Positions 1 through 64,000 of a DNA stretch of 64,000 bases are shown here, piece after piece. A program made the translations under genes and the position numbers. The stretch is from the NCBI GenBank assembly GCA_942493055.1, contig OW818680.1, forward strand, positions 4,105,902 to 4,169,901. Reading direction: 5' to 3'. This DNA is from an uncultured bacterium (GTDB lineage: Bacteria; Verrucomicrobiota; Kiritimatiellia; RFP12; UBA1067). A model generated the notes under the pieces. The model saw nothing but the letters and a program-made list of their open reading frames with translations. It was not told the DNA's origin and did no database searches. How positions within the stretch are numbered: position 1 is the stretch's first letter; the number at the start of each line of letters is the position of its first letter.

Positions 1-677
1 CGGCCCCAGGCCAGCCACGTGACGCGCCACAGGATAAGCAAGCCATAGAAGAGCGAGCAGATGTAGACGGTCTGGGGGAAGCCCGCGAGTATTTGCATGC
101 CGAAAAAGAGGCCGAACAGCATGAGCCATACGAGCATGCGGGCGGTGGACCTGAGGCGCGCATCCTGCTCACAGTCCCCCTGGTTCGCCACGGCCTTTTC
201 AAGGCAATAGAGGGCAAACGGGAAAAAGGCAGCCGTGCCGATGATGCCCAGATGTCGCATTTGGCAGACAAAAAAACCTGACCAGGCAAACGAGAAACCT
301 GAGAGAAACGCGCCGGCACGGGAGGCCCCGAGATGGCGCGCCAGCAGGTAGGTTCCTGTTGCGGTTATCAGCAGGAGGCATCCATAGAGAAGGCCTAAGG
401 CGAGCGCCGGGGGGAAGAGGGTAAAGAGGAGCATGGAGAGGGGGTCTACGGTAAACGGTGCCCCGGTCATGATATTCGATGTCCAGAACGGAAGTTCTCC
501 TGAACGGATGAGGTTCCCGGCCTCGACACGTATGGGGAATTCAGCGTCAGCCAGATCAGAAACAAAGACATCAGAGGGTATGGGGATCTCTTTTCCCAGA
601 ATAAGACCCTGGTACGGTGCGAGCACAGCGACACACAACGCGACCATGGCACATAGACCTTTAATCCGTTCGTTCAT
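1..677 (-). CDS. YfhO-like / GT-C-fold polytopic membrane protein, 3'-truncated by the window edge (absent from the ORF track)
   Basis: Hand translation from ATG at 677 stays open to the edge: MNERIKGLCAMVALCVAVLAPYQGLILG...SGELPFWTSNIMTGAPF...LARHLGASRAGAFLSGFSFAWSG...AGFPQ. The GxLPxW...GxP and G.s..GAfl.g..Fa.sG patterns are typical of YfhO-like proteins. Confidence 0.75.
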   Translation of the reverse strand, partial: MNERIKGLCAMVALCVAVLAPYQGLILGKEIPIPSDVFVSDLADAEFPIRVEAGNLIRSGELPFWTSNIMTGAPFTVDPLSMLLFTLFPPALALGLLYGCLLLITATGTYLLARHLGASRAGAFLSGFSFAWSGFFVCQMRHLGIIGTAAFFPFALYCLEKAVANQGDCEQDARLRSTARMLVWLMLFGLFFGMQILAGFPQTVYICSLFYGLLILWRVTWLAWG

Positions 678-698
678 AGTACAAAGTCACTTGGTTCA

Positions 699-2798
699 CT
701 AGACGTCTGCTGACCGGGTTGGGGGTTCTGGCTGGTAGAACCAGAACGCAAAGGAAGCATGATCGCCATAGAGTGTGATCCGTGGCCGGGGCTGCGTGAT
801 CGCCTCGGCGGGAATGATGAAGCTGATCTCGGAGAAGACGTCCTTCTCCTCCTGAATAAGGATCTCGTGGTAGCCAGCCTCCTTCTCGTCGACATGGATG
901 CGCAGTTTAAGCGGCGAGTTGAAACTGAAGCTATAGCCCCCTTGGCTGCCACCGTTACGCAGGCGGAGCGCGACGGTGCTTGTGGTCCGTAAGAGGACGC
1001 GCAGGGGCTGCCCGGGGGTGGCACGTATCGTCATGCTCTCGCTTCCGATAATGGCGCGTCCGACCTCTACAATGACGTTGGTCCCGACGTTCCCGGTCAG
1101 CAGCATGGGATGATAGTGGGCTCTATAAAAGCGGCTGAATTCGGAATAGGCGCAGCGTTTCTCGTCTTCGAGGTACCCGATATCCAGGCGGTCGACCTCT
1201 TTCCAGCCTTGCAGGGTTTTCTGGGAGGCAACTTCGAGCGGCTGGATGCTGCGCTCGAGCGTGGTCCAGTCGGCCTTTGCGGTGAAGAGGGAGTCAAGCG
1301 TGATCGGAATTTTCGTGGTATAGAAGACATTGGTTCTGGACGTGACCCACGAAGCGATGACCGGATCGAGCAGCCAGTAGTCGAACTGGCACTCCTTCTG
1401 ATGCTTGATTTTTTCGAAATTGACGGCAACCTCTGTCTCGGGGACGAGGAAGTCCGGGGAGTAGATGCCGCAGAGATGCATCAAGCGGCGTCCAGGGATC
1501 GCGTAGGCTGGTGCGAGCAAGGTCCCCACGCTCGCCTTTTTGGGCAGCAGGGTGTCCAAGGTCTTCAGGGCTTCATACTCCTGGTTGGAGATCTGGCTGT
1601 TATAATCAAAGCAGCTGAGCATCCAGAAGGCGGTCATGCTCTGATACCCGAGGAGCGCCCATACGGGGAGGGATTTGAAGCGTGAGGCGACATGGATATG
1701 CCGCGTGAGCCAGGTGGCCCCCTCTGCGGAATAAATGAGCCAGACTGGGAAGACCCATGCCAGGTAACGGTCGACATTCGTGTTCTGCCAGCCACTGGTG
1801 GCGACGGCCCCCAAGGCGGCCAGCAGAGCGACAATCCACCAGAGCTCCTTCCACGCTAACGGCTTCAGCCACGGGCGGCGCAAGATGCCGGTCCAGGCAA
1901 AGAGGGCACCGAAGAGCGGCAAGAAGAAAAATTCGCGGGGTGGGGCCTCGGGGGATCCCAGAAAGAATTCGCGCAGCATCCGGACCGCATCTTTTGCGCT
2001 CAGGAAAACGGCCGGGAGCAGGTCGTATTGCTTGAAGTAGCCTTTATAAACGATCGAATGGAACTGGGCCCCGCCGGTGAGCCAGATATTAAAGAGCGGG
2101 ACGCCTATGGCTGAAAGCGTTCCGGCGGCAGCGATCGCCCACTCGGTCTTAGACGCGGCTTGGCGCCAGAAGAGGCGGCGCGCCAGGAGCATGATTGGGA
2201 ACAAGACCGCCAGTACGCTGCCTTCAGGTCTGCACCAGGGGGCCAGCACCAGCAAACAGGCGAATGTCTTTGTGCGTCCGGTCAGCAGGGCTGCAAAGAG
2301 TCCGGCGCTTACGGCCATGAAGAGTCCTGTGTCGGTCTGGCCGAGTGCGCCGATGGTGGCATGTCCGTTGAGTGCCAGGAGCAGGCACGCGACTCCGCGC
2401 GAAAGGGGGGTCTGGCAAAGGCGGGTGGCAATCAGCGCCCAGGAGAGGATAAAAAGAAGATAGAAGGCGGCGTTCAGCGCGAACCCGGCTGTGATCAGAT
2501 CGTCTCCGGTGGCGCCGAGAACGTAGGGGATGGCCAAGAGGAAGGGGTAGAGGTGAGAGGTGGTTCCGGTTGAGGGCTTGTCGCCGGGGGAGAAGATAAA
2601 AGGCTGTCCCTCAGCGATTTGCCGTGCGGCTTGACAATAGAGGATGGTGTCGGGCTGGGGCATGGCGACATGATTGGTGGGGGCGGCCATGGCGCCGACA
2701 AAGTAATAAGCCCCGATTTGGACCAGGCCGCAAAAAATCATCAGCTTGATCAATTGGGGGACAGGTAAAAGGAAAAAGGTATTCATGTTTACTTTCAT
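699..2798 (-). CDS. GT-C-fold membrane glycosyltransferase-like protein with a C-terminal soluble domain
   Basis: 699 aa with many TM segments. The first loop DTILYCQAARQIAEGQPFIFSPGDKPSTGTTSHLYPFLLA resembles the acidic first-loop motif of GT-C enzymes; also has a PWCRPEG motif. Confidence 0.65.
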   Translation of the reverse strand: MKVNMNTFFLLPVPQLIKLMIFCGLVQIGAYYFVGAMAAPTNHVAMPQPDTILYCQAARQIAEGQPFIFSPGDKPSTGTTSHLYPFLLAIPYVLGATGDDLITAGFALNAAFYLLFILSWALIATRLCQTPLSRGVACLLLALNGHATIGALGQTDTGLFMAVSAGLFAALLTGRTKTFACLLVLAPWCRPEGSVLAVLFPIMLLARRLFWRQAASKTEWAIAAAGTLSAIGVPLFNIWLTGGAQFHSIVYKGYFKQYDLLPAVFLSAKDAVRMLREFFLGSPEAPPREFFFLPLFGALFAWTGILRRPWLKPLAWKELWWIVALLAALGAVATSGWQNTNVDRYLAWVFPVWLIYSAEGATWLTRHIHVASRFKSLPVWALLGYQSMTAFWMLSCFDYNSQISNQEYEALKTLDTLLPKKASVGTLLAPAYAIPGRRLMHLCGIYSPDFLVPETEVAVNFEKIKHQKECQFDYWLLDPVIASWVTSRTNVFYTTKIPITLDSLFTAKADWTTLERSIQPLEVASQKTLQGWKEVDRLDIGYLEDEKRCAYSEFSRFYRAHYHPMLLTGNVGTNVIVEVGRAIIGSESMTIRATPGQPLRVLLRTTSTVALRLRNGGSQGGYSFSFNSPLKLRIHVDEKEAGYHEILIQEEKDVFSEISFIIPAEAITQPRPRITLYGDHASFAFWFYQPEPPTRSADV

Positions 2799-2812
2799 GA
2801 AGGAATAAATAT

Positions 2813-2828
2813 AGCAGAAGATGTGCCG
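2813..2828 (-). promoter_or_regulatory. Candidate sigma54 -24/-12 promoter overlapping an extended -10 (TGcTATATT)
   Basis: Minus strand reads CGGCACATCTTCTGCT (GG-N10-GC), 16 nt before the ATG at 2798. Confidence 0.45.
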
Positions 2829-2869
2829 AAACGGAATAAGACTTTAATTTTAAAGTTCAAAAAAACACG

Positions 2870-2898
2870 TTGCAAAAAAAGAGGGTATGAGATATATT
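2870..2898 (+). promoter_or_regulatory. Candidate sigma70 promoter for the kinase gene
   Basis: TTGCAA-N17-TATATT. Confidence 0.45.
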
Positions 2899-2906
2899 TT
2901 AGATTT

Positions 2907-2927
2907 TGGCATTATTACTGCTATAAT
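2907..2927 (+). promoter_or_regulatory. Candidate sigma54 promoter overlapping a perfect extended -10
   Basis: TGGCATTATTACTGCT (GG-N10-GC) runs into TGCTATAAT; GTG start 14 nt after the C. Confidence 0.5.
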
Positions 2928-2934
2928 TTAAATT

Positions 2935-5049
2935 GTGTCAACTGGATCCCATAAGCCCTTATCGCTTCGCCCGGTCAATCGTGATACCTCAACTAAGCTG
3001 ACTCTTCCGATCACACCGGCTGCGGACAAAAAGACGAACGGTCTGCTGTTTGATCAGATTGATCAGGTAAGCTGCCCCCATTGTGGGTCGTTTGTCGCAT
3101 TGACGGGTGCTCGCCCGCTCTCCTTAATTCCCTGTCCGCATTGTGGCGGCAAGGTCTTTGCGTCGGTACGTCTGGCCAACTTCCTTATTCACGGCAATAT
3201 TGGCGAAGGGGAGATGGGGTCTATTTATCGTGCGACGGATGAGACCTTGGATCGTGAAGTGGCGATTAAGTTGCTCCGGGGGTCTTATGCAGGCGATCCG
3301 GATTCCTGTGAGCGGCTGCGTAAAGAGGCGTGTGCCTTGGGCAGGCTGAACCATCCCCGTGTCGCCCAGGTGTATGCGCTGAGTTTTTCAAACGGGCATC
3401 CCTATCTGGTCATGGAGTTGGTGACTGGGCAGGACTTTTCCAAAAAAGTCCAGGAGGAGGGGCATCTTGACGAGCGTGTCGTCCTTCGGATGGCCGGGGA
3501 CGTAGCCGAGGGGCTGGCTGCGCTGAACCGTGAAGGGCTTGTGCATAGCGATATTAAGCCTGCGAACATTGTGATGGACCGGGACGGGAATTCAAAGCTG
3601 GTTGATTTCGGGCTCACGGGGATGGCGAGGTATGACAGCAATCACAACCTCATGGGAACGCCTGACTATATTGCGCCGGAGTTGATTTATGGTGAGAAGG
3701 ACAGCCTGCGCAGCGATATCTTCAGCTTGGGCGCCACGCTTTATCATCTGCTCTCCGGCCGGCCGCCGACCCCGGGGATGACGGCGACGGAAGTGCTGAA
3801 GACCCGTATTGACAAGGTTCCGATTACGCCCTTGTCTGAGGTTGCTCCGCAGGTGTCGCCCGCGACCTGCAAGCTGGTGATGAAGATGCTGGAGTATCAT
3901 CCGGAAGACCGTCTCCAGAACAGCGATATCCTCGCGTATGAAGTCAAGGAGGCGTTACGGTCCCTGGACGTGCCGCAGCCCCCTGTACAACCTGGCAACG
4001 ACACGGTTGAGCGCCTTGAGATGTCCTTCGAGCAGCATGAGCCCCCCTTGGTCTTGTCTGAGGAGGACAAGGCCAACGCCCGTGAAGCCATGGATTCATT
4101 ATACGCTAGCCCCCCCAGTTCTTATGAAGTTCCTTCACCCCTTCCTTCCGTGAAGCCCGAAAAGGGTGCACGGCCGAAAAGACGGGGCAGGATCTTCTTT
4201 GTCCTGCTGCTCCTGACCCTTGGGGCTTTGGCTGTCGCTGTACAGTATCCACCGTGTGACAAAGTGTGGAACATGTGCTACTATCATGCGAGTATCTATG
4301 TCAACGATCTCGCCAAGCGTCAGCCGGTTGTGGGTAACGCCTTGAAATGGAGCGGGCAGAAGGTGGGTGAGCTGAGGAGCTTTATCGCTTCAACGCTCGG
4401 CAAGACGCGTGTACAGGCGACTCCGCTGCTGCCGCTGCTGAACGAGTTCGCAGACGAAACAAAACAACTTTGGCAAATTACCAATATTGGAGCCCAGTCA
4501 AAGAGTGGGACCACCTCGCAGACGGGAGGCGCACTGATGATCCAACTCCCGGGCGTCGTGGTTGACAGATGGGCATCCTGGCGGAACGGTTATGACCATG
4601 GCCGTTTTATCTGGTCAAAGGTCGCCACGAATTACTATGCGTTTTCTGCGCGGTTTGCCGCCACGGCCAATCAGGATCCGTTGAATGTGACGGGGATCCA
4701 GGTGAAAGGGACGGATGCCTCCGCCTCTCCGTGGCTGCTTTTCGGTTTCCTGGGAAATGGGGAGCTCTTTCTACAGGTCCGGAATCCGGACAACAAGGCC
4801 GTCATTGTTAAGCGTGCTAATCCCCTGGCGCTGGATCCGCGGTATCTGATGATCGTGCGCCGTGAAAATTTGTTTGAGGCCCTTCACTCACGAGATGGTC
4901 GCTCCTGGACGCCGTTCGGGAGATGTACGCTTGAGTTGCCGGCAGAACATGCGGTCGGATTCTTGATCGCCACGCTGGATCCTCAAAAATTCGCGACAGT
5001 CAGGTTTGATGCCATGAGCTTGAAACTGTTCCGCGCGGACAAGAAATAG
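2935..5049 (+). CDS. Hanks-type Ser/Thr protein kinase: N-terminal double Zn ribbon, kinase domain, TM helix, extracytoplasmic beta-rich domain
   Basis: CPHCG...CPHCGG; GEGEMGSIY, VAIK, HSDIKPAN, DFG, GTPDYIAPE, DIFSLG; TM IFFVLLLLTLGALAVAV. Confidence 0.95.
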   Translation: MSTGSHKPLSLRPVNRDTSTKLTLPITPAADKKTNGLLFDQIDQVSCPHCGSFVALTGARPLSLIPCPHCGGKVFASVRLANFLIHGNIGEGEMGSIYRATDETLDREVAIKLLRGSYAGDPDSCERLRKEACALGRLNHPRVAQVYALSFSNGHPYLVMELVTGQDFSKKVQEEGHLDERVVLRMAGDVAEGLAALNREGLVHSDIKPANIVMDRDGNSKLVDFGLTGMARYDSNHNLMGTPDYIAPELIYGEKDSLRSDIFSLGATLYHLLSGRPPTPGMTATEVLKTRIDKVPITPLSEVAPQVSPATCKLVMKMLEYHPEDRLQNSDILAYEVKEALRSLDVPQPPVQPGNDTVERLEMSFEQHEPPLVLSEEDKANAREAMDSLYASPPSSYEVPSPLPSVKPEKGARPKRRGRIFFVLLLLTLGALAVAVQYPPCDKVWNMCYYHASIYVNDLAKRQPVVGNALKWSGQKVGELRSFIASTLGKTRVQATPLLPLLNEFADETKQLWQITNIGAQSKSGTTSQTGGALMIQLPGVVVDRWASWRNGYDHGRFIWSKVATNYYAFSARFAATANQDPLNVTGIQVKGTDASASPWLLFGFLGNGELFLQVRNPDNKAVIVKRANPLALDPRYLMIVRRENLFEALHSRDGRSWTPFGRCTLELPAEHAVGFLIATLDPQKFATVRFDAMSLKLFRADKK

Positions 5050-5071
5050 CCCTTGTTTCATTTGAATCCTG

Positions 5072-5101
5072 TTGCAATCGTTTAGCAGATCAGGATATAC
5101 T
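5072..5101 (+). promoter_or_regulatory. Candidate sigma70 promoter for the histidine kinase gene
   Basis: TTGCAA-N18-TATACT. Confidence 0.45.
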
Positions 5102-5121
5102 ATTTCTTTATCCCGTTGAAA

Positions 5122-7050
5122 ATGAAAGCCCTACCCATAGTTAAATTCTGGAACAGTGCACGCCTTCGCTTGGGCGTTTTAACGATACTTGCACTTGCCT
5201 GTCTGCTGCTTACTTTTGACTTGGGGGCTCATTGGGGGGCTCTTGAGCAGGATGCGGCCGTATGGATGACAGTCATTATTGCCATTGCGGGCATCGGCAC
5301 CCTCTTCATCATCCTGGTTTTCAGCCTGCAATCGCGGATGATCTTCGCGCCCTTGAGGCAAATAACGGAGGCGGTCAAGAAGGTGATGGGGGGGCACTAT
5401 CCGCCCGGGGGCTATCCCAAGCTCGCATGGGAGGGAAAAGACGAGTTTGGCTTGTTCGTGCAGAGCATCAACGAGATGGTTGCGAGTTTGTCCGAAAAGA
5501 CACAATCGCTGGCGGAGCAACGCGAATACCAGGCAGCCCTTCTGGCGAGCATCCCGGATTGTGTCTGCCTCTTTGATCGCGAGGCGAGGCTTGTTAAAAT
5601 GTATAAGCAGCCGGATCTGGTTTCTCCCATTCGCGGCGTGGTCGCCGGGGAATGTTTGATGGCCCCCTTTTTCTTGGAGCAGGACTGTGAACATCTTCAA
5701 GAGGCTATCGGGAAGACGTTTGGGACGGGGAAATCCCAGTTGGCGTTTGTCTCCTTGCGCGAGACTTCGGAAATGTTCCGTCATTTTGAGGTCCGAGCCT
5801 GCAAAATCAATGTGGAACACGCGCTGGTTGTGCTGAAGGATATCACGCGGGAGAAGCGAGAATCTGATCATAAGAAGCAGGTCGAAGGGCACATGGTACG
5901 GGTTGAGAAGATTGAAAGCTTGGGCACATTGGCGGCGGGGATTGCCCATGACGTGAACAGTATGTTGACGGTGATCCGTAATACGCTTGAGGTGACCTGG
6001 AAAGACCCTGTCAAGGAGGAGTTGGAAGGGATTCGGACGATTCTTCAGGCCGCTGAAAAAGGATCCCAGTTGACGCGGGAGTTGATGACGTATGCCGGCC
6101 AGAACCAGGTGAAGTTCAAGCGGTCAGATCCGAATGAAATCGTACTGGCCATGGAGAAGTTACTTCAGGGGGTGATGGCCTCCAATGTGATTCTCGATTT
6201 AGATTTGGGGGAGAATCTGCCCAAGGTGGATGCGGATCCGCATCAATTCTGGAAGGTCCTTCTCAATTTATTAAAGAATGCGTCAGAAGCCATGAACGGG
6301 TTACGGGGTGCGGTCCGGATTAGAACGTATGAGCTGAGGTTGACAGAGCACATCAAGCGCGACTTTTTCTGCACACACTCCTTAGCCTGTGAGCCAGGGG
6401 TTGTCTTCGAGATCGCCGATACAGGCGTCGGCATTCCCAAGGAGATCCTTAAACGCGTTTTCGAGCCGTTCTTCTCAACAAAATCATCTGGACGCGGGCT
6501 GGGGCTTGCAACGGCATTTGGCATTGTGGACACACACAATGGCGCCATCTCCATCGCCTCAGAGGTCGGCAAGGGCGCCACCTTCCGTATTTGGCTGCCT
6601 GTTTCGAAGATGGCGCCAACAGAGGAAGACCAGGACAAGGTGAGTGAGAGCGTCATCAGCGCCAAAAAGTCAACGTCTGAGCGATCATGCGTCTTGATTA
6701 TTGAAGATGACCGAGCAGTGTTGCAGACGACACGCATTCTTTTGAAGTCGCTCGGGATTGATTCGCTGGAAGCGGTCAGTAAGCGGGATGCAATAGGGGT
6801 CTTCGGGAAGAATTCGGACCGGATCAACCTCGTTTTTCTGGACGCAACCATTGATAATCTAGACAATGTCAAATTGTTGGGTTTGTTGCGCCAGCATAAC
6901 CCGGAGATACCCGTGGTGATTGTCTCCGGGTATAGCGAAAAACGGATCGCTCAGATGTTCGCTGCTCAGCCGTTTGAAGGGTTTCTCGGCAAGCCCTATA
7001 CGCGTGATCAACTCATTGCGGCCATTCGCCCGTTTGTCAGCTTGGGCTAA
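5122..7050 (+). CDS. Hybrid sensor histidine kinase (2 TM, HAMP, PAS-like, HisKA, HATPase_c, receiver)
   Basis: H box AHDVNSML, N box NLLKNASEAM, DTGVGI, FEPFFSTK, GRGLGL; receiver motifs IIEDD, FLD, GKPY. ATG at 5122 preferred over TTG at 5116. Confidence 0.95.
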   Translation: MKALPIVKFWNSARLRLGVLTILALACLLLTFDLGAHWGALEQDAAVWMTVIIAIAGIGTLFIILVFSLQSRMIFAPLRQITEAVKKVMGGHYPPGGYPKLAWEGKDEFGLFVQSINEMVASLSEKTQSLAEQREYQAALLASIPDCVCLFDREARLVKMYKQPDLVSPIRGVVAGECLMAPFFLEQDCEHLQEAIGKTFGTGKSQLAFVSLRETSEMFRHFEVRACKINVEHALVVLKDITREKRESDHKKQVEGHMVRVEKIESLGTLAAGIAHDVNSMLTVIRNTLEVTWKDPVKEELEGIRTILQAAEKGSQLTRELMTYAGQNQVKFKRSDPNEIVLAMEKLLQGVMASNVILDLDLGENLPKVDADPHQFWKVLLNLLKNASEAMNGLRGAVRIRTYELRLTEHIKRDFFCTHSLACEPGVVFEIADTGVGIPKEILKRVFEPFFSTKSSGRGLGLATAFGIVDTHNGAISIASEVGKGATFRIWLPVSKMAPTEEDQDKVSESVISAKKSTSERSCVLIIEDDRAVLQTTRILLKSLGIDSLEAVSKRDAIGVFGKNSDRINLVFLDATIDNLDNVKLLGLLRQHNPEIPVVIVSGYSEKRIAQMFAAQPFEGFLGKPYTRDQLIAAIRPFVSLG

Positions 7051-7894
7051 TTTTGGAGAAGAGGTGTTGCCAGCTCTTGGGGTGTGCCAGGAAAAAGTGG
7101 CAAAACCTGCCGGAACGGTCAAGGATCTCTCGCTTGAGCTCTTCGTTCATCGGGTTGAGGAGCGTGACGAGCAACTCATTTCCCATCAGTGCAAAAGGCA
7201 GGACCCCCTTCACCGTACAGAACAGATGGGGCAATGTCTGAAGGGCTGCAGGTGTTGGCTCGAAGAGCTCTACAGGGATGGGGGGGATGTTGCAGATGCG
7301 TTGCATCTTCTCCATGACCGGATCCGTATATTCCGGATGGTGTTCATCGAGGATTGCCAATGCGGAAACCAGCAACGGGGTGTCTGTGACGGGACGTTCC
7401 GTCAAGGCGTTCATGATATCCATGCAAAAGTCTTTGGGTAAGTATTCGTTGTCATGCCAGAACCAGACCAGATCCATTTCCGCAGAGGCCGAGGCGTGAC
7501 TGAGGGAGTGCACATCGGCGGGCCACTCTTTTGTAGGCTTTGCAGGCGTAAAAGCAGCCCCCGGTGCAGGGGGAGCGCCTGCTGCTGCGGTGTCGGATAC
7601 GTTGTCCAGTTCAGCGAGCGCGGCAACGCGTTCAATCGCCAGCATGGCAGGCATGAAATCATGGAACGCTTTTAAATGCTCGGCAATGGCCTTGGCATTC
7701 TTATAATCGCTTTCCATCAACAAGACATCGACAAGCCGGACCAGCACATCTCTGCGTTTGTCTCTTTGCTTAGTCTGTTCATACGCCACGGCAAGGAACT
7801 CTAAGGCTGTCCTGTCCTTGGGCATGGTCTCGAGCATACCTTCAAAAAAGGCAATAGCCTCTATCATTTTAGGGTCGACTTGCGCCATATTCAT
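7037..7894 (-). CDS. TPR-like N-terminus plus a stand-alone T2SSE_N (PilB/GspE N-terminal-like) domain, no ATPase
   Basis: Helical N-terminus ALEFLAVAYEQ; C-terminus PPIPVELFEPTPAALQTLP...KGVLPFALMGNELLVTLLNPMNEELKREI resembles the corresponding segment of the adjacent PilB. Confidence 0.6.
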   Translation of the reverse strand: MNMAQVDPKMIEAIAFFEGMLETMPKDRTALEFLAVAYEQTKQRDKRRDVLVRLVDVLLMESDYKNAKAIAEHLKAFHDFMPAMLAIERVAALAELDNVSDTAAAGAPPAPGAAFTPAKPTKEWPADVHSLSHASASAEMDLVWFWHDNEYLPKDFCMDIMNALTERPVTDTPLLVSALAILDEHHPEYTDPVMEKMQRICNIPPIPVELFEPTPAALQTLPHLFCTVKGVLPFALMGNELLVTLLNPMNEELKREILDRSGRFCHFFLAHPKSWQHLFSKISPS

Positions 7895-7991
7895 TCCTTC
7901 TTTCGTATGATCAATTCATTAAAGCATACACGTTTAGAGAAGATTTGCAAGATTAAGAAGTAGACCGCCAAATAAAATATCTTCTTGCCAA

Positions 7992-8007
7992 TGGCACGCG
8001 ATTTGCT
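7992..8007 (+). promoter_or_regulatory. sigma54 -24/-12 promoter of pilB-pilC
   Basis: TGGCACGCGATTTGCT matches the TGGCACG-N4-TTGC(A/T) consensus exactly. Confidence 0.7.
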
Positions 8008-8024
8008 TTAATATTATACTCATT

Positions 8025-9749
8025 ATGGCTCAAAATTATCAATATGCAAATTTTCAGAATGCATTGCTGGAACGTAAGGTTCTCACGCCTGAGCAACTCG
8101 AGCACGCTGTTGAAGATGCCGGGAAGACGCCTTTAGAGAAGCATCTGATTAAGTCGGGATTGGTCGCCCCTGATGTGCTGACATTAGCCGTTGCCGCGTA
8201 TCTGAATCTGCCTCCGATCCAGTTGCCCCCGGGGTTCATGCCGCCTGCGGAGTTGCTCACGTTGACGACGCCCAAGAACCTGGCGCGGCTGAAGGCCTTG
8301 CCGCTGATGAAGGTGGGCAAGCGTCTGACCGTTGTCTTTGGCGATCCCTTTGACTTGATGGCGCAAGAGGAGATGGAGCGTCTGACCCAGCTTGAGATTG
8401 TGCCGCTTGTTGCTTTTGAGAAGGATGTTAATGATGCCTTAAACCGGGCGCAGACCAAACAGGATGCGGACAATCCGGGGCTTGCCATGGAAAGCATCAT
8501 GAAGAATCCGGAAGCCGACATTGAGTTGTCGACCGAGGCGCTGAAAGATGAGAACCTCGACCAGGCTCTTGATAAAGCGGATGAGGCGCCTGTCATCAAG
8601 ATGGTGAATATGATGCTTGTCGAGGCGTTACGCACGAATGCCAGTGATATTCATTTCGAGGCCATGGAGAAGAGTTCGCGCCTCAGATATCGCATTGACG
8701 GCGCCCTCATTGAGCGCCCCAGCCCCCCGCGTTCGCTCCACAATGCCATTGTCTCCCGTATCAAGATCATGGCGGAGTTGGATATTGCTGAACGCCGGAA
8801 TCCGCAGGATGGCCGTTTCAAGGTCAAGGCGTTGAAGAAGGAAGTGGATATCCGCGTGAGCATCCTGCCCACGATCCATGGCGAGAAGGTGGTGATGCGT
8901 ACGCTGGACAAGACGAATCTGGCACCGAGTTTGGCTGCTTTGGGACTCGATGATTTCGCCTATAAGGCCATGCAGCATGCGATTGAGCAGCCGCATGGCA
9001 TTATTCTGGTGACGGGGCCCACGGGTTCCGGTAAAACAACAACGCTCTATTCGTGTTTGCAGGATCTGAATACGCCGGATGTGAATATTGTGACCGCAGA
9101 AGATCCGGTGGAATATCAGCTATATGGCGTGAACCAGGTCCATGTGAACCAGCAGGTGGGGTTGTCGTTCGCATCAGTGCTTCGCTCGGTCTTGCGCCAA
9201 GATCCGGATATTGTGCTGGTGGGTGAAATCCGTGATGGCGAGACGGCTGACATTGCCGTGAAGGCCGCCTTGACAGGTCACTTGGTCTTGAGCACCCTGC
9301 ATACCAATGACGCCGCAGGCGTGATTGCCCGTCTGACGGATATGAAGGTCCCCCCCTTCCTGATCGCCTCGTCGCTCATTCTGGCCCAGGCCCAGCGCCT
9401 GTATCGTAAGATTTGCCCCTTCTGTAAGAAGCCCATGGGGCCGATCGATCCAGCGGTATTCATTGCAAATTCGATTCGTCCGGACTTTTTTGACGGGGTG
9501 ACCATCTATGAGCCAGGGCCGGGGTGTTCAAAATGCACACAGGGCTTCAAGGGCCGCGGTGCGATCATGGAGGTCTTGACGATTACGGATGAGATTCGCA
9601 ATATTACGGTGAAGGGCGGGACGGCTTCGATGATTCGTGATACGGCAGTCCGGGAGGGGATGATCACCTTGAAAGAGGCGGGGCTGATGAAAGTAAGGGA
9701 CGGATTGACATCACTCCGTTCGGCATTGGAAGTAACGGGTTCTGAATAG
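8025..9749 (+). CDS. pilB: Type IV pilus / T2SS assembly ATPase (PilB/GspE)
   Basis: Walker A GPTGSGKTTT, EDPVE, Walker B LVGEIRD, His box HLVLSTLHTN, tetracysteine CPFC...CSKC. Confidence 0.95.
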   Translation: MAQNYQYANFQNALLERKVLTPEQLEHAVEDAGKTPLEKHLIKSGLVAPDVLTLAVAAYLNLPPIQLPPGFMPPAELLTLTTPKNLARLKALPLMKVGKRLTVVFGDPFDLMAQEEMERLTQLEIVPLVAFEKDVNDALNRAQTKQDADNPGLAMESIMKNPEADIELSTEALKDENLDQALDKADEAPVIKMVNMMLVEALRTNASDIHFEAMEKSSRLRYRIDGALIERPSPPRSLHNAIVSRIKIMAELDIAERRNPQDGRFKVKALKKEVDIRVSILPTIHGEKVVMRTLDKTNLAPSLAALGLDDFAYKAMQHAIEQPHGIILVTGPTGSGKTTTLYSCLQDLNTPDVNIVTAEDPVEYQLYGVNQVHVNQQVGLSFASVLRSVLRQDPDIVLVGEIRDGETADIAVKAALTGHLVLSTLHTNDAAGVIARLTDMKVPPFLIASSLILAQAQRLYRKICPFCKKPMGPIDPAVFIANSIRPDFFDGVTIYEPGPGCSKCTQGFKGRGAIMEVLTITDEIRNITVKGGTASMIRDTAVREGMITLKEAGLMKVRDGLTSLRSALEVTGSE

Positions 9750-9762
9750 CAAGGAGGCTTTT

Positions 9763-10842
9763 ATGGCAACAGCGGTACGGCGTGTAAAGGTAGCAGGCGT
9801 CAAGCAGATTTTAAAAAAGGAACTCATTCCCTTTACCCGGCAGACAGCCAGTATGTTGAACGCGGGTATGTCAATCTTGGTTGCCGTGTGCACGCTGGAG
9901 GAACAGTGTGAACATCCAGGCTTTAAGGTTGTGCTGAAGAGTCTGCGCGAAAGCATTGAGGGGGGCGCGCCGGTTTCAGACGGGTTGCGGCAATTCCCGA
10001 AGATTTTTGATGAGATGTATGTGAATATGGTGGCCGCAGGTGAGAAGAGCGGCCAGTTTGCAGGTGTTCTGAAACGGCTTGCGGCCATGCTCGACTCCTC
10101 GGCTCGCCTGATCCGTAAGGTGAAGTCAGCCATGACCTATCCGACCGTGATCCTGGGTATGGCTCTGGTGATTGCAGCTGGCTTGATTACCTTTGTCGTC
10201 CCTGTTTTTGCAGAAATGTTCTCGGGGTTTGGACAGGCCCTTCCAGGCCCGACGCAGTTTCTCGTGGATATCAGCAGTTTCGTCCGGACACGATGGTATG
10301 TGGTCATCGGTGTTGTCGGATTATCAATTTTCATCTTTAAACAGTGGGTCACAACCCCGGTGGGCCGTTTGAAATTCGACCAGTTCAAATTAAAGCTGCC
10401 TATTTTTGGCCCCTTGCTGCAAAAAGTCGCTGTTTCGCGCTTCTGCCGTCTCTTCGCACAGATGTTAACGAGCGGCGTCCCCATTTTGGACTCCATGGAT
10501 ATTGTGGGAAAATCCCTGGGCAACAAGGTGATGGAGGAGGCTATTCTGTCGGCCCGCACAAGTGTTGAACAAGGAAACTTGTTGAGCGTGGCTCTGGAGG
10601 GGAAGGCCTGCCTGCCGATCCTGATGATCCGCATGATCGCCGCAGGCGAAAAGAGCGGTCGCGTGGATGAAATGCTGGAGAGCGTTGCCAATACCTACGA
10701 TGATGAAGTCGAGAGCCTTCTGGCAACCTTGACCTCCTTGATGGAGCCTTTCCTGATGGTTTTTCTGGGCATTATTATCGGTGGTATTGTGATCGCGATG
10801 TTCTTGCCGATCTTCAAGCTGGGCTCTGTTGTCGGAGGCTAA
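9763..10842 (+). CDS. pilC: Inner-membrane platform protein PilC/GspF
   Basis: FTRQTASMLNAG, AGEKSG, AMTYP, SLMEPFLMVFLG...AMFLPIFKL; two T2SSF halves. Confidence 0.93.
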   Translation: MATAVRRVKVAGVKQILKKELIPFTRQTASMLNAGMSILVAVCTLEEQCEHPGFKVVLKSLRESIEGGAPVSDGLRQFPKIFDEMYVNMVAAGEKSGQFAGVLKRLAAMLDSSARLIRKVKSAMTYPTVILGMALVIAAGLITFVVPVFAEMFSGFGQALPGPTQFLVDISSFVRTRWYVVIGVVGLSIFIFKQWVTTPVGRLKFDQFKLKLPIFGPLLQKVAVSRFCRLFAQMLTSGVPILDSMDIVGKSLGNKVMEEAILSARTSVEQGNLLSVALEGKACLPILMIRMIAAGEKSGRVDEMLESVANTYDDEVESLLATLTSLMEPFLMVFLGIIIGGIVIAMFLPIFKLGSVVGG

Positions 10843-10906
10843 TAATCGTTGTTGTGTCTCCTCTTTAGCTTTGGTATACTTGAGGCGATCTTTTTTAAGG
10901 ACTATC

Positions 10907-12313
10907 ATGATGCCTAAATTATTAGTTGTAGATGATGAATCGCGCATTTTATTGCTGTTGCAGAGCCTTTTGAAGGCCAATGGCTTTGACGTTTTGACAG
11001 CCAATGCAGGTCCTGCTGCACTCGAGTGCTTTAAAAAAGAGGCGATTGATGTGGTGGTGAGCGATCTTCGCATGGTTCCGATGGACGGCATGGCGCTTTT
11101 CAGAGAGATCAAGAAAATCAAGCCCCAGGTCCCCTTTGTGCTCCTTACGGCGTATTCTTCGGTTGAAACAGCTGTCGAAGCGACAAAAGCAGGCGTCTTT
11201 GACTATATGACCAAGCCGTTCAAGGTCGACGAGATGCTGGCGACCGTGCGCCGGGCGGTCGAACATGCCAAGAACAATAGTGTTGTCGCAACCGTGAACG
11301 GTGACACCCCTCTGCGCTATCAATTTGAGAATCTGATTGCGACGAATCCTGCCATGCTGGATGTCTGTAAAAAGATCGAGCGTGTCGCGCCGACCGCCGC
11401 AACCATTCTGATTAACGGGGAGAGCGGTACCGGCAAGGAGGTCATCGCCCGCACCCTCCACAAGGCGAGCCTGCGTAAGGATAAGCCATGGGTTGCTGTT
11501 AATTGCGCCTCGATTCCTGAGCATCTTATGGAGTCCGAGATGTTTGGCCATGTCAAAGGTTCCTTTACAGGCGCAGTGTCCGATAAAGAGGGCCTTTTTG
11601 AAGTTGCCAATGGCGGCACCTTGTTCCTGGACGAGATCTCCTCATTGCCCTTGGCGCTACAGGGGAAATTGTTGCGGGTTTTGCAGGAAAAGGAGATGCG
11701 TCGCGTGGGCGGAACTAAAAATATACCCGTAGATGTCCGTGTGATTGCCGCGAGCAACACCAGCTTGGAGCAGTTGGTCCAACAGGGCGCATTTCGTCCT
11801 GACCTGTATTATCGGTTTGCGGTCATTACGCTGGATATTCCTGCTTTAAGAGACCGGCCTGAGGATATTTTGCCCTTGGCAAGGCATTTTCTGCTTTCGG
11901 AAATGCGGAATGCTCCAGTCCAGACGACCCTTTCGAAAGAGGCTGAAGAGCTCTTAGTCGCCTATCGGTGGCCGGGCAATGTACGTGAACTTGAGAATGC
12001 GATCAAGCATGCGGTGACCTTCCTTATGGAGGGCGAGGATATCACCCCTGACCTGCTGCCACCCCGTGTCGTCAGGGAGGCCACGCTGAATGCAAACCAT
12101 CTCCGTCCCGCCCACACGGGCGCCGGTGATAACTCGGATATGGCGAGCGGTTCGTTGAGAAGCTTTCTCAAGGCGAAAGAGAAGGAGTATATGGAGCAGA
12201 TCCTGGCCTCTACGCAGGGTGACAAGGAGAAAGCTGCCCAGACGCTCCAAGTGAGTTTGGCAACGCTCTATCGTAAGCTTTCCGATGAAGATACCGTTGC
12301 TTTGCCCAAGTAA
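10907..12313 (+). CDS. sigma54-dependent response regulator (receiver-AAA+-HTH), PilR/NtrC-like
   Basis: VVDDE, SDLRM, KPF; GESGTGKE, EMFGHVKGSFTGA, LFLDE, WPGNVRELEN; HTH LQVSLATLYRKL. Start moved from 10829 to ATG at 10907. Confidence 0.93.
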   Translation: MMPKLLVVDDESRILLLLQSLLKANGFDVLTANAGPAALECFKKEAIDVVVSDLRMVPMDGMALFREIKKIKPQVPFVLLTAYSSVETAVEATKAGVFDYMTKPFKVDEMLATVRRAVEHAKNNSVVATVNGDTPLRYQFENLIATNPAMLDVCKKIERVAPTAATILINGESGTGKEVIARTLHKASLRKDKPWVAVNCASIPEHLMESEMFGHVKGSFTGAVSDKEGLFEVANGGTLFLDEISSLPLALQGKLLRVLQEKEMRRVGGTKNIPVDVRVIAASNTSLEQLVQQGAFRPDLYYRFAVITLDIPALRDRPEDILPLARHFLLSEMRNAPVQTTLSKEAEELLVAYRWPGNVRELENAIKHAVTFLMEGEDITPDLLPPRVVREATLNANHLRPAHTGAGDNSDMASGSLRSFLKAKEKEYMEQILASTQGDKEKAAQTLQVSLATLYRKLSDEDTVALPK

Positions 12314-12316
12314 TTT

Positions 12317-12352
12317 TTGCAAAAACGAGATTCGTTCTTCGCAAAAGTGAGA
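12317..12352 (+). promoter_or_regulatory. Tandem upstream activating sequences (candidate enhancer-binding-protein sites) for pilA
   Basis: TTGCA-AAAA-CGAGA (12317-12330) and TCGCA-AAAG-TGAGA (12339-12352), 22 bp apart, 87 bp upstream of the -24 GG. Confidence 0.65.
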
Positions 12353-12437
12353 AAAAGCGCTCTTTGATTAAAATCTGTTAGTCAATGTTTGATGCAGGAA
12401 TCGGGACGCTTGAAGGCAAAACGGACGGATTTGATTT

Positions 12438-12453
12438 TGGCACGCTAGATGCT
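12438..12453 (+). promoter_or_regulatory. sigma54 -24/-12 promoter of pilA
   Basis: TGGCACGCTAGATGCT (GG-N10-GC). Confidence 0.75.
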
Positions 12454-12513
12454 GTTAATAAAAACAGCCGACAGCGTTGCCGGTAACAAGGAAACAGTAG
12501 AAAGGATTACACT

Positions 12514-12873
12514 ATGAAAATGAGTCGCAAAGGTTTCACACTCGTTGAAATTATGATCGTGGTTGCGATTATCGGTATTCTGGCCGCCATTGCTATTCCG
12601 AACTTCCTGAGGTCTCGTAAGATGTCTCAGATGAACTCCTGTATTGCGAACATGAAGCAGCTCGAAGGAGCACGCGAACAGGCTCTGCTCGCAGGAAACA
12701 CCAATCCTCAGCTGAGCGCGCTCTGCGGTGCTTCGGCGTATGTGAAGGTGACCCCCAATTGCCCGGCAACAAAGACGGTTTACGGCGTTCCTTCCGATCC
12801 GGCTGGTACGTTTGTATGCCCGAATCCTGGTATCGCTGGCGATACGGAATTCACCCATTCGCTCTACAAGTAA
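12514..12873 (+). CDS. pilA: Type IV major pilin candidate
   Basis: Class III leader RKG/FTLVEIMIVVAIIGILAAIAIPNF with E5; short Cys-containing head; has its own promoter and terminator. Confidence 0.85.
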   Translation: MKMSRKGFTLVEIMIVVAIIGILAAIAIPNFLRSRKMSQMNSCIANMKQLEGAREQALLAGNTNPQLSALCGASAYVKVTPNCPATKTVYGVPSDPAGTFVCPNPGIAGDTEFTHSLYK

Positions 12874-12898
12874 GCGTATAGGTGACTTTCTAAAAGTG

Positions 12899-12936
12899 AA
12901 GGACGTGGTTTGTTACCACGTCCTTTCTTTTTTTTT
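12899..12936 (+). terminator. Rho-independent terminator after pilA
   Basis: 11-bp stem AAGGACGTGGT / ACCACGTCCTT followed by a long T run. Confidence 0.9.
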
Positions 12937-13018
12937 CAGGAAGGGCCGCACGGGGTTTCGGGAATAAACCGACGGGGAACTTTTAGCTACGGATTGCGCG
13001 GATTGGCGCGGATTAAAA

Positions 13019-13134
13019 TTTTTTTACCGCAAAGAACGCATAGAACTCAGAGAAAAGAGAAGTATCTCTGATAGCCCAAACATAGCATTTAGAAGTTGAT
13101 CTTTGCGATCTTTGTGTTCTTTGCGGTAAAAAAA
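13019..13134. repeat. Intergenic inverted repeat with degenerate internal repeats (REP/MITE-like)
   Basis: Perfect 19-bp arms TTTTTTTACCGCAAAGAAC (13019-13037) / GTTCTTTGCGGTAAAAAAA (13116-13134), between convergent genes. Confidence 0.8.
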
Positions 13135-13151
13135 ATGAAGTGACAGCTCAG

Positions 13152-14261
13152 CTACACATACGTCTCTTTGATGATACTTGTATCCGGGGTAAACGATGCA
13201 GGTTCCCCGAAAAGCGTGTGCATATATTTGATGAGCTGGTTGACGCGGTCAACGCTTTCAAGGGCTAAATCGAGAAACTGTGTCTGCGTTTCATTCAGCG
13301 AGCCAATCTGGCCTTGGCGCAGGACTTCGATCACGCTGTTCGTGACTGTGAGCGGTTGTGCGATCTCTTGTGTCAGCTCCGCAAAGCGGCTCATATACTC
13401 TGCATGTGAGAACTTAGGCGCTTTCGGCTTCTTCCGTTTGGGCCGGGTGCCGGGGACTGCAGGGGGGAGGGCCTCCTCCTGGCCGAGCAACGATGCAATC
13501 CGCTCCTTAGCGGGTTCTGTTGATGTCCGTAACGTATCTCGGATGGAGCGGAGGGTCTCAACCATTTTCTCGCTATGCGGCTCATTTTTTTCTGCAACAA
13601 GCTGAGAGACCTCGGCAAAAAGAGAGCCCAGTTCTGTCTGAACGCGTTTACGCCGGAGGCGTGCCTGCGTGGGTGCATGGTGCTCAGGATCAATGGCGGG
13701 CTGTGCAGCCATCCCCTCCTCCAGACCTTCGGGTTTCGGTTTGCGGGCGCGTTTCGGACGTTTGACCGGGGTAGGGGGGGGCGGTTCCTCGTCTTTGGGC
13801 GGGATGGATTGCGGATTCTTTGTGCCGACGCGCTCATAGACGAAATGAACAAGGCTGACGCCCTTCATGCCGGAGTTTTTCAAGACCTCTTCAAAGCCGC
13901 CCATCTCCTGTACTTTTCCAGGGGGTTTTCCAAGGCAGGAGAGGAGCGTCATGAACCCGTCCTGCAGGAGGTCCTTGGAAAAAATGAGTCCCGGCAATTT
14001 ATGAAGGAGCATCTTCTCCTTAAGATTGCGCGAGGACATCATATCAATACCATCAATTTCCCCATTGACCGCGAGTTTGTCGCCCTGAAGGGAAAACTCA
14101 ACGGTGTCGTGAGCCTCCGCAAGGGGTTTTAGGCGGTTAAAGAAATCGATGGCCTGCTGCTGGATCACTTTGTGCGTAATGCCATAAATCGCCACTTGGT
14201 TGACAAGCAGCCCCAAGTCACGAACAAGGAGGATGGCATTACTGAAGGGAATTTTTGTCAT
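13152..14261 (-). CDS. Uncharacterised protein ending in a pseudo-HisKA domain (His replaced by Gln), no HATPase
   Basis: C-terminus FAELTQEIAQPLTVTNSVIEVLRQGQIGSLNETQTQFLDLALESVDRVNQLIKY aligns to the HisKA pattern HE.xxPL with Q at the His position; Pro/Lys-rich linker. Confidence 0.65.
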   Translation of the reverse strand: MTKIPFSNAILLVRDLGLLVNQVAIYGITHKVIQQQAIDFFNRLKPLAEAHDTVEFSLQGDKLAVNGEIDGIDMMSSRNLKEKMLLHKLPGLIFSKDLLQDGFMTLLSCLGKPPGKVQEMGGFEEVLKNSGMKGVSLVHFVYERVGTKNPQSIPPKDEEPPPPTPVKRPKRARKPKPEGLEEGMAAQPAIDPEHHAPTQARLRRKRVQTELGSLFAEVSQLVAEKNEPHSEKMVETLRSIRDTLRTSTEPAKERIASLLGQEEALPPAVPGTRPKRKKPKAPKFSHAEYMSRFAELTQEIAQPLTVTNSVIEVLRQGQIGSLNETQTQFLDLALESVDRVNQLIKYMHTLFGEPASFTPDTSIIKETYV

Positions 14262-14356
14262 GAGAAAAAATATGATTAGAACACTGTCAGTTCACGAGAG
14301 CTTCTCTCCGGACACCTCCTGCTCATCACAATCAGGTGTCCAGAGTGCTCGTCTCA

Positions 14357-15469
14357 CTAGTGCCATGCTGTAATGACGACATTGTCTGTTTTTGTCTCGT
14401 TCGGTGGCAGGGCGAAGCCTTGCCCGTCACCGGCATGCAGCTCGGCCGTGCCGCTCCCGGTGAAGGATTGTCCCACGAGGACAGGGCCGTAAAATTCAGC
14501 AGTTCCGACTAAGAAGATACTGCCATTCGGAACGAGGATTGCGCCATTGACAACCGTTTGCGCGTTAATTTTGACTTGTCCGGTTCCGAGCACGATGATT
14601 GCCGGGAATCCATTGACAGATGTAATCTCTCTACGGCCACCGCCTTGGAGCGAGGCATCGCCTTCAAAAATGAAACACCCTGTCCCGCTCCCGATCCATC
14701 GCGCGCCGTCACTGGTACACCAGGCGACTCCGCCGGGCGGATTAGCGGGTATGTCAGCGCTGTCGGCATACTTGGCGCCATTCTTTTCCGCATAAGCCTT
14801 GAGCGCATTGATCGCAGCGGTGAGCGCTGCAGACTGAACATCCACCTCTGGTTGATTTTGTAGAATTGTAGAAGACCCGGTAAACTTGAACAGTTTAATG
14901 GTTCCGCCACTTGATAGTGTCACGGTTTCTACAGAGCTGCTGCCCCTGGACGTGATGTCCCCATTGGCGTGTATTGTTTCGACATCCACGTCAAAATTTC
15001 CTTTCACATCCATGGTGCCACCGACGAGAATATCAAACAAAAAGTCGAAGTAGAGGTCGTCTGGGTCTGAATCGTTCATAATGATCGGACGATTCTCGAT
15101 ATCCGCAGCGACCTTGAATTTGCCTAATGTTCCGCAGGTGCCGTTGGAGATCAACTGGAAGCGCTTGTCGTTATTGGGATCCTGGACGCTGGTCACGATG
15201 TATTTCCCGGAGCCGAATTCGCTTTCCAGGTTCAACCCAGGGGCCTTTGAAAAGTCCGTCTTGAGCAGTTGATAGGCGGTGTTTAAACCCGACTCGGCGA
15301 TCAGCTTCGCCTTCAGCGATTCGCGCAGCACATGGGACATGTGCATCTCCTGTGATGCGGTATAGGCCATGTATCCACTGGCCATGCAAATCAGCGACAC
15401 GAGCCCAAGAACAGTGATGATCGCTGTTCCAGACCGTGAGCTCTTTTTAAACGAATGGTTCGTTTTCAT
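14357..15469 (-). CDS. PilX/GspK-like minor pilin (cassette 1)
   Basis: RSG/TAIITVLGLVSLICMASG with no E5; KAKLIAESGL; beta-helix-like C-terminus. Start moved to ATG at 15469 (AGGAGG RBS). Confidence 0.75.
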   Translation of the reverse strand: MKTNHSFKKSSRSGTAIITVLGLVSLICMASGYMAYTASQEMHMSHVLRESLKAKLIAESGLNTAYQLLKTDFSKAPGLNLESEFGSGKYIVTSVQDPNNDKRFQLISNGTCGTLGKFKVAADIENRPIIMNDSDPDDLYFDFLFDILVGGTMDVKGNFDVDVETIHANGDITSRGSSSVETVTLSSGGTIKLFKFTGSSTILQNQPEVDVQSAALTAAINALKAYAEKNGAKYADSADIPANPPGGVAWCTSDGARWIGSGTGCFIFEGDASLQGGGRREITSVNGFPAIIVLGTGQVKINAQTVVNGAILVPNGSIFLVGTAEFYGPVLVGQSFTGSGTAELHAGDGQGFALPPNETKTDNVVITAWH

Positions 15470-15532
15470 GATAGCCTCCTTTTCACTTTTGAACATGAAC
15501 ATGTCATTCACGATTTCAAAATCAATCAGCTG

Positions 15533-17815
15533 TTACTTGCCGCTGTTGCGCGGATCAACCTCCGCCGAGATGGACGAGGTGATTCGCAGGGGTTTGCCGC
15601 CGACGCCTCGTATGTCTTTGAAGATCTCGATTTCCATGGTGACGCCGCGGACAAGTTCCTGGCCATTCACCTTCACAGTAAAGATACCACAATCCGGTCC
15701 TTGGAGCAACTCGCCTGCGACATCGACATATTTTTTCTCGCCTGGCCACGTGTAACGCACCCACCTCAGACGCGGTGTGTCGTTCCGGTAAGGACCTGTT
15801 GGAGAGGCCGTGATCGTACCGGAGTCAGGCGGAAGGCGGGATATTTGAGATTCGAACTTAGCACGGAACTGAACATACTGTCCAGTGCCGATGGCGATTC
15901 CGCCGGAAGGCGGCGTGGAGGAGAGGGGGCTGATCGATGCCCAGGCCGGAGCATCCTCGATGTTATAGCCGTTGGCGGAGAGGGAGTTTCCCGAACGGGC
16001 ATAGAGGCGTAAGGCACCGCCACCGCCCGCGGGCATCAGGGACTCCCACGTGATGTTCTTCTGCTTGCCATCAATGTCTGTGGTGTTGAAGACATGGGAG
16101 ATATAGTCCCCCTCGTCCGGGTAGTTGACCACCAGGGATCTCAGCAGGGGGATATAGGATCCGGAGGATGCACTCATCCAGGTCGGGACCTTGGTCATGT
16201 TGATGGCCTCGAGAGGGTTGTCGGCAAATCTGTACCAGCATCCTGCAGGCAGCGTGGGCCTGTTCATGCGCACCATTTCGAGATGATTGATCGTTGCCGG
16301 CCCTGGCGTCACATCCACGACCAGCTGAAGCATGAGGGTGCAGCCCATGGGGATGGAGATGTTACGCTTGGTAGCGTTGTGGAGTTCGACAATCTGTGAC
16401 GGCTGTGCACTGGTTCGCGGCAGCGCATTCGACCAGGTGGTCACGACGCCGTTCTGCCAGCAGCTGAGCGGTATGATGTCCGGAGCTGAGCCGATGAGCG
16501 GCTCCATGGCGGCGTTGTTGATCAATCCGTCAGAAGTCAAGGGCAGTTCACCGGGCGGGATAATGACGAAGGAGGCATGTTTCAGGTCAACCCGGCCATT
16601 CAGATTTCCCTTCATCAGCCGGAAGACAGGGTTGAAGCCGCTCTTCCTGATGCCGTATGCATTGGGTTCCCCTTCCGCGTTGAGGGCTGTATCGGAGAGG
16701 ATGGGGATGCGGATGACGGTGAGGGCGTTGGTGGGGACTGGAAAATAAACCAGCGAGGAGGTGTCGCTCATACCCTGCTCCGTGGCACTCCAGGAGTTCA
16801 GACACGTCCCGTCAAGCTTTGAACAGAGCACGCCGCTATCAAAGCCAGTAGGCTTATAGTTTTCATCAAGACGGACGACTGTGTTGGAAAAAAGGACATT
16901 CCGGGCTTCACCGATGAAAAGACACTCTTCGATCATATCGTTATTCAGCGTGAGGGAAACCTGCTGGCCGTTGGCCGAGGTAGCGGAGAGGAGTCCGTAA
17001 CCGGCACTGGCCAGTCCGACACCGGCATAGACCTTGGGTATGGAGGCTGCATCTGCAAGAAGTTCGGTTTCGATGGGCCATCCGGAGGTGCTCACCATCA
17101 GACGGTCCAGCCCGATTTTGCGTCCTGTGGAGATCGGGTTCTTGTCCACGACCGTGAAGGTGATCTGTTGCGCGCCGGCCTGGATGGGTGTCACGCCGAA
17201 GTTGACACGCGCCTTGGTGTTGGGTGTCGGGGCATAACCATCGAAGCGTGCCTCCGCATGCCAGAGGCGGCCGGTAAAGAGATTTTCAAACATCACCTTC
17301 ATGTTTGCGGTCTCCCCCAGCAGGCAGGCCTCGGTTCCCTGGCCGGCGGAAACGACCTGATCGACTTGGTTGTAGCGCTCATCAAACGTGGCGGCCTGGT
17401 TGCGGTTGACAAATTGCGTACGTCGCATCTGAGGCGGCTTTGAATTCTGGTTAAAAATATGGTACACGATCGTCTGCCGCCAGAGGATGTTGCTCGTCGC
17501 GGGATTCATATCCACAAGTCCGTCGCCGTCCTGGTCTGCCGGCAGCGCAAAAGAGACGGCCTGATAGGGGGCCTGGTTACGCGGATAGAAGATGATGGAG
17601 TCGCGGGAGGTCTTGCTCATCTCTGAGCGGAAATGTTCAATGATGCGCCGGGCTTCCATGTCAAGGGCGGCTTGCGCATTGATCCGGTTGGTCTTCTGCA
17701 TGAAGGAGACCCACGAACTCATGGCCATGCCGACGACCAGGGCTAGGATGCCCACGGACATCGTGAGTTCAATGATGGTGAACCCGCTGGTTTTCAGGTG
17801 TTGTTTGTTTTTCAT
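15533..17815 (-). CDS. Giant (760 aa) PilW/PulJ-like minor pilin with inserted beta domains (cassette 1)
   Basis: TSG/FTIIELTMSVGILALVVG with E5; ends with the pilin-like SAEVDPRN. Confidence 0.8.
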   Translation of the reverse strand: MKNKQHLKTSGFTIIELTMSVGILALVVGMAMSSWVSFMQKTNRINAQAALDMEARRIIEHFRSEMSKTSRDSIIFYPRNQAPYQAVSFALPADQDGDGLVDMNPATSNILWRQTIVYHIFNQNSKPPQMRRTQFVNRNQAATFDERYNQVDQVVSAGQGTEACLLGETANMKVMFENLFTGRLWHAEARFDGYAPTPNTKARVNFGVTPIQAGAQQITFTVVDKNPISTGRKIGLDRLMVSTSGWPIETELLADAASIPKVYAGVGLASAGYGLLSATSANGQQVSLTLNNDMIEECLFIGEARNVLFSNTVVRLDENYKPTGFDSGVLCSKLDGTCLNSWSATEQGMSDTSSLVYFPVPTNALTVIRIPILSDTALNAEGEPNAYGIRKSGFNPVFRLMKGNLNGRVDLKHASFVIIPPGELPLTSDGLINNAAMEPLIGSAPDIIPLSCWQNGVVTTWSNALPRTSAQPSQIVELHNATKRNISIPMGCTLMLQLVVDVTPGPATINHLEMVRMNRPTLPAGCWYRFADNPLEAINMTKVPTWMSASSGSYIPLLRSLVVNYPDEGDYISHVFNTTDIDGKQKNITWESLMPAGGGGALRLYARSGNSLSANGYNIEDAPAWASISPLSSTPPSGGIAIGTGQYVQFRAKFESQISRLPPDSGTITASPTGPYRNDTPRLRWVRYTWPGEKKYVDVAGELLQGPDCGIFTVKVNGQELVRGVTMEIEIFKDIRGVGGKPLRITSSISAEVDPRNSGK

Positions 17816-17857
17816 GGCATAAACCTTTCAAGGCGCTCAGAGGTCGGTCAACACCGG

Positions 17858-18331
17858 CTACTTGTTGTACTGGGTGAAGATGTAGTTCAGCTCCTCTTTT
17901 TCATCTGTAAACTTGCAGGAGAACGATCTGCTCCGTATCGGGTGGAAGGCCTTGCGCCAGCCGTATCGGGAGCAGATGCAGATATAGGTCGTGACGGTCA
18001 TGGTGGAGAGCCCTGCGGAGGGGCTGTTCGTGGCGACAAGGGTTGTCCGTTTAAAACGGCCGCCCGGCTCGATGTTGCCCATGTCATTCAAGTAAGCAGG
18101 GCGGTTGACAGGCTCTTCAAGAAGTTGCAGGTCGCCCAGGGGGATCATCCGGGCCCGTTCGATGCGCGACTGACAGAGGGAGGTGGCGATATAATGGTCA
18201 CGTGCCATCTGGAAGCGACCGACCATGCCGTCAATGAGCGGGATCACGCTGATGATGACGACCATGAGGATCGCTCCGGCGAAGGTCATCTCCAAGAGGG
18301 ACATTCCCTTTTTTTTAGTGGAAATATTCAT
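17858..18331 (-). CDS. PilV-like minor pilin (cassette 1)
   Basis: KKG/MSLLEMTFAGAILMVVIISV with E5; YIATSLCQSRIERAR. Confidence 0.8.
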   Translation of the reverse strand: MNISTKKKGMSLLEMTFAGAILMVVIISVIPLIDGMVGRFQMARDHYIATSLCQSRIERARMIPLGDLQLLEEPVNRPAYLNDMGNIEPGGRFKRTTLVATNSPSAGLSTMTVTTYICICSRYGWRKAFHPIRSRSFSCKFTDEKEELNYIFTQYNK

Positions 18332-18398
18332 AGCTCCAACACTCCTCTCAAACCTGTTTCAGATTCTCTAACGATAAGCATACCACCCTTCGGCCTCA

Positions 18399-19466
18399 CT
18401 ATTCAAGGGGGTTTTCTTCCGCGCATCGGCTGTTCATCTTCACCAATTGTTCGCGCATGTCGAGTATCGTGTCATAACAGAGCGCAATCATCTCTTTGCG
18501 CTGGGCGTCATCAATGCCAGACTCCAGCTTCAGCAGTTCGATGCTGGTGAGCAGGACCGTGGTGGGTTGCGTGAGCGCATGGCAAATAGAGCCCAGGCTC
18601 TCCAGGACGGTACGGTTCCGGGCGGCCTGCTGCTCTGCAATCTCCATGCGCCGGCGCTCGGCAATGTCCCGTATCGACAGCACCATGCCCGTAAGCTCGT
18701 TGTCTGCGTTGATGTCGGGCACGGCAGAAAGGCTGAAGCAGCAGCTCCGCTGCCCCATGATCACGCTGTGTTCGCCAGACCAGCACTCGCGTTTAGCAAT
18801 CTGTTCCAGGAGAGGCTCAATCACGGTCTCCGCGTCAAACCAGGCCGTCAGCGGTTTTCCGAGGATGGCGGCCTCGTCACCCTCTGCCAGCAACTTGGTC
18901 ATCATGCGGTTCGAATAGATGATAATCCCCTGCATGTTGACAATGCCGATACCGGAATCGGTATTGTCCATGGCGTGATAAGCCGAATTGAGGTTCTGCT
19001 CGGTCTGCCAACGGGACTGAATATTTTTGATCAGGCAGCAGAACCGGTCGGTCTCTCCTAATCCGTTCCCGGTAATCACCAGCTCGACAGCGTTCATCTC
19101 GCCGCTTTTCAGCATGCCAAACGCCTGGATCCGCATGTGCTGGCCCCGCCGGACAGTCTCCCGGATCGTGGCCAGAAGCATCTCGTTCAGTCCGGCGATC
19201 ACCATGGGGAGCGTCAATTGTGAAAGCTCCTCTTCCGAGTACCCGAAAAACTCAAGGGCGCGATTGTTCCAGGTCAGGATATGCCCGTCCGGGTCTGTCA
19301 GCAGAATGGCGTCATAGGCGCGTTCAAATAAAAAACGGTAGTCAATCTGACTTAACAGGTCCTGGGCCCGGTTTAATCGTTCACTGCGCTGCAAAGGCTT
19401 GATATCGCATGCGAGTGTACGGATGTCAATTTTGATGGTCCGTGATGATAAGTTTGACGTATTCAT
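18399..19466 (-). CDS. Cytoplasmic PAS-PAS-HisKA protein lacking the HATPase_c domain
   Basis: PAS motifs DAILLTDPDGHILTWNNRALEFFGY and SGIGIVNMQGIIIYSN; terminal ICHALTQPTTVLLTSIELL, then stop. Confidence 0.8.
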   Translation of the reverse strand: MNTSNLSSRTIKIDIRTLACDIKPLQRSERLNRAQDLLSQIDYRFLFERAYDAILLTDPDGHILTWNNRALEFFGYSEEELSQLTLPMVIAGLNEMLLATIRETVRRGQHMRIQAFGMLKSGEMNAVELVITGNGLGETDRFCCLIKNIQSRWQTEQNLNSAYHAMDNTDSGIGIVNMQGIIIYSNRMMTKLLAEGDEAAILGKPLTAWFDAETVIEPLLEQIAKRECWSGEHSVIMGQRSCCFSLSAVPDINADNELTGMVLSIRDIAERRRMEIAEQQAARNRTVLESLGSICHALTQPTTVLLTSIELLKLESGIDDAQRKEMIALCYDTILDMREQLVKMNSRCAEENPLE

Positions 19467-19482
19467 ACTTTTACTTTAAAGG

Positions 19483-19498
19483 AGCATAAAATATGCCA
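19483..19498 (-). promoter_or_regulatory. sigma54 promoter of the PAS-HisKA / minor-pilin cassette 1 operon
   Basis: Minus strand reads TGGCATATTTTATGCT (GG-N10-GC), 18 nt before the ATG at 19466. Confidence 0.7.
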
Positions 19499-19563
19499 GT
19501 GGCGTATGGGCTGATATTCCATCCGGGTTTGGCTGTTCTAGGCTGAAAACGGTCCGCCCTGCT

Positions 19564-19597
19564 TCTCATTTATGCGAACAAGGTTTCATGTTTGCGA
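19564..19597 (-). promoter_or_regulatory. Tandem UAS matching the pilA enhancer motif
   Basis: Minus strand reads TCGCA-AACA-TGAAA (19597-19584) and TCGCA-TAAA-TGAGA (19577-19564), 20 bp apart. Confidence 0.65.
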
Positions 19598-19627
19598 AAG
19601 AGGCGCGGCTTGCCTGTAACTTCAAAC

Positions 19628-19783
19628 TGGAATGTTGGAATAAGGGGAATGGTGGAGTGATGGGGTTTGAGACGGGATGCCGGTTCTGGGAAGGACGGCC
19701 GAGCGCCGTCCGGCGATCGGCCCGAGCGCTCTCCCGATAGGGGCTTCTTCCTGTATTCCATTATTCCGTCATTCCATTGTTCC
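19628..19783. repeat. Nested element: GGAAT-rich / ATTCC-rich arms enclosing a 54-nt double-hairpin REP-like unit (19686-19739)
   Basis: TGGAATGTTGGAATAAGGGGAATGG ... TTCCATTATTCCGTCATTCCATTGTTCC. The inner unit is the reverse complement of 40708-40761 at 46/54 identity (hand alignment). Confidence 0.7.
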
Positions 19784-19888
19784 TTTTCAAGGTGCTCCTT
19801 CGTTTTTGTCCAATTCCTAGTTTCAAGTCTGCCGTCTCCAGCCCCCGTGTATGGCCTTTTGGCATTATGGTGTCCAAGATTCGAATTT

Positions 19889-19909
19889 TGGCATGAAATA
19901 TGCTATTAT
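19889..19909 (+). promoter_or_regulatory. Candidate sigma54 promoter overlapping an extended -10, for the pilMNOPQ-like operon
   Basis: TGGCATGAAATATGCT (GG-N10-GC) continues as TGCTATTAT; ATG at 19919. Confidence 0.6.
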
Positions 19910-19918
19910 TTGCTAACC

Positions 19919-20932
19919 ATGAGTGTTATCAAATTACCTCCAGGCCTAGCTTCGCTGTTGAAAAAAAAGTACACGGATGTTGTCGGCCTTGAGCTGGGAT
20001 CTGGGTTGTCGGGAGTTCCGGCTGTCAGGCTGGTGAGGGGCAAGCAGGGCGTTGAGATCAAGGCGATCGGGATCCTTGATCTGCTGGACACGATGCCCCA
20101 GGCTCTGGAGGCGGTCACCTCTGATCGGCCGATCTGGAATCTGCCCAAGGCGTTCTGTTCCCCCAATGCGGCGCTGGCCGTAACCTCGAAGTTGAGTTTT
20201 CTGAGGCACACGTCAGGGGTGAACGAAGAGATTCCTGAAAAGAAGCAGTGCGTTTACCGGGACATCCGCCGCGCCTTTGGCTCGGATATGCCGGAGCTGG
20301 TGGCCGGGCTGCCGGAGTTTCAGGCTGTGTGGGCCTCCGGGCTCTTTCCGGAAGGCCGTTCGCCGACCGCCTGTTCGCTCCAGATCTCTCAGCTGGCGAT
20401 TATGGGCGGCTTTAACCACCATCCGGTTGTCAAGGCAGCGGCCGGTTCGAGCGTTGCGCTTTTCGTCTCGTCTCAGAGCACGACGATTGTGGCGTTTCAG
20501 AATCGGCTCCCGGTGCTTTATCGTGACTATCCCCTGGGCGCGTCACATATCCAGCAGGAGGTGGCTGCCAAAATGCAGTTATCCCCGATCCTGGTGCAGC
20601 AGCTGCTGGAAGAGGATGCCATGGATGCCTCCCCCTATTTCGAGCCGATCCTGAAACCCTTGATTCGCCAGATCGAAATTATGAACGATTACTTGTCGCG
20701 CCGTCGCAATGCCCCTGCCAGCAACTTCTTTATCTCCGGCCCCTTGATCGGGGGGCGCTATTGGAATTCCATCTTCCAGAAAATGATCGGCAAGGGGTTG
20801 ATATACTGTCGTCCTTTCGAAGGCATACCCCTGGCGAAGGATGCGGTGGTGATGCCTGACAAGCTAGCCGATGTCGAGTCGCTGTTTACCAGTGCCATAG
20901 GTGGCGCATTAGCTGTGATGGAGGTGTCATGA
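19919..20932 (+). CDS. PilM-like alignment-complex protein (divergent)
   Basis: VVGLELGSG N-terminus, LGASHIQQEVA, first gene of a four-gene run before the secretin. Start moved from 19667 to ATG at 19919. Confidence 0.7.
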   Translation: MSVIKLPPGLASLLKKKYTDVVGLELGSGLSGVPAVRLVRGKQGVEIKAIGILDLLDTMPQALEAVTSDRPIWNLPKAFCSPNAALAVTSKLSFLRHTSGVNEEIPEKKQCVYRDIRRAFGSDMPELVAGLPEFQAVWASGLFPEGRSPTACSLQISQLAIMGGFNHHPVVKAAAGSSVALFVSSQSTTIVAFQNRLPVLYRDYPLGASHIQQEVAAKMQLSPILVQQLLEEDAMDASPYFEPILKPLIRQIEIMNDYLSRRRNAPASNFFISGPLIGGRYWNSIFQKMIGKGLIYCRPFEGIPLAKDAVVMPDKLADVESLFTSAIGGALAVMEVS

Positions 20933-21639
20933 ACAATACAAACGCACTCCATTTTGATTTTCTCCTGGATTCTGAACGTTTCAGTTCGAGTCCCTTGCGG
21001 TTACGTTTCATTGTGCCTGTCCTGGGGTTGCTCTGCCTGCTGGCGCCCCTGGCTGTGTGGCTGCAGGAATCCTCGCAGGTGGAGGGGATCGCTTCAAAAA
21101 AACAGCTCCTTGAGACGGAGATAGCCCAGTTGAAAGCGAGTCATGAAGGGGTCTTGAAGGAGATGGCCGAGGAGAAGGAGATCCAGGCGCAGCTCAAGCA
21201 GCTCGGGTTCTATCGGAACTCAAAGTGTCTGGTCGGGGCGACGCTGGCCGGCCTGACCAATTGCGTGTCGAGCCGTATACAGTTAACCAGGCTCGAACTC
21301 CAGACGAAGATGCCCCCTCCTTTGTTCAGTGGCCCTCAAGTGCGTCCGGCGAACGCCATGGAGTTGTCGAAGCTCTGCCCGACAAACCTAATGGATGTTG
21401 TGACGCTCCGGTTCTCCGGACGCTCGATTCAGACCGGCGGAAACCCCGTCGAGGTGAATCGCTTTTTGCAGGCCCTTCAAGGAAACGCGTTCGCATCCTT
21501 GATCAGCCCGGCGCGGAAACCGAAAGTCACCTTCCAGGAAGAGGCCTCTTCTTTCGCATCTCGCCAGGGGAACGCGCCCTCACAAGAGACCGTCTCCTTT
21601 GAAATAACGTATGAATGCTTGCCTCGGAGGTTTGAATGA
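20929..21639 (+). CDS. PilN-like protein
   Basis: N-terminal TM, coiled coil, then a ferredoxin-like segment (IQLTRLEL...LRFSG); overlaps both neighbours by 4 nt. Confidence 0.65.
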   Translation: MNNTNALHFDFLLDSERFSSSPLRLRFIVPVLGLLCLLAPLAVWLQESSQVEGIASKKQLLETEIAQLKASHEGVLKEMAEEKEIQAQLKQLGFYRNSKCLVGATLAGLTNCVSSRIQLTRLELQTKMPPPLFSGPQVRPANAMELSKLCPTNLMDVVTLRFSGRSIQTGGNPVEVNRFLQALQGNAFASLISPARKPKVTFQEEASSFASRQGNAPSQETVSFEITYECLPRRFE

Positions 21640-22271
21640 GCCTATCCGTTGACTCTCTAAAAAAGATTTCAAAACCGCTGCTCTTCTCCTTTGCTGTGAC
21701 GGGGATCTCCATGCTGGGCGGAATCGCGGTCATCGCCTTTTTGATTCTCCCGGTGCGTGCGCGCAGTGTCATGGTGCGCAGTGAGGTCAGTGGCTTGGAG
21801 CTGACGCTGGCGAAAATGAAGGCTGACATCAAGTGCATGGGTGAGGTCACGAAGCGGACAGCGCTGATCCGGGCGGAATTGGAACAGGTGATCAAGACAG
21901 GGATCCTGAAACCGGAAGAGCTTTCGAATTCCATGCGAATGGGGGCGAAATCGCTGCTGACGCCGCTTGCGCAGAAGGCCGATTTTAACCTGGAGAACGT
22001 GAAAGAGTCCCCCTCAATCCTGTTGCGCCTGCCCACGCCGGCCCCGAATACGATCTATGCGAGACAGCCGATCGAGTGCATCGGCCAGGGCTCCTTCCTG
22101 GAGATTATGAGCTTCATCCAGGAAACGGAAGAAACCTACCCCTTGACAATTCTTTCTGGATTGGTTATCCTTTCACAACCGCAGACACCAGAGTGTCATA
22201 AGGCGGTCATCACGTTTGAGTGGCCAGTGAAACATGAATGGTTGCAATCAGGCCCCGCAGGTCAGAAATAA
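21636..22271 (+). CDS. PilO-like protein
   Basis: TM, coiled coil, GSFLEIMSFIQETE (resembles the PilO G.Y..l..Fl..le pattern); synteny. Confidence 0.65.
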   Translation: MSLSVDSLKKISKPLLFSFAVTGISMLGGIAVIAFLILPVRARSVMVRSEVSGLELTLAKMKADIKCMGEVTKRTALIRAELEQVIKTGILKPEELSNSMRMGAKSLLTPLAQKADFNLENVKESPSILLRLPTPAPNTIYARQPIECIGQGSFLEIMSFIQETEETYPLTILSGLVILSQPQTPECHKAVITFEWPVKHEWLQSGPAGQK

Positions 22272-22286
22272 AAGAAAGGGGGGACG

Positions 22287-22694
22287 ATGATGAAGCTGAA
22301 CAAGATGGTCATGTGCGGAGGGTTTTGTGTGGCCCTCGCCTGGGCTTTCACGTCACTTGCACGTGACCCCTTCTTTCCGATCGGATATGAACTCAAGAAG
22401 GATCTGCCGCCCGTCGTCACTCCCCCAGCCGTCATTGACGTTCCTGTGAGTCAGCCTCCCAAGCAGAAGCCAAGAGAGATCACCTCCGAGGACTGGGATG
22501 CAGCACGTAAGCTTTTACAGATGACTGGCTTTGCAGTCGCCGGGGACCGGCAGGTTGTTTTGATCAACGGAAAGTCATATCGCATTGGAGACAAAATTTC
22601 AATCACGTACCAACGGGTTGTTTTTACGTGGCGTGTCGATATCCCTGCGGAGCGCAAATTGAATCTTGTACCCGTGGAAGCGGTGCGATTGTAA
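22287..22694 (+). CDS. PilP-like protein
   Basis: Signal peptide, RDPFFP motif, VVLINGKSYRIGDKI; immediately before the secretin. Confidence 0.6.
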   Translation: MMKLNKMVMCGGFCVALAWAFTSLARDPFFPIGYELKKDLPPVVTPPAVIDVPVSQPPKQKPREITSEDWDAARKLLQMTGFAVAGDRQVVLINGKSYRIGDKISITYQRVVFTWRVDIPAERKLNLVPVEAVRL

Positions 22695-22775
22695 TCCCGG
22701 ACAATTGGGCTTGTTCGAGACGAGGGTTGTGTAGAATGGTTAACAAAGGGTGTAAAACCTAAAAAGGAGTAAGCG

Positions 22776-24596
22776 ATGAATAAGATGAATTCAAGTGGTT
22801 ACTGTGTATTAGCCAGTCTTTTTTTTGCTAGTACGACATGTCTGATGGCTCAGGAAGCAGTCCAGGTTATTGAGACGGAGAAACCGAAGGAGGTTACCGT
22901 TAACATTACGGCCACACCGGTGACACCCGCCACGCCCGCAAAGGCCCTGGGTGTTGAAGTGCCGATCACGTTGACCTTCGACAATACGCCGCTCCTCGAT
23001 GTGATTAAGGCGTTCCGTGACACGACGGGCGCTAATCTCGTCACAACAGGAACCAATCTGAACACAGTCGCGATCAGCATGCGTCTGGATAACGTGCCCT
23101 GGAAGCAGGGTCTTGATTCGATCTTGATCCCCCAAGGCCTGGAAGCGGTTGAACAGCCTGCGGGAACCGGGATCTATCTCATCCGAAACAAATCAACCGA
23201 TATTCCTAAGTTCACGAAGGCGTTTAAGCTCTCCTTTGCGCGTGCAGCGGATATTGCTCAGCTCTTTAAGACGACCTTCGACCTGTCCATGCCGCTTCCA
23301 ACAGGGCCTGCCCCTGTCGGCGCCGCCATCAATGGCACGGTTTCGGCATTTCCCTCCGCCAATACCGTGATTGTGACAGCAACGCAGCAACAACTGGACG
23401 AATGCGAAAAGGTCCTGGCGCAAATCGATGTGCAGCGTCCCCAAGTCTATATCGAGGCTCGCTTTATCGAACTCTCGGCAAGCGCGAGTCGCGAATTAGG
23501 ACTCAAATGGAATGGTTTGGGCGGAGACGGGTGGGGCGTCAGTTTTGACGGTGCCTCCTTTGGTGCCAGCCATTCCCGGAATCGCGACAACACCCGGACC
23601 AGCACACGGGGACGGACAGGCTCTGCTACCTCCACAAGCTCAGACCATTTCGAGAATGCCATTCGTGATATCATTACAGATGACACCGCTTCTTCAGAAG
23701 TGAACACAGGGAATACAGTCGCGAACACGTTTACGGAACTCCGGGAGCAGACCTTCTCGGGCTCGCTCTCCGCCGATGCGTTCTCCCTTGCGCTGAATGC
23801 CTTTGAGAGTTTGGATGATGTAGCGTGGTTCTCCAATCCGAGGGTGATTATTGGGAATGAAGAGCAGGCGACCATTGACATGACAGTGAAGGAACCTAAC
23901 GTGACCGTCCGCTCAACCCGCACAGGCGTGAATATGGATCAGTTGGATATCACCACGGAACTGGCCATCATTCCTGGCAAGAACGAATTGAATGTCGGCG
24001 AAGCATTCTTTAGTTACGGCATTACCCTGAAGGTCACACCGCGTGTCAGCCCCACGGGTTTGATCACGGTGGTCATCGAGCCGGCCATCAGCAGCAAGAT
24101 CGGGACATACGAGATCACGGACGACAAGAGCATACCGCTGCCGAGGTATCCGATCATCGATGTGAAGCGCATCAATACGACCTTCACGATGAATGATGGC
24201 TATACAGCCGTGATCGGCGGCTTGACCAGGACTAAAGAGAATTCGGTGGACTCCGGCATACCCTATCTGCGGCGGATTCCTTTTCTGGGTGAGTATCTGT
24301 TTGGACAGAAGAGCCGAACGAAAGAGCAAACAGAAATCATTGTGTTTGTCACGGTCGGCATTACTGAGCCTGCGACCATGAAGCGGGACGCGGGATTGCC
24401 CAAGAACGCTGTTCTGGGTCGCGAGTACGTTACAGGTTCGCGCAAGGAGCCCGGCGATCGTACGAGGACTGATTTGCTCGGCCTGACCATGGCCCCGGTT
24501 GACAAGGAAGAGAAGGGTGAAACGAGAACAGAAGAAGAGATCAATAAAGCAACCGAGAATGTGAAGCCTGATGCTGCTCCTGTGCCAGCTCCATAA
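22776..24596 (+). CDS. pilQ: Secretin (PilQ/GspD family)
   Basis: STN-like N domain, DVQRPQVYIEARFIE, GITLKVTPRV, AVIGGL, GIPYLRRIPFLGEYLF, EIIVFVT. Confidence 0.92.
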   Translation: MNKMNSSGYCVLASLFFASTTCLMAQEAVQVIETEKPKEVTVNITATPVTPATPAKALGVEVPITLTFDNTPLLDVIKAFRDTTGANLVTTGTNLNTVAISMRLDNVPWKQGLDSILIPQGLEAVEQPAGTGIYLIRNKSTDIPKFTKAFKLSFARAADIAQLFKTTFDLSMPLPTGPAPVGAAINGTVSAFPSANTVIVTATQQQLDECEKVLAQIDVQRPQVYIEARFIELSASASRELGLKWNGLGGDGWGVSFDGASFGASHSRNRDNTRTSTRGRTGSATSTSSDHFENAIRDIITDDTASSEVNTGNTVANTFTELREQTFSGSLSADAFSLALNAFESLDDVAWFSNPRVIIGNEEQATIDMTVKEPNVTVRSTRTGVNMDQLDITTELAIIPGKNELNVGEAFFSYGITLKVTPRVSPTGLITVVIEPAISSKIGTYEITDDKSIPLPRYPIIDVKRINTTFTMNDGYTAVIGGLTRTKENSVDSGIPYLRRIPFLGEYLFGQKSRTKEQTEIIVFVTVGITEPATMKRDAGLPKNAVLGREYVTGSRKEPGDRTRTDLLGLTMAPVDKEEKGETRTEEEINKATENVKPDAAPVPAP

Positions 24597-24606
24597 GTCT
24601 AGAATG

Positions 24607-24644
24607 AAAAGAGGGAGGCGCTGAACAGCCCTCTCTCTCTTTTT
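24607..24644 (+). terminator. Probable intrinsic terminator after the secretin gene
   Basis: AAAAGAGGGAGG-C-GCTG-AA-CAGC-CCTCTCTCTC-TTTTT imperfect stem with a T tail. Confidence 0.6.
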
Positions 24645-24680
24645 ACATGCTCATTGAACGTTAAACGTTAGGAGTCTGCA

Positions 24681-27600
24681 ATGAATTGGAAACATACGTT
24701 ATTAGTGGGTGGGATGTTTTTGTCCGCCCTCTCGCTACAGGCCGCGACCTATTATGTTGCGACAACGGGTAGTGACAGCACAGGCGACGGCTCAAGTGTA
24801 CTGCCCTATCAGACGATCCAGACCGCTGTGAATCAAGCGGTTGCCGGTGATCTCATCCTGGTTGCCCCCGGCACCTACCAGACCGGCGAGGGAACAACCC
24901 CGGCCGCCTCCGGTAAATCGCGTGTTGTCATCGCTAAGAATGTGACGGTGCGCAGCACGCAGGGTGCTCAACAAACCATCATCCGTGGCAGAAAAAACAG
25001 TGAAGAGCTTCCGTACGGCCCGAATTCGGTGCGCTGCGTCTATATGACCGCAGGCGCGCTGGATGGTTTTACCTTGCTCGACGGGTACGCTGATGCCAGC
25101 TCTTCGCCGCTCTATGCACCGGACAGCCCGATCATTAATGGCGGCGGTGTCTGCGTCCCGATGGGCAACCGCACCCCGCAGATTAATAACTGCATTATTA
25201 CCGGATGCAGCGCGTATCGCGGCGCCGGCGCCTATTGGGGCACCTTGAATAACTGCACGGTTGTTTACAACAAGTCAAATACAGCAAATTGCGGCGGCGG
25301 TGTCTGGAGCAGTGCGGTCAACAACTCGATCGTCAGGTTCAATCAACTAGACGATTTCTCGCTTCCGGACAATACAGTAGATACGTCGATCTTTAAGTTT
25401 TGCTGCTTATCCGCGCTCCCGCTGCAAACCACGCACGGTGCGGTCCGTGACGGCGGCGGCAATATCACGGCTGACCCTGCATTCATCACGGGAACATTTA
25501 TTCCCTCCCGCAGCTCGCCGTGTGTGGATAGGGGTGCCAATATCTACGCCAGCGGGGAACGGGATGCCGCTGGCATGGCTCGCATTATCGGGGGCTCTGT
25601 GGATATCGGTGCGTATGAAGCCAATTTCATGCCCTATCAGTTGACGGTTGTCAACGGGAGCGGCAGCGGGATCTATACCAATGGCGATGTTGTCGCGATT
25701 TCGACCACCAATGCCGTTTCGGAGTGGATGACCTTTATCGGCTGGACAGGGGATACGAACACCGTGGAAAATACGATGCTCAGCTCAACGACCCTGGTGA
25801 TGCCCGCGAGCGCCATTACCGTGACCGCCAATTACCTGACTGACCCCATCGATCAGATCATCAGCGAAGTCCTCGGTGTGCCGCTACCCATTGCGACCTC
25901 CAATGTGACCGTCTTCTCCGTCAACCCCGCAGTCCCTTCAGTGGCACTTGGCCCTGTCGCAGACGGCGATGTGGCCTTCTTTGAAACCGTGTATACGAAT
26001 GCAGGAACCGTTGTCTTCTCCTGGAACGTCAGTTCCGAAGAGGGCTGGGATTTCCTCAGCTTCTATGTGGACGATGTCCTCCAGACGCAGATCTCTGGCG
26101 AGGTCTCAGGCGTGGTGACCCAATTTGTTGCAGGCGTTGGCCCGCACAACCTCAAATGGGAATACAGCAAGGACGACTGGCTGGGCTCCTGGGCAGGTGA
26201 CGACACCGGTGAAGTCGGACCGATTGCCTGGATCCCGGATGACCTCTCAACAGAGCTGGCCGTGCCCGGACCGCTTGCGCCGCCCTCCTTCCTGCAGGCC
26301 GGCGATCCGCTCCCCTTCCCGTATGGCTTCCAGGCTTGCTTCCTCGACCGGAATCCGCCAGCAGGCGCTGTCGGAGCCCTGGCAGTACGCCTGGGCGGGC
26401 TCAGCGGCACCACGCCGCTTGTCGCCAATGGCCAGACCACGGAAACCCAGGTCTTGCTGAATGGCGCAGGGACCCTCTCGTTCCGCTGCTACACAGCCTG
26501 TCAGACGGGTGACAAGATCGTCTGTAACGTGGACGGTGTGGAGAAGTTTTCGATGACGGGAGACAAGACGCGCTTGGGTGTGGCGGGCTGGACAAATGTG
26601 GTGATCGAGATGCTGGATCCGACATCACATGTGGTCCGCTGGGCTTATATCAAGGATGGAAACGGCTGGACCGCGCAGGATGCCGCCTGGGTTGACAGCG
26701 TCACCTGGACGCGCACGACCTGCATCTTGACGGTCCAGGACGGCTCCGGAAGCGGAACCTATTTTATCGGCGATATTGTCACCATCGTCGCTACCAATGT
26801 CACCCCGCTCCAAGTGTTTGAAAAGTGGACGGGCGATGTCGCGAACGTCACAGATGTCAATAGCATGACCACGACGGTCTTCATGGCCGCAGACACAGTG
26901 GTGGCCGCCAACTACAAGGTGAAATACGCGCTGACCGTCAATAACGGAACAGGCGATGGCACCTACTTCAGCGGCCAGGTGGTGCCGGTTGTGGCCACCA
27001 TTCCTGCGGGGATGGTCTTTGACGCCTGGAGCGGCGACACGGAGTATCTTGACGACCCGCTGCGCGGGGACACCCTGCTCACCATGCCCAATCGTGATGT
27101 GACCATCACCGCTGTCGTGAAGGTGGCGCCTTATCACGTCTCCGTGGTCAATGGATGGAATGCCGGGTCGCTTCCGAATCCCGCGCATGAAGGCTATGGC
27201 GAGCCCCAGGACGGCTATCCGCCTGGCGCTGCCGTACGCATTGTGGCGAACCCTGCCCCGCTCTGGAAGACCTTTGACGGGTGGACGGCCTCCCCGGATG
27301 TGCCCATCAATGTTGCGAACGCGGAGGTCACCTGGTTCACGATGCCGGCGAGCAGCGTGGCCCTGACCGCCAACTATCGCGATCAGACCGAGGCGGAAAA
27401 ACTGGCTGCGGCCCTGACCATCCGCGGTCAGCCCTTTACGGTTGATTCCTACTCCGCAAATGGAATCGTGGCGCTCTCTTCCGGCGGTGTCCGTTACAAC
27501 GATCCGGTTGTGAAGTTCGGCGGTCCCTCGGTCGGGCCTGGACAGAGTGTCGTTCTCAACACCGCCAGTTTCACAGGTGATGGCATCCTGCTCTTCTGGT

Positions 27601-28949
27601 GGCGCGGTGACACGGAGGCAGACGCGGATGGCATTGCGCTGGAGGTCAATGGCGTGCCGGTCTCCCCGATCCTCTCCGAAAAGACCACGAACAGTGTTGA
27701 CCAGACGACCTGGTACCTGAACGCCTATCCAGTGACGGCGGCTGTCTGGATGACCCTCCGTTATTCGCGTGACGATTCCTACATGGTGCACGATAACTTC
27801 ATGCTAATCGATCGCGTGACGTGGATTCCGATGGAACTCGTGGATGCCCTGGATGCCCAGGACATTCCCAATATCAATCAGGAGTTCGATCCCTGTTTCA
27901 TCCGCCATCCAAAGGAGGATAAAGGCCTTCACACCTTCTCCGGCGAGGATGGCGGTGTCCGTTGGGATACGACGGAGAGCGCCGTCAAGATTGGCAACTT
28001 CGGCTACGTCACCAACAACCAGCTCGCGCAGGTCGGCTTTGTCTTTAACCAATATTTCTTTAAGCCAGCAGGCGGGATCTATACGTTTGAATGGCAGACC
28101 AAGAGCGAGTCGGAATATGATCGCCTGGAACTCATGCTCGATCTGATTCCGACGAACTGGATCAGCGGCAAGAATACAGGCTGGGTCTCAAATACCTTTG
28201 TCCTGAAAAAAGGCTATACGCGTCCTGCCGAATCCCCGATCACGGATTCCAATGTGACGTGGCCAGTCTTTAACTTCCGCTACACCAAGGATTATGACCA
28301 GAGTTTTCTGGATGATTGCGGCTGGGTTCGCGGCGCCACGTGGTACCCGACCTATAACCTGAACATCACGGGCGGCACCAATACGATGCTGGTCTTCCCA
28401 GATGCTCAGTTTGCCACCAATCCGGATATCTTGTCAGAAGCGGTCAAGGGCGTCATACCGTCAGGGACGCTTGTCACGATTCTTGCTGATCCGGCTCCGA
28501 GCGGCATGGTTTTCGCTGCGTGGTCCGGGCAACTCGGCGGCATCGTGGATCCCGGGGATCCCAGTCAGACCTTTACGATGCCGGAACAGGATATCGTTTT
28601 GACAGCGACCTACACGGCTGCGTCAGACCCGATCGCCGTGAAACCTCAGATCATGACCTTTACACTCAGCGACACGGTTGTGAAGCCGAGCCAGGCCGGT
28701 CTGTTTACAGCCATGGCCCTCGCCACCTCCAAGTCGATCGGCATGACCTTTGAGGGCGCATCCGTTGCGAACTACGAGGTGGAGTGGAGCCCATCCCTGG
28801 CTGGCCAGGACTGTGTGTGGACCGTTATACCGTTCACCTCGGTTGAAGTCTTGGGGAGCGCACCGGACGGCTTTAGCATCTGGAGAATCCAGGCGACAGC
28901 CCCGTCTGACGCGCAGCAGGGATTCTTCCGTCTGAAGCGAAAAGAATAG
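24681..28949 (+). CDS. Large secreted adhesin-like protein (beta-helix N-terminus, InlB B-repeat-like and beta-sandwich modules, C-terminal FFRL motif)
   Basis: Signal peptide; ATYYVATTGSDS...PYQTIQTAV and VDIGAYE; repeated LTVxNGSGSG modules; three SSE/D.L modules; ends QQGFFRLKRKE. Confidence 0.8.
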   Translation: MNWKHTLLVGGMFLSALSLQAATYYVATTGSDSTGDGSSVLPYQTIQTAVNQAVAGDLILVAPGTYQTGEGTTPAASGKSRVVIAKNVTVRSTQGAQQTIIRGRKNSEELPYGPNSVRCVYMTAGALDGFTLLDGYADASSSPLYAPDSPIINGGGVCVPMGNRTPQINNCIITGCSAYRGAGAYWGTLNNCTVVYNKSNTANCGGGVWSSAVNNSIVRFNQLDDFSLPDNTVDTSIFKFCCLSALPLQTTHGAVRDGGGNITADPAFITGTFIPSRSSPCVDRGANIYASGERDAAGMARIIGGSVDIGAYEANFMPYQLTVVNGSGSGIYTNGDVVAISTTNAVSEWMTFIGWTGDTNTVENTMLSSTTLVMPASAITVTANYLTDPIDQIISEVLGVPLPIATSNVTVFSVNPAVPSVALGPVADGDVAFFETVYTNAGTVVFSWNVSSEEGWDFLSFYVDDVLQTQISGEVSGVVTQFVAGVGPHNLKWEYSKDDWLGSWAGDDTGEVGPIAWIPDDLSTELAVPGPLAPPSFLQAGDPLPFPYGFQACFLDRNPPAGAVGALAVRLGGLSGTTPLVANGQTTETQVLLNGAGTLSFRCYTACQTGDKIVCNVDGVEKFSMTGDKTRLGVAGWTNVVIEMLDPTSHVVRWAYIKDGNGWTAQDAAWVDSVTWTRTTCILTVQDGSGSGTYFIGDIVTIVATNVTPLQVFEKWTGDVANVTDVNSMTTTVFMAADTVVAANYKVKYALTVNNGTGDGTYFSGQVVPVVATIPAGMVFDAWSGDTEYLDDPLRGDTLLTMPNRDVTITAVVKVAPYHVSVVNGWNAGSLPNPAHEGYGEPQDGYPPGAAVRIVANPAPLWKTFDGWTASPDVPINVANAEVTWFTMPASSVALTANYRDQTEAEKLAAALTIRGQPFTVDSYSANGIVALSSGGVRYNDPVVKFGGPSVGPGQSVVLNTASFTGDGILLFWWRGDTEADADGIALEVNGVPVSPILSEKTTNSVDQTTWYLNAYPVTAAVWMTLRYSRDDSYMVHDNFMLIDRVTWIPMELVDALDAQDIPNINQEFDPCFIRHPKEDKGLHTFSGEDGGVRWDTTESAVKIGNFGYVTNNQLAQVGFVFNQYFFKPAGGIYTFEWQTKSESEYDRLELMLDLIPTNWISGKNTGWVSNTFVLKKGYTRPAESPITDSNVTWPVFNFRYTKDYDQSFLDDCGWVRGATWYPTYNLNITGGTNTMLVFPDAQFATNPDILSEAVKGVIPSGTLVTILADPAPSGMVFAAWSGQLGGIVDPGDPSQTFTMPEQDIVLTATYTAASDPIAVKPQIMTFTLSDTVVKPSQAGLFTAMALATSKSIGMTFEGASVANYEVEWSPSLAGQDCVWTVIPFTSVEVLGSAPDGFSIWRIQATAPSDAQQGFFRLKRKE

Positions 28950-28960
28950 GAACTGAACAA

Positions 28961-30046
28961 ATGGCAGGTATAGATCGTTTTCTGATGAAGTTAGTCTCCA
29001 TGAGTGGAAGCGATTTGCACCTTTATGCAAAACGTGTCCCGCATGTCCGTATCCATGGTATTATTCAGGCATTAGAAGGAGAGCCGGTCGTCAGCAGTGA
29101 CCAGGTGTTAGGCTTGCTGAAGGACATCTTTCCCCCGAAGAACTTCGAGGAGCTTGGACAGACCAAGGATACGGACTGCGCATACAGCATTGAAGGACTT
29201 GCACGTTTTCGTGTGAATGGCTTCCGGGATATGAATGGCTATGGTACCGTCATTCGTGTGATCCCGGATAAGATTCCCACCTTCGAGCAACTCTGCCTGC
29301 CGCCTATCATTAAAGATTTCTGCATGCTGTCCAAGGGCTTGGTGGTGGTCACAGGACCGACGGGTTCCGGAAAATCAACAACGCTTTCGGCCATGATTGA
29401 CTTCATCAATCGTCACCGGACCGAACACATTATCACCATTGAAGATCCGATTGAATTTGTGCACATACCCGTCAAGTGCGCGATCAATCAGCGCGAAGTC
29501 CATCGGGATACGCAAAGTTTTGCGCGCGCCTTGCGCGCCGCCTTGCGCGAAGACCCCGACATTGTGCTCGTGGGCGAAATTCGTGACTTGGAAACCATGG
29601 AAATCGCGATTGAAACCGCAGAAACCGGACACGTTGTCTTTGCGACCTTGCATACCAACAGTGCGGCTGCAACCGTTGAACGTATCATTGATAAATTTCC
29701 TGCCAATCGCCAGAATCAGATCCGTTCCATGTTGGCGGACTCGCTGAAGGGTGTCGTTGCGCAGACGCTGTGCCGCAGAATCACGGGCGGACGCATCGCG
29801 GCCTTTGAGGTCCTCGTCGTCAATACTCCCGTGGCCGCGTTGATCCGCGAAGGAAAAACGCACATGCTGCCCTCCATCATCCAGACCAGTAAAAATATCG
29901 GGATGCAGAACTTCTGCGATGAACTCACGCGCTTAACACTCATGAAGCAGATCTCGCCGGAGGAGGCCTATATCAAGGCGGTTGACAAGGCTGAAATCGA
30001 TACGAAGTTCAAGCTGGCCGGTATCCACTATAAGAAGGACTACTAA
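28961..30046 (+). CDS. pilT: Type IV pilus retraction ATPase
   Basis: GSDLHL, RFRVNGF, GPTGSGKST, EDPIEF, ALREDPDIVLVGEIRD, TGHVVFATLHT, ALIREGKTH. Confidence 0.95.
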   Translation: MAGIDRFLMKLVSMSGSDLHLYAKRVPHVRIHGIIQALEGEPVVSSDQVLGLLKDIFPPKNFEELGQTKDTDCAYSIEGLARFRVNGFRDMNGYGTVIRVIPDKIPTFEQLCLPPIIKDFCMLSKGLVVVTGPTGSGKSTTLSAMIDFINRHRTEHIITIEDPIEFVHIPVKCAINQREVHRDTQSFARALRAALREDPDIVLVGEIRDLETMEIAIETAETGHVVFATLHTNSAAATVERIIDKFPANRQNQIRSMLADSLKGVVAQTLCRRITGGRIAAFEVLVVNTPVAALIREGKTHMLPSIIQTSKNIGMQNFCDELTRLTLMKQISPEEAYIKAVDKAEIDTKFKLAGIHYKKDY

Positions 30047-30050
30047 TGCT

Positions 30051-31373
30051 TTACCAGAGCTGGATCAGGGTCGCTGTGGCGGGCAAGAAGATCGGCAGCC
30101 CTGCAGCATTGTTGCTTGTGTTGTTATCCGGTTTGTCAGATGCGGTGAGAATCGCGGTATTGGTGCCCCAATAGCCTGACATATTCCAGACAACCGTGTC
30201 GACGCGGAGTGTGGCGACACCTCCGTCACCAAGGACAGGAATCGACCAGCGGTTCGTTTCCAGCGAGCCCAGTGTGGCGGAGCTGGCGTTAATATGTAAG
30301 CCGCCCGCCCATGTCAAATCAATCGACAGATTGCGCGCCGTATAGGGCCCCGCGTTTGTGGCAATAATATCAAACCAGAGTCCGCTGGCTGCCTGCGTGG
30401 CTGATGGGTGATTGGTCTGGCAGCGCCACGAAAGGCCGAGGTCTGCCGGGAATGTGATGCCCGTAACCTGATTGGTGATCCACTGAATACGCTGCGACGT
30501 GCGCGAACAGATCAGCAGGCAAGGTGCTGGCGAATCCTCCGGCGGGACCCACTGCCATCCTGTATCGCCTTGATAATAGAGCCCCGCACAATCATACAAA
30601 GAGGCATTAAACTGGCTCACAGGCGGATTGGTCGAGAGCGTAAAGGTTCCCGGGTGGACCGAGTAGTTAACCATGGCGACCTTCCATCCGCTGCCGGTCT
30701 TGATAAAACCAGGCCCCCCGCTGTCGCCGATCGAAAGCATACACTCGTCAGGGTCTCCGTTATTGTCAAAGGCGGCGAGTGCGCACAGGCCGTCATCGGT
30801 CGCGCCAACGGTCTGATTAATGCCCCAGCGGCGCGTTCCCCATGTGCAAGCCCACCAATTCGTGCCGGACCACAGCCAGCCGTTTGTGAAGGCGCCTGCT
30901 GTGACCCTGGCGCCGCGTTCAGCCCCGGTGCCCTGATAGACAACACGTGCATTCGTATCAATCTCGCTCTCGATGTTGATGCGTGCGATCCGTTCGTGGT
31001 TGGTCACGGCTGGCGTAAAAAAGTATATGGCCAGGTCGCTGCTGTTCGTCGTTGCGCGTGCTGTGAAGGTATGCTTGCCTTCAAGCAGGAAGGTGTCGTT
31101 GGTCTTGATTTCCCACATGTGGGCTGCTGTGAGCAGGGCGTTGGAATGAATGATGGTTCCGAGAAAGTTTGAATGGTTGAGCGTCCCGCCCGTGGCGTCA
31201 ATCATCACCGTCTGCTGCCAGCCGCTCTGCGCCAGCGTTCCGGTCGGCGCCTGCTGATGATAATCCACCTCGTTCGTGACGCAAAAAACAAGCGCCTCTG
31301 AGCCGGAGTTCAGGAACAGGATCAGCAGAGCCACCATCCTTGCCAAAAATAATCTGTTGTCAGCCCTTCTCAT
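30051..31373 (-). CDS. Secreted trypsin-like serine protease with a C-terminal DUF11-like Ig domain
   Basis: Catalytic triad motifs LLTAAH, SSDLAI, GDSGGP; signal peptide; ATNAGPYTARNLSI...DKPDNNTSNNAA. Confidence 0.8.
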   Translation of the reverse strand: MRRADNRLFLARMVALLILFLNSGSEALVFCVTNEVDYHQQAPTGTLAQSGWQQTVMIDATGGTLNHSNFLGTIIHSNALLTAAHMWEIKTNDTFLLEGKHTFTARATTNSSDLAIYFFTPAVTNHERIARINIESEIDTNARVVYQGTGAERGARVTAGAFTNGWLWSGTNWWACTWGTRRWGINQTVGATDDGLCALAAFDNNGDPDECMLSIGDSGGPGFIKTGSGWKVAMVNYSVHPGTFTLSTNPPVSQFNASLYDCAGLYYQGDTGWQWVPPEDSPAPCLLICSRTSQRIQWITNQVTGITFPADLGLSWRCQTNHPSATQAASGLWFDIIATNAGPYTARNLSIDLTWAGGLHINASSATLGSLETNRWSIPVLGDGGVATLRVDTVVWNMSGYWGTNTAILTASDKPDNNTSNNAAGLPIFLPATATLIQLW

Positions 31374-31442
31374 GACACTAAAACAATCTCATAGTTCGCT
31401 GTTGCGGTCAAGAATCGTTTCCAATAACTTCAACTTCCTTGC

Positions 31443-31731
31443 CCACGAAATACACGAAAATCACGAAAAAAAGTGGGGATCTTTGTCTCCTTACTTAATC
31501 TCTTTACTTTGTCTAGGATAGATTAAGGCAGGCGAAAAAGCACGGAAACAAAATGAGCTGGCGAGATCTTTTTGGAGTGCGGTGACAAGCAGCGTCGAAA
31601 GACGAGCGCGGCACCGCTCTTCTTGGTCTCGCAAAAGCGGCGTCGCGCGGAATACCGCTTGCTTCGCGCGTCTCCAAATCGCTTCGCAACGACTTTTTAT
31701 ACATCATTCGTGCCGTTCGCGCTGTTCGATG
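31443..31731. repeat. Nested intergenic element: CACGAAA-type arms enclosing a GC-rich multi-hairpin REP-like unit (31571-31678)
   Basis: CCACGAAATACACGAAAATCACGAAA ... TTCGTGCCGTTCGCGCTGTTCGATG; the inner unit is bounded by TTTGGAG...CTCCAAA. Confidence 0.6.
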
Positions 31732-31845
31732 TTAAAAAAGTGTCCAGTCAAGTCTCAAGTTTCCCCATTCCATTATTCCGTTCACCCCTCGACAGAAGTC
31801 AGCCAAAGTGGTATTCTAATGATTACAAAAGAAAGCGAGGTTCAC

Positions 31846-32439
31846 ATGAATAAATCAGGAATACGAACAAACGTCGATGTCAATAAGCTGGTTGAGTTCT
31901 TCTCGTTTCGCGTCATGTTGATGCCGCGAATCATCATCATGCTGAATCTCCTTGTAACGGTCCTGGGCGTGGCTGCTTTGATCGGGCTTCCTGTGGCCAT
32001 GCTCTATTTCGGTGTGACTGAAGGTGAGGCGCGGAGCGAGATCATCCGCAAATGTGGCGAGAGCTTTGTGGGTGTTCTCCTCGGGTTGCTGGCGTGCCGC
32101 CTGGCCTTCGAATATCTGATTCTCTTCTTCCGGATGAACGAGACGCTGACGGAAATTCTACGGAAGAGCGATGCGCTTCCGCCGAGCCCTGCTCCTGTGT
32201 TTGACATCCATCAGTTCCCCTCACGCCTGGACACTGAGCCGCCGATCACCCTGACCCCCCCGGAACCCGTCTATGTTGCTCCGGCGTTGCCTCAGCTGCA
32301 ACCTGAGAACGAGATCCGTCCCGGAGACATCGTCTTCGATTGCCCCTACTGCGGGCACAACCATGCCATCTCGCCCAAGGGCGCAGGCATTAACGTCAAC
32401 TGCATGAAATGCGGCAAGAGCATTACCGTGCCCCAATAA
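31846..32439 (+). CDS. DUF4282-like membrane protein with a Pro-rich linker and C-terminal Zn ribbon
   Basis: FFSFRVMLMPRIIIML...RLAFEYLILFFRMNETL; FDCPYCG...NCMKCGKSITVP. Start moved to ATG at 31846 (GCGAGG RBS). Confidence 0.7.
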   Translation: MNKSGIRTNVDVNKLVEFFSFRVMLMPRIIIMLNLLVTVLGVAALIGLPVAMLYFGVTEGEARSEIIRKCGESFVGVLLGLLACRLAFEYLILFFRMNETLTEILRKSDALPPSPAPVFDIHQFPSRLDTEPPITLTPPEPVYVAPALPQLQPENEIRPGDIVFDCPYCGHNHAISPKGAGINVNCMKCGKSITVPQ

Positions 32440-32476
32440 AAATAAAAACAAAAATACCGTTCGGGGAACTCTCGGG

Positions 32477-32506
32477 TTGACAGGGGGGTGCCGGGTTTGT
32501 TATCGT
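32477..32506 (+). promoter_or_regulatory. sigma70 promoter of minor-pilin cassette 2
   Basis: TTGACA-N18-TATCGT with an extended TG. Confidence 0.6.
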
Positions 32507-32612
32507 TATTAATAATTTACGGGTTATTTTTGTGGAAGGGTCATAGACCGTTCCTCATGCTTTTTTCAGGTTGTTGAGTTCAGGTCCTAACGTCATGTTA
32601 ATCTGGAACACC

Positions 32613-33113
32613 ATGAAGCGGATGTTGACGCTCCGGGAAGACCGGCGAGTCAAAGCTCCCCACGTGAGGTGTCTGAGACAAAAAGGGTTCACATTAGTTG
32701 AAGTCCTCTTTGCCTCGACGATATCATTGCTGCTGCTGGTGAGTCTGCTGGAGACGTTGACTGCCTGCCGGCGGATGGCTGCGAATGTCAAGTGGCACTT
32801 GGCTGCGGATGCCCTCGCATACGATACGGCGTGGGCTTATTTCAATCAGCAGACCGCGTGGTTCGATGCGCAGTTTCCCGAGGCACAGGCCAAATGGGAG
32901 CCCGTGCCTGCGGAGAGGTCCTCGGCCTGGTCTGAAAATAGGCCGGCCTCGCTTTTTTGGTCTGTCACGCCGGTCGGCGTGCCCACCACCCATTGGATCA
33001 TCCGGACGAATGTGCAGTGGCCGCTGCCCAACGGCGGCTTTGCCAGGTTGCCGAATGATTATGTGATCGAACGATGCAGGGCTGACAGAAACCTATTCAG
33101 GGCAACGAAGTGA
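32613..33113 (+). CDS. PilV-like minor pilin (cassette 2)
   Basis: QKG/FTLVEVLFASTISLLLLVSLL with E5; start uncertain (32571, 32595 or 32613). Confidence 0.75.
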   Translation: MKRMLTLREDRRVKAPHVRCLRQKGFTLVEVLFASTISLLLLVSLLETLTACRRMAANVKWHLAADALAYDTAWAYFNQQTAWFDAQFPEAQAKWEPVPAERSSAWSENRPASLFWSVTPVGVPTTHWIIRTNVQWPLPNGGFARLPNDYVIERCRADRNLFRATK

Positions 33114-33658
33114 AACGGTCTGCCACACAGGAGTCTAACAGGTGCCGGGCACGTTATCGGCGCGGCTTCACCTTAATCGAAGTGATGGTCTCGACCGCGC
33201 TGACCCTGGTGGTCATGACTCAGGTTGTCATGGCGATTATCTCCTGCCAGCGCATGCTTGAAGCGACCTTCGCAGACATGGAACTGTCCCTTCAGTCCCG
33301 GGCACTCCGGGAAAAACTCTTGTACAACATCAATGAGGATGGTGGCCTGATGAACGCCTGTCAGAGTGAAGTGTCGCTCGTGAACGGCAATAATAACAAG
33401 GGCGACGGAATCAGCTTCAAGCCTAATAAGGGCAAGAAAAACAGGCTTCTGATGGGCGGCAAGAAGAAGCTGGTTGCTGATCTGAACCGGCACGAGAAGT
33501 GGCTGGATTGCGGCACGATGGTCTTTCAAGGCACGAATGTCTTTGGTTTGTACATGACGAACGGTACCATCGAGGTGAATCTGGATGTGGTCATCCCGAT
33601 CGCAAATCGTCGATATCAGCAGCAAAACATGGTCAAAGCGCAAATCATGAACGAATGA
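33110..33658 (+). CDS. PilW/PulJ-like minor pilin (cassette 2)
   Basis: RRG/FTLIEVMVSTALTLVVM with E5. Confidence 0.8.
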   Translation: MKRSATQESNRCRARYRRGFTLIEVMVSTALTLVVMTQVVMAIISCQRMLEATFADMELSLQSRALREKLLYNINEDGGLMNACQSEVSLVNGNNNKGDGISFKPNKGKKNRLLMGGKKKLVADLNRHEKWLDCGTMVFQGTNVFGLYMTNGTIEVNLDVVIPIANRRYQQQNMVKAQIMNE

Positions 33659-33672
33659 GAGAAGGAGGAATC

Positions 33673-35415
33673 ATGCAGAAGAGATCCTCGCAAAGGGGTT
33701 TTGTATTGCCGGTCGTGGTCTGCTCCATTCTGGTGGTGGCGATCATTGCCGGAGGTGTCTTCAACTACGCACTGTACGGCACCCGCACAGCGGCTGTCTA
33801 CACGACTGCGTCCCAATGCCGGCTCGCGGCGCAGACAGCGTTGGATCGCACAAAGGTGGATATCCTGCAGCAGTTTAAGGGGTATTATCGCGCATACCCG
33901 TCGACCTGGAATGTCCTCTCCTGGTTTGACTCCTATACGGCTCAGAATGTGGGCGTATTAGGGTACGCCTGCGCAATGATGCAGGATGCGACAGTGAACG
34001 GGCAGACGGTCTCCGTCACCATTCAAGGCATCAACCGCTCCCTTGCGGGGGAGGCGCTCCAATATGCACGTGTCACGTTGCAGGCACGGGCAACCCAGAA
34101 AACCCCCACAGGGATATCCGTCTCAAAGGTGATCGAGGAGACCGTTGAATATGCGCTCCGCCGGTCAACCGTTTTCGACCATGCCTACTTTATCAATAAC
34201 TATGGCTGGTTCCAGGGATCCGGCTGTACGGCGAACGGGAATATCCGGGCGAACGGGAATATGGCGTTGGACAGCTATTCATACATCAACGGGTTCGCTT
34301 TTGCAGCTCCCAACACGGAACTGGGCGCCCCCGGCGTGATCAACGTGACGGGCGGCGGCAATACGCGTTTTATGACCCAAAGTGATTATTGGGCGAGCGT
34401 CGGTACGCGGGCGCGGCCGACAAACCCACCCTCGTCCGCGTCCGCCGCATGGGCCATGGGCTACGAGGCCAATGGCGTGTTGCTCTCCTATCAGGAGACC
34501 TTGGAGATGCCGTTCCTGGGCGATCTGGAGGGGTATCGCACTGTTGCCGACAATATGAACGGCACGATCAAGCAGAACGGAAAGACGCTCGTCGCAGGGT
34601 GCTACAGCGGGACCGGACCTTCGGGCCTGGCAAACGGGGTCGACAAGGGGAGCATCGTGTTGGACGGGACCTCCAAGCCCATTGAGATTTCCGGTCCTGT
34701 GGTCATCGATGGCGACGTGATTATCAAAGGGACCGTTAAGGGCCAGGGCGCGATCTACGCGGGCCGCAATGTCCATATCGTCGGCGACGTGACGTACGGC
34801 GATGCGCCCGCCTGGACGAAACCCGACACCAACCCCCAGCAGACCGTCAAAAACAATGTGAAAAAGGATATGCTGGGGTTGGTCGCGAAAGGCAATATTG
34901 TGCTGGGCGACTATACGGATACGGCGTGGGTGAGTGCGACAAAACCCTATATTACGCCCCCCTTTGTTAAACCGTACACCTGTGACATCACCGATTCATC
35001 GATCGGTTACGGCTCCACGTTTAATGGCAACTACACAGCCCTGGACAGCGGAGAAAAGATCACGTACACCTATAATTCAACGACAAAAAAATACGAGCCG
35101 AGTGGTAAGTCAGCCCGGAAATATTACGAGAGTATGGTCGGCGACAAGAAGGTGAAAGACAGTGTCCAGTCAGCGGCGATCACGCGGGTGGATGCGGTGC
35201 TCTTTAATAATCATGCGGTCATGGGCCGGGTGGGGCAGTGCCAATTCAACGGTGCCCTGGTGAGCCGGGACGAAGGAATCATCTACAGCACCTCCGTGAA
35301 ATTCAACTGGGATATCCGTCTGGGCTCGCGCAGTCCAGACGGCCTGGACTTTTTTATCTACTTGCCAATGTCTGTGGCGGACCCCCGTGTGGTCGGCTGG
35401 CGGGAGGTCCTTTAA
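33673..35415 (+). CDS. PilX-like minor pilin with a large beta-helix C-terminal domain (cassette 2)
   Basis: QRG/FVLPVVVCSILVVAII with no E5; QCRLAAQTAL; GPVVIDGDVIIKG. Start at ATG 33673 behind an AGGAGG RBS. Confidence 0.8.
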   Translation: MQKRSSQRGFVLPVVVCSILVVAIIAGGVFNYALYGTRTAAVYTTASQCRLAAQTALDRTKVDILQQFKGYYRAYPSTWNVLSWFDSYTAQNVGVLGYACAMMQDATVNGQTVSVTIQGINRSLAGEALQYARVTLQARATQKTPTGISVSKVIEETVEYALRRSTVFDHAYFINNYGWFQGSGCTANGNIRANGNMALDSYSYINGFAFAAPNTELGAPGVINVTGGGNTRFMTQSDYWASVGTRARPTNPPSSASAAWAMGYEANGVLLSYQETLEMPFLGDLEGYRTVADNMNGTIKQNGKTLVAGCYSGTGPSGLANGVDKGSIVLDGTSKPIEISGPVVIDGDVIIKGTVKGQGAIYAGRNVHIVGDVTYGDAPAWTKPDTNPQQTVKNNVKKDMLGLVAKGNIVLGDYTDTAWVSATKPYITPPFVKPYTCDITDSSIGYGSTFNGNYTALDSGEKITYTYNSTTKKYEPSGKSARKYYESMVGDKKVKDSVQSAAITRVDAVLFNNHAVMGRVGQCQFNGALVSRDEGIIYSTSVKFNWDIRLGSRSPDGLDFFIYLPMSVADPRVVGWREVL

Positions 35416-35912
35416 TGAGAGCTCATGTCTGTTGTTGTGTGGCGCTGCTGCTCCTCGGTTCAGGCAGGGTCTGTGCGATGAGAGAAGAGACGGCGTCTGC
35501 CGACCAGATGGTGCTCGACCAGGTGTTGCGGGACTCGCGCGAGACAGACCTGAAGAGCGGCCACGAAGGGGAGGCGGCCAGACGCGCAGAAGCTCAAAAA
35601 AAGGTTGAGGACCTGCGCAATATCCCCCCCGAGCGGGTGCAGGACTGGATGGACGGAAAACTCTCAGCAGCCGAGCTCGAAAAGGTGGCTGCCCTGCCAC
35701 AAAAGAAGCTTGCCGAGGTCAACATGAGGCTGCCGCGCACGCGGGTGAACCGCCTCGCCCTGCTCAGCGTGGCGACCTTGCTCCTGACCCTTTTGTATGG
35801 GGTGTATCGCAGGAGGACGCTAAAAGCTGCAATCACAAAAGGCAGCGGGCCAAATGTAAGCAATCCCCCCAACGCCAACGCAGCACATCGGACGTGGACG
35901 ATTGGGCATTAA
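35415..35912 (+). CDS. Small exported protein with a C-terminal TM helix and basic tail
   Basis: ATG overlaps the upstream TAA; MRAHVCCCVALLLLGSGRVCA signal; LALLSVATLLLTLLYGVYRRR. Confidence 0.6.
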   Translation: MRAHVCCCVALLLLGSGRVCAMREETASADQMVLDQVLRDSRETDLKSGHEGEAARRAEAQKKVEDLRNIPPERVQDWMDGKLSAAELEKVAALPQKKLAEVNMRLPRTRVNRLALLSVATLLLTLLYGVYRRRTLKAAITKGSGPNVSNPPNANAAHRTWTIGH

Positions 35913-35918
35913 AGGCCA

Positions 35919-37463
35919 CTACGGCTTTTCAACATTCACGTTGAAGAAGCGGCTGGCGCTGTTGGTGGGGCCCCAGTCGGAATCCGTGAGTTGGCCTTTG
36001 CCTTGAACCGTATAGACACGGTCAGGATAGTTGGGCGACCACGAGATGTAAGGGGTCTGGTTGGTGAGTGAGATCGAAGCCGTGAAAGTGCTCGCTGCAT
36101 TCGTCGGGACCAGTCCAGCGACATACGACTCCCAGACAGCAAAGCTGTTCGCACCGTCTGAGTTCGCCAGCTCCTCGTACTCGTTTTCCGGCGTCGAGGG
36201 ATAGTACTCGGCAAGCCACTCGTAAGGGACCTCCACGGGCGTTGAGGTCGTGAAGAGAAGGCTGTTGGTATCCGCCACAGCCGTGAAGACGTTCAGCCCC
36301 GTCTCGAGCACAGGGAACTTTGTATCACCATGAGATTCCTGCGGGATGTTGTTGCAGCGTACCCGGTAGGTATTTGCTGCTGTGAGCGAGAGCGCGATGG
36401 ACTGATAATCGACAGTTGCGACAACGTTCGTCACCACCGAGCCGCTCCGGAGGACGGTGTTAGTCGTCCCGGCTGTCTTCGGATTGTAATAGTTGAGCTG
36501 TATCACATAGCCGTCTCCCGTAACAGTGCTATCGGCGTCATGGATGGCCGGAAGGGTGCCGTCGCTGAAGGCGGCGACCTTGGTGGACGGACTGATCGAG
36601 ATAATGCCGCCGTCCCCCTCTTCGCCGCCGCCGATGCCGGCCGCCTTTTCGCCCGCCTGCGCAGTTACGCGCGCAGTGCCTGAAAAGGTGATCGTGCCCC
36701 CCGCGCCGCCGACATAATCGCTGTAAGAGCTTGAACCGCCGCCGCCGATACCGGCTGCGCCGCCCAAGGTGTCAAGCCAGACGCTGGTGCCTCCGTTGCC
36801 GCCCTTGGCAATCACGACCGCATTGCTCGAAATCGTAATGAGGCCGCCGTCAGTCGCCTCTCCGCCGCCGATACCGGCACCGCCCATGCCGCCGGTAGCG
36901 ATCACGGTTGCGCGGCCTTCAATGGTGACTTCACCGCAAGCACCATAGAAGTCACCGCCAATGCCTGCGCTGGATTCTCCGCCGTTGGCAACCAGCGTGC
37001 CGCTTCCCAGGATCCTCAGCTTGGCAATGCCGTTATCATCGGAGACCTTAATGCCGGGGTATCCTGCTGCAGTTGTTGTGAGTTCATTGCTGGTGCCTGC
37101 TGCCAGGAAGAGCCGGACGCTGGACTGATAGATCAAGGTCATCGGTGCGTTGGCGCTGGACTGAATCAGGACATTGCTCAACGTAATAAGCGTCTCATAC
37201 CCGGACGAGGTCCACGGCGTGTTAATCAAGATGACATTCTCCGTCACGGCGCTGTTGCCGCAGATCAGAATGTTCGAGAAGCTCCCGTTGTTAAACACGT
37301 AGGTGTCTGTGTGTTCATTTTGCGTGACTTCCAGGTCGTCACCGTTTTGAGAGAACAAAAGGTTCCCGAGTGTGATATCGTAACGCTGAGCCATGCTGGT
37401 CGCGGCAGCGAACAAGAGCACGAACACAGTTGAAAAGAGGTGCTGTTTCAGGTTCATATTCAC
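35919..37463 (-). CDS. Secreted Gly-rich beta-helix protein (AGIGG repeats) with a C-terminal ESYVAG...FFxV domain
   Basis: Signal peptide; repeated GxAGIGG motifs; DGANSFAVWESYVAGLVPTNAAS...SRFFNVNVEKP. Confidence 0.75.
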   Translation of the reverse strand: MNMNLKQHLFSTVFVLLFAAATSMAQRYDITLGNLLFSQNGDDLEVTQNEHTDTYVFNNGSFSNILICGNSAVTENVILINTPWTSSGYETLITLSNVLIQSSANAPMTLIYQSSVRLFLAAGTSNELTTTAAGYPGIKVSDDNGIAKLRILGSGTLVANGGESSAGIGGDFYGACGEVTIEGRATVIATGGMGGAGIGGGEATDGGLITISSNAVVIAKGGNGGTSVWLDTLGGAAGIGGGGSSSYSDYVGGAGGTITFSGTARVTAQAGEKAAGIGGGEEGDGGIISISPSTKVAAFSDGTLPAIHDADSTVTGDGYVIQLNYYNPKTAGTTNTVLRSGSVVTNVVATVDYQSIALSLTAANTYRVRCNNIPQESHGDTKFPVLETGLNVFTAVADTNSLLFTTSTPVEVPYEWLAEYYPSTPENEYEELANSDGANSFAVWESYVAGLVPTNAASTFTASISLTNQTPYISWSPNYPDRVYTVQGKGQLTDSDWGPTNSASRFFNVNVEKP

Positions 37464-37529
37464 CTTTCTTTAATTTAAATTAACTTTTTTAAGCGTAACA
37501 CTTACGTATGGAGAAGTCCAATCCAATTT

Positions 37530-37573
37530 ATGGGGCAAAATGTGTTGACCCCTGCCCCATGCTCCTATAATAT
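37530..37573 (+). promoter_or_regulatory. Candidate sigma70 promoter of gtrA-yfhO, with an inverted repeat flanking the -35
   Basis: TTGACC (37545) then TATAAT (15-nt spacer) or TAATAT (17-nt spacer); ATGGGGCA / TGCCCCAT arms at 37530-37537 and 37553-37560. Confidence 0.5.
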
Positions 37574-37641
37574 GACGCTCAAGAGAAGGAATAGTGGAAT
37601 GCTGGAATCTTGGAATTTTGAAACTGGAGGACGCAGCTTTA

Positions 37642-37703
37642 TCAACGAATTAAACGAATGGAACGAATTAGAATTAGCTTAATTCGTTTAATTAGTTGAA
37701 AAA
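37642..37703. repeat. 62-bp imperfect palindrome, inverted copy of 54524-54585
   Basis: Reverse complement matches 54524-54585 at 60/62 nt (hand alignment). Confidence 0.9.
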
Positions 37704-37712
37704 AGTGAAGTT

Positions 37713-38138
37713 ATGGACAAGCTAATAGATCTTGTGCTGACGCTTTTCCGCGAGCCGCGATACCAGCCCTTGCGGTATCTCGCCGTGGGCGGATGGAACA
37801 CCGTGTTTGGAGCCTTCGTCTACGCGGCCTTGCACTATTTTTTGAATACGCGCGTCCACTATCTCATACTCGTCATCCCCGCCAATATCATCGCCATTAC
37901 CAACGCCTTCCTCTGCTACAAGTATATTGTGTTCCAGTCCCGAAGCAACGGCTGGAAAGAGTATTTCAAATGCTATCTGGTCTATGGCTGGATCGCGCTG
38001 ATCAACGCCGGTGTCTTGGCCTTGCTGGTTAACTTCGCCCACCTCCACCCCTCCATCGCCAACTGCTTTTGTATCCTCACCGCCACCCTCATCAGCTACT
38101 TCAGCCACAAATACTTTTCCTTTGGAGTCAAGAAATGA
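37713..38138 (+). CDS. gtrA: GtrA-family undecaprenyl-phosphate-sugar translocase
   Basis: RYLAVGGWNTVFG...ANIIAITNAFLCYKYIVF...SYFSHKYFSF; four TM helices. Confidence 0.9.
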   Translation: MDKLIDLVLTLFREPRYQPLRYLAVGGWNTVFGAFVYAALHYFLNTRVHYLILVIPANIIAITNAFLCYKYIVFQSRSNGWKEYFKCYLVYGWIALINAGVLALLVNFAHLHPSIANCFCILTATLISYFSHKYFSFGVKK

Positions 38139-40630
38139 AAAGAAATCAGTTGTTCCTCCTGTTCGTCGGTGTCTTTGCACTCGCGATGGCCTTTGTTTTT
38201 TCGCAAGTCATGTCAGCTTGGACCGTGATTGCCTCTCCGGATGACGCACCGTATTACAGTCAGGATTTTCTTGTGTGGTCCATGGGCCCTCTCTTCTCTG
38301 GCGGAGCTACGTTTACACCCTTCACCTTATTGAATCTCCTGCCACAGGTGGGCTTCCACGAGATGAGATATGTGCTGTGCCTCTTCTTCTTTGGACTGGC
38401 GTGTGTCTATTATCTCCGGTCGCAGCATCTGGACTACCTGCCCGCGTTTGGCGCTGGGTTGCTCCTCAGTTTCTCGGGGTATATCTTTACGCTTTTCTGT
38501 GCTGGCCACATGGGTTTCTTTATCATGATGGGCCTTTTCTTCTGGTCCTTCGGCTTGTTGAACAAAGCGATTGAAACAAGGCGATGGCGCTATTTTGTCC
38601 TCTTGCCAGCCTGTGTCATGTGGGCGCAATCCGGACAACCGGATGTCTGGATGCTCTTTACAGCCATCTTGGGTGTCTATGCGCTGAGGCGCCTCTGGCT
38701 CGCGCGGGCAGACTTCATGCGGCTTCTGCCTAAATTCATCCTCTCGGCGGTGATCGCAGGCTTGATCGGCGGCTCAAGCATCTATATCGTGCTGACGCAG
38801 AACCTCGTCGGTCGCGACAAGCAGATTGCAGAATCGGCGCGCGCAACAGGGCCTGGAGAGTCGATGCCTGAGGCCAAGAAACAGCAGGAAGAGGACCGCT
38901 GGATCTTTGCGACCAACTGGAGCCTTCCATTGGCCGACTGCGCAGAACTGCTGATCCCCGGTTTCTTCGGGGACAATGCCATGACTCCCCCTTATCCCTA
39001 CTGGGGCGCCCTGGGCCGTCCCTATCGCTTTGAGCCAGGCAAGATGATGCCCAACTACCGCCAGCACACCACCTACCTCGGGTTGATCACGGTCTTCCTG
39101 GCCCTCATCGGCCTCTGCGCGTGGTTGGGGAAGAGAAAGCAGTCGGCAGTCAGCAGTCAGCAGTCGGCAGTCAGCAGTCAGCAGGAACCGGACTATCGCG
39201 ATGTTCCGTTCTGGGCCGGGGTCTGGGTTATTTGTCTGATTTTCGCGCTGGGGCGTTACACCCCGATCTATCGGCTCTTCTATGCGATTCCTTATATGGA
39301 CTATCTGCGCGCGCCAGTCAAGTTCCTCCACTTCACAGAGCTGGCCACAGCTCTGCTGGCGGGCTTCGGGATGCAGGCGTTGCTGACGCAGCGCTTCTCG
39401 GAGAAGGGCGTGAAGCGTCTGCTCCTCCTGGGGGGCGGGTTCATCGCGCTCTTTGTCATAGCCTGGCTGGGTGTCTCCCTGAACAGTGCGGCGATTGAGA
39501 AGCATATTGCTGAGCTCGGGCTGGGGAATATGGGCCCTGTGTTGCGCAGTTACACCGCCTACAACTGCCTTCGCGCCGTCGGTATCATGGCGGCGGTCAT
39601 CGTGCTCGTCTACGTGGGCTGGCTGCAGAAGCCCCAGGCGAAAAAGATCAACCTTGTCCTCTGTATTCTTGTGGGGTTCGGGGTCTTCGACCTTGCCGCA
39701 GTTGCGCGGCGCTATGTGATGCCCATCAATGTGCGCGCGCATCATGAAGAGAATGCCATTGTCAAGGATATGAAGCGTGCGACGCAGGGACGACCGGCTT
39801 TGGCCGTGAACTATGTCACGCGCAACGTCTCTGTCCAGGACTGGCTGAACACCTCCTTGTCGCTCAACGGTTTCATGAATGTGCTCCCGGATGAGACGGA
39901 TCCGAATGCCAAGGCGCGTCCGCTTGCACTGGCGCTCCGGAAAGAGCCCCTCCGCTATTGGGATTACACAGGGCCGCGGTTTGTGCTGCTCACGCGCCAG
40001 CAGGCCGGACAGGTGATCCAGATGCAACTGGCAAAACCGCTCGCGGAGTATGAGATGGGGCAGGGGTTTGTCCGCAGGAGCGCTTCGCCCTCTGAGCAAT
40101 CTATCATCCTGCTGGAGCGCACCAAGCAGCCGATCTACCCCTGCGTCTTTTTCACGTGGACAGGCGGGATCAAGCCGGATGACCAGATCGCTCAGCTCAT
40201 CAAGGCGAACACCGCGAATACGGGCGCGCCCCAGACCCTCAAGACACTGCTCGTCTCTGATGCGCCTGCTCCAACTGCCCCGGCCGAGCTGCCCATTCAG
40301 GGCATCGCCTTCAGTCAGATGCGCGGGGAGAAAAACGTCTTTGTCAGCCATGCAATTGTTCAGCTTCCGCAAGCTGGTTTGCTCGTCTGGAACGAACGAT
40401 ACTCCGCCGACCTCGTGGCCGCTGTGGATGGCAAGGAGGTTCCCCTCTATCAGGCGAACGGACAATGGTGCGCTGTGCAACTCCCTGCTGGCAAGCATGC
40501 CGTGACCTGCAAGGTCCGTGTTAAAAATTATCTGAACCTCCTCTCCATGGTCACCAGTCTTCTGGTAGTCCTTGTCTGCTTGGTCGCTACTGTCCTGCCT
40601 AGGCTCTCTCATTTTAAAATTAAGAGTTAA
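38135..40630 (+). CDS. YfhO-family GT-C-fold membrane protein
   Basis: Many TM helices; FGAGLLLSFSGY, RAPVKF, C-terminal WCAVQLPAGKHAVTCK. Start moved to ATG 38135, overlapping the gtrA stop. Confidence 0.8.
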   Translation: MKRNQLFLLFVGVFALAMAFVFSQVMSAWTVIASPDDAPYYSQDFLVWSMGPLFSGGATFTPFTLLNLLPQVGFHEMRYVLCLFFFGLACVYYLRSQHLDYLPAFGAGLLLSFSGYIFTLFCAGHMGFFIMMGLFFWSFGLLNKAIETRRWRYFVLLPACVMWAQSGQPDVWMLFTAILGVYALRRLWLARADFMRLLPKFILSAVIAGLIGGSSIYIVLTQNLVGRDKQIAESARATGPGESMPEAKKQQEEDRWIFATNWSLPLADCAELLIPGFFGDNAMTPPYPYWGALGRPYRFEPGKMMPNYRQHTTYLGLITVFLALIGLCAWLGKRKQSAVSSQQSAVSSQQEPDYRDVPFWAGVWVICLIFALGRYTPIYRLFYAIPYMDYLRAPVKFLHFTELATALLAGFGMQALLTQRFSEKGVKRLLLLGGGFIALFVIAWLGVSLNSAAIEKHIAELGLGNMGPVLRSYTAYNCLRAVGIMAAVIVLVYVGWLQKPQAKKINLVLCILVGFGVFDLAAVARRYVMPINVRAHHEENAIVKDMKRATQGRPALAVNYVTRNVSVQDWLNTSLSLNGFMNVLPDETDPNAKARPLALALRKEPLRYWDYTGPRFVLLTRQQAGQVIQMQLAKPLAEYEMGQGFVRRSASPSEQSIILLERTKQPIYPCVFFTWTGGIKPDDQIAQLIKANTANTGAPQTLKTLLVSDAPAPTAPAELPIQGIAFSQMRGEKNVFVSHAIVQLPQAGLLVWNERYSADLVAAVDGKEVPLYQANGQWCAVQLPAGKHAVTCKVRVKNYLNLLSMVTSLLVVLVCLVATVLPRLSHFKIKS
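39139..39184 (+). repeat. In-frame heptamer tandem repeat (GCAGTCR x6) inside the YfhO-like gene
   Basis: gcagtcg gcagtca gcagtca gcagtcg gcagtca gcagtca gcag; encodes QSAVSSQQSAVSSQQ. Confidence 0.9.
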
Positions 40631-40696
40631 AAGTTAAACGTTGAGAGTTAAAAGTTTGGAACTCTTAACGCTCAACGCCCAACTCTTAACGCTCAA
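40620..40696. repeat. AT-rich repeat palindrome overlapping the yfhO stop codon
   Basis: TTAAGAGTTAAAAGTTAAACGTTGAGAGTTAAAAGTT / AACTCTTAACGCTCAACGCCCAACTCTTAAC. Confidence 0.7.
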
Positions 40697-40707
40697 GTCA
40701 TAGACCG

Positions 40708-40817
40708 TATCGGGAGGGCGGTCGGATCGACCGCCGGACGGCGATCCGCCGTCCCTCCCAGCACATTGGGAGGGTCACGCGCCTGCGTGACTATGGCGCA
40801 GAGCCTGCGCCGCTCCC
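40708..40817. repeat. Two tandem double-hairpin (three-way junction) REP-like units
   Basis: Each has an outer GGGAG/CTCCC stem plus two 7-8 bp hairpins (GCGGTCG/CGACCGC and GGACGGC/GCCGTCC; GTCACGC/GCGTGAC and GGCGCAG/CTGCGCC). Confidence 0.8.
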
Positions 40818-40890
40818 GATTGTTGATGAAGCCCTTTGACCACAAACAACTCGAAACTGTGCCCAGCTAAATTTTGAATGAAATATTGGC

Positions 40891-40919
40891 TTTACTTTCC
40901 CGAACGGGAGAATTAAACT
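40891..40919 (+). promoter_or_regulatory. sigma70-type promoter with a CCCG-AA-CGGG palindrome in the spacer (family A)
   Basis: TTTACT-ttcccgaacgggagaat(17)-TAAACT. Confidence 0.6.
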
Positions 40920-40976
40920 AAAGTCACTTAATTGAAAAACCATTTCGAGGAAACGTCAAAGAAAGTGGAATACGCA

Positions 40977-43900
40977 ATGAAAACAAAAGCAGTCATGATG
41001 TTGGTGATGATGTTAGCAGGGATAGGCATTGCGAATACGGAAGAGACGTTGATGGAAGTCAATTTGCCTTCTACTCCCTTGGGGAGTGGCACGGGCCTTC
41101 TGCTCTGGAACCGGCTGGGTTCCACGAATGAAGTGAACAACAGCGAGGTCGGTCCCAATGGCACGCTGAACGCTGGAAGTTTTGTCGATGGCCCTTTTGG
41201 CAAAGCCGTTGAGCTGAATATGCAGGAGCAGATGGGCGTCACCTTCCCACCGACAATTGTGCCCGGCCCTGATGGTTGCATCGAGTTCTGGGCAAAACTG
41301 ACCGGTTTTTCCGGAACCATTCGGCAACCGGGTGGTATATGGCCAGGTCTGGTCGCGGCGCGCAATCAGTCAGGATCTGATGATTTTGCACTTTTCTATT
41401 GCTCCAACGATGGGGCCGCGAACGGGGGCATCTGTGCTAGAGTTGCTGGTCTGGGTCATACTGGAACAGGATATTTCGGATATTGGACTTATGAAAGCGC
41501 GCTCAAGACGAATGCTGTCACCGATTGGCATCACTACGCTATTGTGTGGGCGTCTCAAGGTATTCCAGGGGTTGACAACGGCCAACGGAAAGCGGCTGTT
41601 TATGTTAATGGTAAACTCAATTCCAGCTACTGGGGAGGGGGCACCGGCTCACAGTTGGCCATCCCGACAAACGGACTCTTTGGTCTGCTGACCCATCAAG
41701 GCGTTCCGTCGGGAAGTGTCGCCTTCGACAATATCAAGATATGGAATCATTCTAAGACGAATTTCAGTGACCGGTTTACTGAGGATGCTGGCAGTTTAGT
41801 TAAGGCAAAGAAACTATTCTTATGGGGCAATAATATCTATGGGCAATGCACAATTCCAGCCGACGTAACCAATGTAGCTACCGTGGCAACAGCCGGCTGG
41901 CACACCCTTGCTATAAAGGCTGATGGGACGGTGGTAGCTTGGGGGTCAAACAACGCCGGGCAATGCAATATACCAAGCGATCTGGGGACAGGTGTCAAAG
42001 CGATTGGAGGCGGGGGCAGGCACAGTTTTGCTATCAAGAGCGATGGGACTGTTCGGGCCTGGGGATACAATGTAAATGGTCAATGTAATGTGCCTGCAGG
42101 TCTTTCTGGCGTGATAGCCGTTGATGCTGACTCTTTCCACACGATTGCGCTGAAAAGTGATGGAACGGTTGTGGTCTGGGGAAGTAATTTTTATGGTGAA
42201 GGAAATGTTCCTGCGGATCTTTCTAATGTAACACAGATTTCCGCTGGGCATTGCTTTAATATTGTGAGAAAGAGTGACGGTACGGTTGCCGCTTGGGGAC
42301 AAAACAGTTCTGGGCAATGCACAATGCCTCCTGGCCTGTCGGGCGTCAAGAGCGTTGCTGCTGGAGCCGCCCATAGTCTGGCCCTCAAAGACGATGGAAC
42401 AATTGTTGCGTGGGGTGATAACAGTCAAGGGCAGTGCAATGTGCCTGCTGGCCTTTCAAATGTAACGGCTATTGTTGCTGGATGGCATCACACTGTAGCA
42501 CTGAAGAGTGATGGGGCAATTGTCATGTGGGGAAACAATGACGATAACAAATGTGTAGTTCCTGCAGGACTTGCGAAAGCAGTGTTCATTGCTGCGGGTG
42601 AACAATTTACAGGTGCTTTAGTGGATACAAGCCTAGTGCCTGTTACGCTAACAGTATCCTTTAATTCCCAGGGTGGAAGTCCTGTGGATAGCAAGGTCTG
42701 CGCAGAAAACACGCTTTACGGAGTGCTGCCTATACCAACACGAGACGGATATACTTTTGATGGCTGGTTTAAAGATGAAGCATATACGTTGCCGGTTTCT
42801 GCTGACATGTCAGTCAGCACAGAGAGTCATGTGCTTTATGCCAAGTGGACCGCAGCGCCAACCTCTGGCAGTGGCCTTCTGCTCTGGAACCGGCTTGGCT
42901 CCACGAACGAAGTGCGGAACAGCGAGATCGGCCCCAATGGTACGCTGAACGCCGGGCGTTTTGTGGACGGACCTTTTGGCAAAGCCGTTGAGCTGAATAT
43001 GCAGGAGCAGATGGGCGTCACCTTCCCACCGACAATTGTGCCCGGCCCTGATGGTTGCATTGAGTTCTGGGCCAAACTGACCGGTTTTTCCGGAACCATT
43101 CGGCAACCGGGTGGTATATGGCCAGGTCTGGTCGCGGCGCGCAATCAGTCAGGATCTGATGATTTTGCACTTTTCTATTGCTCCAACGATGGGGCCGCGA
43201 ACGGGGGCATCTGTGCTAGAGTTGCTGGTCTGGGGCATACTGGAACAGGATATTTCGGATATTGGACTTATGAAAGCGCGCTCAAGACGAATGCTGTCAC
43301 CGATTGGCATCACTACGCTATTGTGTGGGCGTCTCAAGGTATTCCAGGGGTTGACAACGGCCAACGGAAAGCGGCTGTTTATGTTAATGGTAAACTCAAT
43401 TCCAGCTACTGGGGAGGGGGCACCGGCTCACAAATGGCCATCCCGACAAACGGACTCTTTGGTCTGCTGACCCATCAAGGCGTTCCGTCGGGAAGTGTCG
43501 CCTTCGACAATATCAAGATATGGAATCATTCTAAGACGAATTTCAGTGACCGGTTTAATGAAAATGCGGGTGATCTCCGAAGGTTCTTGTCTATTGTTGA
43601 AGCCCGCGGCGAGGCTATTCCGGGCAATGGTGTCCAAATGTACACCTACGGTGCTAGTGTTAATGCTAATGTACCTGCGACGGTCACGGATGGGGGCGTG
43701 CGTTATACCTGCATTGGGGCAGCCGTTGACGGAAACCAATTCACACAGGCAGGACCTACGAATGTCACGATGATGTTGACGAACAACGCGACATTGACAT
43801 GGCTGTGGCAGACCGAATACCTGCTTCAGGTTACGACGAATGGGAACGGGTTCGTCAATGCCGCCGCAGGTTGGCATGTTGCAGGCAACAATCTCCAGTT

Positions 43901-45530
43901 GACTCCCGTGCCTGCTGTGGGATGGACGTTTGAGGGGTGGGCAGGGGAGACGAATGGATGCGTCATGGAGGGCAGTGTGCTCAATGTGGCGATGACACAG
44001 CCTCGCAGCATTTCCGCCAGCTTTGCTTTAGCGACCGCCCTGCTGACCTTTAATCCGCAGGGGGGCGCTGTCACTCCGGGTACGAAGACAGTCACCTTTG
44101 ACAACGCGTACGGCGATCTGCCGATGGCTGAGCGTCCGGATTACCTGTTCAAGGGCTGGTGGACAGGCGTAAACGGCCAAGGGACGCAGATCCTGGCATC
44201 CTCTGTGGTCGCGATCGCCGGGGACCATACGCTCTATGCGAACTGGGAGAAGATCCCCCTGCTGTGCAAGCCGGGAGTGGAAACCCCGTTGACGACACTG
44301 GGCGGATACGAAGGCTTCTTATACAGCGAAGGCGACTTTGATGGCACCTCCACAATTGAGGTGAGGGGCACCGTGACTATGTCGGTTTCCCGGCGCAACG
44401 AAAGTGTCAACATAACCGCAAAGATCCGTGTGCAGGACAAATCCCTGATGTTTAAGAGCCCTGTATTGACTGCGGCCGATCCTGAGGATGTCAGCCGTGC
44501 AGTGATGACCGCGCAGGGAGGCGAGATCCTGGACCTCTCTGTCGGGCAGACCCGTTTCTGGGGCACGCTCTCCGGCGGCTCGCTGGGAGGCGAAGTACTT
44601 GTCGTAGACGGTATGCGGAATCGCTTTGCTGACCGTCAGGATGTTGAGGCGCAGGCGATACTCAATACGTTCCGCGGCTATTATACGCTCGCGCTGCCCG
44701 CATACGGCGCGCTGTCGCTGGGCGAGGCCGAGGCGGCCCCCGAGGGGAGCGGCTATCTGACGATCACCGTCGGCAACCAGGGCCATGTCAACATCAGCGG
44801 CGTGCTGGCTGACGGGACGAAATTCTCAAAGTCGAGCAGCCTGATCCTCTTCGACGGGTGCGGCCCCGAGGCCTGCGTGCCGCTCTTTATGCCGCTCTAC
44901 GCGCAGAAGGGCTGCATCAGCGGACTGCTCTGGTTCGACCCTGTCAAGCGGACCATTGTGACTGACCGCGACTTGAGCTGGTTCTTGCGGTGGGAGAAGC
45001 CGGGCTCCGGGATGGATGGCTTCAGCGAGTTGCTCGAGGCCTGCGGCGGCTTCTACAGCTCGCTTGACGCCCTCTCCGTCCATTACCGCTTCAGCGCCGG
45101 GGCAAATGCGGTACCCTACTACTACATGGGCGGCTTCGCATCCATCCAGCCGGTCTTCCCGTCAGACATAAATGTGGCTGCTGACGGCACGCGTCTGGTC
45201 ATCACCAAGGGTGTCGCGCCTCTCCTGGTAAACGGAGCCTACACCTACTCGGCTTCCGAGAACGCTTCGATGGCGACGCTCTCCTTCCGGGCGGCCACCG
45301 GCATCTTTAGCGGCAATTTCAAGCTCTATTACGACTACACCGCACAGGAGAGGGCACACCACAAGTCCGTGACTGTGCAATACTCCGGCATCCTCGTGCC
45401 AAGGCGATCCGAGGTCTTCGACGATCTGCCCGCAGGCCTGGGGTTCTATCTTGTCCCGGACAGCAATCCCGCCCTTGGACCTCTGCGCCCGAAACGCTCC
45501 TATCCGATCGAACTGGACGCCGGGCGGTAA
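40977..45530 (+). CDS. Large secreted modular protein: LamG-like, RCC1 repeats, B-repeat, second LamG-like, B-repeats, shared C-terminal domain
   Basis: Signal MKTKAVMMLVMMLAGIGIA; DWHHYAIVW...VYVNG and AFDNIKIW; repeated ALKxDGTVVAWGxN; SFNSQGGS...FDGW. Start moved to ATG 40977. Confidence 0.85.
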   Translation: MKTKAVMMLVMMLAGIGIANTEETLMEVNLPSTPLGSGTGLLLWNRLGSTNEVNNSEVGPNGTLNAGSFVDGPFGKAVELNMQEQMGVTFPPTIVPGPDGCIEFWAKLTGFSGTIRQPGGIWPGLVAARNQSGSDDFALFYCSNDGAANGGICARVAGLGHTGTGYFGYWTYESALKTNAVTDWHHYAIVWASQGIPGVDNGQRKAAVYVNGKLNSSYWGGGTGSQLAIPTNGLFGLLTHQGVPSGSVAFDNIKIWNHSKTNFSDRFTEDAGSLVKAKKLFLWGNNIYGQCTIPADVTNVATVATAGWHTLAIKADGTVVAWGSNNAGQCNIPSDLGTGVKAIGGGGRHSFAIKSDGTVRAWGYNVNGQCNVPAGLSGVIAVDADSFHTIALKSDGTVVVWGSNFYGEGNVPADLSNVTQISAGHCFNIVRKSDGTVAAWGQNSSGQCTMPPGLSGVKSVAAGAAHSLALKDDGTIVAWGDNSQGQCNVPAGLSNVTAIVAGWHHTVALKSDGAIVMWGNNDDNKCVVPAGLAKAVFIAAGEQFTGALVDTSLVPVTLTVSFNSQGGSPVDSKVCAENTLYGVLPIPTRDGYTFDGWFKDEAYTLPVSADMSVSTESHVLYAKWTAAPTSGSGLLLWNRLGSTNEVRNSEIGPNGTLNAGRFVDGPFGKAVELNMQEQMGVTFPPTIVPGPDGCIEFWAKLTGFSGTIRQPGGIWPGLVAARNQSGSDDFALFYCSNDGAANGGICARVAGLGHTGTGYFGYWTYESALKTNAVTDWHHYAIVWASQGIPGVDNGQRKAAVYVNGKLNSSYWGGGTGSQMAIPTNGLFGLLTHQGVPSGSVAFDNIKIWNHSKTNFSDRFNENAGDLRRFLSIVEARGEAIPGNGVQMYTYGASVNANVPATVTDGGVRYTCIGAAVDGNQFTQAGPTNVTMMLTNNATLTWLWQTEYLLQVTTNGNGFVNAAAGWHVAGNNLQLTPVPAVGWTFEGWAGETNGCVMEGSVLNVAMTQPRSISASFALATALLTFNPQGGAVTPGTKTVTFDNAYGDLPMAERPDYLFKGWWTGVNGQGTQILASSVVAIAGDHTLYANWEKIPLLCKPGVETPLTTLGGYEGFLYSEGDFDGTSTIEVRGTVTMSVSRRNESVNITAKIRVQDKSLMFKSPVLTAADPEDVSRAVMTAQGGEILDLSVGQTRFWGTLSGGSLGGEVLVVDGMRNRFADRQDVEAQAILNTFRGYYTLALPAYGALSLGEAEAAPEGSGYLTITVGNQGHVNISGVLADGTKFSKSSSLILFDGCGPEACVPLFMPLYAQKGCISGLLWFDPVKRTIVTDRDLSWFLRWEKPGSGMDGFSELLEACGGFYSSLDALSVHYRFSAGANAVPYYYMGGFASIQPVFPSDINVAADGTRLVITKGVAPLLVNGAYTYSASENASMATLSFRAATGIFSGNFKLYYDYTAQERAHHKSVTVQYSGILVPRRSEVFDDLPAGLGFYLVPDSNPALGPLRPKRSYPIELDAGR
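41094..41778 (+). repeat. 685-bp intragenic direct repeat, copy 1 (LamG-like domain)
   Basis: Near-identical to 42873-43557; offset 1779 bp, in frame. Confidence 0.95.
42873..43557 (+). repeat. 685-bp intragenic direct repeat, copy 2
   Basis: See 41094-41778. Confidence 0.95.
44064..45530 (+). repeat. 1467-bp direct repeat, copy 1 (C-terminal cassette)
   Basis: Colinear with 46640-48106 at constant offset 2576 up to the stop codons. Confidence 0.95.
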
Positions 45531-45577
45531 AGTGTGAAATTAGTGCTAAATAATCGATGTCCATCTGAGAAAAGGAG

Positions 45578-48106
45578 ATGAATATGTTTAATGTCATGAA
45601 GTGTATCTTCTTGGGCGTGATGTTATTTTCGGCAGTGGAATCTTTTGCTTACAGCAGAGAAGGCCTGATTGCCGAATATGATTTTACGGACAACTCAGCT
45701 TTGGATACCAGTGGAAATGGAAATCATGGAATTATCCATAATGTGCAGACTACTGAAGATCGAGTTGGAAACGCAAGATCAGCCATGCTTTTTAATGGAC
45801 AGGATGCGTGGATTGAGATACCCAGCAGTGCACACTATAATTCTCTTTCCAACATAACAGTTTCATTATGGATTTGTCCCCAAAAAGGGCCGAATGGAGA
45901 GACTCGTCCTGGAACTGCTCTTATCAGCAAACAGCCATCAGGGCCTCGTTCCAGAAGCCATACACCATACAATTCTGGGCATGGGGGACTTTTTGATTTA
46001 GACCTTTGTTATCAAGATAATTCCTTGAAACTCTATTTTTGCTCTCAGTTTAGCGGCGTCGGCTCAGAGGGGCATATCGCCAATATGACCTCTTTGGAAT
46101 ATTATCAATGGCAGCACATTGCTATCACTGCAAACCGATCAGAAAACCGTGTCAGATTTTATGTCAACGGCGAACTTGTAGATGATGCTATTTATTCTTT
46201 GTATATCAACATAGGACGAATCCTTTCTCAAATTAATGACGAGCCTATACGTATCGGAAAGCGTAAGGATGCTGATTTTGATCCATCCATTTACTACTTG
46301 GGGGTCATGGACGACATCAAGATTTATGATCGGGCTCTATTGGCCAGTGAAATAGAAGCATTAGCGGTTGTTGGCAACTATATTGTTACGCTCAACTCCA
46401 ATGATGGTTCTGGCCGATCAAGCAATGTACTTGTCGCCTATAATCAGCCCATGCCCGAAGCACCAACACCTTTACGGACTGGGTGGAGCTTTACTGGTTA
46501 TTTTGACTCGCCGGAGGGTGGCGTCCAATATTATATGCCAACCATGGCCAGCGCTTGCAGCTGGCTAAACGCAAGCAATATGACTCTTTACGCGCACTGG
46601 ACCGCGAACAGCTATACACTGAATTTGAACGCGGGAGTTGGCGCTGTCACTCCGAGTACGAAGACAGTCACCTTTGACAACGCGTACGGCGATCTGCCGA
46701 TGGCTGAGCGTCCGGATTACCTGTTCAAGGGCTGGTGGACAGGCGTAAACGGCCAAGGGACGCAGATCCTGGCATCCTCTGTGGTCGCGATCGCCGGGGA
46801 CCATACGCTCTATGCGAACTGGGAGAAGATCCCCCTGCTGTGCAAGCCGGGAGTGGAAACCCCGTTGACGACACTGGGCGGATACGAAGGCTTCTTATAC
46901 AGCGAAGGCGACTTTGATGGCACCTCCACAATTGAGGTGAGGGGCACCGTGACTATGTCGGTTTCCCGGCGCAACGAAAGTGTCAACATAACCGCAAAGA
47001 TCCGTGTGCAGGACAAATCCCTGATGTTTAAGAGCCCTGTATTGACTGCGGCCGATCCTGAGGATGTCAGCCGTGCAGTGATGACCGCGCAGGGAGGCGA
47101 GATCCTGGACCTCTCTGTCGGGCAGACCCGTTTCTGGGGCACGCTCTCCGGCGGCTCGCTGGGAGGCGAAGTACTTGTCGTAGACGGTATGCGGAATCGC
47201 TTTGCTGACCGTCAGGATGTTGAGGCGCAGGCGATACTCAATACGTTCCGCGGCTATTATACGCTCGCGCTGCCCGCATACGGCGCGCTGTCGCTGGGCG
47301 AGGCCGAGGCGGCCCCCGAGGGGACCGGCTATCTGACGATCACCGTCGGCAACCAGGGCCATGTCAACATCAGCGGCGTGCTGGCTGACGGGACGAAATT
47401 TTCAAAGTCGAGCACCCTGATCCTCTTCGACGGGTGCGGCCCCGAGGCCTGCGTGCCGCTCTTTGTGCCGCTCTACGCGCAGAAGGGGTGGCTGAGCGGA
47501 CTGCTCTGGTTCGATCCCGTCAAGCGGACCATTGTGACCGACCGCGACCTGAGCTGGTTCCTGCGGTGGGAGAAGCCGGGATCCGGGATGGACGGCTTCA
47601 GCGAACTGCTCGAGGCCTGCGGCGGCTTCTACAGCACGCTTGAAGCCCTGTCCGGCCATTACCGCTTCAGCGCCGGGACGAATGCGGTGCCCTATTTCTA
47701 CAATGGAGGCTTCGCCAACATACAGTCCGTCTTCCCGTCAGATATAAACGTGGCTGCGGACGGCACGCGTCTGGTCATCACCAAGGGAGTCGCGCCTCTC
47801 CTGGTAAACGGAGCCTACACCTACTCGGCCTCCGAGAACAGCTCGATGGCGACGCTAACCTTCCGGGAGGCCACCGGCATCTTTAGCGGCAATTTCAAGG
47901 TGTACTATGATTACACCGCGCAGGAGAGGTTCCGCCACAGGGCAGTGACTGTGCAATACTCCGGCGTCCTCGTGATGCGGCGTTCGGAGGTCTTCGACGA
48001 CCTGCCAGCAGGCCTGGGGTTCTATCTTGTCCCGGACAACAATCCCGCCCTTGCGCCTCAGAGCCTGAAACGCTCCTATCCGATCGAACTGGATTCCAAG
48101 CGGTAA
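45578..48106 (+). CDS. Secreted LamG-like protein with B-repeats and the shared C-terminal domain
   Basis: Signal peptide; GLIAEYDF...ALDTSGNGNHG, WQHIAIT, YLGVMDDIKIYDRAL; C-terminal ~490 aa nearly identical to the upstream gene. Confidence 0.85.
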   Translation: MNMFNVMKCIFLGVMLFSAVESFAYSREGLIAEYDFTDNSALDTSGNGNHGIIHNVQTTEDRVGNARSAMLFNGQDAWIEIPSSAHYNSLSNITVSLWICPQKGPNGETRPGTALISKQPSGPRSRSHTPYNSGHGGLFDLDLCYQDNSLKLYFCSQFSGVGSEGHIANMTSLEYYQWQHIAITANRSENRVRFYVNGELVDDAIYSLYINIGRILSQINDEPIRIGKRKDADFDPSIYYLGVMDDIKIYDRALLASEIEALAVVGNYIVTLNSNDGSGRSSNVLVAYNQPMPEAPTPLRTGWSFTGYFDSPEGGVQYYMPTMASACSWLNASNMTLYAHWTANSYTLNLNAGVGAVTPSTKTVTFDNAYGDLPMAERPDYLFKGWWTGVNGQGTQILASSVVAIAGDHTLYANWEKIPLLCKPGVETPLTTLGGYEGFLYSEGDFDGTSTIEVRGTVTMSVSRRNESVNITAKIRVQDKSLMFKSPVLTAADPEDVSRAVMTAQGGEILDLSVGQTRFWGTLSGGSLGGEVLVVDGMRNRFADRQDVEAQAILNTFRGYYTLALPAYGALSLGEAEAAPEGTGYLTITVGNQGHVNISGVLADGTKFSKSSTLILFDGCGPEACVPLFVPLYAQKGWLSGLLWFDPVKRTIVTDRDLSWFLRWEKPGSGMDGFSELLEACGGFYSTLEALSGHYRFSAGTNAVPYFYNGGFANIQSVFPSDINVAADGTRLVITKGVAPLLVNGAYTYSASENSSMATLTFREATGIFSGNFKVYYDYTAQERFRHRAVTVQYSGVLVMRRSEVFDDLPAGLGFYLVPDNNPALAPQSLKRSYPIELDSKR
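46640..48106 (+). repeat. 1467-bp direct repeat, copy 2
   Basis: See 44064-45530. Confidence 0.95.
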
Positions 48107-48168
48107 AGACAGTTGAAATGACCCTGACCCTCGACAGAGGTTAAAACGATAAGTGGAGTTTTATTGCC

Positions 48169-48197
48169 TTGATTTCTCCGAACGGGAGATTTAAACT
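48169..48197 (+). promoter_or_regulatory. sigma70-type promoter, family A
   Basis: TTGATT-tctccgaacgggagatt(17)-TAAACT. Confidence 0.6.
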
Positions 48198-48254
48198 AAA
48201 TTCACTAAATTGAAAAATCGTCTCGATAAAACGTCAAAGAAAGCGAAGCAAGCC

Positions 48255-49820
48255 ATGAGAATAAAAGCAGTTATGATGATGGTGATGATGGGTTCCGGTT
48301 GGGTGATGGCCAATACAGCTCCTACCCCTGTGATTGAATCCTGCGCCATGCGGCCGGGAACGACGTTGATGGAGGTCACCTATCGCGTAAACGACCCGGA
48401 TGACGCACGGGTGAGCGCCTTCCCTCTGGCCTTCGTGGACGGCGTGCGGTCGTTTGCCAAAGTGCTCAGGCCCACGACCTTTGTGGATGGCACAGGAGCC
48501 AATTTAGGAACCAACGTGGCGGCCAATGTCAGCCATCAGCTTGTGTGGGATGTGGGCGCTGACTGGGATGTCGAATTGGGGAACATCAAGTTCGAGATCA
48601 TCTGTAAGGACGCACGCGGACTGCTCCCGCTCGAATGGCTCGCAATCCCTGCGACTGCGACGACCGAAGCCCTGACCATCAGCAAAAACGCACCGACGGA
48701 CGCGGAAGTGCTCAATGCCCTCTTTTTCCAGTATGCGATGCGCGATACCGGGCTGAATGTTGCTACGAATGGTCTTGTGAGGGGCTCGGCAACCAGCGGT
48801 GCCTTTAGCGGAGCTGAGCTGGTCAATGGCACAGCACTCAAGACTTATGCAGCACCCTATATCATGAAGCAGATGAACCTACAGCCTGCTGATCGTGCGG
48901 ATGTCAACTTAGCTGTTGCTGCTCGTTCCGGTATTATGGGGACCAATGCATGGCACGCCCTCAGCAAGTCATACACCGGCATACCTGCTATGGTGGTGTG
49001 GGGAAACAGTGACCCGATTCTTTCAGTTCCGGCTGGCCTGATTAATGTCGTCTCCGCTGTTTCGGGTGGAAGCCATATTATTGTGCTGAAGAGTGATGGT
49101 ACACTCGTGATGTGGGGGTCTAATGATTTTGGGCAGTGCAACATTCCAAGCAGTGCAACGAATGTGATTGCGGTTGCAGGAGGAAACACCCATAGTCTAG
49201 CCTTGAGGAGAGACGGGACAGTAGTGGCTTGGGGGTATAATGGTGAGGGTCGATGCAATGTGCCTGCTGGCGCGACGAATGTAGTGGCTTTTGGCTTAGG
49301 AGAAGAAACGGGACACAATTTGGTGATAAAGGGGGATGGTACGGTCGTGGCGTGGGGATACAATGGAAGTGGTCAATGCAATGTTCTTCCCGGCCTTTCA
49401 AACGTCACTGCAGTGGCTGCAGGACTTTATCACAGTTTAGCGCTCAAGAGCAATGGAACGGTAGTAGCATGGGGCTATAATGGTCACAATCAATGCAGCG
49501 TACCCGCCAGCCTGACGAATGTCACGGCGATAGCTGCTGGAAATGAACATAGTCTGGCTTTAAAGAGCAACGGTATGGTTGTTGCTTGGGGCTATAATGT
49601 TCAAGGTCAATGTAATGTCCCTGCTGGCTTGACGAATGTGGTGGCGATTGCAGCAGGAACAGAGAGCAGCATCGCTCTTAAAAGCGATGGCACAGTCGTG
49701 ACGTGGGGGGGGAACAGTTATGGCCAACGCGTTATTCCCGCAGGGCTGTCAAATGTGAAGACGATTGCATCAGGGTGCTTTCATAATCTGTCAGTGAGTA
49801 CTGAACCGTCAGCGGATTAA
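48255..49820 (+). CDS. Secreted protein: Ig-like N-terminal domain plus RCC1-like beta-propeller
   Basis: Signal MRIKAVMMMVMMGSGWVMA; PVIESCAMRPGTTLMEVTYRVNDPD; repeated HSLALKSNGTVVAWGYN. Start moved to ATG 48255. Confidence 0.85.
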   Translation: MRIKAVMMMVMMGSGWVMANTAPTPVIESCAMRPGTTLMEVTYRVNDPDDARVSAFPLAFVDGVRSFAKVLRPTTFVDGTGANLGTNVAANVSHQLVWDVGADWDVELGNIKFEIICKDARGLLPLEWLAIPATATTEALTISKNAPTDAEVLNALFFQYAMRDTGLNVATNGLVRGSATSGAFSGAELVNGTALKTYAAPYIMKQMNLQPADRADVNLAVAARSGIMGTNAWHALSKSYTGIPAMVVWGNSDPILSVPAGLINVVSAVSGGSHIIVLKSDGTLVMWGSNDFGQCNIPSSATNVIAVAGGNTHSLALRRDGTVVAWGYNGEGRCNVPAGATNVVAFGLGEETGHNLVIKGDGTVVAWGYNGSGQCNVLPGLSNVTAVAAGLYHSLALKSNGTVVAWGYNGHNQCSVPASLTNVTAIAAGNEHSLALKSNGMVVAWGYNVQGQCNVPAGLTNVVAIAAGTESSIALKSDGTVVTWGGNSYGQRVIPAGLSNVKTIASGCFHNLSVSTEPSAD

Positions 49821-49833
49821 GCAGATAAACATC

Positions 49834-52800
49834 ATGTTTGATCAAACATCTATTTGTGAAGCATGGGGATTGCGCTGGCTCACGACATCTTGCGAGGTGT
49901 CGCAATCTTGTGCGATCAGGCGACCGCCAGAACGGTGTGCGTCTCTTCGAGGGTATCGCTCCTCTTCGATCATTCGAAAAGGCTTCGGTTTGGCTCTGGC
50001 ACTGGCGAACTTGAATCTCTTTGCAATTCAAGTGCAGCATGTGCAGAGGTCAGTCAATGATGCGGACGGGACACAGATCGGGGCGGTCTCCACGAATGCA
50101 TTGCTGGGGACAGGTACTAACTACACGACTGTAACAGCTCCTGCTGTCTACAGCACGAATCGTTTTACACATTGGACGTATGATCGGTTTCCAACCAATT
50201 CGTTTCGTGATGCCTGGGGGCGGTCACAGAATCCAATGTCCTTTGTGCTTGTTGGCCAGACCACCAACACTGCACACTATCTTCCGTCTACGCGGGACAC
50301 CGATGGTGACGGCCTGCCTGACGGGTATGAAATCGAATACTTCAATACGCTCTCATATACTGGAACGTCTGATCCTGATGGCGACGGGGTTCCCCTGGCC
50401 ACAGAATATGCCAACGGGCTGCATCCCTTGTTGGGAAACAGCAATAGTCTCGGCGGCGTCTATTGGGCGGATTCAACCATGATCAATGTCAATCTGCAAG
50501 GATATCCCAGTTATGTATTACGTAGCATTCCTGCGGGAACAGTCAATCAGTCCGCCGTTGTGCCCCCAAATACAGCTATTACGACACCGGAACGTCCGGG
50601 CGGAAATACGTTCGGGTATTGGTCCCTGGATGGTGTCCGCCAACAGGACCCCTTTGGCGTCGCGCTACCGCAAATCTCATTTGTCGTTACGAACACGGAT
50701 CGTGAAGCCATTGCCTACCTCTTCAGCAACGATAGCGACGGGGATCAGGTTCCGGATGCTTACGAGCAGGTCTATTATGGCTCGCTCACCAACAGTGCAA
50801 CGTCGGATACGGACGGCGACGGGCGCACGTTGTTGCAGGAGTACACGGCGGGTAGCCTGCCGCACATCGGGAATATGAGCAGCGAAGGCGGCGTGTATTG
50901 GGCGGATTCCGCGCTCATGCCGGTGAACCTTGCAAGCTATTCCCAATACCGGATCATCAGTGATCCAGCGGGCATAATCAATCAGTCGGCTTTTGTACCG
51001 GACGGGACGCGGATCACGACTCCGAACATGGCCCAGGAGAGCTTCGGCTATTGGACACTGGATGGCGTACAGCAGCGGGATGGCTGGGGCATGGCTGTGC
51101 GGCAAATCAGCTTTGTGGTGGAGGGCGCGGATCGCGAGGCGGTAGCGCATCTCTTCGCCGGGGACACGGACACGGATGGCGTGCCGGACGCCTTTGAGCA
51201 AACCTACTATGGGACGCTGACGAATGACGCTAACTCGGATACGGACGGCGACGGACGGACGTTGCTCCAGGAGTACACAGCCGGAAGCCAGCCTCATATC
51301 GGGAACAGCAGCAGTGAAGGCGGCGTGTATTGGGCGGATTCCGCGCTCATGCCGGTGAACCTGTCAAACTACTCCCAATACCGGATCATCAGCGCGCCAA
51401 CGGGTGCAATCAATCAATCGGCTTTCGTGCCCGACGGGACGACAATCACCACGCCGGAGATGACGCAGGAGAGCTTCGGCTACTGGACGCTGGACGGCGT
51501 GCAGCAGCGGGATGCCTGGGGCTTGTCCGTGCGGAAAATCAGCTTCGTGGTGGATGGCACGGACCGCGAGGCTGTGGCGCATCTCTTTGCTGGGGACACG
51601 GACACGGATGGCGTGCCGGATGCCTTTGAGCAAACCTACTATGGGACGCTGGCGAACGACAATAGCTCGGACACCGATAATGACGGACGGACCTTGTTGC
51701 AAGAGTACACAGAGGGCAGCCAGCCTCATATCGGGAACAGCAGCAGCGAGGGCGGCGTGTATTGGGCGGATTCTGAAATGATCGCTGTGGACTTAGTAGC
51801 GGTCAAGCGCGGAATATGCTTTGAAGAGGCAGCAGTCACTGTTGTTGAGGGAAGCCTGGGTGTCAATCGGATTGCAGAAATTCCGGTCTTCGCTGTCGGG
51901 CCAGCATCAGTCACTGTTTACGCAGTGTCGGGGACGGCTACAACAGCAGACTATATTTGGCCAGCAGCTCCGACGACATTGACATGGGCATCCGGAGTGG
52001 CGGAGACAAAGATGGTCAGGATTCCGATCAAGACCGATAGTTTGTTTGAGCAGGATGAGGTTTTCTATCTGATGCTGGGTTCGCCCACGAGCGGACGTCA
52101 GATCGGCGAGCAACGCGGCTGTGCTGTGACGATCAAGGACGCGAATCGTTCGGATAAGCTGGCTGACGCCTTAGACAACCTGATACTCTCATGGACGACA
52201 AGCGGTACGCCGAAGTGGACCCCTCAGAGTGCAATGACGTTTGATGGGGAAGATGCTGCCTGGAGTGGCGCGTTGGCATCAAATAAAATCTCGTATGTGA
52301 GAACATCGGTTACAGGAACCGGCACGGTGAGCTTTGCCTGGTGCGTCACGGGTCAAGGCATCTTGAGCTTGCTGGACGGCACCAAGGTGTTGCTGGCGAT
52401 TACGAACGATACGGATTGGGCAGCGCAGTCGCTCCGCCTGGACAATAACGTGACGCATGCGCTCAAGTGGGAGTATAAACAGGGCGGCGACGGATTAGGC
52501 CGCGCCTATCTGGATCGCGTGGTCTGGATTCCCGGTGGCAAGACAGCGGTTCAGGTCAATGTTATTGCCGATTCCCCGGAGGGAGGTATGGCTTCCGGAA
52601 GCGGTACCTACATTCCTGGCGCGCGAATCTCCTTGAATGCGAAGCCGCGTGCAGGATGGCTCTTCACGGGCTGGACATCGGGCGTGCCGTTGACCTATCC
52701 GCTCTCGGCTTCCCAGACGCTGACGGTGGGTGTTAGTGACCTGACGCTTACAGCGCACTTTGTGAAGGTGCCTGTGGTGACAGGGATTCCTTATCCGCCG

Positions 52801-54501
52801 GAGGGTGGCAGGGTGACTGGCACAGGGCTCTGTCTGCCCGGTAAGAGTGTGACATTGACCGCAACTCCTGTGACGGGCTGGGCGTTTACACAGTGGTCAG
52901 ACAATAGCCAGATCGCCTCCCGCACCATTCGCACAACAATTGATGTGACACTCGTTGCAGCGTTTAAGCGGATTGCTGATGTCGTCCCTCCGACGATCGG
53001 AGAGATTCAACCCCAGCGGGCCATGGTCGGTGTTCCGTTCGAAGTGCCTGTTGAGATGGTGTCCGAGGCCTTGGCCACAGTCACCCTGTCGGGCCTGCCT
53101 GCAGGTTTGTCCTACACGCAAGCAACTCAGTCAATCAGCGGTGTGCCCACGGTTCCCGTCACCAACAGAATCGTGACCATCACGGCTAAGAATGCAAATC
53201 TGCTGCCGACCACGCGGACGTTCCTGTTGACCATTGACCCGCTGCCTGTTTGGGCCAAGGGAACCTTCAGCGGCCTCGTCGGGTCAGAAGCCCTAGGCTC
53301 CGGGAGTGCCACGATGAGTATTACCGCCATCGGCAACATGGCCGGCAAGTTTACTCTGAGAGGAACCAACTTCCTCTTCAGCGCACCCGCTTACTCGGCA
53401 CGCGAGCCTGATGGCGCGTTCATCTTGATTACGACAGCCAAGGTAGGGACGGTGGCGTGGCCCATGACCCTGGTGGTCAGTCAGCCTGTGATTGGAGACC
53501 CGTCCAACATGGTCCCCGATACGCTCTCCATTGCAGACGGGGTGCTGGAAGGAAGGAGCGAGCAGGTCGTTCTTTACCGTAGCCTGTGGGGAGATCCAGG
53601 CATGAGCGCACTTTTGGCCCCGCTTTTCAGCGGCTACTATACAGCGACCTTGCCAGGTGGAAATCAATTTGGCAGCGGCTATCTGACGTTCACGGTGGAC
53701 AAGGCTGGCATGGTGAAGACAGTTGGCAAGCTTGCAGACGGCACCGCGATCTCCCTAAGCGGGATGTTAGTCCTTGATGAGACGGGCCGCGTGTGGACTG
53801 TGATCTACACGGCTCCCACGGCATACAGGGGCGGTGGCCTCTTCGGTGTTGTGGAGTTTGTCCGTTCTCCGTCCGGTGTGGTCCGTGTTCAGGTCTACAA
53901 CTCCGAGCCCTTTATCTGGGAGAACTTCAACCCTCTTGCAACAGGGGAATACGGCGCAGGCTTCTTAAGGGAGCTGGGTTTGGTCGGAGGCTGGTATGAT
54001 ACCGTTGGCAATCTCTATCGCTACTTTGGGAACAGGGTCCTTTCTGTCAGCACCGAAAACACACCTGCTCCTGAAGTGTTGGTCGGAACGAACCGATACG
54101 ATGCGGCCTGCTGGGATCCGGATGGATTGTCCCTAAAGGTGGTGACCAACTCAGCAGGTGTCCTGACGGGATTAGTGACTCCCAAGGCAGGCACTGCGGT
54201 GAAGGTTGCAGGGGAATACAATTACGAGACGCCTACCAACGCAGTCGGCATGACCATTGGCTTGACGCGTGCGACAGGTCTCTTTAAAGGCTCCTTTAAG
54301 GCCTGGTTTGACTATGGCACGACGCACACCTCTAAGACGATCACGTATGAGGGCGTTCTTACGCCGGAGAAGGTCGATCCATCCGATCCAGTAGCTGGCC
54401 GGGGCTTCTTCTTGTGGAGGGATAAGGCACCTTCACCTGCGCCGCTGAGCCCCTATTATTTTTACTGGTCGTATGACCTCCAGCTTCTGCTGGAGGAATA
54501 G
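49834..54501 (+). CDS. Large secreted protein: 144-aa Ca-binding (DTDGDG) repeats, Calx-beta-like, B-repeats, Ig-like, C-terminal domain related to those of the 40977 and 45578 proteins
   Basis: Repeated DTDGDG.PD..E..YY; FEEAAVTVVEG...TLTWASG; GSGYLTFTV...GKLADGT...TGLFKGSFK. Start uncertain. Confidence 0.8.
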   Translation: MFDQTSICEAWGLRWLTTSCEVSQSCAIRRPPERCASLRGYRSSSIIRKGFGLALALANLNLFAIQVQHVQRSVNDADGTQIGAVSTNALLGTGTNYTTVTAPAVYSTNRFTHWTYDRFPTNSFRDAWGRSQNPMSFVLVGQTTNTAHYLPSTRDTDGDGLPDGYEIEYFNTLSYTGTSDPDGDGVPLATEYANGLHPLLGNSNSLGGVYWADSTMINVNLQGYPSYVLRSIPAGTVNQSAVVPPNTAITTPERPGGNTFGYWSLDGVRQQDPFGVALPQISFVVTNTDREAIAYLFSNDSDGDQVPDAYEQVYYGSLTNSATSDTDGDGRTLLQEYTAGSLPHIGNMSSEGGVYWADSALMPVNLASYSQYRIISDPAGIINQSAFVPDGTRITTPNMAQESFGYWTLDGVQQRDGWGMAVRQISFVVEGADREAVAHLFAGDTDTDGVPDAFEQTYYGTLTNDANSDTDGDGRTLLQEYTAGSQPHIGNSSSEGGVYWADSALMPVNLSNYSQYRIISAPTGAINQSAFVPDGTTITTPEMTQESFGYWTLDGVQQRDAWGLSVRKISFVVDGTDREAVAHLFAGDTDTDGVPDAFEQTYYGTLANDNSSDTDNDGRTLLQEYTEGSQPHIGNSSSEGGVYWADSEMIAVDLVAVKRGICFEEAAVTVVEGSLGVNRIAEIPVFAVGPASVTVYAVSGTATTADYIWPAAPTTLTWASGVAETKMVRIPIKTDSLFEQDEVFYLMLGSPTSGRQIGEQRGCAVTIKDANRSDKLADALDNLILSWTTSGTPKWTPQSAMTFDGEDAAWSGALASNKISYVRTSVTGTGTVSFAWCVTGQGILSLLDGTKVLLAITNDTDWAAQSLRLDNNVTHALKWEYKQGGDGLGRAYLDRVVWIPGGKTAVQVNVIADSPEGGMASGSGTYIPGARISLNAKPRAGWLFTGWTSGVPLTYPLSASQTLTVGVSDLTLTAHFVKVPVVTGIPYPPEGGRVTGTGLCLPGKSVTLTATPVTGWAFTQWSDNSQIASRTIRTTIDVTLVAAFKRIADVVPPTIGEIQPQRAMVGVPFEVPVEMVSEALATVTLSGLPAGLSYTQATQSISGVPTVPVTNRIVTITAKNANLLPTTRTFLLTIDPLPVWAKGTFSGLVGSEALGSGSATMSITAIGNMAGKFTLRGTNFLFSAPAYSAREPDGAFILITTAKVGTVAWPMTLVVSQPVIGDPSNMVPDTLSIADGVLEGRSEQVVLYRSLWGDPGMSALLAPLFSGYYTATLPGGNQFGSGYLTFTVDKAGMVKTVGKLADGTAISLSGMLVLDETGRVWTVIYTAPTAYRGGGLFGVVEFVRSPSGVVRVQVYNSEPFIWENFNPLATGEYGAGFLRELGLVGGWYDTVGNLYRYFGNRVLSVSTENTPAPEVLVGTNRYDAACWDPDGLSLKVVTNSAGVLTGLVTPKAGTAVKVAGEYNYETPTNAVGMTIGLTRATGLFKGSFKAWFDYGTTHTSKTITYEGVLTPEKVDPSDPVAGRGFFLWRDKAPSPAPLSPYYFYWSYDLQLLLEE
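50452..51777 (+). repeat. Intragenic tandem repeat, ~432-bp unit
   Basis: GGVYWADS starts at 50452, 50887, 51319 and 51751 (spacing 435, 432, 432). Confidence 0.9.
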
Positions 54502-54523
54502 CGGATTGCCAAGAACTTCATTC

Positions 54524-54585
54524 TTTTTCAACTAATTAAACGAATTAAGCTAATTTCAATTCGTTCCATTCGTTTAATTCGTTGA
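54524..54585. repeat. 62-bp imperfect palindrome, inverted copy of 37642-37703
   Basis: 60/62 match to the reverse complement of 37642-37703. Confidence 0.9.
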
Positions 54586-54674
54586 GAAAAGTAACTCAAT
54601 CGTTTATTCCAGTTCCGCAGGCGCGGGCTTGCCTAGAAGTTCAGCGGTCATTCAAAAATCTTTTGCGTATTGGA

Positions 54675-54703
54675 TTGAGACTTGCCCATAAATGGGCTAT
54701 ATT
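54675..54703 (+). promoter_or_regulatory. sigma70 promoter with spacer palindrome GCCCAT-AA-ATGGGC (family B)
   Basis: TTGAGA-cttgcccataaatgggc(17)-TATATT. Confidence 0.65.
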
Positions 54704-54746
54704 TATGGCTTATTTTATGTGATAAATTTGAAAAGCGAAAGACGCT

Positions 54747-55529
54747 ATGAAAGAACAAGACAAGCAAGCGGAGCGCGACTTCTTTAACAGGGGCATGGAC
54801 ACTGTTCAAAGCGACCATCCATCCGATGAAGCACACATCAAAGAATGTTTTCAGATCCTTGGTTTTTCTGAGCAGATGAACGGAGAACGGATGCTCGAAT
54901 GCGGTTGCGGTATTGGCGACTGGGGTAGGGCTCTGGCCAAACGCGGAGCGCAAGTCATCGGGGTTGATATCGCCGAGGCGGCCATCGAGGCGAACAAGCG
55001 GATCAATGCCACTGTGCCAAACTACACGTGCAAGGCCGGGGATTTGGAGGACAAGAGCCTCTTTGATGCGCACTCCCTGGACGGGGTCACTTGCTTTAAT
55101 GTGCTTCACCATTTTCCGAGCATTGACAAGGTGATTGAGAACTTTGCCTACTGGCTCAAGGATGGCGGGGTTGTCTATGCAGTTGAACCCAACGGCGGCA
55201 ATCCAGCCCATAAAGTCGGAAAGATCGTCCGGTTGGTTTTGCCAGCAAAGTTCGTTGCTGAGAAAGGTCTTGCCACCCCTAACGAGATGCACGACTGGTC
55301 AATGCCAGAATACTTGGATTATTTTTGTAATAAAGCGTTTGAGTGTGAAATGAAGGTCTCGCTGTTAAAACCTATGGAGCCTATGCCTAAGGGCTGGTCC
55401 TTGATAGGGGTGATTTCGAAAGTCCGATGGTTTGTCTATGGGGTTGCGAGATGTATTTCTTCCCCGATTAACAAAGGGAATCCACTAATTTTTAAAATGC
55501 GAATCCGCAGCCCATCACCAAATAGATAA
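54747..55529 (+). CDS. Class I SAM-dependent methyltransferase
   Basis: MLECGCGIG, IGVDI, GDLED, VLHHFP, LKDGGVVYAVEPN. Confidence 0.9.
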   Translation: MKEQDKQAERDFFNRGMDTVQSDHPSDEAHIKECFQILGFSEQMNGERMLECGCGIGDWGRALAKRGAQVIGVDIAEAAIEANKRINATVPNYTCKAGDLEDKSLFDAHSLDGVTCFNVLHHFPSIDKVIENFAYWLKDGGVVYAVEPNGGNPAHKVGKIVRLVLPAKFVAEKGLATPNEMHDWSMPEYLDYFCNKAFECEMKVSLLKPMEPMPKGWSLIGVISKVRWFVYGVARCISSPINKGNPLIFKMRIRSPSPNR

Positions 55530-55559
55530 ATTATTGTTTTGATCTAAACAATAATTTAT
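55526..55559. repeat. Perfect 14-bp AT-rich inverted repeat
   Basis: ATAAATTATTGTTT-tgatct-AAACAATAATTTAT. Confidence 0.8.
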
Positions 55560-55560
55560 G

Positions 55561-55589
55561 TTTACTTCCCCGAACGGGTGAGCTATCCT
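55561..55589 (+). promoter_or_regulatory. sigma70-type promoter, family A
   Basis: TTTACT-tccccgaacgggtgagc(17)-TATCCT. Confidence 0.55.
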
Positions 55590-55621
55590 TATTTATAACC
55601 TCAAAAATACACGAGTACCGT

Positions 55622-56479
55622 ATGAACTGTCCAGTTTGCAATGAAGTTTTCAAAACAGTTCTCTTTAAAAGCGAGAACCGTCATGGATCTCATTTGCAGG
55701 AGCCGCGAGCAGAGTTTGATGTCTATAGATGTGCCTCTTGTGGTCTAATCGGGCTGCCAAGCATTGAGACGGACGACCTCTATTATAAGCAGTTTTATCC
55801 TCATGGGTATCATGCTGCAACCGAACCTGGGCTCTTGGGAAAAATATGGGGATTCTTTGCCTCGTTTTTACTCAGTCGAAAAATCAACACTTTCAAGAAA
55901 TATGTATCGTTGCCGTGTAAATTACTCGATGTGGGGTGTGGAAACGGTGGCTTTGTAAAGTCCCTCGATGCTCACCTGTTTGACGCGTATGGCCTTGAGC
56001 CAGTGAAGGAAGCCGTAGAAGATGCAAAAAAAGCAGGGCTTCAGGTGACGCAAGGCAATATTTTGTTTGGTTCTCTTACGCCAGAGCAGTTTGATGTGAT
56101 CACCCTGTGGCATGTGTTTGAGCATATCAAAGATCCTGTCCTCGCGCTGCAACGGATACACACCCTTTTGAGGCCAGGAGGAATCGTTGTGATGGCGTTG
56201 CCAAATACAAACTCGCTCGCCTGTCGTCTTGGGAAAAAATATTGGTTCCATCTCGATTCACCCAGACACTTGTGGTTATACAACGAGAAGAATATTAAAA
56301 CACTGCTCGAGGAAAACCATTTTCAACTGTTGGATCGCCGGTATCTGAGCTTGGAGTTTCCACTCGATTTGTTCTGGAGTATCAAAGGCTCATGGCGCGG
56401 AAGGGTGCTGCTTCTTATTTATCCTTTGATAAAATGGTTTGACACGCAAAACATGATGGTCATTGCAAGGAAGGACTAG
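55622..56479 (+). CDS. Class I SAM methyltransferase with an N-terminal Zn-binding motif (glycan-locus type)
   Basis: CPVC...CASCGL, LLDVGCGNG, WHVFEH, LRPGG, HLDSPRHL. Confidence 0.9.
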   Translation: MNCPVCNEVFKTVLFKSENRHGSHLQEPRAEFDVYRCASCGLIGLPSIETDDLYYKQFYPHGYHAATEPGLLGKIWGFFASFLLSRKINTFKKYVSLPCKLLDVGCGNGGFVKSLDAHLFDAYGLEPVKEAVEDAKKAGLQVTQGNILFGSLTPEQFDVITLWHVFEHIKDPVLALQRIHTLLRPGGIVVMALPNTNSLACRLGKKYWFHLDSPRHLWLYNEKNIKTLLEENHFQLLDRRYLSLEFPLDLFWSIKGSWRGRVLLLIYPLIKWFDTQNMMVIARKD

Positions 56480-56489
56480 GGGGTATCAC

Positions 56490-59400
56490 ATGAAAAAAAC
56501 AATTTATACACTGGTGTTCGCGCTTGCGTCGCTGAGTTCAATGGCCAGCCAGACCTTTATCGGCTGGGGAGATAACAGCCACGGGCAACTGACACTGCCT
56601 ACGGGGTTTTCCGGCGGCGTCGTAGACGTCGCGACAGGGCACGGGAACACAGTGCTCTTAAAGACAGACGGCACGGTTATTGCTTGGGGCTATAATCCGC
56701 TGGGCTCGTGCAATGTCCCATCGAATCTTTCCGGCGTCGTCAAGGTGTCCACCTTCGCTCATCACTGCCTGGCGCTCAAAGGGGACGGCACGGTCGTCGC
56801 ATGGGGGCGGAATATGGACGGGGAATCAAATGTCCCCGCTGGGCTGGCCAATGTCAGTGGCATTGCCGCAGGCGCGTATCACAGTTTGGCTGTTAAGGGC
56901 GACGGAACGGTCGTGACCTGGGGAAGCAATTACTATGGCGAGCGGGATGTCCCTGCGGGATTGAGTGGCGTTGTGGCTGTGACTGCAGGATTCTGTGTCA
57001 GTTACGCTATTAAGTCCGATGGAACCGTAGTGGCGTGGGGGTTGAATACAAGCGGGCAGTGCAATATTCCAAGCGGTTTGATAGGCGTTATCGCCGTCGG
57101 GGCTGGCAATTCGCATGCGGTCGCTTTAAAAGCCAATGGAACGGTGGTTGCCTGGGGGAACAGCGCCGACGGACGCACAAGTGTCCCTGAGGGCTTGAGC
57201 GGCGTGACAAAAATTGCCGTTATTTATGACCATACGCTTGCTTTGAAGTCGGATGGCACTGTCGTGGCATGGGGCAAGACCGAGCATGGCGAATGCAGCA
57301 TCCCTTCAGGGCTGACGGGGGTGACCGCTATCGCCGCAGGTGCATGGCACAGCGTCGCAATCGCAGGAACGCTGCCTCCTCAAGTCACGGTGACGTTTGA
57401 TTCACAAGGCGGAAATGTCATTCCCAACAAGGTTTACAACGAAAATGCGGTATATGGCGCGTTGTCAGTTCCCTCTAAGATCGGATACACGTTTGACGCT
57501 TGGTGGTCGTCCATTACGGGTGGAATTAAAATCGAAGCGGCCGCCAGTGTGGGGGCCAGCAGCCATACGCTTTATGCACGATGGAAAGTCAATACCGTCA
57601 GCACCAACCAGGTCTTTGTTGGCTGGGGCGATAATACGCATGGACAGTTGAACCTTCCTGCGGGGCATACGGGGATTGTCGCTGTTGCAGCAGGGCACGG
57701 AAATACCATCATTTTGAAGAACAACGGTACAGTCGCGGCATGGGGATATAATCCTCTGGGGTCCTGCAATGTGCCAGCCAACCTTTCAAATGTCGTGAAA
57801 GTGGCAACGTATGCGCATCATTGCCTTGCGCTTAAGAGTGATGGTAAAGTCGTGGCCTGGGGACGTAACATCGATGGGGAGTCGAATGTGCCTTCCACGC
57901 TCTCGAATGTTGTCGGCGTTGCCGCAGGAGCCTATCATAGCCTTGCCCTGAAGTCAGATGGGACGGTCGTGGCCTGGGGGAGTAATTACAATGGTGAGCG
58001 AAATGTTCCCGCCGGACTGAACGGGGTTGTGGCGATTGCCGCGGGTTCATGCACGAGTCTGGCCATTAAATCCGATGGCACGGTGGTCAATTGGGGCGCA
58101 AATGTGGGTGTGCCAAGTAATCTGACAGGTGTTAAATCGATTGTTGTTGGAACGTCCCATTATGTGGCTTTGAAATGGGATGGTACGGTCGTGGCCTGGG
58201 GCAACAACGCCGATGGACGAACGACGGTTCCGGAAGGTCTGAGCGGTGTGATAGCGATAGCATCTATTTACGAGCACACCCTCGCGTTGAAGTCAAACGG
58301 CACGGTCGTGGCCTGGGGCAAGAACGTAAACGGTGAATGTGCCGTTCCGACAGGTCTCTCCGGTGTCACATCGATTGCTGTGGGGGCAACCCATAGCGTT
58401 GCTGTAAGAGGCGGCACCCTTCTTTCAACAATAACGGTCTCCTTTAATTCGCAAGGCGGGACGCCTGTGGGAAGTCGGACCTATATTCAGGACACGCTGT
58501 ATGGCGCATTGCCTGTCGCGACTCGCACCGGATACACGTTTGCCGGATGGTGCATTGACGCTGCCTGCGCAAAGCCGATTTCTGCAACGGATTATGTTGG
58601 GGCGGAAGGTCATACGCTTTATGCGAAATGGGACTCCCACGGTCTGCTCAGGTTCCAAAAAGCATCCTACAGCATTGCCGAGAACACGGATGCGGCGGCT
58701 GTTGTGTTGAAGGTGGAACGCGTGAATGGCAGCACAGGCCCCGCCAGCGTTTCTTACGTGGTGGAAAATGGGACCGCAACAAACGGTTTGGATTATGCCA
58801 CCGAAGTCATGACCGTGTCGTGGGCGGCAGGTTCGACCACAGCTCGGAATATTGTGATCGATATGCTGGACGACGATAGCTATGAGGGCAATGAGACCTT
58901 CACGGTCAGGCTGGTGGACGCGACAGGTGCGGTCCTGGGCGACCCTGCCGCGGCGACGGTGACGATCGTGGACAACGAAGGGGCGCCGGCGAGCGTTGCC
59001 CGCTTCGAGGGAACGCTCGACTTCGGCGCTGTCGCCAGGAACTCCACGGCGACGCGCTTCATCAAGGTCTGGAACGAGGGCAACCAGCCACTGGCCGTCA
59101 CCGACGTGACGGTGCCCGAGGGCTTCACGGTCTCGCCGCTGGCCTTTACGGTTCGCCCGGGCGAGTTCGCGTCACTCTCCGTGTCCTTCACGCCGACATT
59201 CCTCGGAAGCTTTGGCGGCGTCCTCTCCATCGCCTGCGCAGGCAATGCGGGTGCCTCTTCCCTGCCAGTCTCCGGCGCGGGCGTCGAACCGCCACGCCCA
59301 GTAGCCCAGCGCACGATTACGGGTCTCACGGCCATCATCGCGGTGGATGTGCCAGAGGGCGTGAGCGTCCTGAGCGTGGAGGACTCCATCCCCGCCGGCA

Positions 59401-60554
59401 TAGTGCCGCTGTCGATCTCGCACGGCGGGACATGGGACGCGCTCAACCGCAAGGTGAAGTGGTTCTTCGACTCGCGCGGAGAAGTGCGCGACCGTGCCCT
59501 GCAGTACACGGTCTCTGGGGCGGGCAGCGTCATCATGGGCCAGGTCAGCTTCGGCGAGGGGAACAGCTATCCTGTCATCGGCGACACCCTCTTTGAGGCG
59601 GGGGAGAACCCGGGACTTTTGCATCCGGCCGACGCGAACGGCGACTGGAGCGTGGACCAGAGCGAGGTGTCGGCGAGCATCAGCCGCTGGAAGAACGCAC
59701 AGGAGAATTTGAAGACGGCCATCGCGATCCGCGGGATCACACTCTATCTTCAGGGCGAGCAGTACGTCTACAGCGCAGACGTACCAGCCGAGGCCAAGCG
59801 ATGGATCTCAGTAGGCGACCCCCTCGGCGCATCCTCGGACGCGCCGCTGTTCACGGCCTTCTCAATCCTCCAGCCCGGGGTCATGCGCAACGTGCAGTCG
59901 AATGCCGTGACCCTTGTCATCATGCCGCCGCAGGGGACGCGCGCCTATGGTATGGAAGAGATTGTCGGCGCTGGCGTGGTGGTGGGGAACATCTCGCATG
60001 AGGGGACCTGGGACCCCACAAGCCGTAAGATCAGGTGGGCCTTCTATGACGGCGCATCGCGGGCACTCTCCTACACGGTGAGCGGTCCTGAGGGGCTCCG
60101 CGTGACACTGACGGGCTTGGCGAGCTTCGACGGCTCCGAGGATGGCGTGACGGGCGCAACGAGCGCAGTGGTGCCGTTGAGTTTCCAGACCTGGGCGCAG
60201 TCAAAGGGTCTTGCTGGCGCGGCAGCCGCGTTTGAAGCCCGCGATCTTGCGAGCGGCGAGGCGAACGGGCTCCTGTACGCATTCGGCAGCAACCTCGAGG
60301 AAGGGGAGTCGGTTATTGACATCCTGTGGCAGGACGGCGTTCTTGTCATCGAGACGCCCGCGCAGGACCCGGCCACCGAGGCCTTCGTGTTGTTGACCGT
60401 GGAAGGGGCCTCCGAGCTGGGCGCGCCCGCATGGACGATCTCTCTCGAACCCGCCGCCGACCAGAGCAGCGCGCCCGCGAATCGTTGCAGGTGGATTCCG
60501 CTCCTGCCTCCGCCTTCCAGTGCCTTCTTCCGCGTGAAGGCGATCTTGAAATGA
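56490..60554 (+). CDS. Large secreted modular protein: two RCC1 blocks with B-repeats, Calx-beta, ASH/Ig-like, two DUF11/cohesin-like domains flanking a dockerin-like motif, C-terminal FFRV
   Basis: Signal MKKTIYTLVFALASLSSMA; RCC1 repeats; LRFQKASYSIAE; LDFGAV...IKVWNEG; HPADANGDWSVDQSE; ends SAFFRVKAILK. Start moved to ATG 56490. Confidence 0.85.
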   Translation: MKKTIYTLVFALASLSSMASQTFIGWGDNSHGQLTLPTGFSGGVVDVATGHGNTVLLKTDGTVIAWGYNPLGSCNVPSNLSGVVKVSTFAHHCLALKGDGTVVAWGRNMDGESNVPAGLANVSGIAAGAYHSLAVKGDGTVVTWGSNYYGERDVPAGLSGVVAVTAGFCVSYAIKSDGTVVAWGLNTSGQCNIPSGLIGVIAVGAGNSHAVALKANGTVVAWGNSADGRTSVPEGLSGVTKIAVIYDHTLALKSDGTVVAWGKTEHGECSIPSGLTGVTAIAAGAWHSVAIAGTLPPQVTVTFDSQGGNVIPNKVYNENAVYGALSVPSKIGYTFDAWWSSITGGIKIEAAASVGASSHTLYARWKVNTVSTNQVFVGWGDNTHGQLNLPAGHTGIVAVAAGHGNTIILKNNGTVAAWGYNPLGSCNVPANLSNVVKVATYAHHCLALKSDGKVVAWGRNIDGESNVPSTLSNVVGVAAGAYHSLALKSDGTVVAWGSNYNGERNVPAGLNGVVAIAAGSCTSLAIKSDGTVVNWGANVGVPSNLTGVKSIVVGTSHYVALKWDGTVVAWGNNADGRTTVPEGLSGVIAIASIYEHTLALKSNGTVVAWGKNVNGECAVPTGLSGVTSIAVGATHSVAVRGGTLLSTITVSFNSQGGTPVGSRTYIQDTLYGALPVATRTGYTFAGWCIDAACAKPISATDYVGAEGHTLYAKWDSHGLLRFQKASYSIAENTDAAAVVLKVERVNGSTGPASVSYVVENGTATNGLDYATEVMTVSWAAGSTTARNIVIDMLDDDSYEGNETFTVRLVDATGAVLGDPAAATVTIVDNEGAPASVARFEGTLDFGAVARNSTATRFIKVWNEGNQPLAVTDVTVPEGFTVSPLAFTVRPGEFASLSVSFTPTFLGSFGGVLSIACAGNAGASSLPVSGAGVEPPRPVAQRTITGLTAIIAVDVPEGVSVLSVEDSIPAGIVPLSISHGGTWDALNRKVKWFFDSRGEVRDRALQYTVSGAGSVIMGQVSFGEGNSYPVIGDTLFEAGENPGLLHPADANGDWSVDQSEVSASISRWKNAQENLKTAIAIRGITLYLQGEQYVYSADVPAEAKRWISVGDPLGASSDAPLFTAFSILQPGVMRNVQSNAVTLVIMPPQGTRAYGMEEIVGAGVVVGNISHEGTWDPTSRKIRWAFYDGASRALSYTVSGPEGLRVTLTGLASFDGSEDGVTGATSAVVPLSFQTWAQSKGLAGAAAAFEARDLASGEANGLLYAFGSNLEEGESVIDILWQDGVLVIETPAQDPATEAFVLLTVEGASELGAPAWTISLEPAADQSSAPANRCRWIPLLPPPSSAFFRVKAILK

Positions 60555-60587
60555 ATTTGACGAACACGTGGATATAAAGTTTTGATT

Positions 60588-60620
60588 AAAGGGGGAACAT
60601 AGAAATATGTTCCCTTTTTT
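60588..60620 (+). terminator. Intrinsic terminator
   Basis: GGGAACAT-agaaat-ATGTTCCC followed by a T run. Confidence 0.8.
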
Positions 60621-60687
60621 TGAAAAAAAGTATAGAAAAGATCTACAGATAAGGGTTGTCCGTCTGGAAAATAGTAAACGTATTAGA

Positions 60688-60716
60688 TTGAGACTTGTCC
60701 ATGCATGGGGTATATT
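60688..60716 (+). promoter_or_regulatory. sigma70 promoter, family B
   Basis: TTGAGA-cttgtccatgcatgggg(17)-TATATT; spacer palindrome CCATGCATGG. Confidence 0.65.
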
Positions 60717-60777
60717 TGAACTTATTGGTTTAAGAGAGTTATTGGATTGATTAAAAAAAGGACAAATCGAAAGTCAA

Positions 60778-61740
60778 ATGGATAGACCACTTGTCACTCT
60801 TTACATGCTTTCGTACAATCGGAAGGAGTATGCACGTGAAGCTTTCGAAAGCATGTTGCAACAGACCTATTCGCCGCTTGAGCTTATTGTGTCCGATGAT
60901 CGGTCAATGGATGGGACTTTCGAGATGCTTCGGGAGATGGTCCAGTCTTACAAAGGTCCTCATCAACTCAGGCTCTTTCAAAATGAACGAAACCTTGGTT
61001 TTATAGGAAACCTAAATAAGGTGTTCAGCTTGATGCGCGGGGAGTTGCTCATCATGAACTGCGATGATGATATTTCTATGCCGGATAAAGTGGCTCGCAT
61101 CGTGGAGGCCTGGATCAAGTATGATAAAAAGCCCACTGCAATAGCGGTGTCATCCATTCTGATAGATCAAGGCGGCACGGAAGTCGGAATTAACAATCTG
61201 GGCAAGGAGGACCTTGTTTCTCGCTCCCTGCTTTCATTTATGCGATTGGGATCCCCGAATGGGCTCTATGGCAGAACAGGGGCCGCCTTTGCTTACTCGA
61301 AAAAGGTGATAGAAATGTTTGGTCCTATCACGACACGATTTACGGCAGATGACGCTGTCATGGTAAGACGGGCCTACCTATTAGGTCCGATTCTGATTCT
61401 TCCTGATTTGCTTTTTAAATATCGAGTGGGAGACGGTCTGTCAACAAGAAGAAGCGATACCTTCAGACGGGAGACAATTCGGCAACGATGGGTATATAAC
61501 TCGCTAAAGCAACTGACTAAAGATGTGCAGATTGCTCCGCTTCGCCCTGACGTTATAAAAAAAATCAAGGCCATTCTGATGAAGGAGATGACCATTGAAT
61601 TGGCACACTCAAAGATGTGGAGAATGGGAACTTGTTCGCGTGTGATTTTATTTATGAAAGCCACGAAATGGGGGATACGATTTTTTGAGTTTCCCCGTCA
61701 GACCGCCAGACTGGCATTAAGGTCAATACAGCTTGCCTGA
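60778..61740 (+). CDS. GT2-family glycosyltransferase
   Basis: VTLYMLSYN, QTYSPLELIVSDDRSMDGT, NLGFIGNLN, CDDDIS. Confidence 0.92.
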   Translation: MDRPLVTLYMLSYNRKEYAREAFESMLQQTYSPLELIVSDDRSMDGTFEMLREMVQSYKGPHQLRLFQNERNLGFIGNLNKVFSLMRGELLIMNCDDDISMPDKVARIVEAWIKYDKKPTAIAVSSILIDQGGTEVGINNLGKEDLVSRSLLSFMRLGSPNGLYGRTGAAFAYSKKVIEMFGPITTRFTADDAVMVRRAYLLGPILILPDLLFKYRVGDGLSTRRSDTFRRETIRQRWVYNSLKQLTKDVQIAPLRPDVIKKIKAILMKEMTIELAHSKMWRMGTCSRVILFMKATKWGIRFFEFPRQTARLALRSIQLA

Positions 61741-61777
61741 TCGAATTAATTATTTTGGAATAAGACGAGAACTCACC

Positions 61778-62725
61778 ATGCAGTGTCGAATTTGTCACAA
61801 TAACGATCATAATATTGAATATCACGTGCGTGAAATGCAGTTTGGGCTGCGGGATGTTTTCCACTATGTTCGGTGTTCGCGTTGTGGCTGTTTGCAGATC
61901 AAAGAATTCCCGCCGGATATGTCCGCGTATTATCCTCGGGATTACTACTCGTATCAGGCCCCAAACTATCCCAGCCATGGGATGGTGCGCAAGATCACCT
62001 GTTTTTACTTCAAACATTTATTGAAGCAGGGCTTTCCCTTCTTATGGCCTATTGATGAAGTTATGCCAGCTCGGTTCCCGGTCTTTAAAGCGTTATCGCG
62101 TGTGAAAATCAATACGCAGACGCGTATTTTAGATGTGGGATGTGGAGGGGGAGAGGTGTTGTGGCTGCTCAAAGAGTTTGGGTATGTAAACGTGCTGGGC
62201 GTCGACCCTTATCTCGACAAGGACATCACCTACACAAATGGGCTGACTGTTAAAAAATGTGAAATGAGTCAGATCACAGCCAAGTGGGACGTTGTCATGT
62301 TTAATCACTCCTTTGAGCATGTTCACAATCCACGGGAGACATTGGAGCAGGTTTTCAACCACTTGGATGAGAACGGGGTCTGCATCATCCGCATTCCGGT
62401 TGCTGATTCGTATGCATGGAAACGCTACAAGGAGAATTGGGCTGATTTGGATGCGCCGCGTCATTTCTTCTTACATACGAGATCGAGCATGGAATGCTTG
62501 GCAGAACAGACTGGATTTCAGATCCGTCAAGTTAAGTATGATTCAGTAGGGTTTCAGTTCCATGGCAGCGAAGCTTATTCGAAAAACATTTCACTTCAAG
62601 AGAGTATTCATTGTTACTCTAAAGCGACTCGGTTGTTCAGACGACTCTTTTTTTCTGCCTGGGCATTGTGGCTCAACAGGATTCGCAGCGGGGATAGTGC
62701 TGTTTTTTATTTGGTGAAAAAATAA
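61778..62725 (+). CDS. Class I SAM methyltransferase with an N-terminal Zn-binding motif
   Basis: CRIC...CSRCGCLQ, ILDVGCGGG, HSFEH, DAPRHFFL. Start moved to ATG 61778. Confidence 0.9.
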   Translation: MQCRICHNNDHNIEYHVREMQFGLRDVFHYVRCSRCGCLQIKEFPPDMSAYYPRDYYSYQAPNYPSHGMVRKITCFYFKHLLKQGFPFLWPIDEVMPARFPVFKALSRVKINTQTRILDVGCGGGEVLWLLKEFGYVNVLGVDPYLDKDITYTNGLTVKKCEMSQITAKWDVVMFNHSFEHVHNPRETLEQVFNHLDENGVCIIRIPVADSYAWKRYKENWADLDAPRHFFLHTRSSMECLAEQTGFQIRQVKYDSVGFQFHGSEAYSKNISLQESIHCYSKATRLFRRLFFSAWALWLNRIRSGDSAVFYLVKK

Positions 62726-62761
62726 TGCAATCAGCGAGATGGATAAATAGCCAAACAAGTC

Positions 62762-64000
62762 ATGATTAAAATCCAAAACATAAAAGAAAAAACAAAAGCC
62801 CGCCTCGGAGAGCTCTGGTGGTATACGATTATTCTGTTTGTGACCCAGCAGTTAGGGGCTGTCATTAACGCGTTCATCGGGCTATGGCTCGTTCCCAAAT
62901 ACGTGCCACAGGAACAACTTGGGGCTGTTTTACCTTTAACGTCTATTGGTGGTCTGCTGGGGCTCCCCTTGTCCATTCTCATGATCCCCTTCATGAAATT
63001 TCTGAGCAAATATATGGCGCAGGAAGAGTATGGTAAGGTCAAGGCTCTCCTACGGGATGTTTTCATTGTTACTGGCGTAACTTTTTTGTTTGTCTCTGGG
63101 CTTTCCTATTTCTCTATGCCGCATCTGTTAAAGCGTCTGCGCGTCGAGGATGGCAGTCTCTCCATCCTGATCATTTGTTCTGGGGTCTTGGGTGCGTTAG
63201 CACCCGTCTTCAGTACTGCGATTCAAGCCTTAAAAAAGTTTAAGATCCTATCGTTCATGGGGGTTGCAGGTGCGTTTCTCCGGCTGGGTTCCCTCTTGCT
63301 TGCACTTCCGGTCCGCGGGCTATCAGGTTATTTTGTAGGACAAATTGTGCCCAGTTGCTTTTGCATCATCGGCTCCATGGTTGTTATACGGAAATATTTT
63401 TGGAACAAAATACAACGGGTTTCGTATTGGGGAGCGGATATGCGAGACATTCTCCAATATGTAGGCTGGTTTGCAGTTTTCTCGCTTTCTAGCATGCTGG
63501 TTGTGACAGCAGAAAACTTTATCATCCGTCACCGGTTGTCTGGCGTAGAATCTGCAGGGTATTATATGGTCTCCCGCTTTTCAGATATTGTAGCAAGCCT
63601 AGGAATTATTGGCGCGTCTGTCTTATTCCCAATTGTTGTAGAAAAGCATGCTAAACAGATGGAGGGGCAACGAAAAATTCTTCTTCAATCGTTTGGGTTG
63701 CAATTGGCGGGCGGCATTCTTTTTTCTGCCATAATGGTGCCACTTGCCTATCTGTTCTTTTCGATGAAAGGCGAGTGGCATGTGTATGAGCAATATGTTC
63801 ATTACATGGTGTTGCTCTGTGCGATTAGTATTGTTCGCGGTATGACCTACTGCTATGTGATGTATGAAATGGCGCTGAGCCGATTTAAGTTTGTCATTCC
63901 GTTTGCCCTTTTCTATGTTTTTGAGATAATAGCTCTGTTTGTTGTAACGGGGTATTCGTACTTCGCGCCTTGGATGCCCGCTGATTGGTTGAGAACGATT
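62762..64000 (+). CDS. wzx: Wzx-like oligosaccharide flippase, 3'-truncated by the window edge (absent from the ORF track)
   Basis: Hand translation is open for 413 codons: MIKIQ...LGELWWYTIILF...GLWLVPKYV..LGAVLPL...RHRLSGVESAGYYMVSRFS; many TM helices. Confidence 0.8.
   Translation, partial: MIKIQNIKEKTKARLGELWWYTIILFVTQQLGAVINAFIGLWLVPKYVPQEQLGAVLPLTSIGGLLGLPLSILMIPFMKFLSKYMAQEEYGKVKALLRDVFIVTGVTFLFVSGLSYFSMPHLLKRLRVEDGSLSILIICSGVLGALAPVFSTAIQALKKFKILSFMGVAGAFLRLGSLLLALPVRGLSGYFVGQIVPSCFCIIGSMVVIRKYFWNKIQRVSYWGADMRDILQYVGWFAVFSLSSMLVVTAENFIIRHRLSGVESAGYYMVSRFSDIVASLGIIGASVLFPIVVEKHAKQMEGQRKILLQSFGLQLAGGILFSAIMVPLAYLFFSMKGEWHVYEQYVHYMVLLCAISIVRGMTYCYVMYEMALSRFKFVIPFALFYVFEIIALFVVTGYSYFAPWMPADWLRTI

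Follow-up and report, generated by a model that had tools for sequence, protein, structure and literature searches.

Only a few pseudo-histidine kinases are known, among them DivL, RocA and PsmA, and in these most of the kinase body is retained. Phosphatase-only forms of HisKA kinases reportedly include EnvZ domain A and NtrB H139N, the former dephosphorylating its regulator without an ATPase domain. In the HisKA motif H-E/D-x-x-T/N, the residue at H+4 is needed solely for phosphatase activity and the acidic residue at H+1 solely for kinase activity; the His itself is dispensable for phosphatase activity in CrdS (H371A) and EnvZ and required in PleC (PMC3510030). The dedicated response-regulator phosphatases CheZ, CheX and CheC reach from a helix into the active site of the receiver with an acidic residue and an amide (Gln/Asn) that lie one turn of the helix apart (PMC3510030). 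In Caulobacter crescentus, the pseudo-histidine kinase DivL docks DivK~P and controls the hybrid kinase CckA (PMC4211667). DHp heterodimers also regulate kinases, as in the RetS-GacS pair of Pseudomonas aeruginosa and the ChrS(CA-frameshift)-HrrS pair of Corynebacterium glutamicum. Incomplete kinases that miss one core domain have already been catalogued in general (bioRxiv 10.64898/2026.02.27.708494).

Here we describe a gene within a 64,000-nucleotide stretch of DNA from an uncultured bacterium (the whole of which is called the window) whose product retains the HisKA (DHp) helix pair, carries glutamine where the phospho-acceptor His would be and ends without an ATPase domain. A literature search found no description of this Gln-DHp family, of its N-terminal domain or of its pairing with a PAS-DHp protein.

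The pilus locus and the encoded protein

Within the window lies a type IV pilus cluster in which a Ser/Thr kinase, a hybrid kinase, an MshEN-only protein, pilB, pilC, a PilR-type activator and pilA follow one another in that order. An operon on the opposite strand then encodes a PAS-PAS-DHp protein, a minor pilin, a 760-aa pilin, a GspK-like protein and the Gln-DHp protein, and beyond it lie pilM-like genes and a secretin. The hybrid kinase, whose best NCBIfam matches are CckA and whose H-box reads AHDVNSML, is the only complete kinase in the cluster. The receiver of the PilR-like activator has the canonical DD/D/T/K residues, and its gene is syntenic in relatives. A scan of species-representative genomes gave 27 further loci, which carry the label Kiritimatiellia or are wrongly assigned to neighbouring groups. 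In 27 loci the Gln-DHp gene remains syntenic with the PAS-DHp gene, the minor pilins, pilA, PilR, pilBC and the hybrid kinase.

Features of the locus, with positions counted from the first nucleotide of the window
Feature	Position	Strand	Description or basis
Membrane hybrid histidine kinase, CckA-like	5116..7050	+	Pfam: 2 TM, HAMP, HisKA, HATPase, REC; syntenic
PilR-like sigma54 activator, REC-AAA-HTH	10829..12313	+	Pfam: Response_reg, Sigma54_activat, HTH_8
Hairpin just 3' of the Gln-DHp stop	13019..13134	-	Inverted repeat with 35-nt arms, 86% complementary
Whole Gln-DHp gene	13152..14261	-	N-terminal domain, disordered basic/proline linker, helical hairpin, second linker, His-less DHp hairpin, conserved tail
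Conserved C-terminal tail, G352-x-P354-x4-P359-D...Y368	13155..13211	-	Occupies the place where a kinase would run on into its ATPase domain
DHp/HisKA helix pair, residues 286-350	13212..13404	-	Pfam HisKA and conservation
CAA codon, Gln298 at the phospho-acceptor His position	13368..13370	-	Sequence and alignments
N-terminal alpha/beta domain, residues 1-145	13827..14261	-	Motif Y26-G27-x-x-H30-x-V; undescribed, input-type
Partner, first gene of the operon, PAS-PAS and DHp-like hairpin C295-H296-A-L-T-Q300-P301	18399..19466	-	Pfam PAS matches
Sigma54-type -24/-12 promoter of the operon ending in the Gln-DHp gene (TGGCATATTTTATGCT)	19483..19498	-	Sequence match

The exact pattern TGGCAY-N5-WTGCW occurs four times in the window against 0.5 expected, before pilB, pilA, a pilM-like gene and the PAS operon. 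Two of these promoters, that of pilA and that of the PAS operon, have TCGCA-N4-TGAGA sites upstream, at about 19560-19600 in the case of the PAS operon. Among related loci, a -24/-12 element precedes the PAS gene in 12 of 15, and none is convincing directly before the Gln-DHp gene. Because the promoters precede the PAS gene and not the Gln-DHp gene, the latter is most likely co-transcribed under PilR/sigma54 control. An earlier sequence-only reading of this DNA had described the gene as closing the minor-pilin operon. It is the last gene of the operon in this genome, and across Kiritimatiellia, too, the gene closes a sigma54-promoted operon, with a further 699-aa gene after it in nine related loci. 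What is conserved, however, is a gene pair and not the minor-pilin operon itself. The hairpin that follows the stop codon (RNA fold -43.8 kcal/mol, z -4.5) is a probable operon-end terminator or stabiliser.

The gene encodes a soluble protein of 369 aa, which contains FAELTQEIAQPLTV...LDLALESVDRVNQLI as the sequence-only reading had quoted and shares its MTKIP start with all homologues. A hydropathy scan detected no transmembrane segment. In an AF2 monomer model built with a 40-sequence alignment, pLDDT exceeds 90 for residues 1-140 and falls below 50 for residues 147-191, a Pro/Lys-rich linker that is predicted to be disordered. Helices are predicted at 196-223, 230-258, 286-315 and 324-350, and the second linker, which follows the hairpin 196-258, is basic.

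A helix pair with glutamine at the phospho-acceptor position

HisKA is the sole significant Pfam match in the protein. The PF00512 model covers residues 293-347 with 29.2 bits, above its curated cut-off of 26.9 (E 9.6e-7), which bears out the HisKA pattern that had been noticed at the C-terminus, and NCBIfam gives only faint kinase matches over the same stretch. HisKA is matched by all 40 aligned relatives (best E 4.4e-8), and the two-helix hairpin expected of the domain is present in the AF2 model (286-315 and 324-350).

The H-box of the protein reads A-E-L-T-Q298-E-I-A-Q-P-L-T-V. In a BLASTP comparison with P0111, a genuine 792-aa kinase that has the same N-terminal domain, LTQEIAQPL stands opposite VTHELRTPL, and the alignment continues gap-free through the loop and helix 2. 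Gln298 was assigned to the phospho-His position because this comparison pairs it with the His of the kinase, and inspection of the codon confirmed the CAA that had been read there. The absence of an ATPase domain, also part of the sequence-only reading, held as well: no HATPase_c match was obtained at E<=1 in Pfam or NCBIfam, and the protein ends 19 residues beyond DHp helix 2. Only 225 non-coding bases, which contain the long hairpin, separate its stop from the pilA terminator, a stretch too short to hide the remains of an ATPase domain. With Gln298, the helix pair lacks the phospho-acceptor His of a HisKA/DHp domain, and the HATPase_c that follows the DHp in a functional sensor histidine kinase is absent. 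The protein is not phosphorylatable at the canonical site and does not bind ATP via a kinase domain.

A homologue search of 5.8 billion proteins returned 41 relatives with 33-88% identity. Gln298 is invariant in 26 genome loci, 40 aligned proteins and more than 100 remote family members; together with Glu299, Gln302 and Pro303 it is unchanged from 88% down to 28% identity, and L304 and T305 are also invariant in the relatives. The sequence-only reading stood or fell with Gln or His at this position in the homologues, and Gln was found in all those examined and His in none. The DHp is the best-conserved part of the protein, with a mean majority-residue fraction of 0.76 for helix 1 (11 of whose 30 residues are invariant), compared to 0.60 for the N-terminal domain and 0.30 for the first linker. 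The invariant residues of its exposed face are A294-E-L-x-Q298-E299-x-x-Q302-P303-L-T305 on helix 1 and R339-V-N-Q-L343 on helix 2. In true kinases, this face is formed by the catalytic and receiver-docking residues. Since the conserved positions include solvent-facing ones, the pattern argues for a functional surface beyond mere dimerisation. The tail residues G352, P354, P359 and Y368 are invariant in the aligned relatives, and the tail is also present in remote family members. The family was found in 36 of 301 sampled genomes of the phylum, with the reading frame intact in every one, and is present as a single copy in the genome studied here.

The N-terminus had been taken for a helical domain. 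It is a real and conserved domain, but AF2 instead predicts an alpha/beta fold of two long helices, a small sheet and more helices (pLDDT 88 and pTM 0.83 when the domain is predicted alone). Its residues H30, E55, N66 and N79 are invariant. The domain has no match in Pfam or NCBIfam, and Foldseek searches against PDB and BFVD (viral structures) gave nothing below E 0.4 and no match with TM >0.3; the model of the full protein gave no PDB match with E <0.1. Sequence searches of PDB with the single protein, a full-length profile and an N-domain profile revealed no credible relative. The low-E matches in PDB were designed repeat proteins and a periplasmic binding protein, aligned over about 30-65 residues, and were rejected as not meaningful.

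Of 1.84 billion cluster representatives, 972 matched the N-domain profile at E<=1e-3, and 194 did so at E<=1e-10. The motif AE[ILV]xQE[ILV]xQP is found in 83 of the 148 best N-domain relatives, about 76 residues from the C-terminus; one has Glu at the His position, and none has His there. A relaxed motif scan added about 20 more remote members with Gln. Most inspected full-length N-domain proteins carry the Gln motif, and a minority, including P0111 and two others, are true kinases in which the N-domain is followed by PAS, HisKA with its His, and HATPase. Because the N-domain also heads genuine kinases, the Gln-DHp family must descend from a real kinase whose ATPase domain was lost and whose His was replaced by Gln long ago. 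The protein studied here has the Y-G-x-x-H-x-V domain, the AE[ILV]xQE[ILV]xQP helix pair some 76 residues before the C-terminus and the G-x-P...P-D...Y tail that define the family, and the family reaches well beyond pilus loci.

Proposed role and its alternatives

Our preferred reading, held tentatively and with slightly less than even confidence, is that the protein is a cytoplasmic, non-phosphorylatable adaptor that either docks the receiver of PilR or of the hybrid kinase or joins the PAS protein in a pair, and in doing so reduces PilR phosphorylation in a feedback loop. It would dimerise via its DHp, with a second copy of itself or with the PAS protein, and would offer the invariant face Q298-E299-x-x-Q302-P303 to a receiver domain, the candidates being that of the hybrid kinase and that of the PilR-like activator. 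The sequence-only reading had proposed a decoy, a phosphatase or a heterodimer partner, each of which stays a candidate role. PilR phosphorylation may be lowered or buffered in one of two ways. The protein could act as a dedicated phosphatase that uses Glu and an amide side chain, comparable to HisKA H-E-x-x-N/T and to CheX/CheZ, or it could simply occupy the docking site; the N-terminal domain would set its activity. As PilR/sigma54 is proposed to drive the protein's own operon, the effect would be feedback on pilin and pilus-machine expression. Its probable role is to modulate the phosphorylation signal by which the type IV pilus genes are turned on, and not to generate it.

The Glu at H+1 and the Pro at H+5 of the phosphatase face are retained. 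Counted against an adaptor role was the residue at H+4, which is the invariant Gln302 and not the Thr/Asn of the HisKA phosphatase face; Gln bears an amide like Asn and is one methylene longer. The DHp hairpin is also modelled with moderate confidence (pLDDT about 60-70) and is tethered by a disordered linker, without the continuous signalling helix of sensor kinases, and both features were counted on the same side. The nearest DHp match in the same genome, sought as a close paralogue or partner kinase, was uninformative (E 9e-5), and therefore no partner can be named by similarity. The likeness of the H-box to the NtrB/PilS type (QEIAQPL compared to HEIKNPL) was considered as a pointer to PilR and rejected, since the loop and helix 2 are equally PhoR/WalK-like.

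A second reading, which we regard as rather doubtful, gives the PAS protein a larger part. The two proteins would form an obligate heterodimer, a mixed four-helix bundle with a single His, which would stand in for an Hpt and pass phosphate from the CckA-like receiver to PilR, the Gln subunit giving the H+1 Glu and the N-domain input. Gene order is consistent with this: the PAS gene and the Gln-DHp gene are adjacent or co-operonic wherever both lie on one contig and directly adjoin in eight genomes. Since they are adjacent even where the minor pilins lie elsewhere, the conserved unit is a pair of ATPase-less DHp genes, and the link to the PAS-HisKA protein drawn in the sequence-only reading is thereby strengthened. 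The PAS protein itself has no ATPase domain; kinase-family matches extend to residue ~325, and its C-terminus reads C-H-(A/S/T)-(L/I)-(G/T)-Q-P-x-T-V-L-L-T. The DHp segments of the two proteins align with one small gap, located in the inter-helix loop, although a profile comparison of the two families (hhalign) places H296 on Q298 only weakly (E 0.023, probability 2%). Both families have Gln at H+4, which is found in just 1 of 21 true H-boxes in this genome, whereas at H+1 the PAS protein has A/S/T and the Gln-DHp protein an invariant Glu, as would suit subunits of a mixed bundle. No free-standing Hpt is encoded in the genome, where just two Hpt domains occur, both within large proteins, and the hybrid kinase resembles CckA, which requires the DHp-type transferase ChpT. 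Obligate pairing fits less well with the one PAS orthologue of 16 in which the His is replaced by Leu (CTT), and with the many genomes that carry the Gln-DHp family without a close PAS-DHp orthologue.

It is unlikely, in our estimate, that the protein acts outside phosphorelays altogether, with the DHp-like hairpin serving dimerisation only. It would then assist the pilus machine from the cytoplasm or act as a general regulator, binding, for example, PilB, PilM, the MshEN protein or, via its N-terminal domain, a small ligand. The gene does lie among pilus structural genes, and its family co-occurs with the large minor pilin (19 of 25 genomes compared to 17 of 276; Fisher 1.9e-15, uncorrected for phylogeny); the conserved C-terminal tail and the N-terminal domain would be free for other partners. 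Most relatives of about 550 aa are orphans as well, with glycogen or housekeeping genes adjoining and no two-component neighbours in 8 of 10 sampled contexts, so that gene order does not force a phosphorelay role on the family as a whole; other members of the family are orphans too. In the remaining two contexts, however, the 550-aa member lies directly upstream of a PAS-HisKA-HATPase-REC hybrid kinase, which in one case is followed by a receiver protein and in the other runs off the end of the contig; as a general rule for the 550-aa members, this adjacency fails. The consistent pairing with another DHp protein also speaks against a role outside phosphorelays, as does invariance that is centred on the former catalytic and receiver-docking face (Q-E-x-x-Q-P and T305) and not on the core alone.

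Improbable as we consider it, a broader reading of the family deserves mention. The Gln-DHp proteins may constitute a large natural family of dedicated response-regulator phosphatases or gatekeepers derived from the kinase fold, with Gln at both the His position and H+4, which would be controlled by the Y-G-x-x-H-x-V sensor fold; in Kiritimatiellia, a one-His heterodimer with the PAS-DHp protein would replace the Hpt between the CckA-like kinase and PilR. If true, sigma54 would here control type IV pili through a circuit of a new kind.

That the gene is instead a decayed or mis-sequenced histidine kinase gene, with a recent loss of the His and a truncated ATPase domain, would require only one third-position change from CAC or CAT to CAA, but the homologue survey rules out sequencing error and pseudogene alike, given a Gln that is invariant across close and remote relatives, a frame that is intact in each of the 36 genomes among the 301 sampled, a strongest conservation that falls on the DHp itself and no ATPase remnant downstream, and we assign this explanation a negligible probability.

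Comparison with known systems

The CrdS H371A, EnvZ and NtrB forms show that the His is dispensable when a HisKA DHp dephosphorylates its regulator. The relevant face consists of Glu at H+1, Pro at H+5 and an amide or hydroxyl at H+4, and the adaptor that we favour has E299, P303 and Q302 at these places. Those forms are engineered or truncated laboratory variants of true kinases and have Thr/Asn at H+4, whereas the Gln-DHp protein, a putative phosphatase, is natural and has Gln at H+4. The requirement for the His in PleC was counted against a phosphatase reading of the protein. The E299-x-x-Q302 spacing also resembles the acid and amide pair of CheZ, CheX and CheC; neither fold nor ancestry is shared, and the likeness is a lead at the level of the motif only.

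DivL is similar in that its phospho-acceptor His is replaced, by Tyr, and the cluster described here likewise holds a CckA-like hybrid kinase. DivL, however, is anchored in the membrane and has, besides several PAS domains, an ATPase-like domain, whereas the Gln-DHp protein is soluble, has Gln at this position and an unrelated N-terminal domain, and shows no sequence relationship to DivL beyond HisKA. A DivL-type pseudo-kinase combines a replaced His with a kept ATPase-like fold, and here the His is replaced and the ATPase-like domain is absent.

Pairing of DHp domains, as in RetS-GacS and ChrS-HrrS, is the precedent for a heterodimer with the PAS protein. Foldseek aligned the modelled DHp with the RetS/GacS co-complex (7n0e) over 69 columns at an rmsd of 2.6, a weak match (E 2.6). 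RetS and ChrS are membrane sensors that have the His, and RetS keeps its ATPase and receiver domains, whereas the Gln-DHp protein has neither His nor ATPase domain. The ChrS variant is laboratory-derived; the His-less, ATPase-less state of the Gln-DHp protein is ancient and fixed.

ChpT and Spo0B are soluble DHp four-helix-bundle proteins without kinase activity, which act between a hybrid kinase or receiver and a response regulator, and the Gln-DHp protein is likewise soluble and DHp-based. Both, however, have a phosphorylatable His and a degenerate ATPase-like domain, and the Gln-DHp protein has neither; the phosphorylatable His on DHp helix 1 that marks a ChpT/Spo0B-type transferase is missing. 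The neighbouring PAS-PAS-DHp(His) protein is the closer ChpT analogue.

Automatic names such as "histidine kinase" and "phospho-acceptor domain-containing protein", which members of the family carry, are functionally wrong. The locus also bears on a second question, the control of type IV pilus genes in the little-studied PVC group (Planctomycetes-Verrucomicrobia-Chlamydiae), in which PilR has no PilS-type kinase beside it. Compared to the pseudo-histidine kinases described so far, the Gln-DHp protein is a stripped-down form, a helix pair without His or ATPase domain that is ancient, conserved and numerous and is joined to an N-terminal domain without a Pfam model or a relative of solved structure, and as such it offers a testable case of how bacteria regulate phosphorelays with kinase-derived, non-phosphorylatable parts.

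The N-terminal domain and its relatives

The Gln298 protein is headed by a domain carrying the motif Y-G-x-x-H-x-V, in which His30 is invariant across the superfamily. This domain is without a Pfam model or a solved structural relative; the family numbers 972 cluster representatives, and the same domain also heads genuine PAS histidine kinases (P0111, P0128 and P0129). It is a sizeable domain family that has so far gone undescribed. In one genus, relatives of the Gln298 protein 550-600 aa in length are encoded directly 3' of glycogen synthase and branching-enzyme genes, and because these genes precede them, a role unrelated to pili is hinted at for the relatives in that genus.

At nine related loci in other genomes, a gene for a 699-aa protein lies on the same strand as the Gln298 gene and approximately 15-160 nt 3' of it (named, besides the two loci tabulated, are L016, L017, L019, L025, L026 and L027), and in the source genome it has shifted to the opposite end of the cluster. 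The protein has a few hydrophobic segments, and nothing in Pfam, NCBIfam or the PDB matched it.

Promoters and hairpins

Exact sigma54 -24/-12 promoters occurred four times in the window versus 0.5 expected by chance, and TCGCA-N4-TGAGA sites were found upstream of two of them, those of pilA and the PAS operon. The MshEN-only gene is divergent from pilB, and its synteny is kept across related loci.

The inverted repeat that follows the Gln298 gene folds as RNA with a z of -4.5 and is probably an operon terminator or a stabilising hairpin. A shorter stem sits in the 95-nt spacer that separates the GspK-like gene from the start of the Gln298 gene; no T-run follows it, and the stem might influence how the last cistron is translated or processed.

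Features of the window and of related loci in other genomes
Feature	Position	Strand
699-aa protein gene	699-2798	(-)
Same, L007	11140-13203	
Same, L012	10517-12574	
CckA-like hybrid kinase, 2 TM helices, HAMP domain	5116-7050	(+)
MshEN (PilB N-terminal) domain only, stand-alone	7037-7894	(-)
sigma54 promoter, pilB	7992-8007	(+)
sigma54 promoter, pilA	12438-12453	(+)
Inverted repeat, 35-nt arms, 86% complementary, directly 3' of Gln298 stop codon	13019-13134	
N-terminal domain, Gln298 protein	13827-14261	(-)
8-bp stem, GGACACCT-N16-AGGTGTCC	14310-14341	(-)
PAS-PAS protein, C-terminal DHp-like hairpin with His	18399-19466	(-)
sigma54 promoter, PAS operon	19483-19498	(-)
sigma54 promoter, pilM-like operon	19889-19904	(+)
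550-600-aa relative, L043	6601-8283	
Same, L045	5784-7445	
Same, L050	5868-7670	

Kinases and phosphotransferases

The only complete kinase in the cluster is the CckA-like hybrid kinase, whose H-box reads AHDVNSML. No PilS-type kinase adjoins PilR, and the source genome holds no free-standing Hpt protein. The PAS-PAS protein lacks an ATPase domain. In its hairpin a Cys directly preceding the His is invariant, H+1 (counted from that His) is never acidic and H+4 is Gln; a single orthologue, in L005, has Leu (CTT) in place of the His. We regard this protein as a candidate partner of the Gln298 protein or a candidate transferase resembling ChpT, a DHp-type histidine phosphotransferase.

Follow-up and report, generated by a model that had tools for sequence, protein, structure and literature searches.

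A large minor pilin with a split, apparently permuted carbohydrate-binding-type sandwich: a putative pilus tip adhesin in a Kiritimatiellia bacterium

In the window analysed here, a 64,000-nucleotide stretch from the genome of an uncultured bacterium of the class Kiritimatiellia, one gene encodes a 760-aa prepilin-type protein, P0001. On balance, we think that P0001 occupies the middle of a three-gene minor-pilin set as its large subunit, that it is a doubly nested modular pilin with a permuted MiXBM-like sandwich, and that it is a putative tip adhesin.

Results

Prepilin signal and gene neighbourhood

The reading frame of P0001 is intact, with a stop-free translation over its full length, and the gene occurs as a single copy in the genome.

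15533..17815, (-) strand: P0001 gene, whole ORF; 760-aa prepilin-type minor pilin
17783..17815, (-) strand: leader peptide, aa 1-11 (MKNKQHLKTSG), with cleavage before F12; sequence read directly, weak N_methyl match at residues 9-32

The protein starts with a class III signal: a short basic leader that ends in Gly is followed by a hydrophobic segment with Glu at +5 (MKNKQHLKTSG/FTIIELT; in the translation, MKNKQHLKTSG/FTIIELTMSVGILALVVGMA). The profile scores of this region are under the cut-offs, with 13.7 bits against Pfam N_methyl (PF07963, cut-off 21.2) and 10.2 bits against TIGR02532 (cut-off 16.3). Many members of the family do pass the PF07963 cut-off, for example P0170 with 25.6 bits. 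The genome contains two A24 prepilin peptidases (PF01478 matches over the cut-off). When P0001 was scanned against Pfam and NCBIfam at E <= 1, neither the GspJ (T2SSJ) and PilW families nor PF05567 (T4P_PilY1) gave a match, while TIGR02599 (Verru_Chthon cassette protein C) matched the N-terminal helix alone, at 15.9 bits with a cut-off of 256.5.

We found about 85 full-length homologues with identities of 41-86%; at E <= 1e-30, the family comprises at least 264 clusters at 50% identity. Its distribution is patchy inside one class of the phylum, and there are Lentisphaerae-labelled relatives too. The family has neither a Pfam model nor a solved structure.

Within a complete type IV pilus cluster, P0001 is flanked by two smaller minor pilins:

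17858..18331, (-) strand: upstream partner, a 157-aa GspI/ComGE-like minor pilin (G/MSLLE); weak profile match, homologous partner in locus L002
14357..15511, (-) strand: downstream partner, a 384-aa GspK/PilX-like minor pilin without Glu5; weak GspK N-terminal match (E = 9e-6), homologous partner in locus L002

The same I-J-K triad is present in the relatives' loci L002 and L004, and in L002 it has no other pilus genes nearby. This supports the assignment of P0001 to the J (GspJ/PilW) slot of the triad. The first-pass annotation of this DNA had described a PilW-like 760-aa pilin at 15533-17815. With its intact frame, its class III signal and the minor-pilin context the pilin stands; the label "PilW-like" suits its slot between the I- and K-type genes, but not its sequence, given the absence of PilW and GspJ profile matches.

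The window encodes an assembly machinery of PilB, PilC, PilM-Q and PilT, as well as the major pilin (12514-12873). One could ask whether the gene instead encodes part of a type II secretion-like pseudopilus, which would serve protein export and not a surface pilus, since homologues are labelled "type II secretion system protein" or "PulG" and the neighbours weakly match GspI and GspK. These homologue names are generic automatic labels, however, and the cluster contains PilM/N/O-like genes, a secretin, a PilB-type ATPase and a PilT-type retraction ATPase (28961-30046), with no GspC/L/M set. We consider a pseudopilus very improbable and treat P0001 as a subunit of a type IV pilus.

Between pilQ and pilT there is also a 1422-aa adhesin-like gene (beta-helix/InlB-B-repeat), which is another candidate for the tip or for cargo. 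A PF05567 profile search of the genome gave no match, and it equally gave none in any control genome.

Pilin head and tail

17258..17782, (-) strand: pilin N-terminal part, aa 12-186, with helix alpha1 (14-67), four head strands, helix 144-157 and hairpin 169-186; AF2 secondary structure, couplings 129-177 (rank 4) and 62-129
15536..15649, (-) strand: C-terminal hairpin, aa 723-760 (725-736 + 742-753), proposed to complete the pilin fold as its last strands; AF2, conservation, couplings 59-749, 62-727 and 125-731

The AF2 model of the full-length protein (pLDDT 88.7, pTM 0.75) has helix 14-67, with beta strands in the rest. The helix is followed by strands 75-136 (pLDDT 86-91), and the model predicts the arrangement of a pilin, in which a long N-terminal helix packs against an antiparallel sheet. 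The tail 723-760 is modelled as a confident hairpin and is, according to the conservation profile, the best-conserved block of the family.

Couplings between residues were obtained by DCA from a fast MAFFT alignment of 225 homologues; note that the region 340-560 is poorly aligned, so that its couplings are unreliable and were not interpreted. The couplings of the tail are moderate and lead to helix alpha1 (the first two pairs listed for the hairpin) and to the head sheet (the third). A count-based test for head-to-tail coupling enrichment was not significant; what speaks for the packing of the tail are individual pairs and ladders.

The split sandwich

Two segments, which we call B and A in the order in which they occur in the protein, resemble parts of one carbohydrate-binding-type module, represented by MiXBM, which binds xanthan (PDB 7EHG), and by its counterpart in a Paenibacillus xanthan lyase (PDB 6F2P):

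17093..17248, (-) strand: segment B, aa 190-241, equivalent of the C-terminal strands of the MiXBM-type module (7EHG 82-133); profile matches
15650..15739, (-) strand: segment A, aa 693-722 (GEKKYVDVAGELLQGPDCGIFTVKVNGQEL), equivalent of 7EHG 56-80, canonically upstream of B; profile matches, couplings to B

The profile of segment B, built from 83 homologues, matches the last MiXBM strands (7EHG 96-133 of 138, E = 3.9e-5). Placing A in front of B gave a permuted concatenate (693-722 + 187-245) with a CBM-type match that is colinear across the artificial junction, both to 7EHG 63-133 (E = 5.4e-8) and to 6F2P 820-900 (E = 1.4e-6), although these two targets are homologues of each other and so not independent. 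In both of them A falls directly upstream of B, with a gap of four residues at the junction. In the native-order control, A and B matched as separate stretches, and A again mapped ahead of B in 7EHG as well as in 6F2P; here, A scored 2.6 bits (7EHG) and 5.1 bits (6F2P). A profile of A by itself (692-724) reached 14.4 bits against 6F2P 808-847, a score seen in none of 5000 shuffles, and 5.5 bits against 7EHG 56-84, which was reached by 22 of 5000. The contribution of segment A to the match amounts to about 5-12 bits.

Altogether, the pieces of P0001 match residues 56-133 of the approximately 138-residue module. For its first 55-62 residues we saw no sequence counterpart in 556-691 or 244-322, and when the permuted concatenate was lengthened upstream with either of these regions, the alignment never reached 7EHG 1-62. 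Pfam searches with concatenates were marginal, with one of 43 touching CBM_6 (E = 0.003).

By profile comparison, it is the xanthan-lyase binding module (7EHG, 6F2P), and not CBM6/35, that appears closest to the split sandwich, and the strand order is supported as reversed with respect to a canonical CBM-type module, the B-equivalent lying about 450 residues ahead of the A-equivalent. The first-pass annotation had proposed two halves of a CBM6/35-like sandwich in just this reversed order and at this distance. Its reading of 190-241 as the end part of a CBM-type sandwich agrees with our matches, and the native-order control supports the reversal. The attribution to CBM6/35 has to be changed to the MiXBM type, and 696-722, taken at the time for the first half, is indeed canonically upstream of B, but comes from the middle of the module.

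In the DCA, the pair 216-717 ranks second of 270,480 pairs; its residues are His/Asp in 164 homologues, Gln/Asn in 29 and Asn/Asn in 15, and the aligned MiXBM positions are likewise His and Asp. The pairs 218-714 and 236-703 rank 7 and 22, and the antiparallel ladder 219/714 outscores all 40,000 random ladders. Segments A and B pair with each other. At a distance, 190-243 has its best partners in 695-720 and 276-287, the latter being part of a further segment:

16916..17080, (-) strand: aa 246-300 (WPxEAE...ASAAYGL...SLT..ND.IEE), probable counterpart of the canonical N-terminal sandwich part; couplings 238-270, 274-704 and 290-714, ladders 218/287 and 233/280

This segment gave no sequence match to 7EHG 1-62, and it is by co-evolution that we identify it as probably the first part of the canonical module. 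The sandwich would then probably consist of 190-300 and 693-722. That A and B pack onto each other is supported by the couplings together with the confidence of the AF2 model.

The similarity between 693-722 and the upstream MiXBM strands might also be the result of chance or convergence, in which case P0001 would have a distinct sandwich that shares the C-terminal three-strand motif alone, and there would be no true permutation. The native-order scores of A, the homology between the two PDB targets, the N-terminal 55-62 residues that lack a match and the marginal Pfam results can all be read in this way. On the other hand, such a coincidence has to account for an A-only profile that exceeds 5000 of 5000 shuffles in 6F2P and 4978 of 5000 in 7EHG, for the position of A directly next to B in both targets, and for the His and Asp that MiXBM shares with the co-varying pair 216/717. 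We find it improbable, and retain the permuted sandwich.

We also considered disulfides among Cys164, Cys298, Cys526 and Cys709. These cysteines co-occur by clade, but no pair of them is coupled in the DCA, and we rejected the idea.

Inserted domains

16121..16864, (-) strand: central beta-rich region, aa 318-565, with a variable core at about 320-557; conservation profile, BLAST to P0089, P0092, P0093 and P0095, AF2
15740..16120, (-) strand: GDYISHVF...YVQFRA...TPRL beta-sandwich module, aa 566-692; BLAST to relatives, internal couplings 588-686, 575-619 and 650-686

The core at about 320-557 is the least conserved stretch of P0001 and is a swappable cassette. Distant relatives retain aa 1-260/350 and 558-760 with a replaced middle, and in relatives of about 980 aa FG-GAP repeats take the place of the central region. 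The module 566-692 is kept in all relatives; it has no sequence match in Pfam or the PDB. It takes part in the top coupling, 297-650, and we now describe it as a separate conserved domain that contacts 295-308. It had previously been listed among the enclosed domains, and it does lie between the two sandwich pieces. The nested insertion as such is borne out by the order of the parts: pilin head, sandwich piece, other domains, sandwich piece, pilin tail.

AF2 models aa 318-692 with high confidence (pLDDT 93.5, pTM 0.90). A Foldseek search of this region against the PDB and BFVD returned weak generic sandwich or jelly-roll matches and no specific structural relative; the best were a carbohydrate esterase (7TOH, TM 0.29) and phage tail proteins (TM up to 0.39). 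With the whole model, the PDB gave long alignments to multi-sandwich adhesins, phage baseplate proteins and capsids, all at TM 0.17 or below.

Discussion

We propose the following build. Helix alpha1 and the head strands (12-186) would form a pilin fold that is closed by the C-terminal hairpin (723-760), and between head and hairpin there would be a circularly permuted, MiXBM-related beta-sandwich. Its C-terminal strands (190-241) would come first, followed probably by the N-terminal strands (246-300), with the middle strands (693-722) last. The roughly 390 residues between the last two pieces would be occupied by the variable beta domain (~320-557) and the conserved sandwich (566-692). Like the HIJK and PilABC complexes, the minor-pilin complex may sit at the pilus tip, where the bulky head could display a surface that binds glycans or is adhesive in another way. 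As for the permuted sandwich, it may act as a rigid socket, in which the joined canonical termini would allow whole modules to be swapped.

An adhesin role at the tip is suggested by analogy, and one may ask whether P0001 is simply an assembly-priming minor pilin, with its beta domains as a structural cap, a sandwich that has lost any binding and serves as a scaffold, and adhesion left to another protein such as the product of the 1422-aa gene between pilQ and pilT. In other systems, assembly depends on HIJK-type minor pilins (PMC9934059); the sandwich shows strong conservation, whereas ligand-binding modules usually vary, and Foldseek gave no lectin-specific match for aa 318-692. The exchange of the variable cassette for FG-GAP repeats is, however, hard to explain by a pure cap role. 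The cap is further disfavoured by the homology to a module with polysaccharide binding shown elsewhere (PMC10881899, PMC11002231), and the L002 triad without other pilus genes nearby does not fit it well either. We think a mere cap rather unlikely and continue with the putative adhesin.

More tentatively, and with somewhat more doubt than confidence, we suggest that the family is a type of pilus tip subunit not described before, a display scaffold in which a permuted CBM-type sandwich, built into the pilin fold, is the socket and evolution swaps different ligand-binding cassettes (a beta domain, or FG-GAP propeller repeats). If this is true, the PilY1 function would be built into a true pilin; P0001 may then replace a PilY1, as was proposed from the first reading of the sequence.

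The nearest parallel is PilC of Streptococcus sanguinis, a lectin-bearing modular pilin that shares the tip with the GspI-like PilA (PMC9934059; bioRxiv 10.1101/2021.01.27.428410). Both are large minor pilins with a carbohydrate-binding-type beta-sandwich beside a small GspI-like pilin, and P0001, with a pilin N-terminus, a CBM-like sandwich and further beta domains, is a modular pilin in the sense of Raynaud et al. PilC represents a widespread class of modular pilins and is predicted at the pilus tip, as is P0001. In PilC, however, a linker attaches the lectin module behind a complete short pilin module, whereas P0001 has its domains inside the pilin fold and a sandwich that is permuted and interrupted; the two proteins are unrelated in sequence, and the host of P0001 is a diderm of the PVC group.

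Insertion into the pilin beta-sheet is known from ComZ of Thermus thermophilus, where a domain precedes the last pilin strand (PMC6561018). ComZ, GspK and P0001 share a large non-pilin domain at such a place, and ComZ and GspK have been argued to fit the filament tip only. ComZ inserts one beta-solenoid and binds DNA, while P0001 would have a two-level nested beta-sandwich insertion; GspK has an alpha domain at another position and no Glu5, while P0001 keeps Glu5 and is in the J slot.

The profile similarity to MiXBM (7EHG) and to the C-terminal module of a Paenibacillus xanthan lyase (6F2P) is significant over about 75 residues and includes the G-x-H...GKN..S.G...D motif and the V-D-G strand. 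These modules are contiguous, have about 138 residues in canonical order and are appended to polysaccharide lyases. The sandwich of P0001, by comparison, appears permuted, with about 390 inserted residues and a first third that is unrecognisable by sequence. As for the PilY1/PilC tip adhesins of diderm type IVa pili, the proposed role is alike, namely a bulky adhesive structure on a minor-pilin tip complex, and the FG-GAP repeats of some relatives recall the PilY1 beta-propeller; PilY1, though, is a non-pilin without a class III signal, whereas P0001 is itself a pilin.

Type IV filaments owe much of their functional range to modular minor pilins, and those described have a module grafted on the pilin end or one domain inserted. 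P0001 would be a clear natural case in which nesting on two levels goes together with circular permutation. It suggests that a pilin can bear very large payloads with its assembly interface undisturbed, and that a permuted sandwich may serve as an adaptor for exchangeable modules. As it lacks both a Pfam model and a solved structure, the family is also well worth annotating and studying structurally. Kiritimatiellia and their relatives subsist on complex polysaccharides that are often sulfated, and could plausibly hold on to such substrates by a pilus tip that carries a polysaccharide-binding-type module.

A giant minor pilin in a type IV pilus cluster

The minus-strand ORF at 15533-17815 gives an uninterrupted translation of 760 residues (P0001, a prepilin-type minor pilin). 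At its N-terminus an 11-residue basic leader runs up to a Gly and is followed by FTIIELTMSVGILALVVGMA, where Glu stands at +5; this is a typical class III signal. The only Pfam match was a sub-threshold one to N_methyl, and several NCBIfam pilin families matched the N-terminal part only, all weakly. The gene is present in one copy in the 6.1-Mb genome (one contig), which encodes two A24 prepilin peptidases. Within the window there is a complete type IV pilus cluster:

PilB-type and PilC-type genes, a sigma54 response regulator and a 119-aa major-pilin-like gene
Minor-pilin operon: PAS protein, 157-aa pilin, P0001, 384-aa protein, HisKA-only protein
PilM/N/O/P-like genes, secretin, 1422-aa beta-helix/B-repeat protein, PilT

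Since the 157-aa pilin weakly matches GspI/ComGE, and the 384-aa protein (which lacks Glu5) weakly matches the N-terminal part of GspK, the J (GspJ/PilW) slot is, judged from gene position, filled by P0001. The GspJ and PilW profiles found no match in P0001. The last gene of the operon, encoding the HisKA-only protein (13152-14261, minus strand), has a counterpart with 43% identity in a relative's syntenic cluster (L004:9598-10713). The cluster's second candidate for a tip or surface adhesin is the 1422-aa protein (24681-28949, plus strand), encoded between secretin and pilT; it starts with a pectate-lyase-like beta-helix and carries five divergent InlB B-repeats.

Two segments of a probable permuted module of the carbohydrate-binding type

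The first-pass annotation had proposed that residues 696-722 and 190-241 look like the first and second halves of a CBM6/35-like sandwich, in reversed order and nested in the pilin head; here residues 693-722 are called segment A and 190-241 segment B. MiXBM (PDB 7EHG) binds xanthan as a module of a Microbacterium xanthan lyase (PMC10881899). The family profile matched its last three strands (residues 96-133 of 138, E=3.9e-5). We then ran the concatenation check suggested in the annotation, with residues 692-724 followed by 187-245 as a profile. This permuted profile aligned colinearly across the artificial junction, both with 7EHG 63-133 (one stretch, E=5.4e-8, 34.8 bits) and with 820-900 of 6F2P, a Paenibacillus xanthan lyase with an equivalent module (E=1.4e-6, 30.4 bits). 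A control profile of identical residues in native order gave two separate stretches on either structure, B with 30.0 bits (7EHG) and 18.2 bits (6F2P), A with 2.6 and 5.1 bits, and A was placed directly upstream of B in both. A profile of A only scored 14.4 bits on 6F2P 808-847, reached by none of 5000 shuffles, and 5.5 bits on 7EHG 56-84, reached by 22 of 5000.

By these profile results, B is clearly homologous to the C-terminal strands of a MiXBM-type module and A credibly so to the strands preceding them, and their order in P0001 is reversed. Segment A matches the central part of the module (7EHG 56-80) and not its first half. When P0001 556-691 or 244-322 was put in front of the concatenate, the alignment did not extend into 7EHG 1-62.

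Probable packing of the sandwich

The AlphaFold2 model of P0001 (83-sequence alignment) was confident (mean pLDDT 88.7, pTM 0.75), with a helix at 14-67 and strands at 200-211, 215-224, 235-240, 695-706, 711-716, 725-736 and 742-753. Packing was assessed by mean-field direct couplings in an alignment of 225 homologues, each 600 aa or longer (effective number 198; 270,480 residue pairs). Two pairs headed the ranking:

aa 297 (16925-16927) and aa 650 (15866-15868), minus strand: top coupling
aa 216 (17168-17170) and aa 717 (15665-15667), minus strand: co-varying pair, rank 2, z=14.6

Residues 216 and 717 swap cleanly as a pair: 164 sequences have His/Asp, 29 have Gln/Asn and 15 have Asn/Asn. The MiXBM residues aligned to this pair in the concatenate alignment are His and Asp. 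The pair could mark a polar contact conserved between strands, or else a site for metal or ligand in the MiXBM-type module. Further B-A couplings are 218-714 (rank 7), 236-703 (rank 22), and 224-721, 233-708 and 219-715 (ranks 68-103). An antiparallel-ladder scan of 190-243 against the whole protein gave 4.37 for ladder 219/714, higher than any of 40,000 random ladders, and 2.65 for 236/704; the best distant partners were A and 276-287 (218/287 and 233/280). Couplings 238-270, 274-704 and 290-714 rank 24-45.

Given these ranks and ladder partners, the sandwich most likely comprises 190-300 and 693-722, about 140 residues and the same size as MiXBM. From pairing and size, 246-300 would be its canonical N-part. 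The order would then be C-part, N-part, insert, middle part, that is, a circular permutation with an insert placed between N-part and middle part. Both segments are coupled to helix 144-157 (A by 151-699, rank 9; B by 151-236), which suggests a rigid docking of the sandwich on the pilin head.

The proposed pilin tail is the hairpin 725-753, the most conserved block of the family. Its couplings are of moderate strength, with helix alpha1 (59-749, 56-749, 62-727, 63-725, 54-734) as well as with the head sheet (125-731; ladder 128/729); a count-based test of head-to-tail coupling enrichment was not significant.

Cys 164, 298, 526 and 709 co-occur in about 40% of the family (Fisher p down to 1e-24), and direct coupling analysis found none of them directly coupled in pairs; they may form clade-specific disulfides or simply reflect common descent.

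Enclosed domains and a variable middle

Many couplings lie within the GDYISHVF...YVQFRA...TPRL module (566-692), and others put it in contact with 295-308; the module is retained in all relatives. Since the top pair 297-650 (Glu/Phe versus Asp/Tyr) joins strand 294-297 to its YVQFRA strand, a fixed interface between sandwich and module is implied. A search of Pfam and PDB sequences found no match to the module. The AlphaFold2 model of 318-692 alone was very confident (pLDDT 93.5, pTM 0.90). All its Foldseek matches were weak and of a generic sandwich or jelly-roll kind (TM up to 0.39); they comprise a carbohydrate esterase, peptidylglycine monooxygenase, capsids and phage tail proteins.

Among close family members, 41-320 and 561-760 are highly conserved and 340-560 is poorly conserved. 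Four distant relatives (P0089, P0092, P0093, P0095) align only at about 1-260/350 and about 558-760, and about 34 of the best 150 representatives, as read from the listing, match the profile in two stretches with the middle unmatched. In family variants of ~980 aa the middle is occupied by FG-GAP/VCBS repeats.

Relation to known minor pilins

The described proteins closest to P0001 in design include modular minor pilins and GspK, which carries an inserted alpha domain. One such modular pilin, S. sanguinis PilC, bears a lectin module; it is stabilised by the GspI-like PilA and modelled at the tip (PMC9934059). P0001 follows the same logic and differs from these proteins by its two-level nesting, its permuted CBM-type sandwich and its exchangeable cassette. 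For P0001 the best-supported putative function is tip-located, adhesive or glycan-binding. P0001 may also stand in for PilY1, as the annotation proposed; the PilY1 profile found no match in this genome, nor in the control genomes. The original observation was borne out with refinements, and its interpretation is supported in part: the nesting and the reversed order have support, and the adhesive tip role is what we infer.

Distribution and gene triad

About 85 full-length homologues (identity 41-86%) came up in a word-indexed search; those with a label come from Kiritimatiellia metagenome bins. An exhaustive profile search gave 1834 cluster representatives at E<=1e-3, 504 at E<=1e-10 and 264 at E<=1e-30, most of them 670-720 aa long and matching end to end. 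In an even sample of the phylum, 10 of 151 genomes (8 of 79 genera, all one class) carry the family, some with two copies. Among the sampled genomes G071, G137 and G035, two of one genus have a second copy matching the profile as two stretches, which indicates a different middle region; one genome has an in-frame TAA in its family copy.

A triad of small pilin, giant pilin and ~360-aa K-like protein is conserved at two relatives' loci, in a fully syntenic pilus cluster (L004) and as an isolated three-gene cassette on a Lentisphaerae-labelled contig (L002). The latter (L002:5585-10021; 138-aa pilin, 970-aa FG-GAP variant, 364-aa K-like protein) lies outside any pilus cluster and adjoins sugar-modification genes (DegT aminotransferase, GT2, polysaccharide deacetylase, formyltransferase).
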